Virus record (IMG/VR): IMGVR_UViG_3300037313_000116
Location: 1 to 37,012 of that record
DNA from: a virus
Lineage: Duplodnaviria; Caudoviricetes
Reading direction: 5' to 3' (one strand)
Length of the DNA: 37,012 nt
Shown here: positions 1-37,012 of the stretch, piece after piece
Numbering within the stretch: position 1 is the stretch's first letter
Layout: each line of letters begins with the position of its first letter
Notes under the pieces: model-generated
The model's input: only the letters and a program-made list of their open reading frames with translations
The model's database searches: none
Told to the model about the DNA's origin: nothing
Position numbers and translations under genes: made by a program

Positions 1-1
1 A

Positions 2-97
2 GAGTCGATGCTTCTGAACGCCAAACTCCTGTACATCCTGCGACACGAACAAGACGAATTCAACTGGCCAGTAAATGACCCACAATCTGTGGTGTGA
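2..97 (+). CDS. C-terminal fragment of probable phage 5'-3' exonuclease (truncated by window start)
   Basis: Manual translation ESMLLNAKLLYILRHEQDEFNWPVNDPQSVV*; N-x-x-LL-x-I-x-R...W-P ending resembles podovirus exonucleases; lies upstream of endonuclease I-like gene. Confidence 0.55.
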   Translation, partial: ESMLLNAKLLYILRHEQDEFNWPVNDPQSVV

Positions 98-221
98 TTG
101 TGCCCAATGTGAAAAACAATGGGCTGAGCAGGAGAAGTTCGATCATGAGGGTGCTGTAGAAACTTACGAGCTTGAGCAGGAAAAAGAATTGGATCAACTT
201 TATGAAAAGGATGGATGGTGA
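75..221 (+). CDS. small acidic hypothetical protein (48 aa, CxCxxC)
   Basis: Manual translation MTHNLWCDCAQCEKQW...; overlaps both neighbours as in packed phage operons. Confidence 0.55.
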   Translation: MTHNLWCDCAQCEKQWAEQEKFDHEGAVETYELEQEKELDQLYEKDGW

Positions 222-427
222 AGTTTCCTTTTAATGCCCATACACGGGCTGGCAGCGTAGTAACAATCACCGGGTATTACAAAGGTTACGACCGGCCTTG
301 GGTTGGTATTATTGACCTTGATCTAGTAGATGCCCATATTAATTATCCAGCAACTTGGATGGAGGGTGGACACTATATCTCGAACGAAATCGAAAGAGCC
401 TTCGACCTCATCGATCTACCGCAGTAA
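215..427 (+). CDS. hypothetical protein
   Basis: 70 aa ORF, AAGGA upstream, coupled to neighbours. Confidence 0.6.
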   Translation: MVKFPFNAHTRAGSVVTITGYYKGYDRPWVGIIDLDLVDAHINYPATWMEGGHYISNEIERAFDLIDLPQ

Positions 428-779
428 ACTAGAAGGGAAAGTGGCGGCTTTACTGCCACGGGTGGAGTATGAAGTGGAAAAACTTGCGTATGTTGTACCC
501 GCAAGTCATCATAAGTACACCGTGGACTTTAAAATTGGTCCCAAGAGCTACATTGAAGTAAAAGGCTATCTCAAAGCAAGTGAGCGTAAGAAATATGTGC
601 TGGTTCGAGATCAGAATCCAGACATCAAGCTACGCTTCTTTTTTGATAAAGCAGATAATCGTATCTACAAAGGTTCACCTACCACGTACGGTGATTGGGC
701 AACAGCAAACGGATTCGATTGGACTGACTTAAAACGTGGATTGCCACCTGAGTGGCTGGAGAATAATAATGAAAATTAA
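330..779 (+). CDS. T7 endonuclease I-like Holliday junction resolvase (true start may be downstream)
   Basis: YRSKLE...YE...Y..DF....IEVKG motif (PD-(D/E)xK), KYVLV...PDIKLRF, TTYGDWA..NGF.W. Confidence 0.85.
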   Translation: MPILIIQQLGWRVDTISRTKSKEPSTSSIYRSKLEGKVAALLPRVEYEVEKLAYVVPASHHKYTVDFKIGPKSYIEVKGYLKASERKKYVLVRDQNPDIKLRFFFDKADNRIYKGSPTTYGDWATANGFDWTDLKRGLPPEWLENNNEN

Positions 780-963
780 TCATAGCGTCGAGCTTGAAGA
801 TGGCTCGTACACGTATCAAGGTAATCTTACTGGCAAGGAGCTGGATTTTCTGGTAGAGTATGCAATTAATAATCTACTGATGCAAGGTGCTCTGCCATTC
901 TTGCATGAGGGTAGTGAGACGACTGGTGAGCTGGTAATGCCAGAGACTAATAGGGAGCAATAA
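769..963 (+). CDS. hypothetical protein
   Basis: ATG at 769 with GGAGA upstream (ORF track extends to 736). Confidence 0.65.
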   Translation: MKINHSVELEDGSYTYQGNLTGKELDFLVEYAINNLLMQGALPFLHEGSETTGELVMPETNREQ

Positions 964-964
964 T

Positions 965-1726
965 ATAAAGCACTTGTACATTCCCGACTGTCAAGTAAAA
1001 CCGGGACATGATTTTACCTACCTTAACCGTATAGGTAGGTACATCGTTGACAAAAAGCCAGATAAGATTATTTGCGGGGGGGACTTTGCTGACATGCCTA
1101 GCCTCTCGTCTTACGACGTAGGCAAGAAGTCTTTCGAAGGTCGCCGGTATCGAGCAGATATCGAAGCATCACACTCGGCTATGGGGGCTCTGCTCGCTCC
1201 GCTCTGGGAGTATAACAAACGAGCAGCACGTAATCACAAAGAGCGTTACAATCCTGAATTGATCCTAACTCTAGGAAACCATGAAAATCGGATCAACCGA
1301 GTGGTCAACGATGACCCTAAACTCGATGGAACAATCAGCATTGATGATCTCCAATACGAGTCCTATGGGTTTAAGGTGTACCCTTTCCTTGATGTGGTGG
1401 TTGTGGATGGTATTGCTTACTCCCATTATTTTACTACCGGCATTATGGGTCGTCCATGTACGACCGCATCTGCGCAGCTTAGTAAAAAGCACATGTCGTG
1501 TGTGGCAGGCCACCAGCAAGGTCTTCAAATCGCTACGGCCTACAAAGCAGACGGAACCCAACTGACCAGCATCATCGCCGGTAGCTGCTACGAACATGAC
1601 GAGGATTATATGTCCAGTCAAGGTAACAAACACTGGCGAGGCATTCTCATGCTCCATGATGTAGAGGATGGAGCCTTTGACCTGATGCCGGTTTCCCTTA
1701 AATATCTCAACAAGAAATATGGCTAA
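965..1726 (+). CDS. calcineurin-like metallophosphoesterase (start ATA 965 or TTG 974)
   Basis: IPDCQ, GDFAD, LGNHE, SHYF, GHQQ metal-binding motifs. Confidence 0.85.
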   Translation: MKHLYIPDCQVKPGHDFTYLNRIGRYIVDKKPDKIICGGDFADMPSLSSYDVGKKSFEGRRYRADIEASHSAMGALLAPLWEYNKRAARNHKERYNPELILTLGNHENRINRVVNDDPKLDGTISIDDLQYESYGFKVYPFLDVVVVDGIAYSHYFTTGIMGRPCTTASAQLSKKHMSCVAGHQQGLQIATAYKADGTQLTSIIAGSCYEHDEDYMSSQGNKHWRGILMLHDVEDGAFDLMPVSLKYLNKKYG

Positions 1727-2054
1727 TAACGAACCAACTGGACTTCGATACAACGAAGGTAAGAATCCGTTAGAACTGCTCGATCCCCTCGCACTAGAGG
1801 GGCTTGCACGAGTTCTAGAGTTCGGGGCGACTAAGTACGCCCCTCACAACTGGCGGAGCGGTTTTAAGTACAGTTCCATTATCGGCTGTCTGATGCGTCA
1901 CCTGTTCGCTATTCTGAAAGGTGAACTTATCGACAAGGAAAGTGGACTACCCCATATTGACCACGTTGGGTGTAACTGGATGTTTTTGTCGTATATGATG
2001 AAGGCCCGTCCTGATCTGGACGATCTCTGGAAACCTAAAGATGGCACAATCTAA
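1719..2054 (+). CDS. DUF5664-like dATP/dGTP diphosphohydrolase domain protein
   Basis: G.RYN.GK..L.LL...AL...ARVLEFGA.KY..HNW..G...RHL....GE..D.ESGLPH..H. Confidence 0.85.
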   Translation: MANNEPTGLRYNEGKNPLELLDPLALEGLARVLEFGATKYAPHNWRSGFKYSSIIGCLMRHLFAILKGELIDKESGLPHIDHVGCNWMFLSYMMKARPDLDDLWKPKDGTI

Positions 2055-2262
2055 AGCACGTAGCTGGAAAGAAGCATGGACTAACATTGCAATTGGGTAC
2101 TCTATCAACTTTGTAGCCAATCTGCTGGTCTTCCCTCTGTTTGGGTATAATGTGACCGTGCATGATAACCTCATTATCGGGGTTATCTATACGTTTATCA
2201 GCTTGGCCCGACAGTATGTGATCCGACGCTGGTTCAATAAAGGTGACGATGAAAACAAGTGA
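2041..2262 (+). CDS. small two-TM phage membrane protein
   Basis: QSK.RS..EA..N..IG; two hydrophobic segments; R.Y.IRRWFN tail. Confidence 0.7.
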   Translation: MAQSKARSWKEAWTNIAIGYSINFVANLLVFPLFGYNVTVHDNLIIGVIYTFISLARQYVIRRWFNKGDDENK

Positions 2263-2941
2263 TATTGAGGTAACTCTTATCGACAGCATGGGCAGCGACA
2301 TTAGCGTGGTTAATGCTGCTCGTGTGAGTTTTGATAAGACTAGCGAGTTGGAGTATGATGCTGAGGGTGTGGCCTATCTAAAAGAGGCTGACTACAAGCT
2401 TATCAACTACCTCGCCAAGCACAAGCACACCAGCCCGTTTAATCATGCTTTCATGACGTTCCGTGTCAAGGCACCGATCTTTGTGGCTCGCCAATTGGTT
2501 AAGCACAAGTTCATGCCGTGGAATGAAGTGAGCCGTCGGTATGTAGATAGTGAGCCTGAGTTCTATATGCCTGATCTTCGTGCAAGGGCTGAGAACGTTA
2601 AGCAGGGAAGTGCAGATCATGGATTAGGGGATCAAGAGGATAATGGCAAGATGATTCTCTTTATGGCAACGGAGGCTGGGTATACGTTCTACAAAGACCT
2701 TCTGAGCCTTGGTACTTGTCCTGAACAAGCACGAATGGTGCTGCCTCAGAACACCATGACTGAGTGGATTTGGAGTGGCACACTGGGAGCATTCGCTGAT
2801 ATGCTCAAGCTTCGCCTTGATCCACATGCTCAGTATGAAAGCCGAATTGTAGCAGAAAAAATCAAAGCCGAGGTTGAGAAGCTGTTTCCAGTTTCCAGCA
2901 AAGCGTTGTTAAACGCTGACCAAGGCACTATTGGAGACTGA
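2243..2941 (+). CDS. thyX: flavin-dependent thymidylate synthase
   Basis: VNAARVSF, H.SPF, ARQLVKH...NEVSRRY, PEQARMVLP, LRLD.HAQ.E. Confidence 0.95.
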   Translation: MTMKTSDIEVTLIDSMGSDISVVNAARVSFDKTSELEYDAEGVAYLKEADYKLINYLAKHKHTSPFNHAFMTFRVKAPIFVARQLVKHKFMPWNEVSRRYVDSEPEFYMPDLRARAENVKQGSADHGLGDQEDNGKMILFMATEAGYTFYKDLLSLGTCPEQARMVLPQNTMTEWIWSGTLGAFADMLKLRLDPHAQYESRIVAEKIKAEVEKLFPVSSKALLNADQGTIGD

Positions 2942-3268
2942 ATGACTTTTAACGAATATCAAGATTGGGCGAAAGCCTTTGCTTTCTATCCGTATGCCGG
3001 TACTAGTCGTCCGGAAGAAGTAACATATGTTGCTCTTGGCCTTACAGGTGAGGCAGGGGAATTTGCAGAGAAGGTCAAGAAGTATATTCGTGATGACGAT
3101 TGGGATGCACCTCTTGCCGCAAGAGAGCTTGGTGATGTATTATGGTATGTAGCCCGAGCAGCAGAGGCTCTTGGATACACTTTGGATGATATCGCTGATA
3201 TGAACATCAAAAAGTTGCAAGATCGACAGGCACGTAATGTGCTTAGTGGTAGTGGTGATGAACGATAA
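2942..3268 (+). CDS. MazG-like nucleoside triphosphate pyrophosphohydrolase
   Basis: LGLTGEAGEFAEKVKK, ELGDVLWY, N..KL.DR..R....GSGD.R. Confidence 0.9.
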   Translation: MTFNEYQDWAKAFAFYPYAGTSRPEEVTYVALGLTGEAGEFAEKVKKYIRDDDWDAPLAARELGDVLWYVARAAEALGYTLDDIADMNIKKLQDRQARNVLSGSGDER

Positions 3269-3449
3269 TATCACCATTCGTGAGCTACAGGAAAGGGCCG
3301 CCGAGCGGCTCGATCCTGATGAGCTTGTGGAATTGTTGGACATTAGCAGTGAAGAATTGGTAGAAGCATTTCCGGATAAGATTGAGGAACACTATGAGCA
3401 ACTCGTACAAGAACTTTTCGACGAATTTGGAGAAGATCAAGAAACGTAA
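3258..3449 (+). CDS. acidic hypothetical protein
   Basis: ATG 3258 overlapping previous gene; DELVELLDISSEELVEAF.DKI pattern. Confidence 0.7.
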   Translation: MNDNITIRELQERAAERLDPDELVELLDISSEELVEAFPDKIEEHYEQLVQELFDEFGEDQET

Positions 3450-3564
3450 AGACCGTCGGGAACATGCCGACTGGAAACTCCGAGTGGAGAAGCAGGAACG
3501 AGAAGAGTGGGAGAAGCAGCGTCAGATGCGTGAGTATCTGCGTGACAAAGGTGAAGAGGAGTAA
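3382..3564 (+). CDS. small charged hypothetical protein (start uncertain, possibly TTG 3427)
   Basis: Fills gap before RNR; contains the RNR RBS GAGGAG. Confidence 0.5.
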   Translation: MRNTMSNSYKNFSTNLEKIKKRKDRREHADWKLRVEKQEREEWEKQRQMREYLRDKGEEE

Positions 3565-3567
3565 TAT

Positions 3568-5238
3568 TTGGAAGTTAATCGCTTTAAGTCGAGCTTCGCT
3601 CGCAACACGTTTTTTAATAAATATGCCCAAGGCGCAAATGACACATGGGACGCCCTATGTGATCGTCTTGTTGATGATGTATGCGGTACTCGCGGTGGTA
3701 CTCTTAACCCACTTATGGGAGAGGATGAGCGTCGCCAACTAGCACAGTTCATGAAGGAGATGAAATTCTTGGCTGGTGGACGCTACCTTTATTATGCAGG
3801 ACGTGAATTCAAAGCCTACAACAACTGCTACCTGCTGCGTGCAGAAGAGGACACTCGTGAGGAGTGGGCTAATGTGGTTTGGCGAGCTATGTCTTGCCTT
3901 ACTACTGGCGGTGGTATTGGTATCGACTATTCTATTCTACGGCCTAAAGGCCGGGTGCTTCGACGCACCGGAGGAAAAGCCTCTGGACCGATCCCTCTTA
4001 TGCAAGCCGTCAACGAAGTCGGGCGTAATGTTATGCAGGGAGGTTCTCGTCGTTCCGCAATCTACGCATCCCTGAACTGGCAGCACGAGGATATTCCGGA
4101 CTTCCTTAAGTCGAAGGACTGGTCGAATATGCCGATTGGTAACAGTGGCCTAACGGTTGCTGATGCGAAAATGGCAGACTTCAATTATCCGGCACCTCTG
4201 GACATGACCAACATCAGTGTCAACTATGACGATGCTTGGCTCAATCTTGAGAACCGTCACCTGAATCCTATCTTCCTTGAGAATTGCCGACAGGCGATGA
4301 AGACGGGTGAGCCGGGCTTCTCATTTAATTTTGGAGATAAGCAGAATGAAACGCTTCGCAATGCTTGCACTGAGGTTACTAGTGCTGACGATAGTGACGT
4401 TTGTAATCTTGGTAGCATTAACATGGGAAATATCGACGACATTGACGAGTTCGCTGATGTGGTTCGACTTGCTAGTAAGTTTCTTGTATGCGGTACTCTT
4501 CGAGCTGACCTCCCCTACGACAAAGTAAAGAAAGTACGAGAGAAGAACCGCCGCCTTGGCCTCGGTCTCATGGGTATTCATGAATGGCTGCTCAAACGAA
4601 AATCACCATATGAGGTAACTCCTGAACTACACAAATGGCTTGAAATCTACCGAGACGTATCTAAATCATCCGCTGATGAGCATTGTGAGAGACTTTATAT
4701 CTCTAAACCTGCGGGTTATCGCGCCATTGCCCCCACAGGAACGATTGGAATCCTTGCAGGCACTACGACTGGCATTGAACCTCTCTTTGCAGTTGCTTAC
4801 AAACGACGATACCTTACAGATGGAACCGTCTGGAAATACGAGTACGTCGTCGATTCTACTGCCGACCGACTCATCAAAGAGTATGGGCTAAACCCTGATG
4901 ACATCGACACAGCCTACAAACTCAGCCATGACTTCGAACGACGAATCAAGTTCCAAGCGGACATTCAAGATTACGTTGATATGTCAATTTCGAGCACCAT
5001 CAACTTGCCACAATGGGGTAGCGAAGGCAACAGCGAGGGAGATGTTGGACGATTTGCAAGAATCCTTAGCGAGTATGCTCCCCGACTCCGAGGCTTTACG
5101 TGTTACCCAGATGGGAGTCGAGGAGGTCAACCCCTAACCGAAGTATCCTACAGCGAGGCAATTGCAAACGTGGGTACTATCTTCGTCGAGAACGACATCT
5201 GTGATATCAGTGGAAAAGGTGGGACATGTGGTTCGTAA
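3568..5238 (+). CDS. nrdJ: ribonucleotide reductase, probably class II (B12-dependent)
   Basis: GGR.L, NNCY, GGG.G, NACTE thiyl-radical loop, CNLGSIN, R.LGLG.MG, IAPTGT, ISSTIN, C-terminal Cys pair; no ATP cone and no NrdB in window; TTG start with GAGGAG. Confidence 0.85.
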   Translation: MEVNRFKSSFARNTFFNKYAQGANDTWDALCDRLVDDVCGTRGGTLNPLMGEDERRQLAQFMKEMKFLAGGRYLYYAGREFKAYNNCYLLRAEEDTREEWANVVWRAMSCLTTGGGIGIDYSILRPKGRVLRRTGGKASGPIPLMQAVNEVGRNVMQGGSRRSAIYASLNWQHEDIPDFLKSKDWSNMPIGNSGLTVADAKMADFNYPAPLDMTNISVNYDDAWLNLENRHLNPIFLENCRQAMKTGEPGFSFNFGDKQNETLRNACTEVTSADDSDVCNLGSINMGNIDDIDEFADVVRLASKFLVCGTLRADLPYDKVKKVREKNRRLGLGLMGIHEWLLKRKSPYEVTPELHKWLEIYRDVSKSSADEHCERLYISKPAGYRAIAPTGTIGILAGTTTGIEPLFAVAYKRRYLTDGTVWKYEYVVDSTADRLIKEYGLNPDDIDTAYKLSHDFERRIKFQADIQDYVDMSISSTINLPQWGSEGNSEGDVGRFARILSEYAPRLRGFTCYPDGSRGGQPLTEVSYSEAIANVGTIFVENDICDISGKGGTCGS

Positions 5239-5290
5239 TATTTTTAATTGTCTGCGCTGGTCTGATTATCATGTGGTTGAGTAATCCACG

Positions 5291-5473
5291 GTGATCCTCT
5301 TTCTGACTGATACCTTGACCCTTGGATTCCAGACCATCTTCGGTGCTAATGTAGGCTTTGAGATCATTACTAAAGCTGACTTTGCCAAGACTGGTCTACC
5401 TATGAAGTGGTCATTCCTAGTTAATCTGTTTGCTGTACGATTTACTCTGACTCGGTATCTGGAAGAAGAATAA
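5291..5473 (+). CDS. small hydrophobic hypothetical protein
   Basis: 60 aa ORF ending right at the terminator; weak RBS. Confidence 0.5.
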   Translation: MILFLTDTLTLGFQTIFGANVGFEIITKADFAKTGLPMKWSFLVNLFAVRFTLTRYLEEE

Positions 5474-5475
5474 AT

Positions 5476-5508
5476 AAAAAGGGGAGCCAATTGGCTCCCC
5501 GTTCTTTT
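5476..5508. terminator. bidirectional intrinsic terminator between the two convergent arms
   Basis: AAAAA-GGGGAGCCAATTGGCTCCCC-GTTCTTTT, perfect 20-bp inverted repeat flanked by A and T runs. Confidence 0.9.
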
Positions 5509-5929
5509 AACGATGTAGAAACAGATCAGCTTCAGCGGCCCTTCGGTCCACCAATCCCTTCAACACCTTACCCCCTGCCTTGTTCCATTTCTGGAACTCC
5601 ATCCCCGCCTCCATATAACTACCCGCATTCAGTAGTTTCAAGAGCGTCGAAGACGCGAGATTACCTTCCCCAAGATTAAACGCAAAGTCGCACAGTGCAT
5701 CATACTGCCCCTGTGTGAGCGGTACATGGACCAGTCGCTTAACAGCCGCTTCCTTGATCCACATATCCTGCCGCAGATATTCATCTGCTTCTTTTTCAGT
5801 ACAGGTATCCCCCTCTTTCACACCCTTTGTGTGTCCATAACCAATAGTCCAGACACCGACTGAATCTTGATAAGCTTTCAGTCGAAGTGCTTCGAACTTC
5901 TTGGTCATTTCATAGCTGGTATATTCCAT
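5507..5929 (-). CDS. endolysin, GH24 phage lysozyme
   Basis: FE.LRL.AYQDSVGVWTIGYGHT, QYDAL.DF.FNLG, STLLK.LN, GLV.RR..E. Confidence 0.95.
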   Translation of the reverse strand: MEYTSYEMTKKFEALRLKAYQDSVGVWTIGYGHTKGVKEGDTCTEKEADEYLRQDMWIKEAAVKRLVHVPLTQGQYDALCDFAFNLGEGNLASSTLLKLLNAGSYMEAGMEFQKWNKAGGKVLKGLVDRRAAEADLFLHR

Positions 5930-8900
5930 TACCTTCCTTCCCTAATATTTACAGCACCTTTGAAACCACTAGTAGCGTTCTGCAAGCGTTGTTGCTCATC
6001 TTGGGACAGGTGTTGATCTCTCATCCAAGTGCTGAATTTACTGACAAAGGAATCCGGAGATTCCCCCAACTGTGCAGCTTGTTGGATATATCCCTGAATC
6101 TTCGCAGTGGTCAGATTACCACTCATAGAGTCGTACTTAGCCCGAGTCAAGATACGATCCACCACATCAGCATTGCCCTTTTGAATCTGACTATCTGAGT
6201 AGTTCTTAGCCAGTTCTTTGGACTCACCAATGCTACGGAATCCAAAGTTCCGCATAGCCATTTCCCCATCACTACGATACACTCGTCCTTTACCGAAGTT
6301 AGGACCAGCAGTGTTGTTCTGATAGAGGTTACGACCATCTGGTTGTTTCTCCGTGAACATCTGATTCTCCAAGAATCCTTGAATGGATTGAGGAGCAATG
6401 GATTTACCCAGCATCTTACCAGTAGTCATGTTAGGCTGAACCACAAAGCGACCAGTTGCCTGTGCCATATCCAGAACCGCACTACCGTATGGAATGAGTG
6501 CCTGTCCCATATTATCCGGGATCAGATTGGCATTACTGAATCGACTTGTCATATCCAAGCCAAGAGTACTAAAGATACCATGCGTAAGCAGTTCAGGAGT
6601 ATTATGACTGAACAGTTCATTCGTCAGAGTGTCCGGCTTCCCAAGCATATTAGTCACCAACTGATAAGCAGTGTCTGCTTCGTTATATCCGAAGAAGCCC
6701 ATAATACCCCCGAAGGCTAACGAGGTGGCAAGAAATGCAGCCATAGGCGTGTAACTCTTGATACCATTATCAGCACGAATGCCTTCACGGGTATAGAACG
6801 CCATTTGACTTGCTTGGTTATGCTTATACCGAGTAAGGGTACTTGCAATGTCACCAAGCCAGCCGAGCTTTGCATACCCCATCGGACGTTCGATAGGATG
6901 GTAATTCACCATCGTGAAGTTCGTCATGTTCTCAGCAGCACCAAAGATATCCTTAGTCGGGATACCAGCGTCTTTGAGCAAATGAGAATAGAACAGGAAG
7001 GATATACCGCGAGTCAGGTGTTCCGGAATCGTGATATTAAGGTCTGCGATCTTATGGTAATTCTCCATGATCGGAGACTGATTAATATCCTTGGTATGGT
7101 CTGCCATTTTCACATCCATGATACCATTCTTGGCAGCATAGTCAAGGGCTTGTTTTTCAAAGCCACTCAGCTTAGTCATCTTTTCGTCAGTAAGACCATG
7201 TAGATAGGTATTAGCTGCCTTAACCTGAGCAGTGGTAGCACTGAACTCCAGACCACGATTCTTCAACAAAGCAATCATACCGGGGTGAACCTGTAATGGT
7301 TGCATAAGCTGAGTAATCGAGAATGGAATATTCAACAGTCCCATAAACTTCTGCATGGCAAAGTGCTTCACCAAGTTTGATGCCTTGAACATATTGCTAT
7401 GTCCAATACCACTGAACTCTCCTAGCTTAGATACAGTCCAGTTAGCAGCATCTGCCAGAACTCCTTGATTACGTCCAAGGGCATGGTCAACATATTGCTT
7501 TGCCCATTCCGTAGCATTTGGAGTCTGCTTAACTACTTCCTCATCTCCCAATAGCGGTTTCAGATCGTGAACTGCTTTCTCCATTGCCATCCACGAATAG
7601 CCCTGTTCGTAGTACGCAATCTGTGCCTTCATACCTTCTTCGGCATTCTTCATAGCCGTTTCCCACGGCTTGTTGCCTTGACTACCAACAATACCACCAG
7701 CATCTTTGACCTTAGCCTTAGCATGACGAGTAGCATTCAAATAGTTGATTGCATCACTCTGCATGTAATCCCGATAGGTCTCAAACAGCTTAGCAGCACT
7801 TGCATCAGTGCGCTCGATGAAGTTGATAGCTTCCATCAGACCGCCAAAGCGATCAGCAGGGCGCTTACCACGGCCTAGGGTGTTGTATTCACGCTTACCC
7901 ATTTGCCACTCTGGGTGCTTCTCAGCCATGAACTTCGAAATTTTATCCAGTTCCCAACGAGTAGAGCCAGCAATACGGCCTACGATCTTACCATCGGCAT
8001 CAAATACGAATCTGGAGAAGTCACCCATAAAGCGACCAGCAATGTGAGCAGTACGCTTATCAATCGGCTTCATACCTAGTTGAGCACGAGTATCATTGAA
8101 GTCCTTAAAGAACCGGTTATCAATTTCTCGTTGCTTGAGGTAGTAGGCCACTTGCTTCTCATTCATTCCTGCTTCTCGAAGTTCCTGACCACTGAGTTCT
8201 TTGTGGCCTTCATGAAGCATTTGTACTGCCCAAATTTCACCCTTCTCCTCTGGAGTGATCTCGCGCATGCGAGGCACTAGGCCAGTCTCCGGATTCGTCA
8301 GATAATCCTTGACATTGCGGGAGAACTCTTGAGTAGCCCTAGTCATACGCTCGTAAGTATACTTCACTACCGGATTACGGGTCTTGAGGCTTTCAAACAA
8401 ACCACCTGCCTGTAACTGGTGACTTAGACGTTCCAACATGGTATTGGGGATATCGTCAGCCTGCTTTGCCATGCCGATGATTTCATCCATCGGCTTATCA
8501 TAGAAGGTAAAGTCAGAAATCGGACCCTCCAGACCCGGAACCTTCAGACGTTGAACATCTTCAAAGTTCTTGGTGTTTACGGGTTCAGGCTTCTTCTTAC
8601 GAGTTACCATCAGGTCCGATAGCTTACTAGGCATACCGGCATCCTCTAGAGTACTCTTAGTAGTGTCCTTACCAGCCTCAGCAATCTGTTTACCCAAGTC
8701 AAGCGTATGTTCCAGAGCATCCGAGATGGGAGTACGGGTAGAGCCCGACATTCCTAGAATACTCTTCACATTGTCTACAAACCGCCGCCACGTAGAGCGG
8801 TTCTGATTCTCAAGCTTGTGTTCCTTGAGATACTGCTGGAATTCCGGACTAGAGAATGCTTCAGCCAGAAACTCCTTCGGATTCACAATGCTCGGAAACT

Positions 8901-10455
8901 CCTTCTGCATACCCATATCTGACAGCTTATGGAAGAGGTCTTTGATGCCCATCACTCGCAGATCATTGGGACGACTATTGATGAAGTCCGAAGAGATCGC
9001 GTGCACTAGTTCATGAAGAACCGTATGAGGACTTACAGCACCCACTTTCGAAAAGCCAACAGTACGAGTAGTAGGATCATAATAGCCAGTAGCCTGACGA
9101 TCACCTATGTCCAAGATACCTTCATCATGCACACGGATGTTCAGACCTTCCAACTTACCTTTGAGGTAGTCAGCCAGATTACGGTAGGCCACATTCTCAT
9201 GATTATGCACAATAGTATCTAGAGCAGCATTAACATCCCCACTGACTAAGTGTTCAGCCATAGAGGCACTGTGCTCCGGAGCCATTAGAGACTTATCACC
9301 CACGAACTCATTAGCAAAATCGTGCTCACTATGAAAGTCCACCTTGTCCATGTTACGGGGATCAAGGAAGAAGGAACGAGTGGGGCTGTTCTCGATCCGT
9401 CCTACGGACTCGGCAAAGTCAAGCTCACGCTGAGCTTCCATCTTATTGAAGTCTTTTTGCTTTGCCAGTTCCTGCATTTCATAAGCAGCATCAATCTGTG
9501 CCTGCTTATGGGCATCCATATCATCAAATGCTTTAGTACGATTAGCACGATCAAAGGCATCTTGCATAATCCCACTATTAGGAATGGTATCATACGATTT
9601 CTCAGGTTCCCAATTAGCAATCCCCCGATCTACCTGATCTCGGCGAGCCAATTCATCAGTGACAGGAGTGCCAGTTGGTGCTTCTTGAGCATCCTCTAGA
9701 ATCTTACTGCCGAATAGATCGCCCTGAGCGTTGTCAATGGTAGCAGGCCGACCAGCTTGAGCCTCCGTTACATGACCGCCAACGTCATACGGATTGACGG
9801 CTGCAAAGTCATCTGCATGTGCTACAGTACCACTGTCGAACTGGTCAAAGGGATTGGCCTCTGCTTTAGGGGCTGGCTCATCCTTCTTGATAGTGGCTTC
9901 TATTTTATCAGCAGCTTTAGTATTCAGCTCACCCTTGCCTTTAAATGCTCCACCAAGGCGTTCAATGGGAAGTAGGTTAAGAGCAATCTCAGTACCCGCT
10001 TTACCAATAGCCTCGTTGGCAAGGTGATTACTACCCAAGTCTTTACCCACAAATGGAATAGAGTTCGCCAAGGTATCAAAGGTAGGACCACCACTTTCTA
10101 CGATCTTTTGTATACCTTTGTTCAGTCCCTCGGTAGCCTGCTTACCATACTTGCTTTGAGAATCATACTGAATCTTATCATTGATTGCCTTCTCAGTACC
10201 CTGTTTAACAGCCAAAGCTGCATCAGGATCACCCGTCATCAGGCCACCTAGATAGGTAATACCACCACCAAGACCAGCGGGAAGACCCGTTACGAAGTTA
10301 GAGGCAGCCTCATTGATGGGGCCAAAAGCAGCCCCAACAGTATGAAATGCTTTGTCCAGTACCTTACCAGCTTTACTAGAGAACGAATCCTCATGATCGT
10401 CAAACTGGTCGAACGGGTTTGCACTGTCAAATTTATCGAACGGGTTATTTTCCAT
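5929..10455 (-). CDS. large internal virion/ejection protein with zincin-like metallopeptidase domain
   Basis: 1508 aa, last virion gene; TVLHELVHA plus EFLAEAF..PEFQ..LK; NPFD(K/Q)FD repeats. Confidence 0.75.
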   Translation of the reverse strand: MENNPFDKFDSANPFDQFDDHEDSFSSKAGKVLDKAFHTVGAAFGPINEAASNFVTGLPAGLGGGITYLGGLMTGDPDAALAVKQGTEKAINDKIQYDSQSKYGKQATEGLNKGIQKIVESGGPTFDTLANSIPFVGKDLGSNHLANEAIGKAGTEIALNLLPIERLGGAFKGKGELNTKAADKIEATIKKDEPAPKAEANPFDQFDSGTVAHADDFAAVNPYDVGGHVTEAQAGRPATIDNAQGDLFGSKILEDAQEAPTGTPVTDELARRDQVDRGIANWEPEKSYDTIPNSGIMQDAFDRANRTKAFDDMDAHKQAQIDAAYEMQELAKQKDFNKMEAQRELDFAESVGRIENSPTRSFFLDPRNMDKVDFHSEHDFANEFVGDKSLMAPEHSASMAEHLVSGDVNAALDTIVHNHENVAYRNLADYLKGKLEGLNIRVHDEGILDIGDRQATGYYDPTTRTVGFSKVGAVSPHTVLHELVHAISSDFINSRPNDLRVMGIKDLFHKLSDMGMQKEFPSIVNPKEFLAEAFSSPEFQQYLKEHKLENQNRSTWRRFVDNVKSILGMSGSTRTPISDALEHTLDLGKQIAEAGKDTTKSTLEDAGMPSKLSDLMVTRKKKPEPVNTKNFEDVQRLKVPGLEGPISDFTFYDKPMDEIIGMAKQADDIPNTMLERLSHQLQAGGLFESLKTRNPVVKYTYERMTRATQEFSRNVKDYLTNPETGLVPRMREITPEEKGEIWAVQMLHEGHKELSGQELREAGMNEKQVAYYLKQREIDNRFFKDFNDTRAQLGMKPIDKRTAHIAGRFMGDFSRFVFDADGKIVGRIAGSTRWELDKISKFMAEKHPEWQMGKREYNTLGRGKRPADRFGGLMEAINFIERTDASAAKLFETYRDYMQSDAINYLNATRHAKAKVKDAGGIVGSQGNKPWETAMKNAEEGMKAQIAYYEQGYSWMAMEKAVHDLKPLLGDEEVVKQTPNATEWAKQYVDHALGRNQGVLADAANWTVSKLGEFSGIGHSNMFKASNLVKHFAMQKFMGLLNIPFSITQLMQPLQVHPGMIALLKNRGLEFSATTAQVKAANTYLHGLTDEKMTKLSGFEKQALDYAAKNGIMDVKMADHTKDINQSPIMENYHKIADLNITIPEHLTRGISFLFYSHLLKDAGIPTKDIFGAAENMTNFTMVNYHPIERPMGYAKLGWLGDIASTLTRYKHNQASQMAFYTREGIRADNGIKSYTPMAAFLATSLAFGGIMGFFGYNEADTAYQLVTNMLGKPDTLTNELFSHNTPELLTHGIFSTLGLDMTSRFSNANLIPDNMGQALIPYGSAVLDMAQATGRFVVQPNMTTGKMLGKSIAPQSIQGFLENQMFTEKQPDGRNLYQNNTAGPNFGKGRVYRSDGEMAMRNFGFRSIGESKELAKNYSDSQIQKGNADVVDRILTRAKYDSMSGNLTTAKIQGYIQQAAQLGESPDSFVSKFSTWMRDQHLSQDEQQRLQNATSGFKGAVNIREGR

Positions 10456-11510
10456 TAGTTTCCTAGAATTGTTTTAGAAGCACCTGCTCCATACTTCGCA
10501 TCAAACTGATCTCGAAGTTTCGGATTAGATTTGAGCATTTCAATAGCACCTTGCGGAATAGTCTTACCTTGTGGGACCGGGATCGCTTGAGTACCTTGTA
10601 CAGCAGCAGCAGCATTTTGCAGAGGAGTGGATTGACCAGTCATTTGCGCAGGTAGTGCATTAGCACCAGCAGCCCGCTCTTTAAGACGCTGCGCCTGTAG
10701 ACGATGAAGTTCTTCAACACGTGCAGGAGAGGCGGTGCCCTCAGCAATCTCATCTTCAATAGTAGAGATTTTCTGATCAGTATTCATCTTGGCATACATA
10801 GACTGAACACGCTTTTCAGCAGCCTGTATACGGGAATTAGCCGCCGTGTCCGCAACATACCGTTGGGTCTCGTTATTCCCCGTTGCAATATCACGTTGAG
10901 CAGCAGTACGTTGTGCTTCAAGTGCCGACTTTTGTAGGAAGTCCCCCGAAGCCATAGACATACCAGAACCGAGAGTTGCAAGGCTCTTGACCACTTCACT
11001 ATCCGGCATGTTCTCAACACCCTTTAGTACGGGATCATTGGGATCAACACCAAACTGTTGCATGATCTGTGGTGCTAGTTGTTTATGAAGAGCCGGGGGA
11101 TACTGACTCAATATTTGTGCGGTTTGCATTGCAATCTCACCAGTACGCCCCAGCTTACGCATACCATCACTACCAATTTGATCCCCGAGTTGGCTCAATC
11201 GTGCTGCTACTTTTTTTCCGAGCACTTGGGTGTCATACTGACCTTGTGCAGCAGTAGATTGTGATTGTCCCACAATACCCGGAAGTTCAGCTTGTTGAGC
11301 GGCAAGACGGCCCTGCATGAACTGAGCATTCAAGGGATTCATCACATCAGCTTGATTAATTTGTTGCTGTGTCTGTTGATTAGCAAGTTGCTTACTCATC
11401 AGATCAGCCTGCATCCCTTGACGGTCTAGGCCAGATTGCTGCCCCATTTGTAGAGCAGCAAGATTACCCATACCATTTTGGAACATCGTGTTTAGTTCAT
11501 ATGGACTCAT
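10455..11510 (-). CDS. internal virion/ejection protein (Gln/Ala-rich, helical)
   Basis: Composition and position between tail genes and large ejection protein. Confidence 0.65.
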   Translation of the reverse strand: MSPYELNTMFQNGMGNLAALQMGQQSGLDRQGMQADLMSKQLANQQTQQQINQADVMNPLNAQFMQGRLAAQQAELPGIVGQSQSTAAQGQYDTQVLGKKVAARLSQLGDQIGSDGMRKLGRTGEIAMQTAQILSQYPPALHKQLAPQIMQQFGVDPNDPVLKGVENMPDSEVVKSLATLGSGMSMASGDFLQKSALEAQRTAAQRDIATGNNETQRYVADTAANSRIQAAEKRVQSMYAKMNTDQKISTIEDEIAEGTASPARVEELHRLQAQRLKERAAGANALPAQMTGQSTPLQNAAAAVQGTQAIPVPQGKTIPQGAIEMLKSNPKLRDQFDAKYGAGASKTILGN

Positions 11511-11514
11511 TTAA

Positions 11515-12798
11515 TTACCTCGTAGGGGCAGAAGCCGGAGAGAACAGATTATTCAGATACGAACTACCAGCACCCAAAAGATTACTGAGTGCGGAACCAG
11601 AGCTACCCGCAGAACCAAGAGCATTGAAGATGCCGTTAAGGCTGTTATCATAATGGCCCCTAGATGCGGCTCCCATTGCATAAAACGACGGGCTGGTCAT
11701 GATCTTGGATCGTTGATCTGCGAGCATAGCTGCCAAGTTCTGTGCACGAATACCATATTGACTATTACGGCCAGCAGCAGCATCCTGAGCATTCATCTTT
11801 TGTTCCATCATGGTAGCTTCCGGAGTACCGGGTTTATACATACCAGTCAACTGGTCCATGTAATTCTGCCAGTAGTCCTTGTCCGCGGTATTCTGTTGAT
11901 AGCCAGTATAGGCACCAAGAATACTACCCAAACCTCCCAGAATATCTCCGATACCTACACCAGTAGGTAGACCAGTAGTACCTCCAGAACTCGTACCACC
12001 ACTGGAAGGAGTAACCACCGGCAGGGGGATTGGAGCAATGGGAATAGTACCCGGATTTGGAGTGTAATCAACCGGAGGTACAATAAGACCGCCAAGGCCG
12101 GAAGTCGGAGGCTTTTGGCCCGTAACCGTGACTACTGGGATGTCAGGATCAATACCAGAATCCGGACCTTGGATATTATCAGGGAGATCACCAAGATGAG
12201 GGTCTTGAGGAAGAGTACCGGGATTTGGAGTAAAGTCCAATCCGGCCAGTCCTGCTCCAAGAGCACCGCCAGCGGCGAGACCACCAAGACCTATTCCAGC
12301 ACCCGCACTAGCTGCCGGGGCAGTCATCGTTACGGTAGGAATTGCAGCATCCGCTAGTCCACCAAGCCCTGCCGCAGTACCTGCTCCAAGACCACCAGCA
12401 GAAGCAGCACCAGCAGTAGCTCCGCTGATCGACCCTAATCCTGCATCGGCTGCTGTACCAGCGGCAGCAGCTCCTTCTCCCGCAGCGGCAGCACCACTAC
12501 CAAATAGACCAAGAGCATCCGCACCTACCGCTGCACCATAAACTATGGGACCATATTTAATGATTCCATTCATGATAGGATCAATAATCTTACCAAGACT
12601 GTCTAAGAAACCGCCGCCTCCAAAATCCTCATACCCATTTGTATGATTCTGAATATCACTCCATCGCTGGGCCACTTGATTGTTATAAGCAGCCATGCCC
12701 TCCGGAGTGCTAATTTGTTGACGGAAGGCTAGGTCAGCAGCTTTCTTGGCCTCAATCTGTGCATCATAGTCATCGGCGTTTTCAGCTTTGTATGCCAT
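11515..12798 (-). CDS. Gly/Ala/Pro-rich DNA ejection (pilot-like) protein
   Basis: Low-complexity G/A runs, hydrophobic GxxxG segments, position after the gp10-like gene. Confidence 0.65.
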   Translation of the reverse strand: MAYKAENADDYDAQIEAKKAADLAFRQQISTPEGMAAYNNQVAQRWSDIQNHTNGYEDFGGGGFLDSLGKIIDPIMNGIIKYGPIVYGAAVGADALGLFGSGAAAAGEGAAAAGTAADAGLGSISGATAGAASAGGLGAGTAAGLGGLADAAIPTVTMTAPAASAGAGIGLGGLAAGGALGAGLAGLDFTPNPGTLPQDPHLGDLPDNIQGPDSGIDPDIPVVTVTGQKPPTSGLGGLIVPPVDYTPNPGTIPIAPIPLPVVTPSSGGTSSGGTTGLPTGVGIGDILGGLGSILGAYTGYQQNTADKDYWQNYMDQLTGMYKPGTPEATMMEQKMNAQDAAAGRNSQYGIRAQNLAAMLADQRSKIMTSPSFYAMGAASRGHYDNSLNGIFNALGSAGSSGSALSNLLGAGSSYLNNLFSPASAPTR

Positions 12799-12809
12799 CT
12801 TTAATTTCC

Positions 12810-14252
12810 TTATTGAGAACCGTTGTTAATGTCTACCTCAAAGCCTTCCAGACGAAGTGGATATGCTCCAGAATAAACCAGTTTAAAAGCACGCCTACGG
12901 AACATCCCCAATTGAGTGATGGTAGGCATAGTGTCACTAATCACAATACTTCTTCCAGACGAGTAGGACTGATAATCATTATCGGTCCAGTACAGTGTAC
13001 AGGAAGTAGAGTTGTTACCATTGGGTACATCACAGATCAGTGCAAATCGATGCATGAATTTTTGATTCATACTACCGAAGTCCTGCTTTTCACTGATTGC
13101 TACACTTGTGATGTTGGCAGTTGATGTTGGACTAGTTGCATCCGTCGAAATACCTTCCACCATAGTGTAGACATATCCGGTAGCACGGTCCAGAAGTAAT
13201 GGATATCCAGTGGAGTAGTCACTTGCATAATCACAATTGAACTTGGCAGTCCCGGTATAATCAGCCCATTGGTGCCACATCTGACTATCGAAATCAAATA
13301 CCCAAGTAACGTTCGTGAGGTTCAATACATAGAACTTATGTCCCTTTGATCGGATACAAAACGCCTTGGCATTCACTAGGTTAGTACCCTCATGGTCTAG
13401 GCTCTGGCGTACCGGCTCCGTACCAATCTCAGTAGGATTAAACCCATTGAATACCCAAACAGTGCGACCACCCATCTGTGTCTGTCCCACAAACACTACC
13501 TGTTCTTCAATCTGAGAAAGGGTGTCAGGAGCAGCAATACCAATCTGGTGTAGTGCTGCACTGTTGCGTGCAAAGGGAGTTCCGGGGAACGTACCAGTAT
13601 CATAGAAATATTCGGTAGTCTGGGAACCCACAGCTACGATGTAGTTATTCTGACGACAAACAGCAAGCACTGGATCAGGAAAGGTCTCAGCCGTGATGAA
13701 ATCACCAGCAGTCCAAGTCAACGGATCAAGTAGATTACTGTTGTACAGATCGGCAGTACCCTGCTTAGCAACCACCAAGTATCCATCAATATACCCACAG
13801 TGGACCACATGTGGGGTGGGGAAGTCTGCATCCGTGATCTGAGTCACCAAATTAGAACTATCGATGACCCATCCTGAGATACCATCCAACACAACTAGGA
13901 AGTTCTGATTAGTATTGTTGGCAAATTCCTGAAATCCAACAGCACCTGTAGAGGTGGACAGAACTTGTAGAGAACTTCCATTTCTGTATAGGGTGTTCCC
14001 AACCACGTAGAAGGTACTTCCATTCCAGTAGTAGATACCCCGGCCTTGGCCGGAAGTAGTGCCCAACTGGTATTGGAGACCTCCACGCTGTTCTAGATAA
14101 AACTTATTACCTTCGATCCCTTTCTTGGCTTCTGCAAAGAAGTTAATGAAGATTTGATCTTTAGTAATTGAAGCACCAGTGCGTTGCTCCGGATTTCCGA
14201 CAAAGCTAACTCGTTTAGTAGTATAGGTACTATAGTAGGGATTAGCGGCCAT
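12810..14252 (-). CDS. tail hub / packaged DNA stabilisation protein (P22 gp10-like)
   Basis: 480 aa beta-rich; DGY.VV, AE..PD, G..TTE.F, TW.FD....WH.W, LG.FRRR.F. Confidence 0.75.
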   Translation of the reverse strand: MAANPYYSTYTTKRVSFVGNPEQRTGASITKDQIFINFFAEAKKGIEGNKFYLEQRGGLQYQLGTTSGQGRGIYYWNGSTFYVVGNTLYRNGSSLQVLSTSTGAVGFQEFANNTNQNFLVVLDGISGWVIDSSNLVTQITDADFPTPHVVHCGYIDGYLVVAKQGTADLYNSNLLDPLTWTAGDFITAETFPDPVLAVCRQNNYIVAVGSQTTEYFYDTGTFPGTPFARNSAALHQIGIAAPDTLSQIEEQVVFVGQTQMGGRTVWVFNGFNPTEIGTEPVRQSLDHEGTNLVNAKAFCIRSKGHKFYVLNLTNVTWVFDFDSQMWHQWADYTGTAKFNCDYASDYSTGYPLLLDRATGYVYTMVEGISTDATSPTSTANITSVAISEKQDFGSMNQKFMHRFALICDVPNGNNSTSCTLYWTDNDYQSYSSGRSIVISDTMPTITQLGMFRRRAFKLVYSGAYPLRLEGFEVDINNGSQ

Positions 14253-14943
14253 AAGTCACCCAATCAGGCTGTAGAAACAAACTGCCCTCCTCGGTTCCAA
14301 ATGACAGTGCTTCTTGTAAGAAATACTCAGCTTGTCGTGCATAATCCTGACGATCCTGCAAGGGAATACCGAACTCAGGGCCGAGACGATATGCTAACCC
14401 ATATATAATTGCTTCAAGCCAGTACTGCGGAAAATCAAGGTTATCTGTACCACTCACAACATCTTGGAATGGCTTCTGATACACCAACTTGATCTGACGA
14501 TTAGCAATCGAGTAATCATCTGGAGTAGGCCAGATATGCAACACACCAGTCTGATTCAGTGGCTCATACCAATAATGAATTGGAGCACCTGTAGCAACCG
14601 TAGACGGCAGCAGATTATAATCCAGATGAGTTTTTTGATTCATCGGAATAATTGTACCTGCCAAATTGTCTACCAGAGTAGCTTGTGTAACCTTTAGAGG
14701 TGCTGGAATGTTAGTGCCTTCACTAAAAGTGTAGGACTTCGTGGCGGTCAGAGTCACTAGGTATTCAGAGATTACCCATAACGGCATGCCCTTAGCCTGA
14801 AAGGTTTTGAGCATGACATTAAGTGCCTGAGTACCATTGGACAGTTGGGTGGATGACGGCGAACCACCATCCCCCAAGACTGCCAGTTTACGAAGTGCTG
14901 CATTAACGATTGCATCACTGGTCATATTAAACGAGGAACTCAA
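14242..14943 (-). CDS. head-tail adaptor / tail tubular protein (P22 gp4-like)
   Basis: IV.AALRKL.VL, ALN.ML, IWP.PD, P..W.EAI.YGLA.RL.PE.G. Confidence 0.75.
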   Translation of the reverse strand: MSSSFNMTSDAIVNAALRKLAVLGDGGSPSSTQLSNGTQALNVMLKTFQAKGMPLWVISEYLVTLTATKSYTFSEGTNIPAPLKVTQATLVDNLAGTIIPMNQKTHLDYNLLPSTVATGAPIHYWYEPLNQTGVLHIWPTPDDYSIANRQIKLVYQKPFQDVVSGTDNLDFPQYWLEAIIYGLAYRLGPEFGIPLQDRQDYARQAEYFLQEALSFGTEEGSLFLQPDWVTYGR

Positions 14944-15371
14944 GATGCCACCCCATTCTTTTTTTCATACGTACGTAGAGTACCGAGACCCAACATACCC
15001 AGCAGAACTTGCATGGTCAAATTAGTATCAATAATAGGAAATGCTCCATTATAATGGAAAGCAACTTGTGCAATGAAACGTGCCAGTGGCTCCACCAATC
15101 CTACATAAGCAAGAGCAGCTCCACAAATCCAGCCAATGAAGGGACGCCAGCCACTCACAAAAGTGCTAGAACTGGCAGCCTCCACTTTGTTGATGTCCAT
15201 CTGCCCAGTGGCAAGTTGAACTTCTGCATGTAGCTGCTCAAGTTCCCCATTTTGTGCCAGTTCAGCTACCTTGAGTTTCGCTTCGGCCTGCTGCACCGGG
15301 TCTGGAATCACTCGATCAATTACTTTACCAATCAGTGCTGGGATTGCATCCAAGATAGCTAATGGCATCAT
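14940..15371 (-). CDS. holin (3TM GTA-type family)
   Basis: IDRVIPDP, N..EA.S...FV.GWRP.IGW, LLG.LGLG.LRT.EK. Confidence 0.85.
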   Translation of the reverse strand: MMPLAILDAIPALIGKVIDRVIPDPVQQAEAKLKVAELAQNGELEQLHAEVQLATGQMDINKVEAASSSTFVSGWRPFIGWICGAALAYVGLVEPLARFIAQVAFHYNGAFPIIDTNLTMQVLLGMLGLGTLRTYEKKNGVAS

Positions 15372-15562
15372 TTATCCTTTCGTTTCTTTAGCCATGTTTG
15401 AAATGGCTCAGAGTTATAGAATTGAAATCCAATCCATAAGATTGATATCAGGGCTGCAAGTGGGGGCAAAATCTGAGCTAGGGTTCCAAGTACAATACCA
15501 AATGACAAAACGTCACCAGTAATTCGGGTGGTTATACTTAGAACTGCCGACGTATCTGTCAT
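15368..15562 (-). CDS. small membrane protein, holin/antiholin candidate
   Basis: ATG 15562 with GGAGA RBS; hydrophobic core and basic KKRKDK tail. Confidence 0.6.
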   Translation of the reverse strand: MTDTSAVLSITTRITGDVLSFGIVLGTLAQILPPLAALISILWIGFQFYNSEPFQTWLKKRKDK

Positions 15563-15581
15563 ATTGATCTCCATAACTATA

Positions 15582-17372
15582 TTACGTGCGAGAGACAGTC
15601 CAGTTGTTGTATTCCGTAACCATATCAGGCTGGAACAGTTCATACACACAATAACATTCCGCATCCCATAGGTATTGGAAGCTTTGCGTAGATGAGATAT
15701 CGAAATAGACATACGTACTGCCATCTGGTTGAAGTGCAGATGCACTCATCGTCACAGTGACATCGGTTGCCGTAGACTTCGCATTCCGGTTAATTGCACC
15801 ACCTGAATTCTGAGCCGTTAGGAAGATATCACCACCAGAGTCTCCAGCACCACTAGTATTCAATGCTAGGAACTTGATACGAGCACAGACCTTATGGCCA
15901 TTACTTAACACCTTGGCTCGGAAGCGTAATTTACTTGCAGACGTTGCCTGAGAAGCGAACACACCTTTTTCAATAACCGAATAGTTGTTTGCCCCTGCAC
16001 CGACACTGTTGCTATTAAAGTAGGGGACACGAGTCTTAGCAAGTGGCATTAACGCAGAGGTAGTCGGAGTAAGTCCGTAGGAGGTCTTAGTTGCCGAAAC
16101 CGCAGCAGGCATATTATTATAAGTTGGTGCCGGAGGCGATGCCAGATTTTGGTTAGGCATGTCTCCCTCAATTACCACCACATCAGGGGTACATTTGGCT
16201 GTATTAATATATAGCCAATCTGTAAGTGGGATTTTATCCAACCCACGTAAGTACACTTTACGGGCGCTCTCCACATTCAAAAAGCCCGGTTTGCCACTGA
16301 TGTTTGATACAATTGGGCTGGACACATCCAGTTTGAACCTGCCGTCTACATATAGATAACCACCGCAGACTTCAGCGCCGCAATTGTGCATTTCTACGAT
16401 ACTACTGGTATCTAGGTAGTTGGTCGTAAAAGGTCCAGTAGTGCCAATATACTCATAGGCATTGCCAGTGTTGTTATCAGAGGCACAGCTAATCAGACAG
16501 GAATAAACGGTCTGATCCATAATACGATAGCCGGTTACACCATCTTTCGCATAGCAGTTCTGTGCCACGAATGATGTACCCTTTACCTTATAGCCGAGAG
16601 TATTGAAGCGAGCTTCACAGCTATTTAGTTGCATAAGACCTGCATAGAGGTCAAATCCAGTGGCAAAGTGCCAGCAGGCTACCGATTCCAGAATAACATG
16701 CGGACCAAAATTGGCCATTTTTAGGCCAGTATTGGTATTGGATGTACCACCTTCTTTACTGATAGTAAGACGCTTAATAGTCAACCAGCCATAGTATCCG
16801 GGTGCGCCGGTGTTGACAGCCATGCCATCAAAGTCACCAGACACACTAATTTTACTAATGATTTGGCTGTTAATCTCTCCAGAACCACCACAGCCTTCAA
16901 TAATAGTGTCTTGATTGATAATCAGAGTGGCCGTGGTTTTATAGGTTCCACCGGGGAAAAAGAAACGTCGAAGTTTACCATTAAAGGCATTTTGAATGGC
17001 GGTCGTATCATCGGTAACACCATTACCAGTGGCACCAAACCAACATACATTAACGGAGCCATCAAAACGGCGTTTCCATCGCTTACCGGTGCTAGCTACA
17101 ATCACCGTACCACCATCATCAGCAGTGGTTGTATCACTATCATCACGTACAAACATACCTGCAATACCAGACGGTGCACTCGTTGCAAGGTAGCCTGTGA
17201 GATAGACGCTCTGGCGCGGGCCGGTGTAGGCCCGCAGGGCGGTATAGTCAACAAGTTGTAGGGCATTAAGATCAGATTGAGCTTGTGGAAGGTCAGAATA
17301 GGCAGCCTTATTTACATCATTCAGCCAAGCTGAGTCAATAACCGTGCCGGTAGTAAAAGTTTTAGAAGTCAT
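15582..17372 (-). CDS. tailspike 1, right-handed beta-helix (pectate lyase 3-like) putative depolymerase
   Basis: WLNDVN anchor; DYTALRAY...DDGGTVIV...RWKR domain; V.WFGA.G.GVTDDT.AIQ.A. Confidence 0.85.
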   Translation of the reverse strand: MTSKTFTTGTVIDSAWLNDVNKAAYSDLPQAQSDLNALQLVDYTALRAYTGPRQSVYLTGYLATSAPSGIAGMFVRDDSDTTTADDGGTVIVASTGKRWKRRFDGSVNVCWFGATGNGVTDDTTAIQNAFNGKLRRFFFPGGTYKTTATLIINQDTIIEGCGGSGEINSQIISKISVSGDFDGMAVNTGAPGYYGWLTIKRLTISKEGGTSNTNTGLKMANFGPHVILESVACWHFATGFDLYAGLMQLNSCEARFNTLGYKVKGTSFVAQNCYAKDGVTGYRIMDQTVYSCLISCASDNNTGNAYEYIGTTGPFTTNYLDTSSIVEMHNCGAEVCGGYLYVDGRFKLDVSSPIVSNISGKPGFLNVESARKVYLRGLDKIPLTDWLYINTAKCTPDVVVIEGDMPNQNLASPPAPTYNNMPAAVSATKTSYGLTPTTSALMPLAKTRVPYFNSNSVGAGANNYSVIEKGVFASQATSASKLRFRAKVLSNGHKVCARIKFLALNTSGAGDSGGDIFLTAQNSGGAINRNAKSTATDVTVTMSASALQPDGSTYVYFDISSTQSFQYLWDAECYCVYELFQPDMVTEYNNWTVSRT

Positions 17373-17384
17373 TAAAGATACCTT

Positions 17385-18920
17385 TTATCGGATCGTCACA
17401 AACTCAATTAGAATAGATACGGTTAGATCAACGACCGTGGTGTTTGAGAATGTAATTTTTTTGTTAGTAGCATCCCCTGCAATAGTTAAAGACCTATTGA
17501 CAGCATTAGCCACCGTAGAGACGGTACTGAGATTTGCAGCAGTGCCATAATTATTTACCAAGAAATCAAATTTTTGGTAGCTTCCTTGGTTTTGCGAACC
17601 ATTTAGATAACTATGTACTCGAATAGTACCAGCAGCCACATTTTCATTGACAAACGTACCCTTGAGTACCGAAGCAATATCGAGGGAGTACACACCTGTA
17701 GTATTGCTGATAGTGGTAGTAAGGGAGATAGTAGCCGTTTGTTTACCAAGATACCGATAAGTGTAGTCAGTGAATGCAACACGCTCTAGAGTAAACCAAC
17801 CAAGGCCGGTCAAGCCTGTTGCAGCAGTACTACCAAATGAGGAATCTTTAACCGTGTTACCACCAGACAGGGACAGGGTAGAATCTACGTTCACACCTTT
17901 ATCCATAGTAAGCCGGTCAAAGTCGCACTTAATACATGCAGACAAGGCACAGGAGACACTTCCCTGTGTATTCGTGGCGGTAAACCGGGAGACTTTAATT
18001 CGGTTGTTATAGTTACCTGCGGTGTTATACCCAACAAGTAGGGCACGATTTCCAGCAGCATTTACCAGACAGTTGCTAAGTGTAATGTCCGAGGAATCAT
18101 TAATCTCAATATTATCACCGCCAACACTATTACAATTTACATTGGCAACTTCGCCACGATTAGTCTCGGTGAACGTGATAGCAATAGCAAAGCCACTATT
18201 GTATGTGAGAGTGTCAAAGTTTAGATTTTTGGCAGTGAAGTTATCACACTTATAGAAGTGAATACCGAAACCATAAACGTTGGAGACACTCATATTCTCC
18301 ACAGACACAAAGGTGCTGCGGGTTGTTCCAGCAGGCTCAAAGGCCAATGCATAGGCAAAGTAACCGGAACCATTGATACCAGAATTGGTGAAACTATAAT
18401 TACGTACTGTGGAGTAGGTGGACCCATTCAGATAGAGACCAACTCGCAAACAGTTTGTAATGGTCAGGTCAGTGAACTGTGTATAGGACCACCCACTCAA
18501 CCAAACACCACCAATCACATTGGTATAACTATTATTGACTTGATTACAATCTAGCGTGCCATTAATCACCCCAAAGTTAGTGCCGGGAATACCACTATCA
18601 TAAAACAATGGGGCATTCGTACCGGCTTTAGCCTTCAGGGTACTTTGCTTTAGATTTACAAGAACGTTACTTTTTGGGACAATCTTGGTGGAGACGTATG
18701 TCTTACCGGCCTCAAACCAGACTTGACCACCGCCGATAGAATTCGCAAAGGAAACGGCAGCTTGAATAGCAGCAGTATCATCAGTAGAACCATCACCCAC
18801 GGCTCCAAAATCTTTAACACTGACAATCGCTTTAGAAAGAAAAACCAGTGTGTTATTTACGCTGTTAAGCCAGTCGGCAGTAACAGTCGTAATATTAGGG
18901 ATAAATTTAGTATCAATCAT
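17385..18920 (-). CDS. tailspike 2, right-handed beta-helix putative depolymerase
   Basis: WLNSVN anchor; VSVKDFGAVGDG.TDDTAAIQAA; Asn-rich beta-helix rungs. Confidence 0.85.
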   Translation of the reverse strand: MIDTKFIPNITTVTADWLNSVNNTLVFLSKAIVSVKDFGAVGDGSTDDTAAIQAAVSFANSIGGGQVWFEAGKTYVSTKIVPKSNVLVNLKQSTLKAKAGTNAPLFYDSGIPGTNFGVINGTLDCNQVNNSYTNVIGGVWLSGWSYTQFTDLTITNCLRVGLYLNGSTYSTVRNYSFTNSGINGSGYFAYALAFEPAGTTRSTFVSVENMSVSNVYGFGIHFYKCDNFTAKNLNFDTLTYNSGFAIAITFTETNRGEVANVNCNSVGGDNIEINDSSDITLSNCLVNAAGNRALLVGYNTAGNYNNRIKVSRFTATNTQGSVSCALSACIKCDFDRLTMDKGVNVDSTLSLSGGNTVKDSSFGSTAATGLTGLGWFTLERVAFTDYTYRYLGKQTATISLTTTISNTTGVYSLDIASVLKGTFVNENVAAGTIRVHSYLNGSQNQGSYQKFDFLVNNYGTAANLSTVSTVANAVNRSLTIAGDATNKKITFSNTTVVDLTVSILIEFVTIR

Positions 18921-19294
18921 AGTGGAGAGAGTGAACCTGCTTTGAAGGTTGAGGCAATCGCTATGTCAGCAATCGGTAGGGTTGCAGTATCCCCAACAAT
19001 AATTGGGATACCTGCGAGAGCACAATCAGCAGTGCCAATATCTGCCATACCACCTGTGGTGGGATATGGACATAATGAGGGGGCTACAAATTGATCGGTA
19101 GGTTCAGGTACAGTATATGGAACAGCGGTATGTTCAGGACGTACGCGAATAAAGTCAAGAATGTGCCGTTCTTCAAAATCACTCTTACATACTATAAGCC
19201 CATCCCACCGCTTGCGAACCTCATCGCTTTTAAACTTGCGCCCGCAAACTTCGCAAATAACGTTCCAGCTTCCGGGCTTATAGTAGTTATTCAT
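18917..19294 (-). CDS. phage protein with Zn-ribbon-like N-terminus
   Basis: CEVCGRKFK...WDGLIVC..DFE.RH. Confidence 0.7.
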   Translation of the reverse strand: MNNYYKPGSWNVICEVCGRKFKSDEVRKRWDGLIVCKSDFEERHILDFIRVRPEHTAVPYTVPEPTDQFVAPSLCPYPTTGGMADIGTADCALAGIPIIVGDTATLPIADIAIASTFKAGSLSPL

Positions 19295-19581
19295 TACGTA
19301 GTTCCGTGATAGACGATAGCAGAAGCACCAGTACCATTCACTGTTACATAAAGGCCGACATCAGCCCGTACTGCTTTATTGAACAGAATGTCTTTGATGT
19401 TTTCACTACCAGCTACGACAGCTTTAACAAGCATAATGCCATTAGTATCAGTGCCGTCATATACAACAACGGTAGCAGCATTAGTACCGTCAGTATTCAC
19501 GAGAACACCATTTAGTAGACCCTTACCAGTAACCACCTGAGTATTCGCAGTAAGAGCACCAGAACTAATCGAAGAAGCCAT
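19294..19581 (-). CDS. small beta-rich putative virion protein
   Basis: AAGGA RBS, composition, location. Confidence 0.65.
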   Translation of the reverse strand: MASSISSGALTANTQVVTGKGLLNGVLVNTDGTNAATVVVYDGTDTNGIMLVKAVVAGSENIKDILFNKAVRADVGLYVTVNGTGASAIVYHGTT

Positions 19582-19594
19582 AATTAGATTCCTT

Positions 19595-19616
19595 AAAAGA
19601 GGGGGCCGAAGCCCCC
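19595..19616 (-). terminator. intrinsic terminator
   Basis: GGGGGC-TTCG-GCCCCC-TCTTTT on minus strand. Confidence 0.85.
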
Positions 19617-19620
19617 GGTG

Positions 19621-20052
19621 TTAGCGGACGTACGATACAATGACAGTGTAGGGACCACCAGCACTGGAAGCAGTACCCGATTCTGCATACTTGGCATACA
19701 GGGAAATGTCAGTACCAAGCGGGGTATTTTCCAGAGCTGCAAAGGCAGCACCAACAGTGGAAGTGGGGCGAATCAAACCACCAGCAGTTTTAACGTCTTG
19801 TGCATTGACAAGTTCATTAGCCGTCGAGGTAGTGCCCACACTAACAGTTGCCGTAGTACCAGCGTCAGAAGCAGCACCGTAAATCACCACATCAACAATG
19901 GTTGCATCTGCCGGAAGCACACACTTTACAGAAGCAGTAGTATCCGTACGAGAGACTCGGAATGCCTTCAGAACTACGTCCTTGGCATAAGGAGTGACAG
20001 CAGTGGGGCCATAAGAGGCTACTGGTGCCACATCAAGAATTTTAAGACCCAT
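19621..20052 (-). CDS. putative capsid decoration / minor structural protein
   Basis: Follows major capsid, AAGGAG RBS, LPA.A.I.DV beta-sandwich pattern. Confidence 0.65.
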   Translation of the reverse strand: MGLKILDVAPVASYGPTAVTPYAKDVVLKAFRVSRTDTTASVKCVLPADATIVDVVIYGAASDAGTTATVSVGTTSTANELVNAQDVKTAGGLIRPTSTVGAAFAALENTPLGTDISLYAKYAESGTASSAGGPYTVIVSYVR

Positions 20053-20065
20053 CTAGGGACTCCTT

Positions 20066-20105
20066 AAAAAATAAAGGGGATACAGCGTTTGAATTCTGTA
20101 CCCCC
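20066..20105 (-). terminator. intrinsic terminator after major capsid
   Basis: GGGGTACAG...CTGTATCCCC-TTTATTTTTT on minus strand. Confidence 0.7.
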
Positions 20106-20125
20106 TCTGGGTTAGTTACCTAAGA

Positions 20126-21037
20126 TTAGGCACCTTGCGAGCCGTACAGCCCCTTCGGATCAGTCCAACCCCACGAAGCACGGAACGAAGCTTTGAACTT
20201 CGCGTTCTCAGTGTCAAAGTCGTTGTCCATACCAAACTCGTCAGCACGACGCTCAAAATACTTCATGCCGTTGGGCACATCAGTACGAATGAACCATGCA
20301 TCCGGATCAGTCAGGTAATGGTTGACGATCACATCTTTGAACATACCCATGTTGTTCAGGGCGTTGATGTCGTTGTTATCAGTACCAACACGGCCAGTCG
20401 ATTTCAGAATACGAGCAGCCTCAAATTGCAGTTGATACGGGATAATCAGCGAGCGAGGTTTAACAGCAATACGCAGACCACGGTCATTGGTGTAACCGGC
20501 GATATCAATCACAGCCTGTTCCAGCGAAGCTTCCGAAAGGTCCGAAGCAGTACCGATCAGGTTCGACCAAGTACCACCAGTAACATTCGGGTGCGAAGCC
20601 GACAGCAGAGCGACACCATCACCACCAGTGTAGGACGAGCTAAATGCTCGGTTATACACGTTAGCACCAAGAATCTCTTTGGTTTGGCGAATCGAATATG
20701 CAAGACCTTTGGCCTTGTTTTGACCCACGATGTCATACTGGTCATCTTCCATGATTTCACGGGTGATGATAAAGCCCAGTGCGAACACTGCATGGGTGTA
20801 ACGATTCGTGAAGCCCTGACGTTCCGAATCATACGAGATCGGAGCGCCTTCCGGCTTTTGGATTGCCAAGCCAAAGCTTGCCAGCCCCACATCCTCTTCA
20901 TACGCACGGTTCGAAGTGAACTTCTCAAAGAGCTTTTCAAACTCTACATCGTACTCGTTGTAAGCCTTACCGTACCAAGCATTTACGCCGGGCCATAGAG
21001 CTTTGGCAAACGAGCCACTATTCATAATAGTAGACAT
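20126..21037 (-). CDS. major capsid protein (Mu gpT-like annotation family)
   Basis: ALWPG, S.RAYEE, K.EG..I.YD, LGF.IT.E..EDD.Y, GGDGV.L.S..HP, YLTD.DAWF, GW.DP.G.YGS.GA. Confidence 0.9.
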   Translation of the reverse strand: MSTIMNSGSFAKALWPGVNAWYGKAYNEYDVEFEKLFEKFTSNRAYEEDVGLASFGLAIQKPEGAPISYDSERQGFTNRYTHAVFALGFIITREIMEDDQYDIVGQNKAKGLAYSIRQTKEILGANVYNRAFSSSYTGGDGVALLSASHPNVTGGTWSNLIGTASDLSEASLEQAVIDIAGYTNDRGLRIAVKPRSLIIPYQLQFEAARILKSTGRVGTDNNDINALNNMGMFKDVIVNHYLTDPDAWFIRTDVPNGMKYFERRADEFGMDNDFDTENAKFKASFRASWGWTDPKGLYGSQGA

Positions 21038-21054
21038 TAACTAGTCTCCCCTAA

Positions 21055-21648
21055 TTAGACACCAGCAACGCCATTGGCGAACTGATGTTTATTGATACGC
21101 ACAATCACTTTCGAGTTAGCGGCAGTGTTGTCGTTATCAATACGTTGAGTGAACCCCATAATCTTCAACGGCAGGGTAGAGGTAGTAGCAGCAGTACCAA
21201 CATCCAGAGTCATGCCCGAAGAACCAGTGGTAGTCGAACCTCCTGCAACCGCAAAGTTTGCATTCAGGCCCACATCGGCAACACCCAGAGTACCATTCGA
21301 AGTTTGCACTTCAAACAGAACGCTCGGATCATCACAGACGAGGACATATCGACCAGTCGAAGCTGCACGGTATTGCGGGGTATCGAGAACACCTGGTTGC
21401 ACAGCAAAACCAACCACGACACCGATAACAGTATCACCAGCAGCAGCTTGCACAACAGATTGAACACCGAGACCCTTACCACCAGCAGCGGTAGTATCAC
21501 CAGTAGCATCGGCTTTCACCAGATCACCGACAAAAGTTGCAGTAGCGTCACCACTCGGAATAAAGTACGTATTGACCATTCCGTTGTACTGAGCGCCGTT
21601 TGCATAGCGAATGGGGCGGAACCCACTCACACGGCTTACGTTAGCCAT
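21055..21648 (-). CDS. capsid-associated structural protein
   Basis: MAN....GFRP, FVGD.V, DDP...FEVQ, V.IN.H pattern seen upstream of this capsid type. Confidence 0.7.
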   Translation of the reverse strand: MANVSRVSGFRPIRYANGAQYNGMVNTYFIPSGDATATFVGDLVKADATGDTTAAGGKGLGVQSVVQAAAGDTVIGVVVGFAVQPGVLDTPQYRAASTGRYVLVCDDPSVLFEVQTSNGTLGVADVGLNANFAVAGGSTTTGSSGMTLDVGTAATTSTLPLKIMGFTQRIDNDNTAANSKVIVRINKHQFANGVAGV

Positions 21649-21684
21649 AGATTATCTCCATTAGATAAAACACACATCAGTCAC

Positions 21685-22092
21685 TTAGTCTCGCTCAATA
21701 TCGAGCTTTCCGTAAGTCCCTTTCAGTGCATCAGCTTTGGTGGCTGCTTCAGTAGCAGCAACGTCATTAATTTTTCGTTGCTGATCCTCATCAAACCACT
21801 CCTTTTTAATACGCATGACGACGGCTTTTACACCGCCGCCTACGGAGGCAGTCGCAGCAGAGCCTTCGGCCGAGGCTGCATTAATACGACGATCTCCAAT
21901 AGTCACATCTTTTGCAGAGACAACTTCATATCCAGCGGACTTCAATTGCTCCACGCGGTCTCCCGTGTCGTTTACGATACGATACTCAAAGCCGGCTTCT
22001 TTACCACCGACAGTCAGAACATTACGCGCACCGACAGGGGTACGGCGTACACGCCCGCTCGGGCTTTTCGCAATAGCGTCTTTATTCGTCAT
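21685..22092 (-). CDS. conserved head-module hypothetical protein
   Basis: GFEYR.VND...R......GY..V...MRI..EW..EDQ..K. Confidence 0.7.
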   Translation of the reverse strand: MTNKDAIAKSPSGRVRRTPVGARNVLTVGGKEAGFEYRIVNDTGDRVEQLKSAGYEVVSAKDVTIGDRRINAASAEGSAATASVGGGVKAVVMRIKKEWFDEDQQRKINDVAATEAATKADALKGTYGKLDIERD

Positions 22093-22094
22093 GA

Positions 22095-22901
22095 TTAAAC
22101 TCCTTTAACCTTGTTAAGTTCTGCCATATACTGCTCTTTAGTCATCACACCAGTACGAACAAACGTATTCATGATACGACGTTCGTCATCAGTCAGGGAG
22201 GACTCATTTAGAGCACGTCCACCACCTTTACCACCACCTTTCGAAGTGCCTTCGACAACAGGTGCTTTTTCACGGTTGGGATTGCGGAACTTAGCTGGAA
22301 ACTCTTCCTTTACTTTTGCCTCAACTTGTCGCAGAACTTCCGAAGGGGTCATGCCCTGTGCTCGGAGTTCCAGACCCAATGCATCAGCAAAAGCCTTCAT
22401 TGGTTTAGATGTTTCATACCAAGGGTTGCGTTTAGTCCAAGCAGCAAACTCAGGATGGATAACTTCCGCAGTGGAAGCGCGTTGTGCTTCTTGTGCCTGC
22501 TCTACTTCAAACTTACGTTGTGCCTCTTTAACAGCTTCCAGCCGGTCATCAATCTCGATGACTTTATCCGGATCACCATCAATCAGGGCATCACGCTTCT
22601 GAGTCTTGAGGTCAGAAAGAGCACGTTTATACTCGGTCTCACGAACTTGAGCGTGGTGTTGCTTAAGAGCCTCAAGGCCACGTTTCAGTTCTTTAAGTTC
22701 CCGATTTTGGAGATCAAGCTTTTGGAAAAGAGGTGCTCGACGAACGAACTCACCTGCATCTACCCACTTAGCCGGATCACCATGAAACTCATCCTTCGGA
22801 ACCCAACCAGACTCCCGTGCTTCGACTTCGATAGCATCAGGCTCATGGTTTTGGATTTCGGTTGCTTCTTGATTTTCTACCTCTTGGTTATTATCACTCA
22901 T
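22095..22901 (-). CDS. scaffolding protein
   Basis: Acidic N-terminus, GW.PK.E......WVDA.EF, coiled coil, W...NPW, position between portal and capsid. Confidence 0.75.
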   Translation of the reverse strand: MSDNNQEVENQEATEIQNHEPDAIEVEARESGWVPKDEFHGDPAKWVDAGEFVRRAPLFQKLDLQNRELKELKRGLEALKQHHAQVRETEYKRALSDLKTQKRDALIDGDPDKVIEIDDRLEAVKEAQRKFEVEQAQEAQRASTAEVIHPEFAAWTKRNPWYETSKPMKAFADALGLELRAQGMTPSEVLRQVEAKVKEEFPAKFRNPNREKAPVVEGTSKGGGKGGGRALNESSLTDDERRIMNTFVRTGVMTKEQYMAELNKVKGV

Positions 22902-23262
22902 CTTTAATTACCTTTGTAATTTTGCAGATGATATCCTCATCGTTAAGAACAAGAATGTCTTCATCTGTGTCTGGGTCTTTTACGAATTTACCTGCATGCC
23001 GGGCATACGCCACATAATCACCTACATCACACCACGGTTCTCCACCGAAATCCCGGAAAGCCGTCTTGCCAATAGTAAGCACGACACCCTGATCCACAGA
23101 GGCTCGCTCACGATTGATCTGAGCCTCCAGTTCATCTTGGTATTGGTCCGGGATAACTAGACCAAGAGATTCGGCCTTTTTCTTAGTTTTCTCTGCCTCA
23201 AGGTCTTTAACCTTGAAGTCCGGTCGGATAGTCAGTCGGTGGCCAAGAGCTTCAATTGCCAT
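22894..23262 (-). CDS. GroES-like co-chaperonin
   Basis: LG.RL.I.P, G.V..IG, VGD.V.Y..HAG, LND.DI; start at MAIEAL with GAGGT RBS. Confidence 0.85.
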   Translation of the reverse strand: MAIEALGHRLTIRPDFKVKDLEAEKTKKKAESLGLVIPDQYQDELEAQINRERASVDQGVVLTIGKTAFRDFGGEPWCDVGDYVAYARHAGKFVKDPDTDEDILVLNDEDIICKITKVIKDE

Positions 23263-23467
23263 TTTCCACCTCATCAAATTGAATATTCAGAAGATCAATC
23301 AATGCCTGAATATATCCCACTCGATACCTATCAGTTCTGATATCAATCCCAGCATTGCCACTGAGTTCATCCTTAACTCCCTGAATACGCACATTCAGTT
23401 CATTAAAGACAGCTTTAGTAACAGAATTGGACTTCCAATCTCGAAAACTATCTTTTGTAATAGACAT
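23252..23467 (-). CDS. hypothetical protein
   Basis: F..WK...VT motif; coupled to portal stop. Confidence 0.7.
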   Translation of the reverse strand: MSITKDSFRDWKSNSVTKAVFNELNVRIQGVKDELSGNAGIDIRTDRYRVGYIQALIDLLNIQFDEVENGN

Positions 23468-25656
23468 TAGGCTCCCTTAGTCTTTGGTTTAGATTTAGCC
23501 GCTGCGGCTTGATGTTGCATCTTCTGTTGATGCGATTGCTCATTATGTACCATCTTTTGAGCATGCTGTTGCTGAGATTGCTGGGCCTGTTGTTGAGCTT
23601 GTACAATCTTAGACTGGATTTGATGCTGTTCAGCAACTGCTTGAAGTCTGGATTGCATTTCTTGCATAGCCAGATCATGCTGTTGCTTCTGAGCAGCCAT
23701 TGCCTGTTTAAACTGCTGATCTCGTTGATCCAACTGAGACTTAAAGGCCATTTGTTGTTGAGCCAAGTCTGCTTTCTGGGCCTCTGCCTGCATCTTCATA
23801 TTAAGCTCTTGAGCTTTTGGATCAGGCTGCTGAGGAGGTTGTCCAGTTTGTTGAACTTGCGGATGGAACAGTTTCTGAATATTCGGTTGCTCTTGTGCTT
23901 CAAGAACTCGAGTAACAACTTCGATGGGATCAAGAACACCCATCGGCAGAAGTTCCACAAGACCCTGAGCTTTCAACAGACGCTCTGTTTGAGAGACTGC
24001 ACTTGGATCAGCCCCCGGACAAATCGAATATCCAATCTCTTTGAAGTCATTGGGATTGACATTATCATCAATCACTTCTACATACGTATCTGGATTTAGA
24101 TAGACTTCATTGAGGCGATAAAGCTTTTTAAACTCTTCTGCAAGGGCTCGGTAGATACGCTTATATACAGCCGTAAATACCTTCATCCCTTGCTCAATGG
24201 TGGCCATAGTCGTAGTAGCCGGAGTATTTTGCCCCGGCATCTTACCAACAAAGATTTCAGCCACAGACGCAAGCTCCTTACCGCTAGTGATGAGAGCACC
24301 CATCAACTGAAACAGCACATTGCTTGGCTCCTTCACAGGCAGGGGAAGAATTTGTTTCTTCAGGTCGTCAGCAGTAGCATTTACTGCTTTCCACTCTCCC
24401 GGCTGGAATCGAGTCTCTCCCATTTTGATGCGAAGCCCTTTACCGATAAAGCCCGATTGCAGGTTACTAAGGGAACCAGCATCAACAAGTTGGTTGATTA
24501 GGGTGTTTACCGATTCGTTAAGTGGCCCAAGAAGGACACCAAAACCAATGTCGTAAAAACTACCATCAGGATTGGGGATAAAACCAAACTTAGTATAGTA
24601 CTGAATAGGTTCAATATAGATGACTTTACCATCATTATCTACCTTCAGACCTTTCTCATCAAAACGAGCAACAATACGAAGAACAGTGCCACTCTCACGA
24701 TGGAATGTAACAATATAAGGCTCTTCATATCCGTCATCGTCCAAATCAAGGAAGGTGTGCTGTTCAATGAACGTATATGGAGTCGTGGCATCGTTGGTAG
24801 GAGCGTTCTTCGAATCCTGTGGCATCTTCGGATCGCCGATGTCCGTGTCAAGGAACAGTTCAGCATTGACTCGTTCCTGATACAGTCGCTTCGACATTTC
24901 GATGATTTCAGATACCCGCTCTGCTTGTTCCAGATGACGGGTCCAATAATTCACTACCAGATTCTTAGGCATCACCAACTTAGAGCAATTACGCTCATGT
25001 AGGGAATCCCAATAAGTCTTTTTGAACATAGTACCAATCACGGGAAGCATGATAAGGAGTTTGTCCATATCCTCTTCCCAACCATCCATTTCCTCCATAA
25101 GTTGATGACTTACGTAAATAGAAGTGTGTTCGGCACGCTTTTGTTTCTCCCCCGTGGGGTCTTTCCCAATTACTTTAGACTTAACAATTCGACCATCTGA
25201 AGGAACCAGCGATGGGTAAGCTCGTGCAGCGAACTGCATAGCCGCCGTAGATAGGAGCGGATACTTGACGTTGGAAGCCTTTGGCCAAGGATATGTTTTC
25301 TGCTCCTTAGCTTGAGTAGCCAGTTTAGTCCATTCATCAATATTCCTTTCCCAATCACTACGACTCTCCAAGTCTTGCTCAAAACCCTTCTTACACTGGC
25401 TGCCAATCTCTCGAAGTTTATCTTCATCGAGATTCTCGGCAATGTTGGTACTCTCAAGCAGAGATCGAATCTGAGGCTGTTCATCAGACTGAGATACTTG
25501 AGAGTCCTCCATACCACTCCCCGGAGTGTAGGCACCAGTGGTCGGGGTAGGAGTACCCATAGGTGCATTCTGATATACCTGCGGGCTACCGATTGCCTCA
25601 GCCATATTGGGGTCATTCCCCATAGCATTAGGGGATACTTGTCCCGGAATATTCAT
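23467..25656 (-). CDS. portal protein (P22-like with Gln-rich C-terminal barrel)
   Basis: D.ESR..W, PW..ASN..YP, G..FKK.Y.D, FY..GFG, L.DAG.L.N, Q-rich tail. Confidence 0.9.
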   Translation of the reverse strand: MNIPGQVSPNAMGNDPNMAEAIGSPQVYQNAPMGTPTPTTGAYTPGSGMEDSQVSQSDEQPQIRSLLESTNIAENLDEDKLREIGSQCKKGFEQDLESRSDWERNIDEWTKLATQAKEQKTYPWPKASNVKYPLLSTAAMQFAARAYPSLVPSDGRIVKSKVIGKDPTGEKQKRAEHTSIYVSHQLMEEMDGWEEDMDKLLIMLPVIGTMFKKTYWDSLHERNCSKLVMPKNLVVNYWTRHLEQAERVSEIIEMSKRLYQERVNAELFLDTDIGDPKMPQDSKNAPTNDATTPYTFIEQHTFLDLDDDGYEEPYIVTFHRESGTVLRIVARFDEKGLKVDNDGKVIYIEPIQYYTKFGFIPNPDGSFYDIGFGVLLGPLNESVNTLINQLVDAGSLSNLQSGFIGKGLRIKMGETRFQPGEWKAVNATADDLKKQILPLPVKEPSNVLFQLMGALITSGKELASVAEIFVGKMPGQNTPATTTMATIEQGMKVFTAVYKRIYRALAEEFKKLYRLNEVYLNPDTYVEVIDDNVNPNDFKEIGYSICPGADPSAVSQTERLLKAQGLVELLPMGVLDPIEVVTRVLEAQEQPNIQKLFHPQVQQTGQPPQQPDPKAQELNMKMQAEAQKADLAQQQMAFKSQLDQRDQQFKQAMAAQKQQHDLAMQEMQSRLQAVAEQHQIQSKIVQAQQQAQQSQQQHAQKMVHNEQSHQQKMQHQAAAAKSKPKTKGA

Positions 25657-25663
25657 ATTTTCC

Positions 25664-27184
25664 TCAATATCCTGTAAAGTTATTTCGACCTGTATCCTCT
25701 AGATCGGATTTACGCATTTCTTCCATATACTCTTCCTCATCCATTTCAACCTGAGTAGGAGCTTCGATAAGTTTATCCAGCATAAGACCTAGATATGCAA
25801 AGGTATCTACTTGGTCATCATGTTTTGCACGAGGAAACCGCAAAAGTTCCTCCTCAAACTCCCCATACCAGTCACTTTCTTTGTCAAATTTAATACCTTT
25901 AGCCCGCATACGAGCCTGAATCGATCGGCTACGTGTCAGTTTATCCTTACCCCCGTGTTTAAGGGGATACAGGTTTAAAAAGGTATTAGTTTTGACCATT
26001 TCTTCACGCAGAAACGGGCCAATTGACTTGGAAACTTGCATATCTTCGATACCTACAGCTTCTGGCTTATACAGCCGCTGAAGAGCAAGAAGTGTATCAA
26101 CGATCTCACGACCATCCATACGCTCACGAATAACATTTTTAACATGAATTACCTTGTTTTCGTCAACACCAGCCACCAAGAACACAGAATAGTCAGCCCG
26201 TTCATTCTCAGAAATAGCCAAGTCAGCGGTCACATAGTAGAGTAACTTGGCTTTCTTGTCATCTTCTGAGATTGGCATGAAATCTGCCTTCTTGAAGTAG
26301 GTAGTAGACATGTCCAAGGGATAATTCAGATACTCTTGACTGTAAACATCGGTAGTACCATCACGAACTGCCTCGTTATAGAGCATTTTGAACCACTCTG
26401 CACTCTTCTTTTGAGGCCAGAGAAGCTCCGTAAAGTTCTCATTATGGGCACGATACTTGACCGATTTCCACAGACTGCGGGCCTTACTGTAGGTTTTTAG
26501 ACCTTCGTGAACCGTTTGTTTGTCATTCTCACGAGGCATCACATTCTCAAGTAGACTATCCATGTGCAGGATAGTGCCTACCATACGAACAATACCTTTG
26601 TCAGAGATACAGGGCAGAAGAGCACCCTTGAACCAGCGTTTCATCTTCTCACGACGGTCTTTATTCATCACCAACTCATCATTCTCCATATCATCACAGA
26701 GAATAATGTCAGGACGAGAGCCGTTCCAGAGGAGACCACGAAGTTTCTGTTCAGCACCTTTCGCAATGATACGGAACCGATGTCCATCATTGAACTCAAC
26801 GATAATATCGTTCTCAGTATCCTTGAGGAACTGGACTTGACCCTTTTCATTACGCTTCAGGTCAAATAGTTCGATTAGGTCTTGATTATCTTGAAGGGCT
26901 TGTTTGAAAGTACCAAGGAACAGAGCAGCCTGTGCTTCTGTGTCAGATACCAGTAGCATGAACTTACGCTCCCGGAACAGGAGGGTACTCATGCCATAAC
27001 CAAGGGTAACACCCGAGGATTTAGCGTGCCCACGAGGAGCAGCCACTGCTACATATTTGTGTGGGGAGCAGCAAAGCTCCCAAACTTCCCGGTGGAAGGG
27101 AGGACTTTCTACTGCCCCGTCGAATCCTTGGCTAAGGATACTGCTGACAAATCCTTGAATAACGTCGGGGCTTAGTTTACTCAT
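25664..27184 (-). CDS. terL: terminase large subunit
   Basis: APRGHAKS Walker A, IILCDD.E Walker B, VGT.LH, DLAIS...ADY, HDDQVD nuclease. Confidence 0.95.
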   Translation of the reverse strand: MSKLSPDVIQGFVSSILSQGFDGAVESPPFHREVWELCCSPHKYVAVAAPRGHAKSSGVTLGYGMSTLLFRERKFMLLVSDTEAQAALFLGTFKQALQDNQDLIELFDLKRNEKGQVQFLKDTENDIIVEFNDGHRFRIIAKGAEQKLRGLLWNGSRPDIILCDDMENDELVMNKDRREKMKRWFKGALLPCISDKGIVRMVGTILHMDSLLENVMPRENDKQTVHEGLKTYSKARSLWKSVKYRAHNENFTELLWPQKKSAEWFKMLYNEAVRDGTTDVYSQEYLNYPLDMSTTYFKKADFMPISEDDKKAKLLYYVTADLAISENERADYSVFLVAGVDENKVIHVKNVIRERMDGREIVDTLLALQRLYKPEAVGIEDMQVSKSIGPFLREEMVKTNTFLNLYPLKHGGKDKLTRSRSIQARMRAKGIKFDKESDWYGEFEEELLRFPRAKHDDQVDTFAYLGLMLDKLIEAPTQVEMDEEEYMEEMRKSDLEDTGRNNFTGY

Positions 27185-27486
27185 CGTTTAGCACGTTCCT
27201 TCTTAGAAGTCTGACTCTTAAGACTGCCATCCTTATTTCGACTAAAGGACCGATTAGCACTCTTACTGACCATACGCCAATTAGAGGGTTTATCCCACGA
27301 GCCTCCCTTAGAAAGAGGTCTAATGTGGTCTAGGTCTTTTCCATCCCCTTTGTGGGCAATGCCCATTTTTTCAGCATGTCGGCGAGCCATTGTTCGCTCA
27401 CTACGTTTCTTAATCACATCTGGTCGGCTGTCATAGTGCGCGTATTCTTTTTTGTAGTCACGATGACCATTTGTCATATAAGGCAT
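27181..27486 (-). CDS. HNH endonuclease
   Basis: KGDGKDLDH..PLSKGG....N.R......NRS; start MPYMTNG. Confidence 0.85.
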   Translation of the reverse strand: MPYMTNGHRDYKKEYAHYDSRPDVIKKRSERTMARRHAEKMGIAHKGDGKDLDHIRPLSKGGSWDKPSNWRMVSKSANRSFSRNKDGSLKSQTSKKERAKR

Positions 27487-27490
27487 AGTT

Positions 27491-28030
27491 TTAAGGAGTG
27501 TCAGTGAGAATACCGTTAGCAACTAACGCGGCATAAATACCAGCAATTTTGGCAGTGTCAGTTGCAGAAGGGTCAAGGTAATAGACGGGTTGTGGAGTCG
27601 CATTATTACATCCAAAAGCACCTGTACTGGCGAGTTGAGTAAATTTACCCTTTGCCCAGCCTGTTTGCCCAATGTCCATATTATCAATTGTACCCGGAGT
27701 CAGGGGTGCTTTAATTTGAATACCTCCGACACCAATAGGTGTGATGGTAATATTGGAATTTACGGGGTTAAATGTCACAGGACCGGGGACAGCAAGAGAG
27801 GTAAATTTTCCGGAGCTTGGAGTAACTAACCCTATCTGACCCGGTTCCTCCCAAGTATGGGCTTCCAAAGTAGCTGCATTCAGACTTTCGAGACTACCCC
27901 CAACACGTAGAAACATGGCATATAGAAAGTCATATGCTTCTTTAGTGAGGTTACCATTCTGGTCCGTAAACAGCATGTAAGGACGAAGTGGGGAGATTTT
28001 ACCGGATGTCATCGATAACCTCTCCAACAA
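27491..28030 (-). CDS. hypothetical, fibre-like virion protein (start possibly 28012)
   Basis: Two IG..T...GKFT.L repeats. Confidence 0.6.
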   Translation of the reverse strand: MLERLSMTSGKISPLRPYMLFTDQNGNLTKEAYDFLYAMFLRVGGSLESLNAATLEAHTWEEPGQIGLVTPSSGKFTSLAVPGPVTFNPVNSNITITPIGVGGIQIKAPLTPGTIDNMDIGQTGWAKGKFTQLASTGAFGCNNATPQPVYYLDPSATDTAKIAGIYAALVANGILTDTP

Positions 28031-28568
28031 TCACATCAGTGACCTCGATAATGGGTTTAGTACCATTGGCAATCTGTTCAAACTTCTCAGCCAGTTTGCT
28101 GAGTTTATCGTCAATCTGCTCCACACTGACACTCTGGGGACGTTGGTTGTCCAACACATCCCGACGGTTCATCATGTCTATAGCCACTTTATGAGCATCC
28201 TTCATGGACACTGGTTTACGAACCATCTGACCAGATTTGTTGTCATAGATGAAGTCACCATTAGCCAATCGATCCTCAGTAGCAGCCAAGGTGCTCTCGA
28301 TGATTCGCTTCAATCGGGCACTCAGTTGGATGTTTTCTTGGGACTTGAGATCAATCTCCATCTCCTTCCACCAATCCTTCTGTTTCCACTCACGAAGAGT
28401 CATTTCAGGGATTTTAAGGACACGGGAGGTAAGAGACAGATTACCAAGTGATAGGTAGGTAGTGATCGCTTCTAGCTTCTGACTGTCTGACCAAGAACGG
28501 CCAACAGCACCTACTGGACGACCTCGTTTAGATTGTTTGGATTGCATACGTTCGTTGTCAGATAGCAC
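27999..28568 (-). CDS. terminase small subunit (putative)
   Basis: HTH-like WS...KLEA...Y...GNL......IPE.TL..WK...WW; first late gene; GTG 28568 has GGGAG 7 nt upstream. Confidence 0.7.
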   Translation of the reverse strand: MLSDNERMQSKQSKRGRPVGAVGRSWSDSQKLEAITTYLSLGNLSLTSRVLKIPEMTLREWKQKDWWKEMEIDLKSQENIQLSARLKRIIESTLAATEDRLANGDFIYDNKSGQMVRKPVSMKDAHKVAIDMMNRRDVLDNQRPQSVSVEQIDDKLSKLAEKFEQIANGTKPIIEVTDVIVGEVIDDIR

Positions 28569-28666
28569 AGATGGACTCCCATAAAGTAAAGTTATTAGGT
28601 AAGACTGGTTGAATTTTGTAGAACACCAAAGTATGTAACTCACATAAATTACCAGTCTATAATAAT

Positions 28667-28695
28667 ATTATACCACAAATAGTTCCAAAAGTCAA
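28667..28695 (-). promoter_or_regulatory. sigma70 promoter driving the late/structural module
   Basis: TTGACT-17 bp-TATAAT with extended -10 TG on minus strand. Confidence 0.85.
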
Positions 28696-28807
28696 GAGAT
28701 TTCTTGACAAATCTGTAAATTTATGCTAATCACGGGCCAAAGCCCGCTTGGCGTAGCAATCGCTTCGCTCTTTGTTTAACACGTAGATATTTATTTTAGT
28801 ATACCTA

Positions 28808-28836
28808 TTGACATTTAATACTATTTATGTTATAAT
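28808..28836 (+). promoter_or_regulatory. consensus sigma70 promoter facing non-coding DNA
   Basis: TTGACA-17 bp-TATAAT with extended -10 TG. Confidence 0.85.
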
Positions 28837-28909
28837 CTATTATATATAATTATATATATATATATTTATAGTATTATATATTATTATTTATATATAAGTA
28901 TTACTAATA
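28837..28909. repeat. extremely AT-rich, (TA)n-like tract
   Basis: Direct reading; almost no G/C over ~70 bp. Confidence 0.9.
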
Positions 28910-29241
28910 CGCGCGTACGCGAGGGGTGGCATCATACCCCGACGCGCAATCAGGTCAATTATCTCTCATACCATGTCACCAAGACTATGCTACGCCTGCG
29001 AGGCCCGGCTTCATGGGCGAGCAACGATTTAAACGAGCTATAAGCCATTTTATACCCATCAGGCTACCCTCGTACCAACCTACCCCTAAAAACGTCTCCT
29101 AGACCCCTTAAAATCGTTTTAAACGATATTCAAGGATGCCTCCCTCCCTAGATCGCCTTATTAGGCTCTAATGTCTGCTCAAAAATTATAAAAATCGTAG
29201 TAAGCTGCCTTACGCAGTTTTTCCCTCCCGGCAGTTTTCCT

Positions 29242-29254
29242 CCCCCCCCCCCCC
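29242..29254. repeat. C13 homopolymer
   Basis: Direct reading. Confidence 0.9.
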
Positions 29255-29372
29255 TCTTTAAAGCACACCTGTCGAGACACTCCCAACATCGAGGGTTCCT
29301 AACCCTTGGGAATTGCAGATAGGCAATTGATCGGGGGCAAGTATGCGTGTTGCAAGGGGGCAATATTGTACT

Positions 29373-29387
29373 GCCTAAAATTTAAGC
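29373..29387. promoter_or_regulatory. Fis-like site 1
   Basis: GCCTAAAATTTAAGC, one mismatch to GNTYAAAWTTTRANC. Confidence 0.6.
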
Positions 29388-29416
29388 AGCCTAATGTAGA
29401 ATTTTTGTTCTATTTA

Positions 29417-29435
29417 GCTGAGAATCGTTCTCATT
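29417..29435. promoter_or_regulatory. Fur box-like site
   Basis: GCTGAGAATCGTTCTCATT vs AATGAGAATNATTCTCATT. Confidence 0.7.
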
Positions 29436-29463
29436 TACGTTCAACAACTTGGGCGTATATATG

Positions 29464-29481
29464 TGTCAAGGAAACTTTACA
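29464..29481. promoter_or_regulatory. TyrR/PhhR-like box
   Basis: TGTCAA-N6-TTTACA vs TGTAAA-N6-TTTACA. Confidence 0.4.
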
Positions 29482-29535
29482 TTTTCATGGGCACAATTGT
29501 TACAGAAAGTGTTAACTTTCGGGCAGATTTGGGCA

Positions 29536-29551
29536 CTGGGTTTTTATACAG
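29536..29551. promoter_or_regulatory. LexA (SOS) box 1
   Basis: aCTGGGTTTTTATACAGta, CTG-N10-CAG. Confidence 0.7.
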
Positions 29552-29728
29552 TAAAAGTCGGCTATGCCTCAAACGCGCTGCCGGACAGGGCTAGGTAGCT
29601 CTCAGACGCCACGCGTCCGATAATGGTCTCTAATCGCGTCTAAACCGCATTGCCATTATGCAACAATTTCATATTGTGGGAAATCAGGGCTGATTTGTGG
29701 TGTTCTTGACAAGTGATGTATATGACCT

Positions 29729-29743
29729 GCTCAAAGATTAGGC
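29729..29743. promoter_or_regulatory. Fis-like site 2
   Basis: GCTCAAAGATTAGGC with the same CT/AG flanks as site 1. Confidence 0.5.
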
Positions 29744-29768
29744 AGGGCTATCATTATTCGTGATAATC

Positions 29769-29784
29769 CTGTATAGGCATACAG
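29769..29784. promoter_or_regulatory. LexA (SOS) box 2
   Basis: CTGTATAGGCATACAG, CTGTAT-N4-ATACAG. Confidence 0.75.
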
Positions 29785-29881
29785 CAAGGCATGGGAAAAT
29801 CTTCCCAATATACGGAATTGTCATTTTGATATCATATAGATGATCTAGATATGTTGCTCATACACAATATGCGCATGCGCG

Positions 29882-29911
29882 CGTCTAGCATGGATCATTT
29901 AGGAGTGTCAA
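29882..29911 (-). promoter_or_regulatory. possible leftward sigma70 promoter
   Basis: TTGACA-18 bp-TAGACG with extended TG; weak -10. Confidence 0.4.
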
Positions 29912-29948
29912 GAGAAATAATACGTGTCGTATTTGTGCTACATCGTGA

Positions 29949-29964
29949 TTCCTAATATTGGGAA
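29949..29964. repeat. TTCCYAAYATTRGGAA palindrome copy
   Basis: TTCCTAATATTGGGAA, 3 bp upstream of the early -35. Confidence 0.8.
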
Positions 29965-29967
29965 CGC

Positions 29968-29995
29968 TTGACACGACCAACCATCGGTGTATGAT
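29968..29995 (+). promoter_or_regulatory. early sigma70 promoter
   Basis: TTGACA-16 bp-TATGAT followed by a hairpin at the predicted start. Confidence 0.75.
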
Positions 29996-30128
29996 GGGAA
30001 CCGTTGTAAGACGGTATCGACGGATGGGGTAGGGGAGTGCGACCCATCGAAACGGTATGCCTACTAACCGGAAGCCGGTATGCGTGACCCGGCATGTTGT
30101 ACCCATGTTCACAACGAACAGATGGGAT

Positions 30129-30140
30129 TGCTCTTTAAAA
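30129..30140 (+). promoter_or_regulatory. boxA antitermination element (rrn/nut type)
   Basis: TGCTCTTTAAAA vs rrn boxA TGCTCTTTAACA; preceded by hairpin 30102-30126. Confidence 0.7.
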
Positions 30141-30315
30141 ACTTAGTAGCTCATATCCTCCCCCATAGCAGGCGTGCATGCGTCTGCGACTATTTGGGGC
30201 ATTTGGAACGTCGGGATTTGGCAAGGCCAATCGTTAGCTAGTCTAGCGGACGTGCTGAGTGTTCAAACCTAAGCGCAACGAGTTTGTGTTTAGGTTTCAT
30301 TCACAAGGGGGAACT

Positions 30316-30510
30316 ATGTCACCACTACAGCAGGCAGCAAGGCAGTTTGCTATTGCCGCAGGATATCGTGAAGGCGAATGGAAACTGTTAGAGAATCCTT
30401 TGGCTAGTAAAGCAAAGAATCCAGCATATTCCATCTATGTCAGGGCGCTGGGCGCAAAACGTGGTAAATGTATCGGGGCTATTATGCTCAGGAGCATTTA
30501 CCCAATCTAA
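30316..30510 (+). CDS. early hypothetical protein
   Basis: ATG 30316 with AAGGGGG RBS (ORF track start 30259 runs through a hairpin). Confidence 0.7.
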   Translation: MSPLQQAARQFAIAAGYREGEWKLLENPLASKAKNPAYSIYVRALGAKRGKCIGAIMLRSIYPI

Positions 30511-30593
30511 AACCTAAACCATAGGGCAGCTAGTCTGCCTCTTGGTTTGTGTTTTAACCACGCCAGCAACGCTGGCTTTACCTTGGGGGATTT

Positions 30594-30797
30594 ATGAAAA
30601 TTGATCGTGTATTAGTACAGAAAGAATTGGATGAAGCCATTGGCCGTGCTGAATATTTCTCCAAAGATGGATGTGTCCGTCATGTAAACGCCAGTGTTTC
30701 CTTATTTGGTGACGAGCTGCACATCTGTTTTATTGTGTCGGAATGGTATGCACACGGCCAAACTGTAGCAAGTTACATCAACGGAAAAGAGGTGTAA
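30594..30797 (+). CDS. early hypothetical protein
   Basis: GGGGGA RBS, 67 aa. Confidence 0.7.
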   Translation: MKIDRVLVQKELDEAIGRAEYFSKDGCVRHVNASVSLFGDELHICFIVSEWYAHGQTVASYINGKEV

Positions 30798-30799
30798 TT

Positions 30800-30892
30800 A
30801 TGGCAGTTCGTAAAGCAAACCGTGTGCTGTTGAGCGTATGGGTTTTTAGCGCCCTATTTTTCATTGTCCAATTCTGGATGGTGCTCGCATGA
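30800..30892 (+). CDS. 30-aa single-TM peptide
   Basis: MAVRKANRVLLSVWVFSALFFIVQFWMVLA; GAGGT RBS; ATGA overlap with next gene. Confidence 0.7.
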   Translation: MAVRKANRVLLSVWVFSALFFIVQFWMVLA

Positions 30893-31086
30893 AACTCATT
30901 CGTCAATACAAGCGCAAAGAGGCGGACGATTCCACCTATCAAGCTGCGGTTTATGAGCATGTAGGCTGGAAAGAATTCTTCGTTCGGTATTGGATCAATG
31001 GCAAATACTTGACGACTCGTGCCTTTGGATCGGAAAGACAGGATGCCATCGAAAGTGCTGATTCGTTCGTTAATCGGCTAAAGTAG
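30889..31086 (+). CDS. early hypothetical protein
   Basis: Coupled ATGA start, 65 aa. Confidence 0.7.
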   Translation: MKLIRQYKRKEADDSTYQAAVYEHVGWKEFFVRYWINGKYLTTRAFGSERQDAIESADSFVNRLK

Positions 31087-31145
31087 GGTATTTACAGATA
31101 ACTTCGGTTATCTGCCAGTATCTTACATACTGGGGATAGGAGGTA

Positions 31146-31331
31146 ATGAGCATGAACGATCAAATGTCTACGTTGGTCTACATCAGCCTGTTGGCGGTCT
31201 ATCAACAGCGCGGCATCGTGCACGCAATAGCATATGGTGTCTCGCAAGGTATGACCACTGAAGAAGTGTACAGCATCATAAATTTCTACGATGCGCAGGC
31301 AGAGAATGCGAAGCAAGGTTTGTTGCCGTAA
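31146..31331 (+). CDS. early hypothetical protein
   Basis: AGGAGG RBS, 61 aa. Confidence 0.7.
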   Translation: MSMNDQMSTLVYISLLAVYQQRGIVHAIAYGVSQGMTTEEVYSIINFYDAQAENAKQGLLP

Positions 31332-31446
31332 AACCAGCATTTAACATTTGTAACATTTGTTGTATTTTAGCAACAGTCAGGTGTGGTAAAAATACAACTT
31401 GCGGAAGATCAACGTTTCATGAGATAATCTTTCCTAGTTGCAGGTT

Positions 31447-31486
31447 TGTAGGAATTTTCCTACAGGATTTTCGGAATAGTCCTACT
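31447..31486. promoter_or_regulatory. tandem NarL/GacA-family-like response regulator boxes
   Basis: TGTAGG-N6-CCTACA (31447-31464) and degenerate copy 22 bp downstream (31469-31486). Confidence 0.5.
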
Positions 31487-31502
31487 TTCCCAATATTGGG
31501 AA
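31487..31502. repeat. TTCCYAAYATTRGGAA palindrome copy
   Basis: TTCCCAATATTGGGAA perfect; TAGAAT -10-like hexamer at 31509-31514. Confidence 0.8.
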
Positions 31503-31592
31503 TTGCTGTAGAATGGATGGTGTTGGAGGTGCGGATTGCACCGATGCCGTAGGGCATTTCCCTACATCAATTGATTTTTAGGAGAATATATC

Positions 31593-32456
31593 ATGGCAGC
31601 AGCAGCACAATCGAAACTGGCAAAACAGGCTGGCAAGGCAAAAGCCACGGATTCCACCATCGCCAAGCTTCCGGCACATACCACCACGCAAGCGGCACAC
31701 GCCCCGCGTGCGGCAGCACTCAAAACCGGCGTGGAACTCACCGGCCAGTACCTGTTTGACCGGCTGATCGGCGATGATTCCAAAGCGGACCTGTCCAAAA
31801 TGGATGTCGTGCGGCTGATGGTCCCGATGGACGTTGGAGTGGTCAAAGGCGCAATTGCGGACATGGTGGCCATCGCCAAATCGGCCAGTGATGCCGCTGA
31901 CAAGGACGCCAAAGCTGGTGGATGGGACGGCAAGGCCGACAGTAAGCCGGTCGCTGTGCGTAAGGCACAAGCCACGCTGAAAACCGCACAGAACCACCAG
32001 TCGGTCATGCGTGTGGCATACGGCGCGCTCAAGTTTGCCGAAAAGCAACTCAAGGCATTGGGTGCTGGTGCTGATACCGGCTATTTGCTGATGCAGCAAC
32101 TCGGCAGCAAGGCGCTGGCCGATGCTGGTCTGAATTGGGACGGCACGAAAGCCGAGACCAAGGAACAGCGCGACGCTCGCCGCGCTCAAGGCGACGAAAC
32201 AAAAGCCATGCTCAAGGTGCAGGCCGAGCATCCTCGCAAACCGAACGAATCGCGGGCTGACTACTACGCTCGCATCGATAAGCAAGTGGAGAAGGAACTC
32301 GGCAACATGCGCGCTGAACAGCACCGCGCTCGTGTCGAAGCGCTGGCCACGAAGTTCCGCAAGGATGCGGGCGACGATCTGGCCGAAGTGCTGGAGTACA
32401 TCGCCACGCAAAAAGATCAGCCTGCTAATCCGGCCGCTGATGCCAGTTTGCACTAA
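31593..32456 (+). CDS. Ala/Lys-rich helical protein of unknown function, likely highly expressed
   Basis: AGGAGA RBS; strongly C/G-ending codons unlike neighbours; double terminator downstream. Confidence 0.85.
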   Translation: MAAAAQSKLAKQAGKAKATDSTIAKLPAHTTTQAAHAPRAAALKTGVELTGQYLFDRLIGDDSKADLSKMDVVRLMVPMDVGVVKGAIADMVAIAKSASDAADKDAKAGGWDGKADSKPVAVRKAQATLKTAQNHQSVMRVAYGALKFAEKQLKALGAGADTGYLLMQQLGSKALADAGLNWDGTKAETKEQRDARRAQGDETKAMLKVQAEHPRKPNESRADYYARIDKQVEKELGNMRAEQHRARVEALATKFRKDAGDDLAEVLEYIATQKDQPANPAADASLH

Positions 32457-32463
32457 TCCACAT

Positions 32464-32482
32464 ACCCCCGCAAGGGGGTTTT
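32464..32482 (+). terminator. intrinsic terminator
   Basis: ACCCCC-GCAA-GGGGGT-TTT. Confidence 0.8.
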
Positions 32483-32499
32483 GTCGTTTTACATGAATC

Positions 32500-32530
32500 G
32501 CCCGCCCCTAAAAAGGCGGGCTTTTTATTT
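32500..32530 (+). terminator. second intrinsic terminator
   Basis: GCCCGCC-N8-GGCGGGC-TTTTTATTT. Confidence 0.85.
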
Positions 32531-32552
32531 GCCTGAATAGTTGCACTGCGGC

Positions 32553-32572
32553 AATTCCCAATATTGGGAATT
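32553..32572. repeat. TTCCYAAYATTRGGAA palindrome copy
   Basis: AATTCCCAATATTGGGAATT, perfect 20 bp. Confidence 0.8.
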
Positions 32573-32626
32573 CTATGTCTCGTTGTGGGAATAAAGGTCG
32601 ATCAACATGAGACAAATCCGGCATCC

Positions 32627-32824
32627 ATGATCTACGGAATGTATGAGTACACCGATGAATGGGGCAATAAGAAGCACACAAGTGCCCGTATCGGTGGATT
32701 CAAAACCGAAGAACAGGCAGTAAAAGCAATCACAAAGCGAGGGGGTAACGGATATACATTATCCGATCGTAATGTGTTGATAAACATTGTCCGCGATGGG
32801 CAGATCAAAAAGGTGATTCCGTGA
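32627..32824 (+). CDS. early hypothetical protein (start uncertain)
   Basis: In-frame ATG 32627; GTGA overlap with next gene. Confidence 0.6.
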   Translation: MIYGMYEYTDEWGNKKHTSARIGGFKTEEQAVKAITKRGGNGYTLSDRNVLINIVRDGQIKKVIP

Positions 32825-32961
32825 ATCCTGCTGAACGTATCGTATGTACTTTTTGGCTTTTTTATGCTGTTGCGAGTGCCATTAATCATGATCCTTATGG
32901 TATCTGTGCCTGTGTTCTAGGCATTGCGGTTGAGTTTATGGATGGATGGCTTCGTAAGTAA
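32821..32961 (+). CDS. 46-aa hydrophobic protein
   Basis: Manual translation MNPAERIVCTFWLFYAVASAINHDPYGICACVLGIAVEFMDGWLRK; AAGGTG RBS. Confidence 0.6.
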   Translation: MNPAERIVCTFWLFYAVASAINHDPYGICACVLGIAVEFMDGWLRK

Positions 32962-33050
32962 TCAGCGCAAGGGCATTGAGGCGAAAGCCTAAGTGCCTTT
33001 CTGCGGGTTTCTTAACAAGCCCGGTTCCCCTTAACTAACTGGAGAAGATC

Positions 33051-33083
33051 ATGCACTATTCGATCAGCGCACTGTATATCTAA
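33051..33083 (+). CDS. 10-codon mini-ORF MHYSISALYI
   Basis: GGAGA 5 nt upstream of ATG; hairpin and T-rich run downstream. Confidence 0.4.
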   Translation: MHYSISALYI

Positions 33084-33123
33084 ATCATTCGGCCCGGCCG
33101 CACACACGTTAGTCGTGTCGAGT

Positions 33124-33157
33124 GGTTCCCGTAAGGAACCTTTATCTCTTTTCTTTT
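33124..33157 (+). terminator. possible terminator/attenuator
   Basis: GGTTCC-CGTAA-GGAACC then TTTATCTCTTTTCTTTT. Confidence 0.55.
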
Positions 33158-33171
33158 CCTAATATTAGGAG
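33156..33171. repeat. palindrome copy overlapping an RBS
   Basis: TTCCTAATATTAGGAG. Confidence 0.75.
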
Positions 33172-33179
33172 TTTTTCGC

Positions 33180-33320
33180 ATGAAGCTCAAAAATGCCCCT
33201 GCCCGTAAACTGGCTCGTCAAGCACGAGCACAGGGCAAAGAACTGACCGAACAAGCATATCAGCAAGCTCGTGCAGTGCGTACCAAAAAGAACCGCTCGG
33301 CCACCCGTTTCTATCGTTAA
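33180..33320 (+). CDS. 46-aa highly basic protein
   Basis: MKLKNAPARKLARQARAQGKELTEQAYQQARAVRTKKNRSATRFYR; AGGAG RBS. Confidence 0.75.
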   Translation: MKLKNAPARKLARQARAQGKELTEQAYQQARAVRTKKNRSATRFYR

Positions 33321-33338
33321 TTTACAGGAGCATTTTCC

Positions 33339-33674
33339 ATGAACCAAGCTGAAATCTCGAAGCTGCAATCCCGTCGTTCCCACAATGCAGCAGTCATCAC
33401 GCTGCTTATCAGCAAGATGCTGACGGCAAAAGCCGAAGCAAAAGTTTCGTGCTATCGTCTCAGCCGTGAGTACCATCGCGACGAAGCGCGCCGTATCCGT
33501 ACGGCGGTCATAGAAATGTCCAACATGCAGAAGCAGGTCAAGAAAGACCTATTGGCCAGCAAGTACGCTCGCCTGCAAGCAGCTGGTAAGGTGCGTTCGA
33601 AGCATGGCATGGATGATCCGCGTTACGAAGCATGGGCCGATCGTCCGGTTGAATTCCGTGGCGTTCAGCTCTAA
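33339..33674 (+). CDS. basic helical hypothetical protein
   Basis: AGGAG RBS, 111 aa. Confidence 0.8.
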   Translation: MNQAEISKLQSRRSHNAAVITLLISKMLTAKAEAKVSCYRLSREYHRDEARRIRTAVIEMSNMQKQVKKDLLASKYARLQAAGKVRSKHGMDDPRYEAWADRPVEFRGVQL

Positions 33675-33684
33675 TCGGACCTAG

Positions 33685-33798
33685 ATGCTGGCATTAATTG
33701 CTGCCGTACTCATCTATCACTTCGTCAATACTTGGCTTTGGTGGGTGTGGTTCGGCTTGGCATTCGTAGTGTGGTGGCTGAGAGGTGAATATGATTAA
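33685..33798 (+). CDS. 37-aa Trp-rich membrane peptide
   Basis: MLALIAAVLIYHFVNTWLWWVWFGLAFVVWWLRGEYD. Confidence 0.6.
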   Translation: MLALIAAVLIYHFVNTWLWWVWFGLAFVVWWLRGEYD

Positions 33799-33928
33799 GA
33801 AGCATTCTGCCATTTTTACGGGGCAAAAACTCGGAATTATGCTGGAAAAAAGAATATCCGGAGATATTACTTTGGCTTTCTTTTTCTGGTCTCGTGGTTT
33901 TATTGTCTACTGGACAAAGGGAGAGTAA
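33791..33928 (+). CDS. 45-aa hypothetical protein
   Basis: GAGGTG RBS; manual translation MIKKHSAIF...WTKGE. Confidence 0.6.
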   Translation: MIKKHSAIFTGQKLGIMLEKRISGDITLAFFFWSRGFIVYWTKGE

Positions 33929-33930
33929 GT

Positions 33931-34107
33931 ATGTGTGGTATGTGTGACAATCAAGAAGGCAATCTGTGCCCGACATGTGAGCATGAGCGTGTCGAAGTGC
34001 AGCAAGAAACTGCTGATCCTTGGGCTGGTTTCGGTAAGCGAAGCGAAGGGCAATGGTCGATCAACAGTGCAAGCGGCATGATGCCGGAAGGATTCATCTA
34101 TGTCTAA
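33931..34107 (+). CDS. 58-aa Zn-finger-like protein
   Basis: CGMC-x7-CPTC; GGGAGAG RBS. Confidence 0.65.
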   Translation: MCGMCDNQEGNLCPTCEHERVEVQQETADPWAGFGKRSEGQWSINSASGMMPEGFIYV

Positions 34108-34279
34108 CGTTGTGTTTGCCATTTGTGGTAATTCTGCAGGACGTGGCTCCACTCCAGATGAAGCTCACAAGGATTTGTGTAAAAGTGCGGAATACTTCAT
34201 TCCGTATGAACAGATCAAATTTTATGAGGCAACTCGTCTGAAAGTGGTGGTACAATACGTCATAAATAAAGATTCCTAA
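34100..34279 (+). CDS. 59-aa hypothetical protein
   Basis: AAGGA RBS; manual translation MSNVVFAICG...INKDS. Confidence 0.6.
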   Translation: MSNVVFAICGNSAGRGSTPDEAHKDLCKSAEYFIPYEQIKFYEATRLKVVVQYVINKDS

Positions 34280-34290
34280 CATTAGGAATC
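34271..34290. repeat. TTCCYAAYATTRGGAA palindrome copy
   Basis: GATTCCTAACATTAGGAATC. Confidence 0.75.
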
Positions 34291-34309
34291 AAACCGAGGG
34301 AAGATAAAA

Positions 34310-34561
34310 ATGAATAATGCAGTCCTGAAAGCTCTTGAAGAAGTGCAAGTCGATCCCAAATCCCCAGCAAACATCAACTACGCCAAAGCGCGTTACGCAA
34401 TCGAAGCGGCTGCAAAAAGTCGCAAAGAAAAGCGTGAAGCCAAGGTAGCTGTTGTTTCGCTCCTCAACGGTGAGATCGTTCACCATCAACTTCCCGCCAA
34501 ATCCAACGGCACTACCCGCAAGGATGTGAAATTTGCCGATGGTACTGTGGCGCGGTTCTAA
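34310..34561 (+). CDS. basic hypothetical protein
   Basis: GAGGG RBS, host-like codons. Confidence 0.8.
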   Translation: MNNAVLKALEEVQVDPKSPANINYAKARYAIEAAAKSRKEKREAKVAVVSLLNGEIVHHQLPAKSNGTTRKDVKFADGTVARF

Positions 34562-34569
34562 CAACTCGT

Positions 34570-35055
34570 ATGGAACTAGAAGTATTAGAAACTATTCCCT
34601 CCCGTAAATTTTGTCTTCTTCGTAGGAAGGATTGGCGGCGCATGATCACTTTTAATTCGTGGTTGGGGTCTTGCGGGGTGGGGTGGCTACAAGGATTTTC
34701 TGGTGCTGAGAAAGAGTTTGACGGATTTACTGATAAAGCTGTCTGGTTGGCTCGGATGTATCAGTTACTATACCAGCCGGGACATTTGTTGTACACCCTT
34801 GCGGATTATCAGTTAAATAATCCCTTTCATAAGTTGTTGGTGGAAATTGGTGCTCGTCAGATTGACGAGTTTCCTAATATCACCCACGGCTCGGCCATGA
34901 TGCATGTGTTTCGTGTAAACATTCGCAATGCAGTTGGCCGGTATTGCAATAAATACGGTGAGCCATATACTGAACCGCCAAAGGACGAGTCAGAAGTTGA
35001 ACCAGAAATCACCAAGCCCATTGATAGTGGCTGGATGCATCTTCCAAAACGATAA
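34570..35055 (+). CDS. hypothetical protein (CGV..L.GFS motif)
   Basis: 161 aa ORF; start could be internal ATG after AAGGA. Confidence 0.75.
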   Translation: MELEVLETIPSRKFCLLRRKDWRRMITFNSWLGSCGVGWLQGFSGAEKEFDGFTDKAVWLARMYQLLYQPGHLLYTLADYQLNNPFHKLLVEIGARQIDEFPNITHGSAMMHVFRVNIRNAVGRYCNKYGEPYTEPPKDESEVEPEITKPIDSGWMHLPKR

Positions 35056-35064
35056 GGGAGTCTT

Positions 35065-35280
35065 ATGAATCAAGAAATCGCAATTAACCAGTATAAGTCT
35101 CACACTGGTAATGTGGGTGATCTCCACTTCAAAAAGATCGGCAATAATCTGGTGGACATCTTCAGCGGGGAAGGATTTAACAACCCCACTCGCCTTCGTC
35201 TTATTAAAGGCGCTTGGCAGTGGATTGCTGGTCCGAAGCTACATGCTAAAGAGCTGGTTCCGGTTATTACTGCCCTGTGA
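35065..35280 (+). CDS. hypothetical protein
   Basis: AAGGGAG RBS. Confidence 0.75.
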   Translation: MNQEIAINQYKSHTGNVGDLHFKKIGNNLVDIFSGEGFNNPTRLRLIKGAWQWIAGPKLHAKELVPVITAL

Positions 35281-35669
35281 AAGTCTATTTCAACGATCCC
35301 ATTACCCAAACAATTGGGCCTCCGCCCTTAGTAGGCCGCCCGACTGCTTTATCATTCTCGGAAATTCAGAGTCTGATTAAACAGTTGCGTATGGAGGGAT
35401 GGGACGAGCGGGCTATTGTAACACGTCGGGTCTTTCATCCGAGTGGCAACCCGAACATGTATGATATGTGTCGTCCTATCAATTGGGGGATTGTGATTGA
35501 TCTACGTACTACGGCAATCGTGGTTACTGGTCAGCCATACTTACCTATTAAGGTACGGTGGGTAGATGATGGGTCGATCAGCGAACATTGGCCGGAAGAG
35601 TTGGTCATGATTCATGAATCCATGGGCCAGTGGGAAACAGATCAGCGTGTGAAGGAAAGATTGGAATGA
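35277..35669 (+). CDS. hypothetical protein
   Basis: GTGA overlap; SH3-like WG.V...VRW.....H..EEL C-terminal part. Confidence 0.7.
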   Translation: MKVYFNDPITQTIGPPPLVGRPTALSFSEIQSLIKQLRMEGWDERAIVTRRVFHPSGNPNMYDMCRPINWGIVIDLRTTAIVVTGQPYLPIKVRWVDDGSISEHWPEELVMIHESMGQWETDQRVKERLE

Positions 35670-35914
35670 TTCTCCATCCACATGACTGGGAAGAGTGGGT
35701 GTTAATGGTAATAGTGCGTAATAGACTCTCCAATATGACATTCCTTTTGGAGCATGTGTCGCAAGATGAGTTCTTCGAGACCTATTTTGCACGCCTAGCC
35801 CATGAAGACCCCCGTAATCACATCCCAATAGAGATACAGGTTCTCCCGATAACTGAGAATGTGTTTCTTGAACTAGAAGCGATTATGCAACCACAAAATG
35901 TTCTGAGAGGCTAA
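35666..35914 (+). CDS. hypothetical protein
   Basis: ATGA overlap at 35666. Confidence 0.65.
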   Translation: MILHPHDWEEWVLMVIVRNRLSNMTFLLEHVSQDEFFETYFARLAHEDPRNHIPIEIQVLPITENVFLELEAIMQPQNVLRG

Positions 35915-35916
35915 CT

Positions 35917-36198
35917 ATGCACTATATAGTGTGTCCTTTGCGGCCCGCCAACTCTGGCGTTCAGCTTGGTGCCACTGCTCTGGTGATTTCTGATCGGTTG
36001 GCAAAGAAGTGCCTGACTGAGTATGATACGGACCAGAATGACGCCATCCAGCGGGCCGAGCGATTGGCTCGTGAGAATCCCGGAGTTCAGTTTGCCGTGT
36101 TTGCTCCTGTGCAGGTGTTTGAAACGGTGCCTCAACCTCAACCACCAGTTATCCGAAAGCGAATCACGGATGCTGGAGAAATTGTGGTAGACAAATGA
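35917..36198 (+). CDS. hypothetical protein
   Basis: GAGG RBS; A..RAERLA..NPG..F.V motif common in phage proteins. Confidence 0.75.
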   Translation: MHYIVCPLRPANSGVQLGATALVISDRLAKKCLTEYDTDQNDAIQRAERLARENPGVQFAVFAPVQVFETVPQPQPPVIRKRITDAGEIVVDK

Positions 36199-36584
36199 TT
36201 CAAATCAGTGCATCTCTTGAAGGTACTAATGGCTGCTGTGGGGTCATTCAGATTACTGGCTTTTCCGATGGGTTTAGTCGTTGGGCTACTATCAAGGCGA
36301 CTGGAAACACCGAAGAAGAAGCTTGTAAAAATCTATTTGACCAGTTCAATACCATTGCTGGTGTGAATAGTAATCGTGATGAGGATGATGATGAGTGGTG
36401 TGCTTCTGTATTCCAAATCTGGTTTGTAAAAAAGACGAATTATGAGGGGGAATATGGTGAGCATTACGAGCGTGAGCCACTTCGTAAACTGGTAGAAGCA
36501 ATTCCGGGGGTCATTAACCTTGGTGAATACCGGAATCCCAATACTGGGAACATGATTCAAGGTTATCAATGGGAGATCAAATGA
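36195..36584 (+). CDS. hypothetical protein (CCGV..I.GFS motif)
   Basis: ATGA overlaps at both ends; N.NTGN.I C-terminal motif. Confidence 0.75.
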   Translation: MIQISASLEGTNGCCGVIQITGFSDGFSRWATIKATGNTEEEACKNLFDQFNTIAGVNSNRDEDDDEWCASVFQIWFVKKTNYEGEYGEHYEREPLRKLVEAIPGVINLGEYRNPNTGNMIQGYQWEIK

Positions 36585-37012
36585 CAGGTAAGTACGGAAC
36601 TCTGGGGTTTGTGGGTATGGGTACTGGTACGTTCGAGCCGTTCGATCAGGTGTACGAACGCGGTATCCATGTTACTCCTGCACAGATCATGGAGGGGGAT
36701 TGTGATGCGCTGGTTATCTGGGGTGGTGCGGACATTAGCCCAACGATCTATGGGGAATCTGTTGGTCCCCGTACGGGAGCCAGTGAAGAACTGAGCTACC
36801 GTGATAAGGTGGAAGTTGCAGCAGTAGAGGCTGCTATCAAAACTGGGATTCCTCTTATTGGTGTCTGTCGAGGAGCACAACTGCTGTGTGCAATGGCTGG
36901 TGGTAAATTGGTCCAAGACGTGCAGGGTCATATGGGTAGCCATACCATGCGGACCAATGACGGTCGATCAATCATCACCACATCAGTGCATCACCAAATG
37001 ATGTATCCGTGG
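36581..37012 (+). CDS. class I glutamine amidotransferase / peptidase C26 (PuuD-like), truncated by window end; absent from ORF track
   Basis: Manual translation: GGADISP..YG, RD..E, IP.IGVCRGAQLL....GG.L.QD, SVHHQ; GGGAGA RBS. Confidence 0.9.
   Translation, partial: MTGKYGTLGFVGMGTGTFEPFDQVYERGIHVTPAQIMEGDCDALVIWGGADISPTIYGESVGPRTGASEELSYRDKVEVAAVEAAIKTGIPLIGVCRGAQLLCAMAGGKLVQDVQGHMGSHTMRTNDGRSIITTSVHHQMMYPW

What the first reader, a model, noticed from the sequence alone, without database searches (positions are those of the whole stretch)
29296..29964. Dense array of binding-site-like motifs for many different host DNA-binding proteins in the presumed leading end of the genome
Seen: ~650 bp with no credible ORF, packed with dyad motifs. 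These are FNR-like TTGAT-N4-GGCAA (29327), Fis-like (29373, 29729), TAGAA-N6-TTCTA (29397), Fur-like (29417), TyrR-like (29464), LexA boxes (29536, 29769), TTGC-N6-GCAA (29650), IclR-like ATTTCATATTGTGGGAAAT (29666), GntR-like GTGATGTATATGAC (29713), LysR-like TATCA-N7-TGATA (29749) and AATACG-N3-CGTATT (29919). Established: the LexA, Fur, Fis, TyrR and FNR consensus sequences. Inference: most sites lie 200-650 bp from the early promoter and belong to unrelated regulons, so ordinary promoter control is unlikely. The array may be a non-coding device that coats the first-entering DNA end with host proteins (shielding it from RecBCD/AddAB or end-sensing defences, or ratcheting entry), or a decoy that titrates repressors after replication. 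I know of no named system of this kind.
Basis: partly seen in the sequence, partly recalled or inferred. Interest (0 to 1): 0.9.

Follow-up and report, generated by a model that had tools for sequence, protein, structure and literature searches.

The report
Host-protein docking strip at phage end
A soil phage and its relatives keep a gene-free strip just inside their likely left genome end, packed with look-alikes of the DNA sites used by different host proteins, which probably lets those proteins grip the incoming end before any phage gene is read.

Summary
The array is real. 29296-29964 holds 21 perfect dyads against about 8 in shuffles, and every listed motif is at its stated place.

The window is part of a ~52-kb podophage with LUZ24-like layout; its nearest cultured relative infects Alcaligenes. 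A conserved landmark (A-rich box plus C-run, 29177-29254) precedes the array. Contig ends in relatives cluster within 200 nt after it, so the left terminus is probably there.

In the 450 nt after the landmark, 21 family members are enriched for Fur (6/21), exact IHF (8/21), DnaA and HexR-like sites. The set differs from phage to phage. Close relatives keep the TyrR-like, first LexA and first Fis sites.

The FNR-like label does not exceed chance, the GntR-like and LysR-like sites are not conserved, and some dyads are the phage's own promoter palindrome.

Best reading (0.37): a cis-acting docking strip that holds the entering end until RNA polymerase loads. A plain RecBCD shield is unlikely. Decoy, host-sensing and packaging roles remain open, and no binding was tested.

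Single-regulator precedents are published (T5 DnaA, CtrA, phi29). This scan noted similar arrays earlier on other phages.

The parts
27999..28643 (-). First late gene; HTH protein, probable small terminase (real start probably further downstream, about 182 aa)
   Evidence: Weak Pfam HTH hit below cut-off; 288 homologues; model has N-terminal HTH, hairpin and helices but no significant fold match; TerS role inferred from position, as in LUZ24
28667..28695 (-). Sigma-70-type late promoter
   Evidence: 11/12 match with TG
28808..28836 (+). Perfect sigma-70-type promoter pointing toward the genome end
   Evidence: 12/12 match; 12/12 counterpart in L196; seen by eye in other relatives
28826..28905 (.). 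Near-pure A+T tract; candidate unwinding element or origin (inferred)
   Evidence: A 60-mer with GC <=10% lies 300-640 nt upstream of the C-run in 16 of 21 members
29177..29254 (+). Conserved terminal landmark: A-rich box, about 35-nt spacer, T-run then C-run; left end probably begins at or just after the C-run
   Evidence: Profile search; contig-end clustering; LUZ24 and tf left ends start with a C-run
29296..29964 (.). Docking strip (the finding): dyad-rich, gene-free leader
29371..29389 (.). Fis-type site 1 (second copy 29727-29745)
   Evidence: Exact match to recalled consensus; 15/16 match in G001; not kept in L177; Fis class not above shuffles family-wide
29417..29435 (.). Fur-type box; best-supported site class
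   Evidence: Class in 6 of 21 leaders vs 0.0 shuffled and 0 of 20 upstream controls; window peak matched in 7 of 20 relatives vs 0.56; only half kept in L177
29439..29451 (+).
   Evidence: By eye; matched in 4 of 20 relatives vs 1.2 shuffled; did not pass the 1-mismatch scan in the window
29464..29481 (.). TyrR-like dyad, binding protein unknown
   Evidence: Both arms identical in L177, 3 of 6 spacer bases changed
29487..29503 (.). Conserved orphan element
   Evidence: 14 of 17 identical in L177; similar stretch in G001
29536..29551 (.). LexA (SOS) box 1, one arm mismatch
   Evidence: 14 of 16 identical in L177 with a perfect left arm; perfect version suggested by a contig end in run X1; no listed change in strain X4
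29650..29663 (.). Orphan dyad with further copies at 29313, 29350 and, with one mismatch, 29327
   Evidence: Sequence; unchanged in X4
29749..29765 (.). LysR-like dyad; not conserved
   Evidence: 4 substitutions and 2 indels in X4; 7 of 17 in L177
29769..29784 (.). LexA box 2, perfect arms
   Evidence: unchanged in X4, not kept in L177
29949..29964 (.). Phage-family palindrome next to the first promoter (also 29802; further copies 31487, 32555, 33156, 34273, 36535)
   Evidence: 8 matches vs 0.21 expected; 8 places in phage QDWS535; none in 10.8 Mb of bacterial DNA
29968..29995 (+). First strong early sigma-70-type promoter
   Evidence: 11/12 match
31332..31592 (.). Second cluster of host-type dyads (HexR-like pair and others) before the 287-aa early gene
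   Evidence: z 3.0; HexR-like dyads align in L177 and G001, not in L059

Best explanation
The stretch is a gene-free leader of a podophage, likely just inside its left genome end, packed with look-alike sites that abundant host DNA-binding proteins would occupy as the end enters the cell, likely gripping it until host RNA polymerase reaches the first promoter. Steps: (1) shown: the dyad array exists and lies between a family-wide landmark and the first strong early promoter; (2) inferred from contig ends and from LUZ24 and tf: the physical left end is at or just after the C-run near 29240-29254, so the first 100-200 nt of the array would sit in a short terminal repeat; (3) inferred by analogy with T5 and T7 (T7 recalled): this end enters first; (4) predicted: IHF, Fur, Fis, LexA, DnaA, HexR-type and other host proteins bind; (5) inferred: binding works in cis, ratcheting or anchoring the first 0.3-0.7 kb and bending or masking the end, which is why the identity of the protein can change between phages while the position does not; (6) the phage's own palindrome is a separate promoter operator mixed into the strip.
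For: Position is fixed but content is interchangeable: 17 of 21 leaders carry at least one exact IHF, DnaA, Fur or HexR-like hit within 450 nt of the C-run, in different combinations. Fur 6/21 vs 0.0 shuffled and 0/20 in the equally non-coding stretch before the landmark; exact IHF 8/21 vs 0.6 and 1/20; DnaA 8 hits vs 1.6; HexR-like 8 vs 0.8. Unguided discovery returned Fur-, IHF- and HexR-like words at the top. Sites hug the end: 4 of 6 Fur boxes lie 13-52 nt from the C-run, and 13 of 15 IHF-like hits within 130 nt face the same way (p 0.007). Contig ends: 7 of 31 landmark-bearing contigs end 17-196 nt past the C-run vs 6 in the next 1000 nt (p 0.002); three early-side contigs start about 60-100 nt past it. 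The strip lies upstream of the first promoter-like site in G001 and of the first strong one in the window. Purifying pattern: strain X4 shows 25 listed substitutions outside vs 5 inside seven claimed sites, four of the five in one site; L177 keeps three colinear blocks. The best-enriched classes are high-copy proteins (recalled) present mostly as one site per genome, which suits occupancy of one incoming DNA better than titration.
Against: No binding, terminus or entry order was measured. RecBCD evicts crowded tandem arrays (abstract), so blocking that enzyme is unlikely. Fur, LexA, HexR and TyrR bind conditionally (recalled), which suits sensing or decoy roles better than a generic grip. A second host-type cluster lies 2.1 kb inside, by a promoter. 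LUZ24 and phiEco32 share the layout but showed no landmark hit and no obvious strip by eye. The landmark was not found in several relatives with long upstream sequence (L034, L036, L049, L222, L224-L228, L230). LexA, Fis, FNR, CRP, NtrC and sigma-54 classes were not above shuffles family-wide. Overall 16-mer sharing between the window leader and 20 relatives was within the shuffle range (109 vs mean 83, max 111). No single de novo dyad or 8-mer clearly exceeded the best shuffle count. The HexR-like pattern was chosen after seeing the relatives and had 0 matches in four bacterial replicons. Shared orientation may reflect ancestry. The X4 changes form one block, and only 40 of 148 differences were printed. 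Homopolymers and low-GC tracts also break assemblies.
Confidence: 0.37

Rival explanations
1. Decoy strip: after replication, many genome copies titrate host repressors (iron, SOS, central carbon, aromatic amino acids) and replication or division factors. The sites are parked in the only untranscribed DNA, where binding cannot block phage genes.
For: The sites belong to unrelated regulons whose release would help phage production (inference). They lie far from the promoter. HexR-like and DnaA sites come in tandem copies. A terminal repeat would double the first sites. The phage encodes ribonucleotide reductase and thymidylate synthase.
Against: Mostly one site per regulator per genome, and the best-enriched classes (IHF, Fur) are too abundant to titrate (recalled). 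The orientation bias and closeness to the end are not expected of a decoy.
Confidence: 0.2
2. Host-state sensor: the sites form an extended upstream control region. IHF and Fis bending loops conditional regulators onto the first early promoter or weak internal promoters, as Spo0A does for phi29 and CtrA for alphaproteobacterial phages.
For: Published precedents with shown binding and regulation. Conditional regulators are present. There is a second cluster beside an internal promoter. Weak 9/12 promoter matches lie at 29650 and 29739, and sigma-54-like sites occur in 3 of 21 leaders (not above shuffles).
Against: Repressor-type sites lie 180-550 nt upstream of the strong promoter. The set of regulators turns over even between close relatives. 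The site abutting the promoter is the phage's own palindrome.
Confidence: 0.2
3. Packaging or replication scaffold: IHF, Fis and DnaA shape the terminus for terminase cutting, repeat duplication or origin firing (like the IHF site in lambda cos, recalled); the other sites are passengers.
For: IHF is the most widespread class and is oriented and close to the landmark. A conserved outward promoter and A+T tract lie upstream. DnaA, IHF and Fis are the oriC proteins (established knowledge).
Against: It does not explain Fur (6/21), HexR-like sites or the conserved LexA and TyrR-like sites. DnaA boxes occur in only 4 of 21. The window itself has only a degenerate IHF-like site and no exact DnaA box in the first 450 nt.
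Confidence: 0.17
4. Largely over-read: ordinary dyad-rich intergenic DNA with the phage's own operators and chance look-alikes.
For: Other gaps are also dyad-rich (z 2.4-3.0). Six of 12 tested patterns were at chance level. Several dyads are the phage palindrome.
Against: Fur, exact IHF and DnaA enrichment against two controls, and selective retention of sites in relatives.
Confidence: 0.06

Closest known systems
T5 injection-stop region with DnaA boxes (10.1101/866236; sections 3.3 and 4.1 read)
   Same: Non-coding, repeat- and palindrome-rich DNA in the first-entering part; host-protein boxes proposed to act physically on DNA entry
   Different: One host protein, 8 boxes in fixed inverted repeats 6-9 kb from the end, proposed to stop entry; itself an untested model. 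Here many proteins, 0-700 nt from the end, with interchangeable content
CtrA-site arrays of alphaproteobacterial phages, 'lytic deferment' (PMC9437464; abstract and one results section read)
   Same: Dense host-regulator sites in terminal repeats or in the gap between divergent gene blocks; gain and loss of sites among relatives
   Different: Single regulator, sites in promoter regions, binding and regulation shown. Here mixed regulators mostly far upstream of the promoter
phi29 and Nf Spo0A boxes and parS sites (PMC2731898; abstract and introduction read)
   Same: Virulent phage carries host sites near its ends and promoters that act in cis on its own DNA
   Different: Protein-primed phage, two host proteins, sites overlap promoters and origins and tie into sporulation
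LUZ24-like podophages (LUZ24, tf) and phiEco32
   Same: Two converging transcription units, sigma-70 promoters, ends between terminase genes and early genes, left end starting with a C-run
   Different: Portal not detectably related at E<1e-5, no landmark hit, no obvious site strip by eye
Lambda cosB IHF site (recalled, no call)
   Same: IHF site tens of bases inside a genome end
   Different: Lambda has cohesive ends and terminase R sites; no Fur, LexA or HexR-type array

Membership tests
T5-type injection-stop region | Paired DnaA boxes in inverted repeats | tested here: not met
   No exact DnaA box in the window's first 450 nt; boxes in 4 of 21 relatives; no long inverted repeats in the array
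T5-type injection-stop region | Two-step injection with a stop at the region | not testable with these tools
   Needs entry assays
Single-regulator sensing array (CtrA, Spo0A type) | Many copies of one host regulator's site | tested here: not met
   Window has one or two copies each of several classes
Single-regulator sensing array (CtrA, Spo0A type) | Sites overlap or abut promoters | tested here: inconclusive
   Sites lie 184-628 nt upstream of the strong promoter; weak internal promoter matches exist; second cluster is promoter-near
Single-regulator sensing array (CtrA, Spo0A type) | Binding and transcriptional effect shown | not testable with these tools
   Bench test
LUZ24-like (Bruynoghevirus) or Kuravirus | Converging early and late units with ends beside the terminase genes | tested here: met
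LUZ24-like (Bruynoghevirus) or Kuravirus | Homologous portal and terminase | tested here: not met
   None among the 18 portal matches; best terminase matches are QDWS535 (60%) and an uncultured phage
LUZ24-like (Bruynoghevirus) or Kuravirus | Short direct terminal repeat of about 185 bp | tested here: inconclusive
   Contig ends fit a repeat of up to about 200 nt starting at the C-run; no raw reads
Transcription-factor decoy array | Sites outnumber the free regulator and derepress host genes | not testable with these tools
   Needs reporters or infection transcriptomes

The most novel reading that the evidence does not exclude
A whole family of uncultured betaproteobacterial podophages uses a protein-free device: a strip of interchangeable host binding sites at the first-entering end that recruits whichever abundant host proteins are at hand to pull in, anchor and disguise the naked DNA end before any phage gene is expressed. 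That would be a DNA-encoded answer to how leading ends get in and survive.
Probability: 0.25. Interest if true: 0.88.

Novelty: new variant of a known kind. Interest (0 to 1): 0.62.

Why it matters
How the first few hundred bases of a linear phage genome are drawn into the cell and kept from end-seeking enzymes before any phage protein is made is a long-standing gap, stated as open for T5 in the section read. This family offers a compact test object: a 0.3-0.7 kb non-coding strip at a sharply defined landmark, natural variants with different site sets, and one cultured member (Alcaligenes phage QDWS535). Scramble, move and swap experiments separate cis action on the phage end from decoy or sensing roles. 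Any positive outcome would extend single-regulator precedents to a mixed, evolvable array.

Tried and rejected
- DNA similarity of the region to phage and plasmid collections: only chance-level hits, so no sign of capture from a known replicon. Chromosomes of likely hosts were not searchable.
- Rfam: nothing above gathering score.
- Host identification: GTDB hits were two mis-binned contigs; a class-wide genome search could not be centred. Host motif checks were limited to one E. coli chromosome and three Burkholderiaceae megaplasmids, where both patterns had 0 matches.
- Caulobacter phage RW and Roseobacter phage CRP-901 ends gave no usable terminus.
- Read mapping: only assembled contigs were available; no start or end pile-ups were reported. 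No run covered 28900-29207, which proves nothing.
- A held-out set of new leaders could not be formed: one candidate was chimeric and one unrelated.
- Folds of the HTH protein and the 287-aa early protein had no match at E<=0.001, so the binder of the phage palindrome is unidentified.
- FNR, CRP, loose LexA, Fis, NtrC and sigma-54 patterns were not above shuffles family-wide.
- A plain RecBCD roadblock was rejected on the published eviction result.
- Statistical tests for parS, SlmA, NrdR, matS and Chi-type sites were not run; those labels rest on inspection and recall.
- Literature searches found no paper on a mixed host-site array at a phage end; the library holds open-licence papers only.
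- The PDF supplement of PMC5343134 was listed but not read and may bear on the regulator labels.

Full report
CONTEXT. The window is a 37-kb fragment (75% complete) of a phage whose relatives assemble at 48-54 kb. Runs that hold it are soil and rhizosphere metagenomes. Late genes run leftward from 28643 (terminase 25664-27184, portal, capsid, tail spikes); early genes run rightward from about 30317. The only close cultured relative is Alcaligenes phage QDWS535 (60% in terminase and portal), so a Burkholderiales host is likely but inferred. The layout matches LUZ24, whose ends lie in the same gap, but the structural proteins are not LUZ24-like.

OBSERVATION. The stretch has 21 perfect dyads against 7.7+-2.6 in 300 shuffles, z 4.8 on repeat, the highest of 8 non-coding stretches; four others reach z 2.4-3.0. 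Three short overlapping ORFs have no Pfam match. Some dyads are not host sites. A 16-bp palindrome occurs 8 times in the window (0.21 expected), at 8 places in QDWS535 and nowhere in 10.8 Mb of bacterial DNA. Two copies lie in the array and one abuts the first promoter. G001 uses a variant in the same places (by eye).

LANDMARK AND TERMINUS. Relatives found through terminase, the HTH gene, an early gene and a DNA pattern share, upstream of the late genes, an outward sigma-70 promoter, a near-pure A+T tract (16 of 21) and a landmark of A-rich box, about 35-nt spacer and C-run (window 29177-29251). Several relatives with long flanks lack a landmark hit (L034, L036, L049, L222, L224-L228, L230), as do LUZ24, phiEco32, RW and CRP-901. 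Of 31 linear landmark-bearing contigs, 7 end 17-196 nt past the C-run and 6 in the next 1000 nt (p 0.002; distances read). G008 ends at +106 and starts at about +66. G003 starts at about +100, L177 at about +60, and G001 breaks at the C-run. G002 and G007 open elsewhere. LUZ24 and tf left ends begin with a C-run. Together these point to a left end at the C-run with a short repeat; homopolymer-related assembly breaks are a caveat. In tf the left end stays attached to heads, and the authors say this does not settle injection polarity (passages).

FAMILY-WIDE TEST. I took 21 leaders, including the window and QDWS535. Contigs with under 450 nt after the landmark and near-duplicates (L015, L016, L017, L020, L203 and repeat fetches) were dropped. 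The first 450 nt were scanned with 12 patterns from recall, against 40 shuffles and the 450 nt before the landmark. Enriched: Fur 6/21 (0.0 shuffled; 0/20 upstream), exact IHF 8/21 (0.6; 1/20), DnaA 8 hits in 4 phages (1.6; 1), HexR-like 8 in 5 (0.8; 4), and a further dyad 4 in 3 (0.8; 0). The last two patterns were picked after viewing the relatives. One-mismatch IHF gave 32 hits vs 13.5 but also 23 upstream. Not enriched: loose LexA, Fis, FNR, CRP, sigma-54, NtrC. Dyad density exceeded z 2 in 10 of 21 leaders. Unguided counting put Fur-, IHF-, HexR-like words and the phage palindrome on top, although single words did not clearly beat the best shuffle count. 17 of 21 have at least one of the four main classes; 13 of 15 IHF-like hits within 130 nt share orientation. 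By eye and from recall, QDWS535 has a parS-like palindrome and L030 and L048 have SlmA-like sites (lead from e1-8120503); these were not tested statistically.

CONSERVATION OF THE WINDOW'S OWN SITES. The Fur box is matched in 7 of 20 relatives (0.56 shuffled), and 11 of 20 share some 16-mer at >=14 identities (3.0 shuffled); overall low-threshold sharing was within the shuffle range. L177 is colinear over 29460-29562 (72% vs 44-46% on either side): TyrR-like arms identical with half the spacer changed, LexA box 14/16, orphan element 14/17. Fur is half lost, and the Fis, GntR-like, LysR-like and second LexA sites are not kept. G001 keeps the Fis site at 15/16. Strain X4 differs at 22 of 1588 bases in an early gene region but at 25 of 142 in the middle of the leader. 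Among listed changes in 29535-29841, 25 fall outside and 5 inside seven claimed sites, four of them in the LysR-like site (40 of 148 differences shown, changes clustered). A second cluster at 31332-31592 is partly conserved in L177 and G001.

MECHANISM. Fixed position with exchangeable content, closeness to the end, oriented IHF sites, single copies for abundant proteins and location upstream of the first promoter favour action in cis on the entering end (0.37). A simple RecBCD block is unlikely because RecBCD evicts tandem arrays (abstract of 10.1101/142224); grip, ratchet or masking from other end sensors remain possible, and these ideas are recalled, with no supporting paper found. Decoy (0.2), host-state sensing (0.2) and packaging or origin scaffold (0.17) each explain part of the data and may coexist; over-reading alone (0.06) does not fit the Fur and IHF controls.

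COMPARISON AND NOVELTY. It works like the T5 DnaA-box model (10.1101/866236, sections read; untested there), the CtrA arrays (PMC9437464, abstract and one section) and the phi29 0A and parS sites (PMC2731898, abstract and introduction), but fails their single-regulator definition. Searches found no description of a mixed terminal array. Earlier notes of this scan describe similar arrays on other phages (unchecked leads); none matched this locus or terminase by sequence. Verdict: real feature, new variant of a known kind, function open, interest 0.62.

Noticed in passing
window 29802, 29949, 31487, 32555, 33156, 34273, 36535: Phage-family 16-bp palindrome beside early promoters, shared with Alcaligenes phage QDWS535; probably the operator of an unidentified phage regulator
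   Followed up: partly
window 28808-28905: Perfect outward sigma-70 promoter running into a near-pure A+T tract, conserved across the family; resembles a transcription-activated origin; in L023 and L030 a small ORF follows it
   Followed up: partly
window 31593-32456: 287-aa Ala/Lys-rich, GC-rich early gene with only 15 homologues, confident all-helical model and no family or fold match; preceded by the second site cluster
   Followed up: partly
window 22894-23277: GroES-like co-chaperonin gene in the head module
   Followed up: no
window 15582-18920: Two adjacent tail spike or depolymerase-like genes (596 and 511 aa)
   Followed up: no
L056 about 7934-7949 (QDWS535 leader): Perfect parS-like palindrome by eye (label recalled)
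   Followed up: no
L030 and L048 leaders: SlmA-like sites by eye, three in L048; could point to interference with cell division
   Followed up: partly
L024 just after the landmark: Contig switches to terminase-region coding sequence about 43 nt past the C-run: chimeric join
   Followed up: partly
L055 2600-2923 (G003): Large terminase gene appears interrupted by an intron or homing-endonuclease insert
   Followed up: no
window 29996-30316: 320-nt untranslated stretch after the first promoter, mildly dyad-rich (z 2.4), no Rfam match; possible structured leader RNA
   Followed up: partly
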